From a virus (lineage: Duplodnaviria; Caudoviricetes), in the IMG/VR virus record IMGVR_UViG_3300030372_001217, positions 1-34,768 of that record: a DNA stretch of 34,768 nt. One strand, written 5' to 3'. This document shows positions 1-34,768 of the stretch, one piece after another. The position numbers and the translations under genes were made by a program. The stretch's first letter is position 1, and each line of letters starts with the position of its first letter. The notes below the pieces were generated by a model. It was not told the origin of the DNA. It did not search any database and saw only the letters and a list, made by a program, of their open reading frames with translations.

Positions 1-645
1 AAGGCTGAAGATACTGCAGAACCAGAAACAGAGTATCAAATGTATTCTGATGATGGCTCTGTTAACTATGAAACAGCTAACGAATTGTATGGTGAACAAC
101 TAGGTAATACATTTAAAGATAATGGCATAGATCCATTTGCAATGAACAAACATTTTGCAGAGAACAATGGTACTTTGTCTGACGAAATGTATGACCAACT
201 AGGTAATGCTGGTTTAAATAAACAGTTGGTAGACTCATATCTAAATGGTTTACGTGGTGAGCTAGGTTATGAAAATGCACAACCAACCTTAAGTGATGTA
301 GAAATCAACGAAGTAAAGGCAATAGCCAATGGAGAGGAGGGATATAATTTACTTATGGAATGGGCTAGCAACAACTTAGAGAAAGAAGACATACAAAATT
401 ATGATAGTGTGTTAGCCACAGGAAATAAGACAGCTATAAAATTTGCAGTGAAAGCACTTATGGGACAGTATGAAGATGCCAACGGACGTGATTCTAAAAT
501 AGTTACTGGTAAACAATCACCTCAAGAGACTTACAGAAGTATGGCAGAGGTTGTAAGAGATATGAATAAACCAGAGTACACATCTGATGAAGCGTTCAGA
601 GATGATGTCATTAGAAAACTATCCGCATCAAACTTAAAAGTATAG
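1..645 (+). CDS. Capsid assembly/scaffolding protein (T7 gp9-like), 5'-truncated by the window
   Basis: Frame is open from base 1. Acidic protein with GEEGYNLLMEWA and C-terminal YRSMAEVVRDMNKPEY...DEAFRDDVIRKL, typical of T7-like scaffolds; lies upstream of the capsid gene. Confidence 0.85.
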   Translation, partial: KAEDTAEPETEYQMYSDDGSVNYETANELYGEQLGNTFKDNGIDPFAMNKHFAENNGTLSDEMYDQLGNAGLNKQLVDSYLNGLRGELGYENAQPTLSDVEINEVKAIANGEEGYNLLMEWASNNLEKEDIQNYDSVLATGNKTAIKFAVKALMGQYEDANGRDSKIVTGKQSPQETYRSMAEVVRDMNKPEYTSDEAFRDDVIRKLSASNLKV

Positions 646-655
646 GAGATTAATC

Positions 656-802
656 ATGCCAATGGGTAAGGGGACTTACGGAAGTAAGAAAGGTAGACCA
701 GCAAAAAAAGGCAACGGTGCTAAAAAGTTAATGGCTAAAAACCCAAAGATACCACCAAAAGTAGCTAAAGCCATTGCTAAAAACATGAAGAAAAAAAAGT
801 GA
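656..802 (+). CDS. Small Lys-rich hypothetical protein, 48 aa (MPMGKGTYGSKKGRPAKK...)
   Basis: Translated by hand; AGGAG RBS at 644-648; tightly packed after the scaffold gene. Confidence 0.7.
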   Translation: MPMGKGTYGSKKGRPAKKGNGAKKLMAKNPKIPPKVAKAIAKNMKKKK

Positions 803-827
803 TGAAGCCCTGTACGTGTAAACATAA

Positions 828-977
828 ATGAAACTAACTACTCGCCAACAGAATACTTTAAAAAAACATTCTGAACATCACTCTGCAAAGCACATGGCTT
901 TTATGAAGAGATTGATGAGGCAAGGTGTCTCATTCTCACAGGCACATAAGAGGGCACAAGCCAAGGTAGGTAAGTAA
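828..977 (+). CDS. Small basic His/Lys-rich hypothetical protein, 49 aa (MKLTTRQQNTLKKHSEHHSAKHM...)
   Basis: Translated by hand; TAATG stop/start overlap with the next gene. Confidence 0.7.
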   Translation: MKLTTRQQNTLKKHSEHHSAKHMAFMKRLMRQGVSFSQAHKRAQAKVGK

Positions 978-1225
978 TGCCTAAGAAAAAAAGTGTTAGC
1001 TTGTCTCTAGGTAGAGGTGAGAAATCCCGTAAGGGTGGTCTTACTGCTAAAGGTAGGGCTAAATATAATCGTGCAACTGGTTCTAAACTTAAGGCTCCAC
1101 AACCTCAAGGAGGTGCACGTAAGCGTTCTTTCTGTGCCCGTATGAAGGGTAACAAAGGGCCAATGAAAGACAGCAAGGGTAGACCTACAAGGAAAGCTCT
1201 TGCATTACGAAGATGGAAATGTTAA
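977..1225 (+). CDS. Basic hypothetical protein, 82 aa (resembles DUF6321-type phage proteins)
   Basis: GGLTAKGRAKYN...LKAPQ...RKRSFCARM...ALRRWKC pattern recalled from marine phages; translationally coupled. Confidence 0.75.
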   Translation: MPKKKSVSLSLGRGEKSRKGGLTAKGRAKYNRATGSKLKAPQPQGGARKRSFCARMKGNKGPMKDSKGRPTRKALALRRWKC

Positions 1226-1227
1226 TC

Positions 1228-1278
1228 ATGCCAAAGAAAAAGAAAAAGTCTAAACCAACAAAGAAAAAGGGGTACTAA
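1228..1278 (+). CDS. Possible 16-aa poly-Lys micropeptide (MPKKKKKSKPTKKKGY)
   Basis: Fills the gap between two genes almost exactly and shares their composition; too short to be sure. Confidence 0.4.
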   Translation: MPKKKKKSKPTKKKGY

Positions 1279-1279
1279 C

Positions 1280-1441
1280 ATGGCTGCCAAGAGAGGACTT
1301 TATGCAAACATCCACGCCAAACGTAAGCGTATCAAAGCTGGTTCTGGTGAGAAGATGAGAAAACCAGGGAGCAAAGGAGCTCCCACCGCTGCCAATTTTA
1401 GAAGGTCAGCAAAAACCGCAAAAAAACGTAAAAAGAAATGA
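1280..1441 (+). CDS. Small basic hypothetical protein, 53 aa (MAAKRGLYANIHAKRKRIKAGSGEKMRKPGSKGAPT...)
   Basis: Translated by hand; GLYANIHAKR motif recalled from marine phages; ATGA overlap with hli. Confidence 0.75.
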   Translation: MAAKRGLYANIHAKRKRIKAGSGEKMRKPGSKGAPTAANFRRSAKTAKKRKKK

Positions 1442-1569
1442 CACACAACCACAACAATGACAAGTGGCACGTAGCTGAAGAGCTCAATGGTCGCCTTGCA
1501 ATGATAGGAGTAGTAGCTGCTATAGGTACATACTTCTTTACAGGTCAGATTATACCTGGAATTTTATAA
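1438..1569 (+). CDS. hli: High-light-inducible protein (HLIP), 43 aa
   Basis: MTHNHNNDKWHVAEELNGRLAMIGVVAAIGTYFFTGQIIPGIL contains the AExxNGRxAMIG chlorophyll-binding motif and the TGQIIPG tail. Not in the ORF track (too short). Confidence 0.95.
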   Translation: MTHNHNNDKWHVAEELNGRLAMIGVVAAIGTYFFTGQIIPGIL

Positions 1570-1574
1570 TCAAC

Positions 1575-1613
1575 ATGCTCCCATAAGAGGTCGGCTCTAG
1601 CTGGTGGGAGCAT
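1575..1613 (+). promoter_or_regulatory. Stem-loop in the psbA 5' leader
   Basis: ATGCTCCCA (1575-1583) pairs perfectly with TGGGAGCAT (1605-1613), enclosing a small AGAG/CTCT hairpin. Confidence 0.5.
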
Positions 1614-1645
1614 TATAACCTCGTACATTTTACATATTTATACAC

Positions 1646-2680
1646 ATGGCTGCAATCTCATTACAAAGAGAAACAACCAATAAGTGGCAAGAGTTATGTA
1701 AGTGGGTTACAAGCACAGACAACAGACTATACGTTGGTTGGTTCGGTGTACTTATGATCCCTGCATTACTTACAGCTGCAACCTGTTTTATTATCGCCTT
1801 CATAGCTGCTCCACCTGTTGACATAGACGGGATACGTGAACCAGTTTCTGGCTCTCTACTCTATGGAAACAACATCATCTCTGGGGCAATCGTCCCGTCA
1901 TCAAACGCAATCGGTCTGCACTTCTACCCAATCTGGGAGGCTGCAACCATTGACGAATGGCTCTACAATGGTGGGCCATACCAACTTATCGTATTCCATT
2001 TCCTCATCGGTGTCTCTGCTTATATGGGACGACAATGGGAACTTAGTTACAGATTAGGTATGAGACCTTGGATAGCAGTAGCATACTCAGCTCCAGTCTC
2101 AGCAGCCTTTGCTGTATTTCTTGTCTACCCTTTCGGGCAGGGGAGTTTCAGTGATGGTATGCCTCTTGGTATTTCTGGTACTTTTAATTTCATGTTTGTA
2201 TTCCAAGCCGAACACAATATCCTTATGCACCCGTTCCATATGCTCGGTGTTCTTGGGGTATTCGGTGGTTCTCTTGCCTCTGCTATGCACGGAAGTCTTG
2301 TTACTTCTTCTCTTATCAAGGAGACAACTGCATTGGAAGCTCAGAACTATGGTTATAAATTTGGACAGGAAGAGGAGACATATAACATCGTTGCAGCTCA
2401 CGGCTACTTCGGACGTTTACTTTTCCAATATGCAAGTTTTAACAATTCTCGCTCTCTACACTTCTTTCTGGCTGTTCTCCCCGTGGTTGGCATATGGTTT
2501 ACCTCTATGGGTATAGCTACTATGGCATTTAACTTAAACGGTTTCAACTTCAACCAATCAGTTGTTGATGCAAACGGGAAGGTTATTCCCACATGGGCTG
2601 ACATAGTTAACAGACAGAACCTTGGATTTGAGGTAATGCACGAGCGTAACGCACATAATTTTCCACTAGACCTTGCATAG
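1646..2680 (+). CDS. psbA: Photosystem II reaction-centre protein D1, 344 aa
   Basis: Unmistakable D1 ([38 protein letters not shown]); collinear with standard numbering; Y161, D170, E189, H190, H198, H215, H332, E333, H337, D342 and A344 are present. Confidence 0.99.
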
Positions 2681-2750
2681 ATTTACATTAATTTTAACTT
2701 TAATTACAAATCTATTTATCATAGCTGGTGTCACTAGACACTGGCAGCCA

Positions 2751-2812
2751 CGTCCGTTCATCCTTCGGGACGCATGCAATCAGATCATGGAACGGGGGTC
2801 TGATACTGAGGT
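2751..2812 (+). ncRNA. Glutamine-II (Downstream-peptide) riboswitch
   Basis: P1 CCGTTC(2754-59)/GAACGG(2790-95); TCC-TTCG-GGA hairpin (2761-70); pseudoknot ATCAGATC(2779-86)/GGTCTGAT(2797-2804) next to a GAGG RBS; followed by a YRG-motif peptide. Confidence 0.8.
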
Positions 2813-2817
2813 ATATT

Positions 2818-2919
2818 ATGACTCAAGTAGAACTACAAGCTCGTCTTAAAGAGCAGAAGGATCATGCTAGAGCTATGAAACTTAAGTATCGTGGCATCGC
2901 ATATACACCAAACAGGTAA
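2818..2919 (+). CDS. 33-aa DUF4278-like peptide (MTQVELQARLKEQKDHARAMKLKYRGIAYTPNR)
   Basis: GAGG RBS at 2808-2811; LKYRGIAY motif is characteristic of peptides downstream of Gln-II riboswitches. Confidence 0.75.
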   Translation: MTQVELQARLKEQKDHARAMKLKYRGIAYTPNR

Positions 2920-2954
2920 ATGGCATACAGGGAGGTTCGAGTCCTCCCTTACCT
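2914..2954 (+). other. tRNA-like minihelix (acceptor-like stem plus T-arm)
   Basis: AGGTAA/TTACCT stem flanking GGGAGG-TTCGAGT-CCTCCC (canonical 7-nt T-loop); no D or anticodon arm. Confidence 0.5.
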
Positions 2955-3092
2955 ATTGGCATCAGCCTCTACGGAGATACCTAATGCCGTCATGACGGTG
3001 GGATAGACCACAACATCAGTATGAGTCTTAACTGAAACAAATAAGATTCCAACAAAACTAGATCTAGAAACGATAATTAATACCTTATAAAA

Positions 3093-4262
3093 ATGGCACA
3101 ACAGTCAACAAATAACCCAGCTTCACAAACCTTTCTGGGTAGAATAAATACAGCGACAAACGCTACAAACAACAGAGACCTTTATTTAAAGCTGTTCTCA
3201 GGTGAGATGTTTACTGGATTCCAGAGGGAAACTATCGCACGTGACTTAGTCATGAAGCGTACGTTAACCAACGGGAAGAGTTTGCAGTTCATCTATACTG
3301 GTCGCACAAGTGCGGAATACCACACACCTGGAAACAGTATATTAGGAAACTCTGACAAAACTCCTCCAGTAGCAGAAAAAACAATTACAGTCGATGACCT
3401 ATTAATCAGCTCGGCTTTTGTTTATGAGCTAGATGAGACACTAGCACACTATGAATTGAGAGGAGAGATCTCTAAGAAGATCGGCTATGCACTTGCACAA
3501 AAGTACGATAGACTAATCTTCAGAGCTATTGCTAAAGGTGCTAGACAGGCATCTCCAGTATCACTAACCAACTTCGTTGAGCCAGGTGGTACACAAATCA
3601 GAGTTGGTGCGGGTTCTAACGCAGACGATGCTCTTGATTCAGCTAAATTAGTTACAGCTTTCTATGATGCTGCAGCTGCTTTAGATGAAAAAGGGGTGAG
3701 TGATGACGGAAGAGTAGCCGTATTAAACCCTAGGCAATATTATTCCCTCATACAAGAGGCAGGCTCTAACGGTTTAATTAACAGAGATGTACAAGGTACA
3801 GCTTTACAGAGTGGAAACGGTGTAATTGAAATTGCAGGTATCAGAATCTTCAAGTCAATGAACGCTCCATTCTTCTCTAAGTATGGTACAAAGTATGCAC
3901 CTGCTAGTGGTGCTTCAGCTGCTACTGACCTTGATACAGTAGATCCTGGAAATACAGGTTCATTTGTATCTGAGGCAATTGAAACAGCTACAACAGTTAC
4001 AGGCAACAACTACGGAGCTCGTCAGAACTACGGTGCTGCTTCTAACTTTGCAAACACATGCGGATTAATATTCCAGCGTGAGGCTGCAGGTGTAGTTGAA
4101 ACTATTGGCCCACAGGTTCAAGTAACTTCTGGGGACGTTTCTGTAGTTTACCAAGGCGATGTCATCCTAGGAAGACTAGCTATGGGAGCAGACTATGTAA
4201 ACCCAGCAGCTTGTGTAGAATTGTTCGCTGGAACAACTACAAAGCCAGCTGCTTTCTCATAA
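3093..4262 (+). CDS. Major capsid protein (T7 gp10-like)
   Basis: LYLKLFSGEMFTGF, RTLTNGKSLQF, ITVDDLLIS, GYALAQKYDR motifs; gene order. Confidence 0.97.
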   Translation: MAQQSTNNPASQTFLGRINTATNATNNRDLYLKLFSGEMFTGFQRETIARDLVMKRTLTNGKSLQFIYTGRTSAEYHTPGNSILGNSDKTPPVAEKTITVDDLLISSAFVYELDETLAHYELRGEISKKIGYALAQKYDRLIFRAIAKGARQASPVSLTNFVEPGGTQIRVGAGSNADDALDSAKLVTAFYDAAAALDEKGVSDDGRVAVLNPRQYYSLIQEAGSNGLINRDVQGTALQSGNGVIEIAGIRIFKSMNAPFFSKYGTKYAPASGASAATDLDTVDPGNTGSFVSEAIETATTVTGNNYGARQNYGAASNFANTCGLIFQREAAGVVETIGPQVQVTSGDVSVVYQGDVILGRLAMGADYVNPAACVELFAGTTTKPAAFS

Positions 4263-4276
4263 CTATTTATTTATAT

Positions 4277-4298
4277 GGGGGCTTAGTCCCCCTTTTTT
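4277..4298 (+). terminator. Intrinsic terminator after the capsid gene (T7 Tphi-equivalent position)
   Basis: GGGGG-CTTAGT-CCCCC followed by TTTTTT. Confidence 0.85.
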
Positions 4299-4301
4299 AT
4301 T

Positions 4302-4943
4302 ATGTCAGTAATATCTTACGGAGTGTCTACCGAACTAGATGCTGTAAACTCAATCTTGATGAGCGTTGGAGAATCCCCAGTTAATACTATAACTAATGTG
4401 CAAAGCCCCGAAGTGGTTATGGCACAGACTACTCTAAGGCAAGTCTGCCGTGAGATACAATCTGAGGGATGGTCATACAACACAGAGAATGAGTATCCTA
4501 TTGACACCGATACCAACAACCAAGTGGTAGTTCCTAATAATATACTACAGATGGATCTTAATATATTCCAACATGGAAAAGATTATGATGTAGTAAGACG
4601 TAGTGATAACGGTGTAGCCAAAGTGTATGATAAAAAAGGTCATACATTTACATTTACAAATGTTAGTAAATTATTTTTTGATGTAATATGGATGATAGAT
4701 TTTGAAGATCTACCACAACCATTTAAAGATTACATCACCGCTAGAGCCTGTAGAATCGCCTCTAACCGTATGGTAAACAACCCGCAGTCTGCTAAGTTAC
4801 TTGAAGCTGATGAAGCCTATGCAAGAGCCACTGCACTTGAGTACGATGCAAAGCAAGGCGACTATAATATCTTTAATGATTTCCAATATCAACAAGATGC
4901 AAATACCGTGTATCGTCCATTTAAAGTATTGAGAAGAATGTAA
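4302..4943 (+). CDS. Tail tubular protein A (T7 gp11-like)
   Basis: TELDAVNSILMSVGESPV, QSEGWSYNTE, FEDLPQPFKDYITARA motifs; position after capsid. Confidence 0.93.
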   Translation: MSVISYGVSTELDAVNSILMSVGESPVNTITNVQSPEVVMAQTTLRQVCREIQSEGWSYNTENEYPIDTDTNNQVVVPNNILQMDLNIFQHGKDYDVVRRSDNGVAKVYDKKGHTFTFTNVSKLFFDVIWMIDFEDLPQPFKDYITARACRIASNRMVNNPQSAKLLEADEAYARATALEYDAKQGDYNIFNDFQYQQDANTVYRPFKVLRRM

Positions 4944-7930
4944 TGCCAACAGTAAATCAACGTATCCCAAACTTTCTAGGGGGTGTATCTCAACAGCCAG
5001 ATAAAATTAAATTTCCAGGACAGGTAAGGGTATGTGATAATGCTGTCCCAGACATAACATTTGGTTTAAAGAAACGTCCAGCTGGAGAGTTTGTTAAGAC
5101 TTTAACTAACGCAAACAACACAGGATTTTGGTACGAAATTTTGAGAGATGGTGACGAAAAATATATTGTACAAATGACACCCGCTGCCAGTTATTCTGGT
5201 ACAAAACCTATACGTATATGGGATCTATCAACTGGTGTAGAACAAAGTCTTACTAATAGTAATGGGGATTCTTTATTTCAGTACATGCAACAGACAGGTA
5301 CACATAAAGAATATTCAATACAAACTATACAAGATTATACGATTATATGTAATCCACAAAAAACAGTAGGTACTACTGGAAATACTTTTTCACCTATCCA
5401 TAGCGGGGACTATTCTTATGCTAGGCTTGATACTGTGGCTTATAATACTGAGTATATATTATATTCTGGTACAGCACCTGCACCTAATACTTACTTCAGA
5501 GTAACCTCTGTTAAAGTAGACAGGATTGTTGGAGGCAGTGCACAAGGCCCAACCTTTGATGACACAAACGAAGACCAAAGTAAATCTGGTACATTGACGT
5601 GGTCATTCTCTGGAGGTAGTGCAGTTAGTACCAGTGGTGCACAAGTAGGTGGTGCAAATATTACAGAAAATATTGAGGGCAGTTTACAAGTTAACGGTAA
5701 TAGTTTTATTGCTAATAATATAGCAAACTATGACGGAACTGGTACAACTCAACAGGATTTTTTAGGATATACTCAAGATTATGATGTTAGATATACTGCT
5801 ACAGTAACCCTACAAGACGGTGGTTTAATTAGGACTACTAATAAATCTACTGCAGAAGGACTATTTATAGACATTAGTTTAGAGGGAGAAACTTATAGAA
5901 TATCAGTTGAAGCTGTAGAACCAGTAACTACTTACAGAGATGTATCTGGTATAGCTTATTTTAAATCTCCAAAAAATCCAGACAATGGTGTGTTAAGTAT
6001 GGCAACCATTCTAAGAGGTCTAAAAGATAAAGTTAATAGTGATTTATCTAACGTAACTGCTGAAGTTATAGGTAGTGGTTTGTTTATGCACGGTTCCGCT
6101 GCAGATGGTGTTAACTTTCTTGGTGGTGCTGTCAATGAAAACATGAGTGTTATTGGTCAAAAGGCACAGGATATTAGTAGATTACCTGCTATGTGTAAAC
6201 ACGGGTATGTTGCTCAAATAGCTAACACTGCTGACTTAGACGTTGATGATTACTATGTAGAGTTTATAGCTGATAATGGCGTGTCTGGAGCTGGTAGCTG
6301 GGAAGAATGTGTTAGACCACATAACTTTTCATCTAATAGTGACCCCATGATTAAGGGTTTAGACCCCGCAACAATGCCACATGCACTTATAAACAACCGT
6401 AATGGTACGTTTACATTTGTTAAATTAGATGAAGCTACAGCAAATTCACAAAATAATGAAAATTATTGGAAAGATAGAGTAGTAGGAGACAACGCATCTA
6501 ACCCTTTTCCTACATTTAACGGGGCAGAAATACAGGAAATATTCTTTCACAGAAATAGATTAGGGTTTATTGCGGGTGAAAACATAGTAATGAGTAGACC
6601 TGGGGGGTACTTTAACTTCTTTATTGTGTCTGCTATATCCACCAGTGATGATAACCCCATAGATATAACAGTATCTGATGTAAAACCTGCGTTTATTAAT
6701 CATACATTACCTATACAGAAAGGTTTATTGATGTTTAGTGATAACGGTCAGTTCTTATTATTTACTGAGTCAGATATATTTAGTCCTAAAACAGCTAGAT
6801 TAAAAAAGGTAGCAAGTTACGAATGTGACTCTACCATACAACCTGTAGACCTTGGTACATCCGTACTATTTACATCTAATGTATCAGCCTATGCTAGAGC
6901 ATTTGAAGCTACAATATTAGATGATGATACACCGCCTAATATAACAGAACAGACTAGAGTAGTTCCAGAATTTTTACCAAAAGATATAACTAAATCTGCT
7001 AACTCAGTACCTATTGGTCTTGTTACGTATGGTAAAAGAGGTGATACTGCAGTATATCATTACAAGTATTACAACGCTGGTCAAAGACGTGAACAGTCTG
7101 CGTGGTATAGTTGGACATTGACAGGTACAATGCAACATATACTATATACAGGTGGTAGCTTTTTTACTGTTACACTACAAGGTAGTGATTATATCTTAAG
7201 TAGGTATGAATATGTAGCAGATGCTGACTCCACGAGAGCTTATGTGTTAGGTGGCACAGTGTCTGATGTAGGTTCACCCCTTAAAACAGCTCGTTGGTTT
7301 GAACCATGCCTCGATAACCTAGCTATAGCAAGTGTTGTTACAGGTACTGCACAAACTACAACATCTCCTGAGAAGACAGTATTAACAATACCTTATACAC
7401 CTACGGGTGCCACAAACTTCTTTATGGTAGGTATTTCTGGTAATGATAGCGATGGTAATTCTATCGTTGGGATTGTTAGAAAGGCAGATTCTGTTACTAC
7501 AAATAGTGCAACATTTAATAATATAAATATTAGTAGCTCTGCTAAAGTAGCAGTAGGATATAGTTACACAAGTATTATAGAATTACCAACTTACTATCTT
7601 AACAGAGGAGAAGCTAGATATGATACTGACGGTGAGTTACGTATATCTGGACTTAACTTCGAGTTAGGTGTTAGTGGCCCTATGCAGTTTAAGATTATTC
7701 CAACATTATCTAGTCGTAGTACCTACACTCAGTTTGAGTCTGGTATGTTGACAAACAATAGTAATTTTAACTCAGCTCCAGCTACACTATCTAAATCAGT
7801 ACGAGTACCTATACAAGCAAAGAACGAAAAGTATACTTTACAAATACAAATACCAGACCCATTTTCCACCGCCTTACTCTCAGCAAGCTGGGATGGCAAC
7901 TACAACGAAAAAAGACATGTACGAAGGTAA
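4943..7930 (+). CDS. Tail tubular protein B / nozzle (T7 gp12-like)
   Basis: N-terminal IPNFLGGVSQQPD...GLKKRP, MPHALI, FHRNRLGF, QSAWYSW; 995 aa. Confidence 0.93.
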   Translation: MPTVNQRIPNFLGGVSQQPDKIKFPGQVRVCDNAVPDITFGLKKRPAGEFVKTLTNANNTGFWYEILRDGDEKYIVQMTPAASYSGTKPIRIWDLSTGVEQSLTNSNGDSLFQYMQQTGTHKEYSIQTIQDYTIICNPQKTVGTTGNTFSPIHSGDYSYARLDTVAYNTEYILYSGTAPAPNTYFRVTSVKVDRIVGGSAQGPTFDDTNEDQSKSGTLTWSFSGGSAVSTSGAQVGGANITENIEGSLQVNGNSFIANNIANYDGTGTTQQDFLGYTQDYDVRYTATVTLQDGGLIRTTNKSTAEGLFIDISLEGETYRISVEAVEPVTTYRDVSGIAYFKSPKNPDNGVLSMATILRGLKDKVNSDLSNVTAEVIGSGLFMHGSAADGVNFLGGAVNENMSVIGQKAQDISRLPAMCKHGYVAQIANTADLDVDDYYVEFIADNGVSGAGSWEECVRPHNFSSNSDPMIKGLDPATMPHALINNRNGTFTFVKLDEATANSQNNENYWKDRVVGDNASNPFPTFNGAEIQEIFFHRNRLGFIAGENIVMSRPGGYFNFFIVSAISTSDDNPIDITVSDVKPAFINHTLPIQKGLLMFSDNGQFLLFTESDIFSPKTARLKKVASYECDSTIQPVDLGTSVLFTSNVSAYARAFEATILDDDTPPNITEQTRVVPEFLPKDITKSANSVPIGLVTYGKRGDTAVYHYKYYNAGQRREQSAWYSWTLTGTMQHILYTGGSFFTVTLQGSDYILSRYEYVADADSTRAYVLGGTVSDVGSPLKTARWFEPCLDNLAIASVVTGTAQTTTSPEKTVLTIPYTPTGATNFFMVGISGNDSDGNSIVGIVRKADSVTTNSATFNNINISSSAKVAVGYSYTSIIELPTYYLNRGEARYDTDGELRISGLNFELGVSGPMQFKIIPTLSSRSTYTQFESGMLTNNSNFNSAPATLSKSVRVPIQAKNEKYTLQIQIPDPFSTALLSASWDGNYNEKRHVRR

Positions 7931-8360
7931 GTATATTAAGCCTTGCACACCAGAGTTAGCTTTGAGTGTAGGGCTTAACCTACGTTACGAAGATAGACGA
8001 GAAGCCGAAGAAACCACAGGATTATGTGCGGAGGCTTCTATTCTTCAATCATTTTATGAATCAACTTATTCCGTGTATTTCACGGTTCCCAACGGCAAGG
8101 CTGCTGGAGTGGCGGGAGTGACACCGCACAATCTAATATGGATGTTATGTACTGATGCCAGCACAGAATATCCTCATACATTTGTTAAAGAAGCAAAACG
8201 CTGGGTAAACAGTTTACTTAATCCTTATTTGTGTAACCAAGCTGATATGCGTAATGAGTCACACATAAAATTATTGAAACTTTTAGGATTTACTTTAGTT
8301 AATTATCATGTCTACAATGGAGTTCCCTTGATACAATTTATTAAACCATGTGTACAGTAG
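7917..8360 (+). CDS. Internal virion protein A-like (T7 gp13 position)
   Basis: NLRYEDRRE, IWMLCT, N..HIKLLKLLGF pattern and position; start placed at ATG 7917 (ORF track begins at 7893). Confidence 0.7.
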   Translation: MYEGKYIKPCTPELALSVGLNLRYEDRREAEETTGLCAEASILQSFYESTYSVYFTVPNGKAAGVAGVTPHNLIWMLCTDASTEYPHTFVKEAKRWVNSLLNPYLCNQADMRNESHIKLLKLLGFTLVNYHVYNGVPLIQFIKPCVQ

Positions 8361-9106
8361 CAGCATTTGCTATTGGTATGGGTGTGACTAAGACTGTTGC
8401 TGGAATTGCAGAGCAAAACAGACAACATGCAAATCAAGTCGATGCTGTTAACCGTAGCAATGCTATGGCTAGACAGAACTATATCAATCAAATTACAATA
8501 TCTGCTTATGAGGATCAACGTAAGGGAGAAGTCTTTACAGCGAAACTAAAAGCAGATGCAGCCTCTAGGGCAGCATATTTTAAACAAAAAGAACTTAACC
8601 AAGCTGAAGCAACTAGAGCAACTGTTGCTAACGATCAGCAATTAAGAGAAAAAATAAACGAGCAGATGTTTGCTAGTCAAGCAAATCTTGCTAAAGCAAT
8701 ACAAGCACAAGGCACTGTACTTGCTAGTGGAATGTCAGCTGGACAATCTATGCTCTTAGAATTAAATCAAGCTGAACGTGATTTAGGTTTTGCACAAGCA
8801 CAAATAGACGCAACTGTGTTTGATGCTACACGTAATTACGGTATTCAACAATATGGTATTGATCTTTCACAATATTCAGGTGATATGAAGGCTAAAAATT
8901 CTATTACAACTTCTGCCTCTGTTGCTCCATACGCATCATTTATGACACCTAGACCTATTGAACAACAAGCTCCACGTAAACCATCCGCACTTGGCCCCAT
9001 ACTAAGTGGTATTAGTACTGGATTAGGTACTGCTACTACTCTTGGTGGAAAAGATTACTTTTCAAGTATGGAGATTTTTGGAGGTAAACAAGGAGATAAC
9101 GGATAA
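8348..9106 (+). CDS. Internal virion/ejection protein (T7 gp14-like)
   Basis: MC-start with hydrophobic N-terminus, Ala/Gln-rich helical body; position. Confidence 0.75.
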   Translation: MCTVAAFAIGMGVTKTVAGIAEQNRQHANQVDAVNRSNAMARQNYINQITISAYEDQRKGEVFTAKLKADAASRAAYFKQKELNQAEATRATVANDQQLREKINEQMFASQANLAKAIQAQGTVLASGMSAGQSMLLELNQAERDLGFAQAQIDATVFDATRNYGIQQYGIDLSQYSGDMKAKNSITTSASVAPYASFMTPRPIEQQAPRKPSALGPILSGISTGLGTATTLGGKDYFSSMEIFGGKQGDNG

Positions 9107-9108
9107 CT

Positions 9109-12100
9109 ATGGCATATCAAAAAAGCACACAATTTAGTGGTTTTAGACAAAGAATTGCAAACGATGATTCTAAACAGTTTAAAGACCTTGCTAAAAATTT
9201 AGAAAAAGAAAACTCTAAAACTCTTAAAGATTTTAACAAAGCAGCAGCTGCACAGATTACAGAAATGGGTCGTGTAAGTAAATTAGAAGCTGCAGCAGAT
9301 ACATACGAACTAAACAATTTACGTAAATTTAGTAAGGAATTAGACGGTTTTCTAGATAGTACAATAAAAAATGTTGTTGCTCCTGTATTTGATGCTCAAA
9401 TGCAAGATGGTATTAATCAAGGTATATTAGCACAACAGGGTGATGCAGATGCTTTAGACAAAGTACGTCTTAATGATTTACAAGAATTAGAACTAGAGCA
9501 AAGATCTAATAAAATTGTAGAAGAAACAGAATTTAAAACAGAACAAATAAAAGAAAAATATCAAAAAGATTTACAAAACGATTTACGCACAGAGTATAGG
9601 TTACTTAATCTTAAAAAACAAAATTCTAACTTTGCTAGAGGATACCGTAAAGGTATGCTTATGGAAGCTGCTACTGGTTGGGACGCATACAGAGATAGTG
9701 TTTTGACTAATAGCTCTGATTATGAAATACAGAATTTAGAAGTAGAACATGAAGGTGAACGTTATAGAATTGGTGATTATTATAATATTAAAAATCAAGA
9801 TGTAAGAGATAAAATTTTAGCTCGTGTACAGTCTGACTATATAGCTAAAGAAGGTAATGGTTTTAGTAAATTTCTTGTTAACAAACATTTAATAAATCCT
9901 ATTATAGAAAGAACTAATTTATTTCAACAAAAAGAGTTTCAAAAAGAACAGGTTGAGTTAGCACAAGAAAGATTAAATGATTTAAAAGTTAAATTTGAAA
10001 CTAATTTTGCAGAGTTAGAGACTGATGTAGGGCAAGCTAAAGCTGTTGCTGTTATACAACACGCTCTCAATATATTACCATCTACCATGAAAATGGCTGG
10101 TGTAGAGGGTAGTTACAACCAAGCTGCTAAAGCAAAACTTATAGAAATGTTAACTGATAAAGGTTCATTTTTATATAATGGAAGTTTAGCTAATCAAGAT
10201 GACCAGAACGATATTTTAGATTTTTTTGAAAAACCTTTGTTTTATGTAAAAGGTGTATCTAAGATGGAAGGTAACACAATGAAGTTATCATCTCTTAGTG
10301 AGCTAATGGCAGGTGCTATTAATAGGGAACAGTTACAAGCTGCTATGTTAGCAGAACAGTATGAAAGAGCAGCTAAAGAAATAGAAGGTAAGAAAATCAA
10401 TCTTAAGCAAACTTTAGAAAAAATTAATATTGAATTTAAAGGAGACCCTACTGGTAAAGCTCTAGCACTAAACAAAGTGATGAATGAGAACTATGGTAAG
10501 TACTGGGCTAAAACTATATTAACTAATAACATTGATAATTATGAGGGTTTAGAACCTTATGACGAAAATCAAAGTGTACAGGTACTTCTTGGACTAGAAA
10601 AGAAGTATAATGTTGGTAATGAGAAAAACCAAAAATTTGGAATCATACCTTTATCTTCTATTAACTTAGAACTTATAGACCCCGCAGTGCTAGCAGCATA
10701 TATAAAAGATGGTAAGATAGGTGACCCTTATAAGAATGAACCTGGAGCTGCAGTAAAACATCAAGGTTACACAAAAGATTTAACAGATTTAGCTGAAGTA
10801 ATGTTTGATGAACATGTAGGCCCAGGTTCTTTAAGTGAAAAAGATGCTGAGCTACAGCTAGCAAGGTTTACTGATTTTATCAGTCCTTTGATATTATCTG
10901 AAGCACGTAAGTATGTTGCTAACACAGATATGACTTTAAATGAGGCGTTAGATCAATCTGCCCGTTATTGGAAAAGTCAACTTAAAGGTTGGAATGGTCA
11001 AGCTGAAGATGGATGGCAAGCAGGTGATGTTGATTTATCAGTAAATCAATACGGTTGGGTAAATGATAGTATATATAATAGTAAAGCTAAACCTATACTT
11101 AGTGGCGATGACATAATTGTTAAAGCTAAAAATAAATTATCTCAAGTTACTGAAATATTTAATAATACTGAAAGTCCAAATTTATTTAGTAAAAAATTAT
11201 TTTTTGATAAGAATGATCTGGCTTATTTTGCTCTTAATAACGAAGGAGAGTTACACCCAATCTTTCATAAAATGTCGCTCGTTTCAGAAGGCACTATACC
11301 AGCTGAACTAATATACAACCAGCAAGCAAGGTTATTAGAACCCATAGCAGGTGTATCATTAGTTAAAAAATGGGATGAAGCGACACAACAAAGAATTGAT
11401 GCTTGGGAAGAATTAGATTTAAACCAAAAAAAAGCTCTTGTTAGCGGTGAAACAGAAAGTTTTAATAGAACCTTAATGGGAATAGGGTTTTTCTCTCCTT
11501 ATAATCTTATGTCATCTATGGTGACTGAAGAAGGTAAATTACCTTTAAATGGAGAAGAAGCAAATGTTATTTTAAACGAAATGGGTCTATCTGCTATGAA
11601 GTTCGATGAGTTATTAGCTGACCCTAAATTATTAGAAACTGTATTAAATGCTAAAATTAGAAAAGGTTTAGAATTAACAAAAGAACTTACTAATAACGAT
11701 AATATTAGAATACGTATGGTTGCAGCTTATATGGCAACAGGTGATGTTAACAACTGGAATAGTACTGAATATCGTATGTTTACATCTAAAGTTTTGGCAT
11801 CATACAAAAGTGGAGATACCTCTGCTATCGTGCCTTTATTAAAAGAATTTAATATGAATGGTAGTACCTTTAAGGTTGACTACAGTATTAATGAAAGTTA
11901 TATTCACCCAGAAGGTTCAGTATATAATGAAGAACCAGCAAATAACTTTGAAGGTATATTAGAACAATTATCTAAGTTAGACGCTGAAGGTATCCCACCT
12001 CAATTTATTGATGTTGCTCCTATAGAAACAGGGGTTGTTAGTAATTTACTACAACGTATGTTGTCTAAAAATCCTACTCGTGTTGTTAATGAAAGATATA

Positions 12101-12876
12101 ATACATATATAAAATTTAAACAAAATTTAGAAGATAAAAGAAACATTTTTCAACAACTTGAAGGTAAAGGAAATATAAATGCTGGTATATTTTATAGTTC
12201 ATTACGTAGAGTTTTAGGAGATGAAAAGTACAATGCAATTAGTGCAGAGGCTGGGGAGTTATTTAGTCGAGGTCGTTTTGTTACTAAAGATAAAGCTTTG
12301 ATACATGTATTAGTACAACAACCAGAGTTTGCTAATTTAGATATAGCTGATAAATACCTTAAAAGTTTAGATATGAAATTAAGTGTAGATTCTAAACGAT
12401 ATGATGTTGGAGGTGATCTTGTAGGTAACATATCTAAAGACGATTTGATAGGTATACGTGGTTTCCCTAATGCTTATGATAGAACTCAAGGTAGAGTATT
12501 TATTAGAAAAGATGCTTACAACGACTGGTATCGTTTCTTCCAAGATGCAAATGCAAACGGTCATAAGTTTGGTATAAATGACGGTTACAGAACTAATAAA
12601 CAACAAGCAAACTTATTAAAAGAAAAAGAAAAGAAAAATTTAAAGAAAGATGTTAAAGAGCCTGGAAAATCTAATCATAACGCAGGTGTATCCTTAGATT
12701 TAGATTGGGCTACTAAGGCAGATTATCAATGGTTATTAGATAATTATAAAAATTATAATTTATGTCCACACACAGGTACACCAAGTTTAGACATGGACAG
12801 CGGTAACAAAGCTGGAGAAATCGAAGCGTGGCATTGGAGTTGGGATCCTACGGGATCATGTAACTTAGAACGTTAA
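9109..12876 (+). CDS. Internal virion/ejection protein (gp15 position) with C-terminal peptidase M15-like domain
   Basis: 1255 aa, helical; C-terminal GYR...SNHNAGVSLD...EAWHW motifs. Confidence 0.75.
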   Translation: MAYQKSTQFSGFRQRIANDDSKQFKDLAKNLEKENSKTLKDFNKAAAAQITEMGRVSKLEAAADTYELNNLRKFSKELDGFLDSTIKNVVAPVFDAQMQDGINQGILAQQGDADALDKVRLNDLQELELEQRSNKIVEETEFKTEQIKEKYQKDLQNDLRTEYRLLNLKKQNSNFARGYRKGMLMEAATGWDAYRDSVLTNSSDYEIQNLEVEHEGERYRIGDYYNIKNQDVRDKILARVQSDYIAKEGNGFSKFLVNKHLINPIIERTNLFQQKEFQKEQVELAQERLNDLKVKFETNFAELETDVGQAKAVAVIQHALNILPSTMKMAGVEGSYNQAAKAKLIEMLTDKGSFLYNGSLANQDDQNDILDFFEKPLFYVKGVSKMEGNTMKLSSLSELMAGAINREQLQAAMLAEQYERAAKEIEGKKINLKQTLEKINIEFKGDPTGKALALNKVMNENYGKYWAKTILTNNIDNYEGLEPYDENQSVQVLLGLEKKYNVGNEKNQKFGIIPLSSINLELIDPAVLAAYIKDGKIGDPYKNEPGAAVKHQGYTKDLTDLAEVMFDEHVGPGSLSEKDAELQLARFTDFISPLILSEARKYVANTDMTLNEALDQSARYWKSQLKGWNGQAEDGWQAGDVDLSVNQYGWVNDSIYNSKAKPILSGDDIIVKAKNKLSQVTEIFNNTESPNLFSKKLFFDKNDLAYFALNNEGELHPIFHKMSLVSEGTIPAELIYNQQARLLEPIAGVSLVKKWDEATQQRIDAWEELDLNQKKALVSGETESFNRTLMGIGFFSPYNLMSSMVTEEGKLPLNGEEANVILNEMGLSAMKFDELLADPKLLETVLNAKIRKGLELTKELTNNDNIRIRMVAAYMATGDVNNWNSTEYRMFTSKVLASYKSGDTSAIVPLLKEFNMNGSTFKVDYSINESYIHPEGSVYNEEPANNFEGILEQLSKLDAEGIPPQFIDVAPIETGVVSNLLQRMLSKNPTRVVNERYNTYIKFKQNLEDKRNIFQQLEGKGNINAGIFYSSLRRVLGDEKYNAISAEAGELFSRGRFVTKDKALIHVLVQQPEFANLDIADKYLKSLDMKLSVDSKRYDVGGDLVGNISKDDLIGIRGFPNAYDRTQGRVFIRKDAYNDWYRFFQDANANGHKFGINDGYRTNKQQANLLKEKEKKNLKKDVKEPGKSNHNAGVSLDLDWATKADYQWLLDNYKNYNLCPHTGTPSLDMDSGNKAGEIEAWHWSWDPTGSCNLER

Positions 12877-12880
12877 AAAC

Positions 12881-15800
12881 ATGAACGAAGATGAATTGAT
12901 GCGACTCGATAATGTCGAGGAGCAAGGGGAGACTACGGTCAACGACCCCGAACGTTGGAATGATAGGACAGATTCTGACCTTAATAAACATAGTGAAGAT
13001 GAAGCATACTTTTTAGAGCAAGCTCAAGAAAGAGATGCTGCTGCTGCTATTATTACAAAACAAGAAGAAGAGGCTAAAGCTGGTGAAAATCCACAAGGGA
13101 TGCTACCAGATGGCCCTGTAAATTTTATAGGTGAAACTGCCAAAGGTGTTTATGGTGGTTTAACAGATGCTGTTGAAAGTGCAGGTAGTTTTTTAGATCT
13201 TACGGGAGATACAATTTCTGCTACTGCTAACAAAATTATGGGTTTGAACCAATCATACGGTAATAACCCATTTAATTTTAAAGAGTATAGAAAAGCACAA
13301 GAACTTGGTATAGGTGGGGCACAACCTGGAATCTTAAATGTACCAGATAGGTTTCAACCTGAGACTTTATCTGGTTATGGTGATTTAGTTAGAGGATTAT
13401 CAGAGTTTGGTTTTCTACTATATGCTACAGGAGGTGCTGCAAAGGTACTAAAACCTGCTACTACATTACGAAAAGCTGCTGTAATACAGAACAAAATAGG
13501 TAAAAATTTACTTGCAGGGGCAGTAAAAGGTAAAACACCTATTATAAGTAAACTTGCACAAACAAGAAAAGGTGCTAGATTTATTAAATTTTTACCAAAA
13601 AATACTGCTAAATTAAGTAACATAGCATTTGAAGGGGGTGTTGCTGATCTTATATCATCATCCTCTGATTATGGTAACCTAGCAAATTTAATAGATGAGT
13701 ATGCACCTTGGCTACCACTTTCAGAATTTTTGTCTGTTGATCCAGATGAGGATAATCCTTGGACAGCTAGAATTAAAACTGTCTTTGCGGGGGCTGGGGC
13801 TAACATAGTTGCTCATTATTTAATAGCTTTCGGTAAAGCTAGGTTTGCTGCTATACGTAAACGTAAATCTGGAGCAAGCATAGATGAAGCTAACGTACAT
13901 GCAAATGGTGTGTTAGATGAAAGGTTAAAAAACGAAGTTAGAAATGAGTATAAACAACGTGAAGAATTAAAAAAAGATGCTGCAGTTGATGGTCGTGGTA
14001 TACCTCCAGATCCTTGGGAAGATCATGTTGTTGGTAATTTAGATGAAGAACTAGGTAAGATGTATGTACACCTTACTAAAGGTAATTTACAAGATGTTAT
14101 TGGCAATGATATTTTCTTTCATGGTAGTGGTAGAGGACTCCCAGGAGATTTTCCATATTATGTAAGAGATGGTCGTAGATGGTCTGATGATAACTTAATG
14201 GGCAATGGTTTTTATACTGTTGATGATATTACGGTTGCTGCTGATGCTAGACCTCAAGGACAGGGACTTACAATTAGCATGGATGCTAGTGGTAAGAAAA
14301 AAGTTATGTACAGAGTTAACGAAAGAGAACCTGTAAACTTTTTTGATGCTGATAGACAATTTGATTTTGATGGCACAGATCCAGAAATTGCTGCATTTAA
14401 ACGTGCAGGGTTTCTTCAAGAAAGAATAACAGATAAGGGTTTAGAGCTAGGCCCAGGACTTAGAAACCCCGAAGGCAACCCAGAGTTTGTGTCTGCATGG
14501 CCAACAGAGGGTAGTATAAGTTATTCTGATTATGTCCAAAGAATTAAAGATGAACAGTTATATCCTCGTGAAGAAGTTACACAGGTATTAGATACTATAC
14601 ATTCTGACTTACAAGAGTTAGGGTATGGAGGTATACAGTACACAGCTAATCATGGTGAGAAAACACATAAAGTTAGAGTATACTGGAACCCAGATACTCA
14701 GATAGAACTTGACAAATATCGTTTAAGAAACACCTTAGATCCAGACGTATCTACTGATTTACCTATATTTGACAGTAGAGGGTTTGGAGTACGACCACCT
14801 AGGAAACCTTGGCAAACAAACATAGAAGCTGGTAGAGGATTAGAAGGTAGTCGTGGGGCAGAATATTTAATAAATAGATTAAGGAAAAAATTTGTTATTG
14901 ATGGTTTAGATCCATCTGAAGTAGAAGCTATCGAAGATTTTATCAACATGATGGGTGATAGGTTTTTCGGTGATGTATCTTTATCTATAACAAATAAATT
15001 AGGTGTTCAAGGTAGGTTTAATTTTGGTAATAGACTTGTAGAAATACGTAGAAAAATATTTGAAACAGGTGATTTTACCCAAACTATGATACATGAATTG
15101 TGGCATACGTTATCTAGATATTTACCTGCAAAAGATGTTGAAAAATTAGGTGTAGAGTTTAAAAATCGTAAAGCTAAATGGTTAGCTGCAGGTGGTAAAG
15201 ATGTAGAGTTATTTAAAAAAGGTAGATACACACCTTCAAATTATCGTTACAAAAATTTAGACGAATATTTTGCTGAGACTATGTCAGATGAATTTGACAT
15301 GTTTATGGTAAATTACGATCAGCTAGCTCCCGAAGGTACATTTAAACGTATAACTCAAGAGGTTGCAATATTTGTAAAAGATTTGTATGCTTCTGTTGCT
15401 TCACGTTTAGGTGGCAGTCAAACTAGACGTATATTCACAAATTATCGTAAACAACTTTACGAAAATATGCAACGTAAATATACATTAGAATTAGAACAAC
15501 AGGGTTATGGTGGATGGGATCCATTTATTGATGATGATGATTTTATTACAACTAACCTTGATGAGTTTGACAATGCTGAAAATAAAGATGGATTCAAAAG
15601 TCCTAGAGCTGAAGATTTAGAAAACAAAGCTGTACAGAAAGGTCAAGAAATAGGTGATCCTTGGTTTGATGAAGAAGGTGCAACTTACAGTGATACTTTT
15701 GGTAGTAAACAAGTTGACCCAGATCGTAACCCTAATATGTTTGGTGAACAGGATAAAACCTTTGTACCAGATGATAATAAAGACTTACAAGGTAAAGCTA

Positions 15801-18553
15801 CTAGAGTTGTTAAGGAAGTACTAGACGAAGGTACAACTAATTCACAGGTACTAATACATAGACAGATAGAAAGGATGGCTGACGGTAGTGAGTCACTCTA
15901 TAAATTTATTAAAGAATTTTCCGAAAAATTAGCCAACGAAATTTTTGACAATAAATTAAACTCATTTGACTATAAGAAAGTACAAGCTGCAATTTTACGT
16001 AAATCTGAAGAGTTATATTCTAGAGTAAATGCTGACGTAGCAGAGGGTACAAACAAGAATTTTATGTCTTATTTTGATCCTAAACGAAAGGATAATTACA
16101 TAGATTATATGACTGATGGTAACCAAGTTGTTACTGGTACGCCAGAACAAAAGGTTGCTTTGGAGATGGTTATACAAACATTGTCTAAAAGAGCTTCTCT
16201 ATACGCTACAGGAGCACTAGAACTACCTCCAGGGGCAGCTGGTGTTCGTCAAATGCAACACGCCAACAAATCGCTTGTACTAGCCTTAAAAGAGTACAAG
16301 AAGATGAGCTACATGGCAGGTAGTACACTAGAAAGATTTAAAAACAAACTTATGCCAGAGGATGCTAGAAAACTTATAGAAGGTGAACTAGCTAGTATAG
16401 ATGAGGCGTATGATGAGTTTTATAAAGAACTAGATAGAATAGCAAAAAATGGTAATAATGTAGAACGTACTACACTTATGGAAATACAAGCCTTATCTGG
16501 AGGTAGCGTAACTACCCTTGATGATGCTTTGCAATGGGTTAAAGTAAGAACAAAAGGTGGTAGATACAAAGGTCAAACTTATAGATCTGGTATTAGAGAA
16601 CAAGCTAAAGGAATGTTTTATAATTCTGTATTAAGTAGTTTACGTACACCTATTAAAGCTATCGTTGGTACTAATTTTATTGCATTGTTACGTCCTTTTC
16701 AAACTTATGTAGGAGCTGCATTACAAAGTAATAAAAAAGAAATGGTTATTGCTGCAGCACAGTTACATGGTATCAGTGAAATGTTTGCAGAAGGTTTTAA
16801 AATGTTTAGACATAACTGGGATTTAGGTATAAACCGTAAAGCTCAAAGTTATGTTGGTAAATTTAACGTAGAAACAAATTCAGCAGAATTTAAACAATTA
16901 GGTAAATTTGTAGAAATGTATGGTACGGATTCAGAGAAAACGTATTATGCTATAGCTAATTTTATGTTAGATTTTAACAACTCACCTTGGGTACGTTATT
17001 CACAAAATGCTATGGGTGCAGGTGACGCATTAGCTAGAACTTTAATTGGTAGATTTGAAATGCGTATGAGAGCAGCTAGAAAAGCAATAGATGATGGTGT
17101 AGATCTTGATGACGTAGTGGAAGTAGCAACTAGAACTGAAAAGAATTTTAGAGAACAAATATTTAAAAAAGACGCATATGATATGTGGGTTGTATCAGAC
17201 AGAGCTGCAGCCCTAGCAGGTGACGAAACTGCCTTAACGAAACCATTAAGTGGTAATTTAAAAGGTTTAGAATCACTTTCATCAATAACTGGTTTTAAAA
17301 ATTTCTTTCCATTTGTGCGTACAGGTTTTAATGCGTTAGATTTAACATGGCAACATACCCCTGGATTAGCTAGATTCAATAAAAAATACAAAGATTTAAT
17401 GGAATTTGCTAATAATGGTGGTAAAAATGCTAAACAATTAGAGATAGAGTACGGTATTAGAAAAGAAGATATACCTCAAGCTATAGCTTTAATGAAAGGT
17501 AGAGTAGCAACAGGTACTATGTTAAGTTTTATGGCGTTTACTGCTGCTGTAACAGGTAACATGACAGGTACACTACCATACGATAAAGAAACTAGAGATC
17601 ACTGGAGAAACAATAAAATACAACCTAACTCTTTTAAAATAGGTAACACTTACATATCTTATGGTGATATGGAACCATATAACACTATTTTATCTGCTGT
17701 TGCTAACGTAGCTGGTTATCAAAACTCGTTAGGAGAAGCAGTTAGAGATGATATGTTACAAAAAATACAATTTATGTTTGCTAGTGTAATAGTTGATAAA
17801 TCTATGTTAGCAGGTGTTGACGATCTTGCTCAAGTATTTAGTGGTAATATCAGTGAGATACAATTAGGTAGGATAGCAGCAAAATTTGTTAGATCACAAG
17901 TACCTTATTCTGGTCTTATGGGTCAGTTAGGTAACTTAATGGATGAAAATGAAAGAATAGCCAGAGGATTTTGGGAAACCACTATAAGAAGAGACATAGG
18001 ATTTAAGTCATTTTTAGCTCCTAAGTACGATATATTAACTCCTGGAAATAAAGCTCAACGATTTACACCATATACTTCTAATCCATTGTTAAAACTATGG
18101 AACTCATTAAGTCCTGTTGCTATATCTTACGCTGCTGGAGATCCTGTAAAGGAAGCGTTGCAAAGTATTAGTTATAATTTACCAGAGGCTTTGAGAACTT
18201 GGAAAGGTGAAGAATTAAATTCTTTTGAACAATCTGAATTACAAAAATATTTAGCTGAAAGTAATTTATATGCTAGATTAAAGACACTTGTTACGAGTAA
18301 ACGGTGGAAAGATGCTGTACAACAGTATAAAGATGATGGTTTACTTTCAAGAGAAGGTATGCGTCCTGTAGATCAACGGTTTTATTTACAAGTACAAAGT
18401 ATATTTTTAAACGAAAAGAAAAAAGCAATAGCTAAATTACGTGCTAATAACCCTGATTTATATGCACGTATTAAAGATAGAGAACTTAGAAGGTTCTATA
18501 GTAAGAAAGGTAACTATAACGTATTAAATGAATTAAAAAAACACGGAATTTAA
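12881..18553 (+). CDS. Large internal virion/ejection protein (gp16 position) with ART-like and zincin-like domains
   Basis: 1890 aa, directly before the tail fibre; C-terminal FFPFVRT-type region of marine gp16-like proteins; internal FFHGS...GNGFYT and HELWH motifs. Confidence 0.8.
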   Translation: MNEDELMRLDNVEEQGETTVNDPERWNDRTDSDLNKHSEDEAYFLEQAQERDAAAAIITKQEEEAKAGENPQGMLPDGPVNFIGETAKGVYGGLTDAVESAGSFLDLTGDTISATANKIMGLNQSYGNNPFNFKEYRKAQELGIGGAQPGILNVPDRFQPETLSGYGDLVRGLSEFGFLLYATGGAAKVLKPATTLRKAAVIQNKIGKNLLAGAVKGKTPIISKLAQTRKGARFIKFLPKNTAKLSNIAFEGGVADLISSSSDYGNLANLIDEYAPWLPLSEFLSVDPDEDNPWTARIKTVFAGAGANIVAHYLIAFGKARFAAIRKRKSGASIDEANVHANGVLDERLKNEVRNEYKQREELKKDAAVDGRGIPPDPWEDHVVGNLDEELGKMYVHLTKGNLQDVIGNDIFFHGSGRGLPGDFPYYVRDGRRWSDDNLMGNGFYTVDDITVAADARPQGQGLTISMDASGKKKVMYRVNEREPVNFFDADRQFDFDGTDPEIAAFKRAGFLQERITDKGLELGPGLRNPEGNPEFVSAWPTEGSISYSDYVQRIKDEQLYPREEVTQVLDTIHSDLQELGYGGIQYTANHGEKTHKVRVYWNPDTQIELDKYRLRNTLDPDVSTDLPIFDSRGFGVRPPRKPWQTNIEAGRGLEGSRGAEYLINRLRKKFVIDGLDPSEVEAIEDFINMMGDRFFGDVSLSITNKLGVQGRFNFGNRLVEIRRKIFETGDFTQTMIHELWHTLSRYLPAKDVEKLGVEFKNRKAKWLAAGGKDVELFKKGRYTPSNYRYKNLDEYFAETMSDEFDMFMVNYDQLAPEGTFKRITQEVAIFVKDLYASVASRLGGSQTRRIFTNYRKQLYENMQRKYTLELEQQGYGGWDPFIDDDDFITTNLDEFDNAENKDGFKSPRAEDLENKAVQKGQEIGDPWFDEEGATYSDTFGSKQVDPDRNPNMFGEQDKTFVPDDNKDLQGKATRVVKEVLDEGTTNSQVLIHRQIERMADGSESLYKFIKEFSEKLANEIFDNKLNSFDYKKVQAAILRKSEELYSRVNADVAEGTNKNFMSYFDPKRKDNYIDYMTDGNQVVTGTPEQKVALEMVIQTLSKRASLYATGALELPPGAAGVRQMQHANKSLVLALKEYKKMSYMAGSTLERFKNKLMPEDARKLIEGELASIDEAYDEFYKELDRIAKNGNNVERTTLMEIQALSGGSVTTLDDALQWVKVRTKGGRYKGQTYRSGIREQAKGMFYNSVLSSLRTPIKAIVGTNFIALLRPFQTYVGAALQSNKKEMVIAAAQLHGISEMFAEGFKMFRHNWDLGINRKAQSYVGKFNVETNSAEFKQLGKFVEMYGTDSEKTYYAIANFMLDFNNSPWVRYSQNAMGAGDALARTLIGRFEMRMRAARKAIDDGVDLDDVVEVATRTEKNFREQIFKKDAYDMWVVSDRAAALAGDETALTKPLSGNLKGLESLSSITGFKNFFPFVRTGFNALDLTWQHTPGLARFNKKYKDLMEFANNGGKNAKQLEIEYGIRKEDIPQAIALMKGRVATGTMLSFMAFTAAVTGNMTGTLPYDKETRDHWRNNKIQPNSFKIGNTYISYGDMEPYNTILSAVANVAGYQNSLGEAVRDDMLQKIQFMFASVIVDKSMLAGVDDLAQVFSGNISEIQLGRIAAKFVRSQVPYSGLMGQLGNLMDENERIARGFWETTIRRDIGFKSFLAPKYDILTPGNKAQRFTPYTSNPLLKLWNSLSPVAISYAAGDPVKEALQSISYNLPEALRTWKGEELNSFEQSELQKYLAESNLYARLKTLVTSKRWKDAVQQYKDDGLLSREGMRPVDQRFYLQVQSIFLNEKKKAIAKLRANNPDLYARIKDRELRRFYSKKGNYNVLNELKKHGI

Positions 18554-18565
18554 CATTGATTATCA

Positions 18566-21500
18566 ATGGCAGTTACAACTAAAAAGACTTTCCCTGCCAC
18601 TTCTAATGCAACTACAACTGTATTTAGTCCTGTCGGGATACAATTGAATAACCAAGATGATCTAGATGTTTATGTCACATTGTCGGGTGGTACTAGAGTG
18701 TTACAGTTACGCCAGTCTACTGGTAGCACTGCACAATCTAGTCACCCACAGGTGCAGAACACAGACGGATTATACTTCCCTCCAATGTTATCAGGAGGTA
18801 CAACTTTATACAACTACACACTATCCAGCGATAACAATACAATTACATTTAACTCTGCACTACCGCAAGGTGCAGTAGTATTTTGTGAACGTAGAACAAG
18901 AGATGCCTCTGGAACATATACTACTTTTGCTAGTGGAAGCACCATAAGAGCCACAGATCTAAACAACTCAGCAACTGAATCTAATTTTACAGCACAAGAG
19001 GCTAGGAATAAAGCATTAACTATAGAAGGAGTATTGTTTAACGGGGATCAACCTAGTAGAAACTTTGTAACATCATCACATATTGTAGATGGTACAATTG
19101 CTACAGATGATTTAGCTAATAACTCTGTAACCACAGACAAAATAGCTGATGGAGCCGTGACAACTGCTAAAGTTGCAAATAATGCTATAACAACTGCTAA
19201 AATAGCAGATGGGTCAATTACAGGTGCAAAATTTGGATCTAATACAGTCACATCAAATGCTATAGCTAATAGCAACATTACAACTGACAAACTAGCTAAC
19301 GATTCGGTTACAACACCAAAGATTGTTAACAATGCCGTTACAACAGCTAAACTTGCTGATACTGCCGTTACAACAGCTAAGATAGCAAGTGATGCAATTA
19401 CAGAGATTAAAATAGCTGATGATGCTGTTACAAATGCACAGATTGCAGACGATGCTGTTAGAACAGCTCATATACAAGATAATCAAGTCACATCTGCAAA
19501 AATAGCTGACGCTAATATAACAGCAGCTAAGATAGCAAGCAATGCTGTTACAACTGACAAAATCCAGGATGGAGAACTTACAACACTAGCTGGCATGCAA
19601 TCTGGCACAGCCTCAGTTCTAGCTGATAGCACAGCTCTTACAGCTTCTACGGCAGAGCTAAACCAGCTTGACGGTATAACACTAGAAACTTCTGTTACTG
19701 GAAACAGCGATACACGCATACCTACATCAAAGGCAGTAAACGATCTTGTATTGTCTGTAACAAACGCCCTTGGCGGTTTTGTAGCAATAGCAAACGAGAC
19801 TAGCTTTCCTACATCTAACCCTGATCCTAGCGGTAATCCAGGTACAGTTGTGTCTATATCACAGCTTGCAAGCGGTCTTGCAGTCAACGGTAGCGGTGTA
19901 GCAACAATATCTAATGGTGCTGGAACTGGTAATACAGTAACCATAACTGGTTTTCCAACTAACTTACAAAGTCAGACATTACCAGCTGCTAGTGGTTTAC
20001 AGGTTCAAACAACCTCAACACTGCATACTTACACATTTCATAAACAATTAGCTAGTGCAGCTGACATACAAGCTATTAGTGCTACGGTCAACTCATTTTC
20101 TAACAGATATAGAGTATCAGCCTCTGCACCTACATCTTCATTAGATGGCGGTGACTTATGGTTTGACACTACTAATAACAAGTTAATGGTGTACAACTCT
20201 ACTACGACAGCGTGGGAAGAGGTGACATCTACTGGTAACTTCTTTATAAACACCTTATCTAGCACTGGATCTGGTAGTGATAACCCCCCAGGTGGTAGTG
20301 CAACATTTAACGGCACAGCTCAAAAATTTGCTTTATCTAACCCTCCTCAGTTCGCAGCTCAACTCCTCGTCAGTCTTAACGGAGTCATTCAGAAACCTAA
20401 TTCTGGAACCTCAGTTCCAAGTGAAGGATTTGCTGTCAGTGGTACTAACATTATATTTAGTTCCGCTCCTCCTACTGGTGCTGATTTTTTCATCATTACC
20501 ATCGGATCATCCGTAGGTATAGGTGTACCAAGTAACAACACAGTTACAACAGCAATACTACAGAACGGATCAGTTACAACTGCAAAGATTGTAGATGCAA
20601 ACGTAACTACAGCTAAGATTGCAGACGATGCTGTTACAGCAGATAAGATTGCAAACTCTATTAACTCAGCGATTGCAGCTAACACAGCTAAGACAACTAA
20701 TGCTACTCACACAGGAGACGTTACAGGTTCTACAAGCTTAACACTTGCGGCTTCTGGTGTAAGTGCTGGTAGTTATGGTTCGTCAACTTCTATTCCAAGT
20801 ATTACTGTAGACGCTAAAGGTAGAATCACAGCAGCATCTGGTAACACTGTTAACACAGATCTAGTCGGTGACAGTTCCCCGCAGCTAGGCGGTGACTTAC
20901 AAAGCAATGGTAATAATATTAAATTTGCTGATAATGACAAAGCATTTTTTGGAAATAGTAATGATTTAACAATAGAACATAACAGTAGTGGTAACGGAAT
21001 TATTGCTAATAGTACAGGTCAATTAAGAATTCAAGGTGATCTTGTTAGGTTGATGAACTCCGCAGGGAGTAAGGTTTCTCTTGAAGCTAATGTTGATGGG
21101 AACGTAGAGCTATATTATGACAACAGTAAGAAGTTTGAGACAACAAGTTCGGGAGCTACTGTAACAGGTAATTTAGTTAGTTATGATCTTCTTCCTGATA
21201 CTGCTAATTATAGAAATGTAGGAGTAAGCAATAATAAGTGGAATAATGTTCATGCAAATACTCTTCATGGGGATGGCTCAAACATTACAAACGTAAATGC
21301 AACGTCTCTTAGTGGTTTATCTTCTGGTGTTTTTTTAAGATCAAATGCTAATGATACCTGTTCTGGAAGAATTATATTTGATTATAATTCTCAAAATAAC
21401 TATGACAACATAGCAACTAGCACAGGATCATTAGGTGGTTTTGAAGTATATAACTCAGGTGCTGGTAATGATGCGTTTATGTCATTCCATACTGGTGGTG

Positions 21501-21823
21501 ATTTTGCTTGTTACTTTGGATTAAATGCAGATACTAACAAACTGGCGGTTGGCGGTTGGTCAATGGGTGCTAGTAAGTATGATATTGCACATGAAGGTTC
21601 AAGTTATATTCCTGTATCAAACAATGCCTTTGATTTAGGTTCATCATCAAACCGTTGGAGAAACGTCTACACCAATGACCTTAACTTATCTAACAAAGGT
21701 TCATCTAACGATGTCGATGGTACTTGGGGTGACTGGACAATACAGGAAGGAGAATCAGACTTGTTTTTAAAAAATAACCGTTCTGGTAAGAAGTACAAAT
21801 TTAATTTAACGGAGGTATCATAA
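18566..21823 (+). CDS. Tail fibre protein 1 (T7 gp17-like N-terminus)
   Basis: ERRT...FASGSTIRATDLN adaptor motif; VTTAKIAD repeats; cyanophage-type C-terminus DLGSSSNRWRNVYTNDL...WTIQEGESDLFL. Confidence 0.9.
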   Translation: MAVTTKKTFPATSNATTTVFSPVGIQLNNQDDLDVYVTLSGGTRVLQLRQSTGSTAQSSHPQVQNTDGLYFPPMLSGGTTLYNYTLSSDNNTITFNSALPQGAVVFCERRTRDASGTYTTFASGSTIRATDLNNSATESNFTAQEARNKALTIEGVLFNGDQPSRNFVTSSHIVDGTIATDDLANNSVTTDKIADGAVTTAKVANNAITTAKIADGSITGAKFGSNTVTSNAIANSNITTDKLANDSVTTPKIVNNAVTTAKLADTAVTTAKIASDAITEIKIADDAVTNAQIADDAVRTAHIQDNQVTSAKIADANITAAKIASNAVTTDKIQDGELTTLAGMQSGTASVLADSTALTASTAELNQLDGITLETSVTGNSDTRIPTSKAVNDLVLSVTNALGGFVAIANETSFPTSNPDPSGNPGTVVSISQLASGLAVNGSGVATISNGAGTGNTVTITGFPTNLQSQTLPAASGLQVQTTSTLHTYTFHKQLASAADIQAISATVNSFSNRYRVSASAPTSSLDGGDLWFDTTNNKLMVYNSTTTAWEEVTSTGNFFINTLSSTGSGSDNPPGGSATFNGTAQKFALSNPPQFAAQLLVSLNGVIQKPNSGTSVPSEGFAVSGTNIIFSSAPPTGADFFIITIGSSVGIGVPSNNTVTTAILQNGSVTTAKIVDANVTTAKIADDAVTADKIANSINSAIAANTAKTTNATHTGDVTGSTSLTLAASGVSAGSYGSSTSIPSITVDAKGRITAASGNTVNTDLVGDSSPQLGGDLQSNGNNIKFADNDKAFFGNSNDLTIEHNSSGNGIIANSTGQLRIQGDLVRLMNSAGSKVSLEANVDGNVELYYDNSKKFETTSSGATVTGNLVSYDLLPDTANYRNVGVSNNKWNNVHANTLHGDGSNITNVNATSLSGLSSGVFLRSNANDTCSGRIIFDYNSQNNYDNIATSTGSLGGFEVYNSGAGNDAFMSFHTGGDFACYFGLNADTNKLAVGGWSMGASKYDIAHEGSSYIPVSNNAFDLGSSSNRWRNVYTNDLNLSNKGSSNDVDGTWGDWTIQEGESDLFLKNNRSGKKYKFNLTEVS
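19067..19573 (+). repeat. Degenerate 30-nt (10-aa) tandem repeats, about (N/D)AVTTAKIAD, in fibre 1; a shorter block lies near 20537-20650
   Basis: Visible in the translation and as recurring ACAACTGCTAA/ACAACAGCTAA-like DNA words. Confidence 0.85.
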
Positions 21824-22311
21824 TGGCTATTTATTTTTCCGATGAAGCTCAAGTAAGAGCAGCACACCTTGTTAATGTTACTGAAAAAACAGATGCAACT
21901 AGAAGAGTGCTATCAAATAATAGTGGATCTCAAGTTTCTGATCTTTGGGATATGGGTACTATTAATAAAAAAGAATCTGGAAGTATTATTGTTTGCACAG
22001 GAACATTAATTGCAACATCTCCTAATAATTCTGGTCATGTAATGCCCCATTTTACACTACATAACAGTAGATATAGAGGTGGTTGGTGGTATAACTATGC
22101 TCAAGGACATAGTTACGCTTGTGCTGTACCTATCGGCTGGTCAGTAACAGGAGAAACAGCTACAGGAAATATTGCTGTCAAACTTGAATGGGGTGCTGGC
22201 GGTGGAGGAGGTGAAAAGCCTTTTGGTATTGTCAACGCTAACCAAAATGATGACGGTAGAATGACAGGTGGTGTTTATAGCCGTGCAGTATTTTGGGAGG
22301 TTTTATTATGA
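21823..22311 (+). CDS. Fibre-associated protein, possibly a receptor-binding tip, 162 aa
   Basis: GGAGG RBS, coupled to fibre 1; Gly- and aromatic-rich with likely beta structure. Confidence 0.55.
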   Translation: MAIYFSDEAQVRAAHLVNVTEKTDATRRVLSNNSGSQVSDLWDMGTINKKESGSIIVCTGTLIATSPNNSGHVMPHFTLHNSRYRGGWWYNYAQGHSYACAVPIGWSVTGETATGNIAVKLEWGAGGGGGEKPFGIVNANQNDDGRMTGGVYSRAVFWEVLL

Positions 22312-22595
22312 GTAGATTTACAGATGCATGTGAAAACCTTGCTGGTGGTGCATGGTTTGAAATAATTGGTGATGATAAATATGAAAACATTACATGGACA
22401 GGTTCTAAAAAGCCTACAAAAACAGAAGTAGAAACAGAAGTTGCAAGATTAGCAACATTACAATATCAAATAGATAGAAAAGAAAAGTATCCCGATTGGG
22501 GTACACAACTCGACTACATATACCACAACGGTATAGACAAGTGGAAAACAGACATAGTCGATCCTGTTAAGAAAAAGTATCCTAAACCAGAATGA
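22308..22595 (+). CDS. Putative tail-fibre assembly/chaperone-type protein
   Basis: GGAGG RBS before ATG 22308; YQIDRKEKYPDWGTQLD...VKKKYPKP pattern common after marine phage fibre genes. Confidence 0.6.
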   Translation: MSRFTDACENLAGGAWFEIIGDDKYENITWTGSKKPTKTEVETEVARLATLQYQIDRKEKYPDWGTQLDYIYHNGIDKWKTDIVDPVKKKYPKPE

Positions 22596-24610
22596 GTTTA
22601 ACACAAATAAATAAGGCTGGTCTAGATGAAATAGCTCTGGATCATGTCTTTACAATAGGTGCTAGCGGTACAAACCACTACACTTTTCAAGGAGAGGGGC
22701 TTAACGGAACAGTTAACGACCCCACCCTTTACCTAACAAGAGGTCAAACATATAGGTTTGAGAACGGAACAGGTGCTCATCCTATAAGAATACAAAGTAC
22801 ATCTGGATCAAGCGGTACTGCATACAATACTGGCGTTACAAACAACGCTGGTAGCGGCACAGTCATAGTTGAAGTACAACATGACGCTCCTGATGTTTTG
22901 TATTATCAATGCACCAGCCACCCTGCTATGAACGGTGTACTTTACATTACTGGTGCACTAGCAGACGGTGGTGTAACTACAGATAAACTTGCTAATAACT
23001 CAGTAACTTCAGCAAAAATTGTTGACGCTAGTATTTTACAAAATGATATATCTGATAATGCAATTAGCACAGCTAAATTACAAAATGATGCAGTAACTTC
23101 AGCTAAAATAGCTGATGATGCTGTTACAGATGCACAAATAGCAGATGGTGCAGTTACTACAACAAGAATTGCTGATGATGCTGTTGATAGTACGAAACTT
23201 TCTGCGGGAGCAGTCGATCAAACTGCAATATCTAACAATGCTGTTACAACAAATAAAATTGCTACAAACGCAGTCACTACAACAAAAATTGCAGCAGATA
23301 ATATAGTTAACTCTTTAATTGCTGACAACGCAGTTGAAAATGCAAACATAGCTAATAGTGCTATAACAACAGCTAAGATTGCTACTGGTGCAGTTACAGG
23401 TGTAAAGATAGCAGCAGAAATTGATAATAGCCACATTACAGCAACAGCAAACATAGCTGGTTCAAAATTAGCTGATGGAAGCATTACACAAGCAAAATTA
23501 AGCGTTCCTGTCGCTAATGAAAACATGGTCATAAATGGCTCAATGATTGTTAGTCAAAGGGGAACTGTTACTGGTATTACTAATAATGCAAGTGCTTATG
23601 GTGGCCCAGATAGGTTTAAAGTAACTGTTGTAAATCATGGTACATATACTGCAAGTCAAGAAAATGATGCACCATATGGTTTTGCAAAATCCTTAAAAGT
23701 TGATAATACTTCTCAAGCTAGTAGCCCTGCAAGTAACGCAAGATTATATGTACAACATAAAATAGAAAAACAAAATTTAGTACATTTAAAAAAAGGAACT
23801 TCGGATGCTTTGCAAGTAACCGTACAATTCTGGGTTAAGAGTAATAAAACAGGAACTTATGTTTTTGAGTTATGGGATAATGTAAATAACAGACACGTTT
23901 CAGCTAATTATACAATTAGTTCAAGTGCTACATGGGAAAAGAAAACTATTACTTTACCTGCGGATACAGGTGGAAATGCTTATGATGGTAGTAATCCTAC
24001 TGGTAGTGGATTTGATTTAAACTGGTGGTTAGCTGCTGGAAGTAGTTTTACTTCTGGATCTTTAGCAACTACATGGACAGGAAATAGTGATACGCAAAGA
24101 GTAGTTGGTATTACAGCTAATGTAGGAAATTCAGGTTATTGGCAACTTACAGGAGTTAAATTTGAAGTAGGCAGCGTGGCAACCCCATTTGTTTTCAGAA
24201 CACAAGCTGAGGAACTTCAGCTCTGCAAACGTTATTTTAATAATTTTGGAGCTACTACTGCAACTGGAGGTTCTGCTACTTATATGTTAATACAGGGTGG
24301 CTATGCAAGATTTGGAGGTGCTAACTCTATTGCTCTACAGAGAATTTTTTATGATGTAGAAATGAGAACTACCCCAACTATTAAATATGGTAGAAATACA
24401 GATAATGATGATTTTGCTGTTATGAGATGGTCATCAGCTGGTTCAAATCCTGTTGTATATCTTGGTAGTACAGAAGGTTCTAACAGATGTGGATTTCAAA
24501 TTACAAGATATAATGCAGGGTCAGGGAGTAATCCTGTAACAGAAACATATAATGATGGCGATTCTTACACTCATTCAGTAAACAAATTTAGAGCAGATGC
24601 GGAGCTTTAA
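22592..24610 (+). CDS. Tail fibre/structural protein 2 (cupredoxin-like N-domain, repeat shaft, beta-sandwich C-domain)
   Basis: LYYQCTSHPAM motif; VTTxKIAD repeats; NMVINGSMIVSQRG...DRF...GVKFEVGSVATPF...EELQLCKRYF module typical of marine phage fibres. Confidence 0.75.
   Translation: MSLTQINKAGLDEIALDHVFTIGASGTNHYTFQGEGLNGTVNDPTLYLTRGQTYRFENGTGAHPIRIQSTSGSSGTAYNTGVTNNAGSGTVIVEVQHDAPDVLYYQCTSHPAMNGVLYITGALADGGVTTDKLANNSVTSAKIVDASILQNDISDNAISTAKLQNDAVTSAKIADDAVTDAQIADGAVTTTRIADDAVDSTKLSAGAVDQTAISNNAVTTNKIATNAVTTTKIAADNIVNSLIADNAVENANIANSAITTAKIATGAVTGVKIAAEIDNSHITATANIAGSKLADGSITQAKLSVPVANENMVINGSMIVSQRGTVTGITNNASAYGGPDRFKVTVVNHGTYTASQENDAPYGFAKSLKVDNTSQASSPASNARLYVQHKIEKQNLVHLKKGTSDALQVTVQFWVKSNKTGTYVFELWDNVNNRHVSANYTISSSATWEKKTITLPADTGGNAYDGSNPTGSGFDLNWWLAAGSSFTSGSLATTWTGNSDTQRVVGITANVGNSGYWQLTGVKFEVGSVATPFVFRTQAEELQLCKRYFNNFGATTATGGSATYMLIQGGYARFGGANSIALQRIFYDVEMRTTPTIKYGRNTDNDDFAVMRWSSAGSNPVVYLGSTEGSNRCGFQITRYNAGSGSNPVTETYNDGDSYTHSVNKFRADAEL
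22966..23500 (+). repeat. Degenerate 10-aa tandem repeats in fibre 2, same family as in fibre 1
   Basis: GVTTDKLANN, SVTSAKIVDA, AVTSAKIADD, AVTTTRIADD and similar units. Confidence 0.85.
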
Positions 24611-24612
24611 CT

Positions 24613-24771
24613 ATGGCTAGATATAAACTTTTAAAAAACTCAACAGGAATATGGGGTGTATATGATAAGGAAGATGGAGGACAAATTCCATTTGATGAAG
24701 GAAATAGGCATTACCAAGAGTACCTTGAGTGGAAAGCTATAGACGGTAACGAACCCGAAGCTGCTGATTAA
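24613..24771 (+). CDS. Small fibre-associated protein, 52 aa (...IPFDEGNRHYQEYLEW...)
   Basis: Translated by hand; GGAG RBS; IPxDxxNxxYQxYLxW motif typically follows this fibre type; TAATG overlap. Confidence 0.75.
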   Translation: MARYKLLKNSTGIWGVYDKEDGGQIPFDEGNRHYQEYLEWKAIDGNEPEAAD

Positions 24772-25151
24772 TGGAAATACCCACCATAGTAGTTCCACCA
24801 GTAAAAACTATAGACACTATATCCATACCTTTACCAACAGCCGATGTTCCAAATTACATCCCGCTGGTTGTACCTCCGAGCGATCTTCGTGAACCAGAGG
24901 GTACGCAACCAGCTACCACAGAAAAAACAGAACAACCAGATCCACCGAGCATAAACATTCCAATTATTAATTTTAATGTACCACTGCCTACTGCAGACAC
25001 GGTGGTAGTTGCTGGTTATGCAGCTGTTTCAGCTGTTGCGGTAACTACCTTTGCTCAACCATTTTTTGACACTATAAAGAAAAAACTACAAAAGTTATTA
25101 TTAGGTAGAATAGAAAAATGGAAGAAAAGAAAGACAAAAAACAAGGTTTGA
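24771..25151 (+). CDS. Hypothetical protein, Pro-rich N-terminus and one hydrophobic segment
   Basis: ORF track; coupled start; VVVAGYAAVSAVAVTTFA segment followed by a basic tail. Confidence 0.7.
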   Translation: MEIPTIVVPPVKTIDTISIPLPTADVPNYIPLVVPPSDLREPEGTQPATTEKTEQPDPPSINIPIINFNVPLPTADTVVVAGYAAVSAVAVTTFAQPFFDTIKKKLQKLLLGRIEKWKKRKTKNKV

Positions 25152-25414
25152 TGTCAGCGTGTGATACTCACGAAGAACGTATGGAAATAGTTAGTACACT
25201 TGTACGTTTAACTGTTGTAGTTTGGAGTGGATTTATAATTACTTTAAATTATGTAGAAATACCAATGCTTAAAAAATCTTCTAATGCTGCAGATATAACT
25301 TTTGTAGCTTCAATTTTTGCGGGCGGTATTGCCAGTTTTGGTTTGTCTACATCTAACGGAAAGAAAGATACAAAAGGTGTAAAATGTTCTGAATGTCAAA
25401 AAGTAATTAAATGA
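25118..25414 (+). CDS. Two-TM membrane protein, holin candidate
   Basis: Two hydrophobic segments, charged termini, position after fibre genes; function inferred only. Confidence 0.5.
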   Translation: MEEKKDKKQGLMSACDTHEERMEIVSTLVRLTVVVWSGFIITLNYVEIPMLKKSSNAADITFVASIFAGGIASFGLSTSNGKKDTKGVKCSECQKVIK

Positions 25415-25764
25415 AAAAATTATTAACTGTATTACTGTTGCTACCTGCGGGTGCGTATGCTAATACCGTCACGCCCCAGTTTACGACAGGTAGTATGAAC
25501 TCAACAACTACAACCACACAAACTATAACTGAAGTGGAACAGCGTCAAGTGTTTGGGGCTGAAGTAAAGACCTGGAATGGCTCTAATGTAACACCATCTG
25601 CTGATATAAGTGGTGCTGGGACTACATTTACCATAACAGATACAACTTTACCTTGGACACTAGAAACCACATCAAGACCTGCTGGATTAGTAGAACAATG
25701 GGATACCACAACAAACTATACAATAAACTCTACTACTACCTCGCTCTCTGTATTCTCTCAGTAA
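25411..25764 (+). CDS. Exported Thr-rich hypothetical protein
   Basis: Sec-type signal peptide MKKLLTVLLLLPAGAYA. Confidence 0.7.
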   Translation: MKKLLTVLLLLPAGAYANTVTPQFTTGSMNSTTTTTQTITEVEQRQVFGAEVKTWNGSNVTPSADISGAGTTFTITDTTLPWTLETTSRPAGLVEQWDTTTNYTINSTTTSLSVFSQ

Positions 25765-26264
25765 CACCTGCATACGCAGAAGGGGATACAAATAATTCAT
25801 CAAACCCTGTGGCAGCAGCTACGGGAAATGTTACAAATCAGGCAGTGCAATTTCAAAACAATGGAGCACCGTCTAGACAAGCTTACGGTTCTAACATATC
25901 ATGTAATGGTTCTACAATGACCTTTAGCCCATTTTATATGGGTAATGATACATCACCTTACGACCCAGAGGGGTACGTAATTAGTGAAAACTGGGGCTTT
26001 CAAATAAACTTTTCAGTGCCACTTAACAAAGATTTGACTGAACAATGTCAAAGAATAGCTAAAAGGCAAGAAGAAAAAATGCAATTAGATTTTGAGCTCG
26101 TACGTGCACTTAAATGTGCAGAGTTACAACAAAAGGGTTTTACTATACGCCCTAATACACGTGTTTATCACTTGTGTCAAGATATAGTACCAATACAATC
26201 ATTATTACCAAAAAAAGATGTTAGCACTACTAAAACCAATCGTTTTAACTTTCTTAAAAAGTGA
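25698..26264 (+). CDS. Exported Cys-containing hypothetical protein (start uncertain)
   Basis: Signal-like YLALCILSVTPAYA|E; several Cys residues; frame is open from 25653. Confidence 0.65.
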   Translation: MGYHNKLYNKLYYYLALCILSVTPAYAEGDTNNSSNPVAAATGNVTNQAVQFQNNGAPSRQAYGSNISCNGSTMTFSPFYMGNDTSPYDPEGYVISENWGFQINFSVPLNKDLTEQCQRIAKRQEEKMQLDFELVRALKCAELQQKGFTIRPNTRVYHLCQDIVPIQSLLPKKDVSTTKTNRFNFLKK

Positions 26265-26388
26265 AAAATTTAAAATATTTGTAGTTGATCTACTTGAAAA
26301 ATTATCTAAAGAAAGTGACAACGAACTGGACGACAAAGCTGTTGAATTTATAAGAAATGGATTATTTCCAGCAAAACCTTTAGATTAA
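26218..26388 (+). CDS. Small hypothetical protein, 56 aa (MLALLKPIVLTFLKS...DNELDDKAVEFI...)
   Basis: Translated by hand; LLKP...DNxLDD pattern recalled from cyanopodoviruses; fills the gap before terS. Confidence 0.7.
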   Translation: MLALLKPIVLTFLKSEKFKIFVVDLLEKLSKESDNELDDKAVEFIRNGLFPAKPLD

Positions 26389-26389
26389 T

Positions 26390-26632
26390 ATGGATAAACC
26401 ACAAAGAGCTGGTGAGTCGCAGTTTAATCACTTACACCATTTAGTAACTACTGAATTAATTGCAAGAGTACAAAGTGGTGAGGCAACAACTGCAGATCTT
26501 AAAGTAGCTGCTGATTGGTTATACAAAAACGACATTACAGGGGTTGCGTTTGATACGTCACCTCTTAGTAAGTTAGCTAGTATTATGCCACAAGTTGATT
26601 TTGACTCAGTACAAAGATCAGTAACAAAATAA
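26390..26632 (+). CDS. terS: Terminase small subunit (T7 gp18-like)
   Basis: FNHLHHLVT.ELIARV.SGEATTADLKVAADWL..NDITG; size and position. Confidence 0.8.
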   Translation: MDKPQRAGESQFNHLHHLVTTELIARVQSGEATTADLKVAADWLYKNDITGVAFDTSPLSKLASIMPQVDFDSVQRSVTK

Positions 26633-26901
26633 TGGCTCCTAAGAAAAAACCTTTTTCACAATTACGTAAAAGTGCAAAAGCATACCGACTTAGCCCAGAA
26701 TCAAGGGCGAAAAAAAACGCAGCTCAACGCAAGCGAAACAAAACCACGGAAAACAAAAAATATAGAGCCGAACTTAACCGTGCCAGGAGGAAGGCTGGGC
26801 AATACGGTAAGGGGGGAAAGGATTTTTCACACACTAAATCTGGCAGAATAGTCAGAGAAAATCCTACAACTAACAGAGCAAGAAATCGTGGTAGAAAATG
26901 A
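26632..26901 (+). CDS. Highly basic hypothetical protein
   Basis: Lys/Arg-rich; GKDFSH...NRARN tail loosely resembles a degenerate HNH-like motif. Confidence 0.7.
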   Translation: MAPKKKPFSQLRKSAKAYRLSPESRAKKNAAQRKRNKTTENKKYRAELNRARRKAGQYGKGGKDFSHTKSGRIVRENPTTNRARNRGRK

Positions 26902-27227
26902 TACCAGTACTTCCAACTTATAAAGATTACAATTACAACTTAATAGTCATGACATCAACAGATGCTAAAAAACTCTGGAGAAAAGCTATTAAGGAGGCAA
27001 ACAACTATGAATGTATTTATTGTGGAGAAAGACATCATGAATTTGATCTTACCATTGACCATGTACGCCCCAGATGTAATGGGGGTGGTCATATGTCTAA
27101 CAACTGCGTTCCAGCGTGTCAAAGATGTAATCAATCGAAAGGAAGTAATAATTGGTTGACGTGGTTTCGTACTACGTTTCCACCTAACCCTTTTAGGGAA
27201 CAACTAATAACAAATTGGATTAAATGA
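26898..27227 (+). CDS. HNH endonuclease
   Basis: CIYCG...LTIDHVRPRCNGG...NCVPACQRCNQSKG. Confidence 0.9.
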   Translation: MIPVLPTYKDYNYNLIVMTSTDAKKLWRKAIKEANNYECIYCGERHHEFDLTIDHVRPRCNGGGHMSNNCVPACQRCNQSKGSNNWLTWFRTTFPPNPFREQLITNWIK

Positions 27228-28954
27228 GTTTAGAAAAAGAGTTACATAAAGACTTTAGAATATTTCTAACAGCTGTATGGACTCACTTAAATTTACCAAT
27301 ACCAACCAGAGCACAGTTATGTATCGCTGAGTATTTACAACAAGGCCCAAAACGATTACAGATACAAGCGTTTCGTGGTGTAGGTAAATCTTGGATCACC
27401 GCTGCATTTGTGCTGTGGACTTTATTTAACGATCCAAACAAAAAAATTATGGTGGTGTCTGCATCTAAAGACAGAGCAGACTCCTTTTCTATATTTTGTC
27501 AAAGGTTAATTATGGAGGTGCCTTGGTTATCACACCTAAAACCTAAAAACGATGACCAAAGATGGTCACGTATATCGTTTGATGTGGGGCCAGCAGCTCC
27601 GCACCAAGCACCCTCAGTAAAGTCTGTGGGTATTACAGGACAGCTAACAGGATCTAGAGCTGACCTTATGGTATTAGACGATGTCGAAGTACCTAATAAC
27701 AGTATGACGGAGCTACAACGTGAAAAACTCTTACAACTTGTTACTGAGTGTGAGTCTATTCTTACTCCTAAACGTGACTCTCGTATTATGTTTCTTGGAA
27801 CTCCTCAAACGACTTTCACTGTTTACAATAAATTAAGAGAACGTAGTTATAGACCTTTTGTGTGGCCTGCTAGGTATCCTCGCAAGGTAGCCATGTATGA
27901 TGGTTTACTTGCACCTCAACTAGCAGAGGATTTAGAAAACAAAAACGATCTTACGTGGGAACCTACAGATACACGTTTTAAAGAAGCTGATCTACTAGAA
28001 AGAGAAGCATCTATGGGTAGATCAAACTTTATGTTGCAGTTTATGCTAGATACTAGCTTATCTGACGCAGAAAAGTTCCCATTAAAGTTTGCAGATCTTA
28101 TAGTAAATCCAGTAAATCCTACACATGCACCAGAAAACATAATATGGTGCTCAGACCCAGACAATGTTATTAAAGATTTACCTTGTGTGGGGCTCCCAGG
28201 GGATTATTACTACAAACCTATGCAGATACAAGGTAAGTGGCAAGAATATAGCGAAACTATTTGCAGTGTTGACCCATCTGGGCGTGGAGCTGACGAAACA
28301 GTAGCTTGTTTTTTATCACAACTAAACGGTATCATGTATTTGCATGAAATATACGCATCACAAGACGGTTATAGTGATGACACATTATTAGCAATACTTA
28401 AAAGATGCAGAAAATATGATGCGAGTACACTGCTCATCGAGAGCAACTTTGGCGATGGTATTGTATCAGAGCTATTTAAAAAACACTGTCAAACGACAAA
28501 AACAAACATAAATATAGAGGAAACAAGAGCAAATGTTCGCAAAGAAGACAGAATCATTGATAGTCTTGAGCCTGTGTTTAATCAGCATAGGTTGGTGGTT
28601 GACCCCAAAGTTATTGCATGGGATTATGAATCGAATACTGAGAGGGCAGCTGAAAATAGATACCAATATATGCTTGCCTACCAAATCTCAAGAATGTGCA
28701 GGGAAAAAGGTGCCGTTCGACATGACGACAGAATTGATGCCCTTGCCCAAGGAGTCAAATATTACACCGATGCCCTTGCCCTTTCAGCTGAACAGCAAAT
28801 AAAAGACAGAAGACATGAGGAATGGTTAGATCATCTAGAAGCATGGATGGATGACCCAGAGTGTGAAGCAAATCATATTGCACTAGGAATGTCCTTAGAC
28901 CAAAAAAGAGAGGCTAGAGGGGCTACTAGAAGCCACTCACACTCATGGATGTAG
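27224..28954 (+). CDS. terL: Terminase large subunit (T7 gp19-like)
   Basis: Walker A AFRGVGKS, Walker B MVLDDVE, GTPQ, nuclease DPSGRG and HDDRIDAL. Confidence 0.97.
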   Translation: MSLEKELHKDFRIFLTAVWTHLNLPIPTRAQLCIAEYLQQGPKRLQIQAFRGVGKSWITAAFVLWTLFNDPNKKIMVVSASKDRADSFSIFCQRLIMEVPWLSHLKPKNDDQRWSRISFDVGPAAPHQAPSVKSVGITGQLTGSRADLMVLDDVEVPNNSMTELQREKLLQLVTECESILTPKRDSRIMFLGTPQTTFTVYNKLRERSYRPFVWPARYPRKVAMYDGLLAPQLAEDLENKNDLTWEPTDTRFKEADLLEREASMGRSNFMLQFMLDTSLSDAEKFPLKFADLIVNPVNPTHAPENIIWCSDPDNVIKDLPCVGLPGDYYYKPMQIQGKWQEYSETICSVDPSGRGADETVACFLSQLNGIMYLHEIYASQDGYSDDTLLAILKRCRKYDASTLLIESNFGDGIVSELFKKHCQTTKTNINIEETRANVRKEDRIIDSLEPVFNQHRLVVDPKVIAWDYESNTERAAENRYQYMLAYQISRMCREKGAVRHDDRIDALAQGVKYYTDALALSAEQQIKDRRHEEWLDHLEAWMDDPECEANHIALGMSLDQKREARGATRSHSHSWM

Positions 28955-29067
28955 TCAACCCCACCATAACACACGGGGAAGTGGTGCTCCTCGTGGGTGG
29001 AAACAGCGGTCAGAGGGGTAGCTAGTCTATCCCTCACTCTACATCGTGGTAAGGTTCACGATATATT

Positions 29068-29196
29068 ATGAAAAAATTACTCTTACTCTTACTAATACTT
29101 AGGGTAGCTGCTCCTATATCGTATATAACGTGGGTAGCTCTCAGGGATCAAAAAATTTGGCATAATTTTCCAAAGGCAATATACAGAGAGCGATAG
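29068..29196 (+). CDS. Possible 42-aa hydrophobic peptide (MKKLLLLLLILRVAAP...)
   Basis: Translated by hand; signal/TM-like; last ORF before the non-coding region; weak RBS. Confidence 0.35.
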   Translation: MKKLLLLLLILRVAAPISYITWVALRDQKIWHNFPKAIYRER

Positions 29197-29420
29197 CTGG
29201 CAGCCCCCCAAGCGGTTGGCTTGTGTTCGGTTTTCCGTACTTGCCACAATCGTGAGACAGTCCCCACAAGATTGTTTCAATATGTAACGAAGCACCACAG
29301 CGGGGATGGCGTACCAATACTTGAGTCTTATGAGACCAACACCATATATAGCAATGTTACAGAACCTTGCGAGGTCTTGACATAATCTCATGTGAGACTC
29401 ATGGGATCTGTATTTGTTCA
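29150..29420. repeat. Probable genome-end / terminal-repeat junction region with short TGAGAC-type repeats
   Basis: Non-coding gap between terL (last T7-order gene) and early genes; TGAGAC at 29253, 29331, 29393 and TGAGTC at 29322. Boundaries cannot be fixed from one copy. Confidence 0.5.
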
Positions 29421-29518
29421 GTGTGGATAATTATATATAAGGATGACTAATGTAAATAGTAATTTATACTTATATAAATTTACATATTACAAGTATGTTA
29501 AGTAATTATAAAGTTTTA

Positions 29519-29547
29519 TTGACCTTTCCTGATTTTCATGGTATCCT
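29519..29547 (+). promoter_or_regulatory. Host sigma70-type early promoter P1
   Basis: TTGACC-17nt-TATCCT with extended -10 TG and a very AT-rich upstream region. Confidence 0.6.
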
Positions 29548-29574
29548 CTCACATTTTAAAATTTATAGCTAGAG

Positions 29575-29590
29575 TAGTACACATGTACTA
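29575..29590. promoter_or_regulatory. Cyanobacterial LexA-type operator
   Basis: TAGTACA-CA-TGTACTA perfect inverted repeat; fits RGTAC-NNND-GTWCB. Confidence 0.65.
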
Positions 29591-29596
29591 TCCACC

Positions 29597-29624
29597 ATCA
29601 TAGGCTTGCGCCTCACTTTGTCAA
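29597..29624 (-). promoter_or_regulatory. Leftward sigma70-type promoter
   Basis: Minus strand TTGACA-16nt-TATGAT; predicted +1 near 29590. Confidence 0.55.
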
Positions 29625-29670
29625 GTATTTTCTAAAATGTGTTGGTTTGCTGACTTTACCAGGTGTCACG

Positions 29671-29698
29671 TTGAAAAGCCTAAAAACCATGCTAATAT
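29671..29698 (+). promoter_or_regulatory. Host sigma70-type early promoter P2
   Basis: TTGAAA-16nt-TAATAT with extended -10 TG. Confidence 0.55.
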
Positions 29699-29782
29699 AT
29701 ATACATGAAACAAATTTTTTATTCTATGACTTTCATTTATTCCTTATTATAAAAAGAGACCACAACAAATACAACAAGTTAC

Positions 29783-30212
29783 GGGGGCTTATCCTTAGAA
29801 GATAAGTACAGCATCACTAAACTATATGCGTTACCTGTTAATGTGAACCGAACCATAGCACCGAATCAAGTAGGATAAGACTAGAGGCGAGACAGCATCA
29901 ATACGGGGACTGTAATGAAGTAAGCGGTAGGGCTTACGTGAACGGTGGGGAGCGCAAACCGACAGCTCTGGGCTAGATAGCACTAAAGGCTAGCAATTAA
30001 CAGTTAACACAAGGACTTGTAGTGCCTACCCACAATCATCACGTCCACAAATGTTAACAATCACACGCAATCATTAATTACCGCTGTAGGCTGTACTATG
30101 TCAGCCAACTGACCTTACAAGTGGGAACACTTCGTAATGTGTAATACTTGCCCACAGCTTTCATGCGGTGCTATAGTTAGATCTAGCTGGTGCAACTCCA
30201 GCTCACCGCTCA
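29783..30212 (+). ncRNA. Candidate large structured RNA / early leader, class unassigned
   Basis: No credible ORF; many complementary segments, including long-range helices and pseudoknot-type pairings (see findings). Confidence 0.55.
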
Positions 30213-30219
30213 CAAAACT

Positions 30220-30843
30220 ATGACTTATTCCCAACTATCACACAATGCACGTGAGATCGTAGCCAAGTTCACGCTTGCTACATCCCAAGAAGTGCAGCTA
30301 GGTTGTGACTGGTATCCGTCAGCTCTCAAGATCTCCGCTCGCATTGGCGAGAAGTACGGTGTATCCGCTGAGGTTGTTGCGGGTGTCATCGCAGCTCTCT
30401 CACCTAACAACCGCTGGGAGCGTAACATCATTGACGCTGAAGCCATCATTAAATGCTGGCGATCTGGCGGTACTCGCACTGACATGACCAATGTCAAGGT
30501 GTGTACTTATGGCAAGATGAAACAGAAAGCCATTGACATACTACTCACACGTGTGCCCATCGTTGACATACTCAAAGGCAAAAAGCTTGTTGAGTTCTTC
30601 AACTGCATCACTAACCCAGCTCTCAATGACGTATGTATTGACGGACATGCGTACTCTGTATGGTTCGGTCAACGCCTTACCATGAAAGAAGTTCCAGCCA
30701 TTGGCATCCGTTTGCGATCACAAATCAAGACTGATTATCGTGACGCTACATGCTTCATCAATGAGGAGCTAGGCGAGCACTACACGCCAGCATCAATCCA
30801 AGCCATCACATGGGTTACCCACAAACGTATCTATGACGTATAA
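30220..30843 (+). CDS. Conserved early phage protein (DUF7178-like; possible HhH-GPD glycosylase-like fold)
   Basis: WY...AALSP..RW..N...K..EFF.CI......VCIDGHA...QAITW pattern; start placed at ATG 30220. Confidence 0.65.
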   Translation: MTYSQLSHNAREIVAKFTLATSQEVQLGCDWYPSALKISARIGEKYGVSAEVVAGVIAALSPNNRWERNIIDAEAIIKCWRSGGTRTDMTNVKVCTYGKMKQKAIDILLTRVPIVDILKGKKLVEFFNCITNPALNDVCIDGHAYSVWFGQRLTMKEVPAIGIRLRSQIKTDYRDATCFINEELGEHYTPASIQAITWVTHKRIYDV

Positions 30844-31033
30844 CCAGCTCACACTCATGCCATACCTTGACGGTGCGGTTATGATGTACAAAGGATGTAC
30901 TAATGATCCAGCGGTTATGCTGGCACTCACATCCATACATGACAGACATTATCAGTTCGATTCACATGACACCACACGATTCTACTTCAACACCGAAACA
31001 GGATTATCCACGACGCAAACGCCCTACGCTTAA
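30833..31033 (+). CDS. Hypothetical early protein, 66 aa
   Basis: ORF track; overlaps the previous stop by a few codons. Confidence 0.5.
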   Translation: MTYNQLTLMPYLDGAVMMYKGCTNDPAVMLALTSIHDRHYQFDSHDTTRFYFNTETGLSTTQTPYA

Positions 31034-31139
31034 ACAAACACAAGCTATGCAAAGCGAGCAGCGCATACCACCAGACGTTTGGCGAGCTATTCAATACCTT
31101 GAGTATCGTAACTTACGCCACAATCATCCGCACGTATGA
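30966..31139 (+). CDS. Hypothetical early protein (start uncertain)
   Basis: 3' part of ORF 30903-31139; ATGA overlap with the next ORF. Confidence 0.4.
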   Translation: MTPHDSTSTPKQDYPRRKRPTLKQTQAMQSEQRIPPDVWRAIQYLEYRNLRHNHPHV

Positions 31140-31240
31140 CTATTATTCCATGTACTAACGGTGTTGGCGAATGGGAGATTGCAGAAACCCATGAAACCTT
31201 TGACACCTACGAAGAGGCTCTAGCAGCATGCGAGTCTTAG
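31136..31240 (+). CDS. Small acidic hypothetical protein, 34 aa (MTIIPCTNGVGEWEIAETHETFDTYEEALAACES)
   Basis: Translated by hand; overlaps its neighbours at both ends. Confidence 0.5.
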   Translation: MTIIPCTNGVGEWEIAETHETFDTYEEALAACES

Positions 31241-32118
31241 ACCTATTCAGTGGCATAGGTGGCTTTGCCTACGCAGGTCATCTCCTGGGAGGCTTTACTA
31301 CGACTCAGTTTGTAGAGAACAACACCTATTGCCAGCAGGTTCTACGCAAGAACTTTCCACTTGTACCTATTCACGATGACATCAACACCTTTGACACATC
31401 ATTCAGATTCGGTGAGTACGACCTCATCACAGCTGGCTTCCCATGCCAAGACTTATCCTCAGCAGGCAAGCAGGCTGGACTTCGAGAAGGCACACGCAGC
31501 AGCTTGTTCTACAGGGTCATGCAGATTGCTAGGCGTGTTCGACCTAAATTCATCCTCTTTGAAAACGTTGCAAATACAATCAGTCACGCCAAAGGGCAAA
31601 CTTTCCAAGCTATTCTCCATGAAATTGCCAAAAGCGGGTTCAATGCTGAGTGGGGCATTGTATCAGCTGCAGACGTGGGAGCATGTCACCTCCGCAAACG
31701 CATCTGGATTATTGCCTACGCCAACGACTCAAGATACTATCGCACATCCAAATGCCAAGCTGACTCCGAACGGACGGAGACTGTCATCAAATGGTACGAG
31801 TCACTCCCTCAACATACAAGACAAGTTGACGCTATTACCGACACCCAGAGCCAGCGAGTGGAAGGGCATAGGAGTCAAAGGCAGCCCCAGCAGCTTACGT
31901 TGGGCAAAACAAGGTTACTTAACTGGAGTGATACAGGAATCAGACTCAGTTCCGACTGGCGTACCTACGCATCTCAACCCATGCTTCGTAGAGGAGATGA
32001 TGGGTTATCCCGTAGGGTGGACAGACTTAAATGCCTAGGCAATACCATATGTCCGCAAACCGCAACAATTCCACTCAATCGTATCAAACAACTTGACGCT
32101 CTCCTCCAGCATAGCTAA
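31228..32118 (+). CDS. DNA (cytosine-5) methyltransferase, catalytic (alpha) chain
   Basis: Motif I LFSGIGG, IV GFPCQ, VI FENV, VIII HLRKRIW, X LGNTI; no convincing motif IX in this frame. Confidence 0.92.
   Translation: MRVLDLFSGIGGFAYAGHLLGGFTTTQFVENNTYCQQVLRKNFPLVPIHDDINTFDTSFRFGEYDLITAGFPCQDLSSAGKQAGLREGTRSSLFYRVMQIARRVRPKFILFENVANTISHAKGQTFQAILHEIAKSGFNAEWGIVSAADVGACHLRKRIWIIAYANDSRYYRTSKCQADSERTETVIKWYESLPQHTRQVDAITDTQSQRVEGHRSQRQPQQLTLGKTRLLNWSDTGIRLSSDWRTYASQPMLRRGDDGLSRRVDRLKCLGNTICPQTATIPLNRIKQLDALLQHS
31619..32038 (+). CDS. Putative methyltransferase beta chain (TRD plus motif IX) nested in the +1 frame; start uncertain, frame open from 31361
   Basis: Repeated LLPTP units and HLNPCFVEEMMGYPVGWT, a motif-IX-like sequence. 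Confidence 0.7.
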   Translation: MKLPKAGSMLSGALYQLQTWEHVTSANASGLLPTPTTQDTIAHPNAKLTPNGRRLSSNGTSHSLNIQDKLTLLPTPRASEWKGIGVKGSPSSLRWAKQGYLTGVIQESDSVPTGVPTHLNPCFVEEMMGYPVGWTDLNA

Positions 32119-32121
32119 TAT
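32093..32121 (+). promoter_or_regulatory. Internal sigma70-type promoter
   Basis: TTGACG-17nt-TAATAT, followed by a GAGGGT-CTC-ACCCTC hairpin. Confidence 0.65.
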
Positions 32122-32157
32122 GTTGGATGAGGGTCTCACCCTCTTGTTCACTTACTT

Positions 32158-32439
32158 ATGATCGTAATGCAACCACAAACACGCACCTCTACTGTTGTTG
32201 ACAAGATTGATGTCAACCCCTTAACAGGTTACGCCAAGGTAGAGCTATTATCTGGTGCAGTCTATGAGTACCACAATGTATCTCGCAGAGCATGTGCCAA
32301 CTTACTAGCACAACCTAACATGTCACTAGGTTTCTGGTTCAACAAGAACTGCAAAGCCAATGGTGTTACATGCAAACAACTTAAAGATGTCAACCTATCT
32401 ACCAAATGGTCAGAGTTCAAAAAAACATACGCTAAATAA
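32158..32439 (+). CDS. Early protein, KTSC-like pattern
   Basis: GAVYEYHNVS...MSLGFWFN resembles KTSC domains. Confidence 0.6.
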   Translation: MIVMQPQTRTSTVVDKIDVNPLTGYAKVELLSGAVYEYHNVSRRACANLLAQPNMSLGFWFNKNCKANGVTCKQLKDVNLSTKWSEFKKTYAK

Positions 32440-32630
32440 TGAGAGTAGTTTTCGACAAGTCTGTAGCCCCCTCCATTTTGGAGGCAGGCTATAGCTACAA
32501 CCCAGTATCAAACTCAAACACTGTTGAGGTAGAGCTCACAGATAACTTTGATATTGATGAATCACTTACAGGTGCAGGTCTATCACATTTACTTGATGAA
32601 TATATCTACACCATATATGATGTCCACTAA
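32439..32630 (+). CDS. Hypothetical acidic protein, 63 aa
   Basis: ORF track; TAATG coupling. Confidence 0.6.
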   Translation: MRVVFDKSVAPSILEAGYSYNPVSNSNTVEVELTDNFDIDESLTGAGLSHLLDEYIYTIYDVH

Positions 32631-33006
32631 ACGTTGTAAAGAATGTGGAGAGTTCAGACATTACACTGACTTTCCATTATTCTCAACTGCTGGAGCTGGA
32701 CGTAAGAACACATGCAAAGTATGTTCTAAACAACAGGCTACAGTTAGACGCAGGTTACGCAGGCAAAACCCGCCACCATCATCGCCTGGAAATTGCCCAT
32801 CATGCGGTAGGCATACCACTAAATGGGTTCTAGATCACTGCCACGACACCGACAAGTTCAGAGGTTACATTTGTGACTCATGCAATGTAGCCTTTGGTAA
32901 ATTTGCAGATGATCCAATAATTATGCACCGTTCACTTACATGGTTACAAACACATGGCACCAAACAAAACTGGTTTAAAGGTAGTAGAGACAGAGGACTC
33001 CGCTAA
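32617..33006 (+). CDS. Endonuclease VII-like (His-Me finger) nuclease with N-terminal Zn finger
   Basis: CKEC...CKVC...CPSC...LDHCHDTDKFRGYICDSCNVAFG; start placed at ATG 32617. Confidence 0.85.
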   Translation: MMSTKRCKECGEFRHYTDFPLFSTAGAGRKNTCKVCSKQQATVRRRLRRQNPPPSSPGNCPSCGRHTTKWVLDHCHDTDKFRGYICDSCNVAFGKFADDPIIMHRSLTWLQTHGTKQNWFKGSRDRGLR

Positions 33007-33226
33007 ACAAGACTTCATCAAGACGTTTGACTGTTGCGATGACCCACTTGTATACACAATACAAAGGTATTCATACTATGATATGGATGGTACAATATGT
33101 GGAGTCTTTGACAGTCCAGAGACAGTCCAGGCAAGACTGACTAAACTTATGGATAGCCCTAGAGATGGGGAAAAGTTCATTATTGAAACACATCAACTAC
33201 GTTCACACACAATGGAGACTGAATGA
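32954..33226 (+). CDS. Hypothetical protein, 90 aa
   Basis: ORF track; ATGA overlap with the next gene. Confidence 0.6.
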   Translation: MAPNKTGLKVVETEDSAKQDFIKTFDCCDDPLVYTIQRYSYYDMDGTICGVFDSPETVQARLTKLMDSPRDGEKFIIETHQLRSHTMETE

Positions 33227-33351
33227 GCACACCACATGCACAAGAACGCCTCGAAGCTATCCTCGAAGAAGTTAAAGAGGCATTTCCCTTTTATTCTGAA
33301 GAAAAGCAATGTGCTATAGCTAGAGCACGTTTTGAGGGGGAACTTATTTGA
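33223..33351 (+). CDS. Hypothetical protein, 42 aa (MSTPHAQERLEAILEEVKEAFP...)
   Basis: Translated by hand; GGAG RBS; coupled at both ends. Confidence 0.65.
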   Translation: MSTPHAQERLEAILEEVKEAFPFYSEEKQCAIARARFEGELI

Positions 33352-33494
33352 AACCAGACTATCCAGAATGGACATATCCTACATTTGGTATATTACTAGC
33401 TTGTGCCATTCTGTTCATATCATCCATCGCTGTGTTAGATGGTAAAAACAAACCAGCCCGACCTTTAGATAGAGTAACCCCAGACAGAACATGA
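33348..33494 (+). CDS. Small single-TM protein, 48 aa, TTG start
   Basis: GAGGGG RBS; FGILLACAILFISSIAVL hydrophobic segment; stop/start overlaps at both ends. Confidence 0.6.
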   Translation: MKPDYPEWTYPTFGILLACAILFISSIAVLDGKNKPARPLDRVTPDRT

Positions 33495-33784
33495 AGAAAG
33501 TTTATCCAAACCGTATACGTGAGCTAAACAAATGGAAAGCCACCGACAAGCTAACTCCAGTTGGTATTGACGATGGCTTATACGCAGCAGATAACTGGCG
33601 TTTACCGCTCGGTTACATGTGTGTAATACGAGCCGAGCTCCCCAATGGTAAAGTAAAAGAGCGTTCGTATCGTTTACAAAAGGCTGCTAATAAATTTATG
33701 TTAGACCTCATTGCAAATGGTGCGGACTTTCACCTCATGACTCACGAATTTGTAAAATCAACCGCTTGGCATTATGACGATTAA
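33491..33784 (+). CDS. Conserved cyanopodovirus-type early hypothetical protein
   Basis: YPNR...W.LP....CVIRA....GKVKE.SY pattern recalled from related phages. Confidence 0.7.
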   Translation: MKKVYPNRIRELNKWKATDKLTPVGIDDGLYAADNWRLPLGYMCVIRAELPNGKVKERSYRLQKAANKFMLDLIANGADFHLMTHEFVKSTAWHYDD

Positions 33785-34052
33785 CCCACATGATCTATCA
33801 GAACTATTGTACAACCTAGGTTATTATGTTGATGATGAGACAGGAGAAGTCATGGTTGAAATACGACCAGACGGAACCACTACTTATGACAAATACCTTG
33901 TTGCAATGGTCACCACTGGTAGATTAATTACAAAACGAGATGAAAATTGGCAGTTAAAAATATACTTGCCAAACTGGAAATGTTTTGACAGTATGGAGGA
34001 GTACTGTAAAGTATTTCCAAATGAACAACAGTGTAAAGACTATGACGTATAG
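33774..34052 (+). CDS. Hypothetical protein with CP12-like C-terminal motif
   Basis: Ends MEEYCKVFPNEQQCKDYDV. Confidence 0.6.
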   Translation: MTINPHDLSELLYNLGYYVDDETGEVMVEIRPDGTTTYDKYLVAMVTTGRLITKRDENWQLKIYLPNWKCFDSMEEYCKVFPNEQQCKDYDV

Positions 34053-34329
34053 ATTAACCCAACATCAAATTGACCACCTCGATGACTACGAATACTCCCT
34101 CTTCCTCGCCTATGGTGACTCATTCAAACCTACACCGACAGTTCCTCCTGGAACAAGAAGCCATCAGCTGCGGGAGGCAGAGGCTACACGAATCCTTGAA
34201 CAAGCTGGAGGAAAAATCCTATGCCTCGGCAAGCGTGTACGGAGTCGCATCAATAAGAGAGGCGTTGCCCTATTTAATGGAGCATATCGAAATCACCTTC
34301 GGCAAACTAAAAAACGGACAAGCAGGTAA
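34042..34329 (+). CDS. Hypothetical ORF overlapping the RNA polymerase 5' end
   Basis: MTYRLTQHQIDHLDDYEYSLFLAYGD...; fills the gap before the RNAP start, then runs 218 nt inside it. Confidence 0.45.
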   Translation: MTYRLTQHQIDHLDDYEYSLFLAYGDSFKPTPTVPPGTRSHQLREAEATRILEQAGGKILCLGKRVRSRINKRGVALFNGAYRNHLRQTKKRTSR

Positions 34330-34768
34330 GTTTTATAAGCCTATTGCTGAACACATTAATGAGTTAGAACCTCTGGCTATTGCAACAATACTACTAAAAA
34401 TAGTATTTGATAAAGTCTTTACGTTTGATCGTAATGCAGACCTTATCGTGCCAATGATGACAGCTATAGGAGGTGCATTAGAATCTGAGTGTAAGTTTCG
34501 TTGGTACAAACGTGAACATCCAAACATCATGAGTTATATAGAGCGTGTCTATTTTCATGAAGTTACAGGAACACAACAGAAACTAAAGATCACAAGTGAA
34601 AAGTTTGGTGAACGTGGTATACGTTGGTCAGCATGGTCAACCAAAACCAAGGTAGCACTAGGTAGATGGGGGTTAACAGCTGTTATGGAATCTACTGGTT
34701 GGTTTACAGTAGACAAACGTAAGTCAAGGCGTAAGAAGTATGAGTACCGTGTCGTTGCCACTGATGCG
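34112..34768 (+). CDS. T7-like single-subunit RNA polymerase, N-terminal part (truncated by the window)
   Basis: Translated by hand: MVTHSNLHRQFLLEQEAISCGRQRL...LEEKSYASASVYG...IGGALESE...WSTKTKVALG...STGWF; open to the window end; matches cyanopodovirus RNAP N-termini as recalled. Confidence 0.88.
   Translation, partial: MVTHSNLHRQFLLEQEAISCGRQRLHESLNKLEEKSYASASVYGVASIREALPYLMEHIEITFGKLKNGQAGKFYKPIAEHINELEPLAIATILLKIVFDKVFTFDRNADLIVPMMTAIGGALESECKFRWYKREHPNIMSYIERVYFHEVTGTQQKLKITSEKFGERGIRWSAWSTKTKVALGRWGLTAVMESTGWFTVDKRKSRRKKYEYRVVATDA

What the first reader, a model, noticed from the sequence alone, without database searches (positions are those of the whole stretch)
29783..30212. Candidate ~430-nt structured ncRNA with long-range helices, a kissing loop and a pseudoknot
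Seen pairings: CTTATCCT(29788-95)/AGGATAAG(29872-79); CTGTTAAT(29835-42)/ATTAACAG(29996-30003); ATAGCACCG(29855-63)/CGGTGCTAT(30166-74). The hairpin GTAAGC-GGTAGG-GCTTAC (29920-37) has a loop complementary to CCTACC (30025-30), itself in the loop of the nested GTTAACA/TGTTAAC, GGAC/GTCC, TTGT/ACAA arm. Also an H-type knot CGGT/ACCG with GAGC/GCTC (29943-68), GCTAG/CTAGC, and a GCTGT/ACAGC domain holding GGCTG/CAGCC and CAAGT/ACTTG. No ORF; it would be the first region transcribed. I cannot match it to tmRNA, RNase P or an intron. Inference: an undescribed RNA (decoy, antitermination element, ribozyme or anti-defence RNA). Not all helices can coexist and the shortest may be chance.
Basis: partly seen in the sequence, partly recalled or inferred. 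Interest (0 to 1): 0.8.

Follow-up and report, generated by a model that had tools for sequence, protein, structure and literature searches.

The report
Modular phage RNA with tRNA mimic
Ocean viruses that likely infect the cyanobacterium Prochlorococcus carry, ahead of their early genes, a conserved folded RNA that matches no catalogued RNA family, made of three swappable parts and ending in a tRNA look-alike that the host's tRNA-cutting enzyme likely clips to free a stable RNA, possibly a decoy for host proteins.

Summary
The RNA is real, but it is a chain of three modules rather than one fold. It lies in a T7-like cyanopodovirus between a sigma-70-type promoter and the DUF7178 early gene. 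M1 (29783-~30068) holds a hairpin with an anticodon-like loop, a kissing loop and an H-type knot; M2 (30083-30158) is a junction with a CCAA loop; M3 (30165-30210) is a tRNA-like acceptor stem plus T arm. In 16 distinct homologs a revised 74-pair model is 99.7% paired, 29 pairs with double changes. Across 50 distinct cassettes the modules occur in different combinations, and every M3 keeps tRNA's 12-nt T-loop-to-end ruler. Contigs from 7 of 7 marine RNA runs laid cover M1; two studies give an end at 29783. Folding z-score is +0.12. No Rfam, cultured-phage or cellular-genome match. Best reading: host RNase P cuts at M3 and releases a stable early phage ncRNA (inferred); a trans decoy role is a guess.

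The parts
29671..29698 (+). sigma-70-type promoter (TTGAAA-16-TAATAT, TG before -10); predicted start near 29705
   Evidence: class-C relatives have a >=9/12 promoter ending 21-47 nt upstream in 18 of 18, perfect in 12 of 18; class-A matches within 140 nt are weaker or missing
29705..29782 (+). A/U/C-rich leader, inferred to be trimmed off
   Evidence: sequence; RNA contigs begin at 29783 in X1 and X5, one X11 contig runs into the leader of a relative
29783..30068 (+). M1 (class A): main structured RNA; 3' border approximate
   Evidence: covered by contigs in 7 of 7 RNA runs laid
29788..29806 (+). P1 hairpin with 7-nt loop CTTAGAA (anticodon-loop-like; CTTATAA and CTTGTAA in relatives)
   Evidence: 4 of 6 pairs with double changes; loop counts 18/8/1 of 27
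29808..29831 (+). P2 with bulged A; shared with class C
   Evidence: 100% paired, 1 double-change pair
29834..29907 (+). long irregular P3 arm closed by CC/GG
   Evidence: RNAalifold; several of its double changes are single events on the tree, so its register is less certain
29910..29945 (+). hairpin 29920-37 flanked by a purine-rich asymmetric loop that fits the kink-turn consensus (3-nt bulge, G.A, A.G)
   Evidence: same pattern in 16 of 16, A.A in place of A.G in 1; consensus recalled; its closing stem competes with the knot stem
29926..30030 (+). kissing pair GGTAGG (29926-31) with CCTACC (30025-30)
   Evidence: two changes of pair state on the tree
29943..29969 (+). H-type pseudoknot, also present in class-B cassettes
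29972..30058 (+). hairpin 29972-94 and arm 30003-58 that carries the kissing partner
30083..30158 (+). M2: closed junction with a G-CCAA-C hairpin and a GGAA-tetraloop hairpin
   Evidence: z -2.15; a second M2 type in relatives
30165..30210 (+). M3: tRNA-like structure (6-bp acceptor 30165-70/30204-09, T arm 30185-30203, U discriminator, no encoded CCA); predicted RNase P cut between 30164 and 30165
   Evidence: z -2.80; not called by ARAGORN
30220..30843 (+). downstream early gene, DUF7178 / phrog_3842, no Shine-Dalgarno

Best explanation
This is a conserved, three-module non-coding RNA cassette at the front of a cyanopodovirus early region, likely transcribed by the host polymerase and likely cut by host RNase P at its tRNA-like end to release a stable RNA that possibly serves as a decoy for a host tRNA- or RNA-handling protein. 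Steps: (1) the modules, their helices and their swapping are shown by comparison; (2) RNA from M1 with an end at 29783 is seen in marine RNA contigs, with strand and level not shown; (3) transcription from the promoter at 29671-98 is inferred; (4) RNase P cleavage before G30165 and a 3' cut after U30210 are inferred from the 12-nt ruler, G1-C72 and U(-1); the cut would leave M2's long closing stem as a protected 3' end and give the DUF7178 mRNA a new short 5' end; (5) trimming of the leader to G29783 and a possible cut in the AU-rich M1/M2 linker are inferred; (6) action in trans as a decoy is a guess from the anticodon-like loop, the tRNA mimic and the free exchange of M1 types. Rough odds: functional structured RNA 0.95; RNase P punctuation 0.7; trans decoy 0.35.
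For: Covariation: 74 pairs, 99.7% of 1184 cells paired, 29 pairs with double changes versus 0-3 in slid controls; 47 and 12 minimum changes of pair state on M1 and M2 trees; many G-U one-sided changes, a GNRA loop and a T-loop on + point to RNA of the + strand. M1 identity 75-86% against 55-59% in the upstream spacer for the 3 relatives compared. M3 in 25 long forms: 98.5% paired, 9 of 19 pairs double-changed. T stem + gap + acceptor = 12 nt in 50 of 50 cassettes; in a free search 35 of 46 best helices use that register, all 35 with U before G+1. RNase P measures 12 bp from the T-loop, cleaves acceptor/T-arm hairpins and processes phage C4 and M3 RNAs and mRNAs (PMC11143913, passages). Similar acceptor/T-arm elements lie before early genes of P-SSP10, 9515-10a, P-SSP7 and L045. 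RNA contigs: X1 piece 29783-29945 with 0 differences; X5 has library adapter directly before 29783; nothing at 29122-29676 in 4 of 4 runs. M1 types A, B and C are scattered over the tree of the downstream gene and combine with different M2 and M3 types. No terminator-like site inside the cassette.
Against: No cleavage was observed: no run gave an end at 30164/65, and an X11 contig of 427 nt runs from M1 through M2 into M3. Contigs show neither strand nor level; X7 and X11 also cover upstream DNA at low depth, so DNA or precursor is present. MFE z is +0.12. The structure was chosen on the same alignment it was scored on, and the 16 sequences are related (85% mean identity). 11 of 46 free searches preferred another helix. 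The acceptor stem is 5-6 bp in most forms, CCA is not encoded in most, the discriminator varies (A or U). No binding partner or defence system was identified; 15 close relatives lack the cassette altogether, so it is dispensable.
Confidence: 0.5

Rival explanations
1. A cis-acting leader of the early operon: it modifies the elongating host polymerase (put/EAR-like antitermination), shields the mRNA from RNase E/J, or recruits ribosomes in place of a Shine-Dalgarno sequence.
For: Always directly upstream of the same gene; 29 of 29 cassette loci lack GGAGG/AGGAG before it, 15 of 16 cassette-less loci have it. RNase E is induced in P-SSP7 infection (PMC9692554, abstract and introduction).
Against: The 15 SD loci form one clade, so this is a single event. 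A cut at M3 would detach M1 and M2 from the mRNA. Unrelated M1 types fill the same slot. Near-identical RNA pieces fall on M1, not the gene, in X1, X5, X6 (weak, contigs do not rank genes).
Confidence: 0.25
2. M1 is a small-molecule aptamer, acting as a riboswitch or as a sponge for a metabolite or signalling nucleotide.
For: Invariant junction nucleotides, a kink-turn-like loop leading to a kissing helix, and an H-type knot recall lysine/SAM-I/c-di-GMP-II riboswitch builds (recalled). The same genome carries a glutamine-II riboswitch.
Against: No Rfam hit at E<=10; no terminator or SD-sequestering platform; classes A, B and C share only pieces.
Confidence: 0.1
3. An RNA-only oligomer (ROOL/GOLLD- or pRNA-like) in which the kissing loop is intermolecular.
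For: ROOL and GOLLD are phage-encoded, tRNA-adjacent, and form cages through kissing loops that covariation had read as tertiary contacts (PMC12286853, passages).
Against: M1 is about 285 nt against 581 nt on average for ROOL (PMC5737381); only one kissing pair found; classes B and C lack it.
Confidence: 0.08
4. A ribozyme or selfish RNA element whose own chemistry makes the 29783 end.
For: Sharp end at 29783 in two studies; compact conserved core shared by classes A and C.
Against: No match to any Rfam ribozyme or intron; the base at the equivalent position varies in class C; not inserted in a gene.
Confidence: 0.05
5. Chance pairings, or a DNA-level signal near the genome end.
For: MFE z +0.12; lies near the post-terminase region.
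Against: Covariation with G-U pairs, GNRA and T-loops on one strand, RNA contigs.
Confidence: 0.02

Closest known systems
ROOL and GOLLD RNAs
   Same: Phage-encoded, multi-helix RNAs with kissing loops/pseudoknots, unknown function, often next to tRNAs (PMC12286853, PMC5737381, passages).
   Different: No covariance-model match; half the size or less; cyanopodovirus-restricted; neighbour is a tRNA mimic, not a tRNA; modules swap.
Phage P1/P7 C4 antisense RNA (RNase P-matured phage RNA)
   Same: Phage RNA precursor predicted to use host RNase P (C4 as substrate: PMC11143913).
   Different: No Rfam C4 match; no antisense target better than chance in its own genome (best E 0.72, 0.99, 0.24 in three genomes); here the mimic follows larger structured modules.
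MALAT1/NEAT1 with mascRNA/menRNA
   Same: Logic: a structured 3' domain followed by a tRNA-like element whose cleavage makes the upstream RNA's 3' end (recalled; abstract in listing).
   Different: Eukaryotic; triple helix rather than a CCAA junction; no homology claimed.
tmRNA tRNA-like domain
   Same: Long M3 forms have acceptor stem, stemless D-like strand, a helix enclosing an insert of about 95 nt, and T arm.
   Different: Pair 3-70 is G-C (or A-U, with G-U in a few), not an invariant G3.U70; no ARAGORN or Rfam call; window's form is only 46 nt.
Lysine / SAM-I riboswitch P2 arm
   Same: Kink-turn-like loop directing a hairpin loop into a long-range helix (architecture recalled).
   Different: No Rfam match, no expression platform; the motif's closing stem competes with the knot.

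Membership tests
Any Rfam 15 family | Covariance-model score at the gathering threshold | tested here: not met
   0 hits at E<=10 on 28900-30400; 0 at gathering on 17 loci; only chance-level minus-strand hits for classes B and C
ROOL / GOLLD | Length about 580 or over 800 nt with six-junction or larger architecture | tested here: not met
   M1 about 285 nt, M1+M2 381 nt; sizes
ROOL / GOLLD | Phage-encoded, beside tRNA genes | tested here: inconclusive
   Phage yes; no tRNA gene in the window or in loci L001-L046, only the mimic
ROOL / GOLLD | Homo-oligomeric cage | not testable with these tools
   needs biophysics
tRNA | Cloverleaf with D arm and anticodon arm inside the acceptor stem | tested here: not met
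   ARAGORN 0; 14-nt connector only
tmRNA | G3.U70 alanylation pair | tested here: not met
   window G-C; 25 long forms G-C 22, A-U 2, G-U 1; the two L009/L011 short forms have G-U
tmRNA | Tag reading frame; ARAGORN/Rfam detection, permuted forms included | tested here: not met
RNase P substrate (works-like) | 12 nt/bp from T-loop to the paired 5' end | tested here: met
   50 of 50 with 5' start fixed by motif; 35 of 46 in a free search
RNase P substrate (works-like) | 7-nt T-loop on a 4-6-bp stem, G+1-C+72, pyrimidine at -1 | tested here: met
   T stem only 3 bp in one subgroup (L023 type)
RNase P substrate (works-like) | 3' RCCA | tested here: not met
   A-CCA follows in 7 of 50 rows only; window has U-CA-C
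RNase P substrate (works-like) | Actual cleavage | not testable with these tools
   contigs gave no end at the site
C4/CI-type antisense RNA | Complement to a target in the phage genome | tested here: not met
   (ungapped-seed search; short split targets could be missed; host genome not searched)
Kink-turn | Canonical stem, 3-nt bulge, tandem G.A / A.G | tested here: inconclusive
   pattern in 16 of 16 but the canonical stem is invariant and competes with the knot stem and with CTGT/ACAG
Riboswitch | Expression platform (terminator or SD sequestration) | tested here: not met
RNase P RNA / group I or II intron | Catalytic-core consensus detected by family models; intron inserted in a gene | tested here: not met
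   intergenic position

The most novel reading that the evidence does not exclude
A phage ncRNA expression cassette with an exchangeable payload: host promoter, variable structured RNA (at least three types), a constant CCAA-loop 3' domain and a tRNA-mimic release signal, whose payloads are RNA decoys (anticodon-loop and tRNA-elbow mimics) that neutralise tRNA-targeting or RNA-sensing defences, or divert host tRNA-processing/rescue factors, in the first minutes of infection: an RNA counterpart of T7's early Ocr DNA mimic.
Probability: 0.2. Interest if true: 0.92.

Novelty: new variant of a known kind. Interest (0 to 1): 0.72.

Why it matters
Large ornate bacterial and phage RNAs are rare and often turn out to have unusual biochemistry. 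This family comes with covariation, a mapped-looking 5' end in ocean RNA, natural deletions (close relatives without it) and natural domain swaps, so its function is directly testable. It also points to a general, apparently undescribed use of tRNA mimics as processing marks in cyanopodovirus early regions, testable at once in cultured P-SSP7 and P-SSP10.

Tried and rejected
Rfam and ARAGORN (6, 17): no family. blastn of classes A, B and C against 50,697 phage records: nothing beyond two E 0.6 scraps. Two motif scans of GTDB genomes: 0 hits and 4 unrelated-taxon hits not followed up. The 17-mer T arm alone gave 81 viral hits, of which 2 are this cassette; the rest were not characterised. A model of the long M3 (R1) found 1 match in 40 sources, a further cassette, and neither the window's short M3 nor cultured phages. 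Antisense target in own genome: none. Phage-polymerase promoter at 29783: the upstream 13-mer occurs once in the window. SD loss as independent evidence: one clade only. A loop-to-junction 'anticodon-codon' pairing rests on 1 of 27 sequences (L231) and two further scans found no new example: left as a lead. Resemblances to RNase P S-domain T-loops, SAM-I, FMN and c-di-AMP riboswitches were recalled from memory and have no tool support. rows 11-13 and all were mis-registered by me and are not used; one search replaces 90. Lack of RNA contigs over M2/M3 in most runs is not taken as evidence. Earlier findings of this scan: nothing. Literature: ten searches showed no description of this RNA; in PMC10690425 four supplement files gave no motif or contig hit but two zip files and three large files could not be searched and may hold parts of it; subscription papers (for example early marine metatranscriptome sRNA surveys, recalled) are outside the library.

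Full report
Setting. The window is a T7-like cyanopodovirus fragment: scaffold, psbA, capsid, tail genes and terminase (27224-28954) followed by about 1.2 kb without a called gene and then small early-type genes. The closest cultured terminases are those of Prochlorococcus phages P-SSP10, P-SCSP-R27W, P-SSP6 and 9515-10a at 83%; 4 of 4 near-complete relatives tested encode a T7-type RNA polymerase. The host is therefore inferred, not shown. The finding lies between a sigma-70-type promoter (29671-29698) and the DUF7178/phrog_3842 gene at 30220. That it is the first region transcribed is plausible from gene order; the physical genome end was not located.

The observation. The named helices exist. 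Folding energy is ordinary (z +0.12) while long perfect helices are in excess (27 against 17.0 +/- 3.9; 0 of 60 shuffles). Homologs came from a scan with the downstream protein (46 loci) and motif scans of viral and metagenome contigs. Sixteen distinct full-length homologs of the window's type (class A) were aligned (truncated copies L131, L158, L172, L173, L189, L214, L221 and three unrelated hits were left out). A revised 74-pair model is 99.7% paired with 29 double-change pairs, against 0-3 in slid controls. It was chosen on the same data, and relatedness inflates cell counts; on trees the double-change pairs need at least 47 (M1) and 12 (M2) changes of state, though several P3-arm pairs are single events.

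Anatomy. M1 (29783-~30068): P1 hairpin with a 7-nt C-U-U-R-K-A-A loop; P2; a long P3 arm; a purine-rich loop that fits the kink-turn consensus and leads to the kissing hairpin; an H-type knot; two further arms. An AU-rich linker follows. M2 (30083-30158) is a closed junction whose G-CCAA-C hairpin is found in every cassette by construction of the search and folds as such, with a closing stem, in 40 of 41 distinct sequences. M3 (30165-30210) is an acceptor stem plus T arm.

Modularity. Relatives hold other RNAs in the M1 slot: class C (18 distinct) shares P1, P2 and the P3 closure with A; class B shares the H-type knot, with parallel stem-2 changes. There are two M2 types and short (44-49 nt) and long (127-133 nt) M3 forms; 50 distinct cassettes combine them in several ways, and M1 types are scattered on the tree of the downstream protein (45 rows, L044 and L046 left out as partial). 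Of those 45, 29 carry the cassette and lack a Shine-Dalgarno, 15 lack it and have GGAGG (one clade), and L045 has neither. Scans for class-C, class-A and M2 motifs returned only this lineage apart from one chance hit; no cultured phage or cellular genome gave a match.

The tRNA mimic. In 25 long forms 19 pairs are 98.5% paired, 9 with double changes, in acceptor, T and inner stems. The distance from T-loop to acceptor end is 12 nt in 50 of 50 when the 5' start is fixed by motif; a free search gives the same register in 35 of 46, always with U before G+1, and another helix in 11. Bacterial RNase P measures this distance, cuts acceptor/T-arm hairpins and processes phage and messenger RNAs (PMC11143913, passages). 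CCA is mostly not encoded and the discriminator varies, which fits a processing mark better than a charged tRNA. Like elements stand before early genes in cultured phages: 6 of 7 acceptor pairs in P-SSP10, 6 and 7 of 7 in 9515-10a, a 5-of-7 minihelix directly before gene 1 of P-SSP7, 7 of 7 twice in L045 and once elsewhere in G002; 6 of 7 alone is within chance for that search, and these have a purine at -1.

Transcription. Twelve runs (11 on record as RNA, 6 studies) share a small part of 29600-30900. Seven were laid; all have contig pieces on M1. X1's only piece is 29783-29945 with no difference; in X5 library adapter stands directly before 29783; 29122-29676 is empty in 4 of 4. On relative L219, X6, X7 and X3 cover mainly M1, X3 continues past it, and X11 has one contig crossing the 5' end into the leader and one running M1-M2-M3, with low cover upstream. 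Contigs show no strand or level, so this is a strong hint of a discrete RNA, not proof, and no cut at M3 was seen.

Mechanism. Best reading: host-polymerase transcript, punctuated by RNase P at M3, leaving a stable RNA with a paired 3' end and a short-leader mRNA; the released RNA acts in trans, most likely as a decoy for a host tRNA- or RNA-handling protein. The first half rests on anatomy (about 0.7), the second is a guess (about 0.35). A cis leader (antitermination, protection from the RNase E that rises in P-SSP7 infection, PMC9692554; or SD-free initiation) is the main rival; aptamer, oligomer and ribozyme follow.

Comparison and novelty. It works like tRNA-punctuated ncRNAs (C4, MALAT1/mascRNA) and sits in the company of ROOL and GOLLD (PMC12286853 and PMC5737381, passages), but it fails membership of each family tested. 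No Rfam family matches. Ten literature searches found no description; PMC10690425 was read as passages and four of its supplements searched, five could not be; other papers were seen as listings only. Verdict: a real, apparently undescribed modular phage ncRNA family; function open; interest 0.72.

Noticed in passing
window 31228-32118 and 31361-32038 (+): Two DNA methyltransferase-like ORFs (phrog_363, E 9e-67; phrog_1008, E 4e-17) overlap in different frames, like alpha/beta C5-methyltransferases encoded in alternative frames (comparison recalled).
   Followed up: no
window 2752-2804 (+): Glutamine-II riboswitch between psbA and the capsid gene; also in P-SSP7 and G002.
   Followed up: partly
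L283:1016-1045; L168 near 3363; L169:2810-2856 and 3452-3529; L280:10038-10087; L045:770-810 and 1288-1326: Intergenic acceptor/T-arm elements followed by a short ATT-linked hairpin in cultured and uncultured cyanopodoviruses; no Rfam match in P-SSP7 or L280.
   Followed up: partly
L003:2845-2984 and 24 other long M3 forms (alignment A3): A highly conserved, mostly unpaired insert of about 95 nt inside the tRNA mimic, with a pyrimidine-rich tract; tmRNA-like layout, no target found in the phage genome.
   Followed up: partly
L009/L011/L191, L017/L020/L035/L039/L040, L021, L041/L184, between M3 (or the promoter) and the DUF7178 start: At least four further small structured-looking RNA modules in the same slot.
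   Followed up: no
L024, L025, L041 M1 slot: Extended class-B RNAs with different 5' domains.
   Followed up: no
window 28956-29038: A 60-80-nt block right after the terminase stop is 90-98% identical in most relatives, cassette or not; possible terminal-repeat or packaging signal.
   Followed up: no
window 32158-32439 (+): Early ORF with a weak KTSC-domain match (E 1e-4, below cut-off), a putative RNA-binding fold (recalled).
   Followed up: no
L231 P1 loop and P2/P3 junction: Loop CTTGTAA goes with a changed junction, hinting at a 2-3-bp loop-junction pairing; single example of 27.
   Followed up: partly
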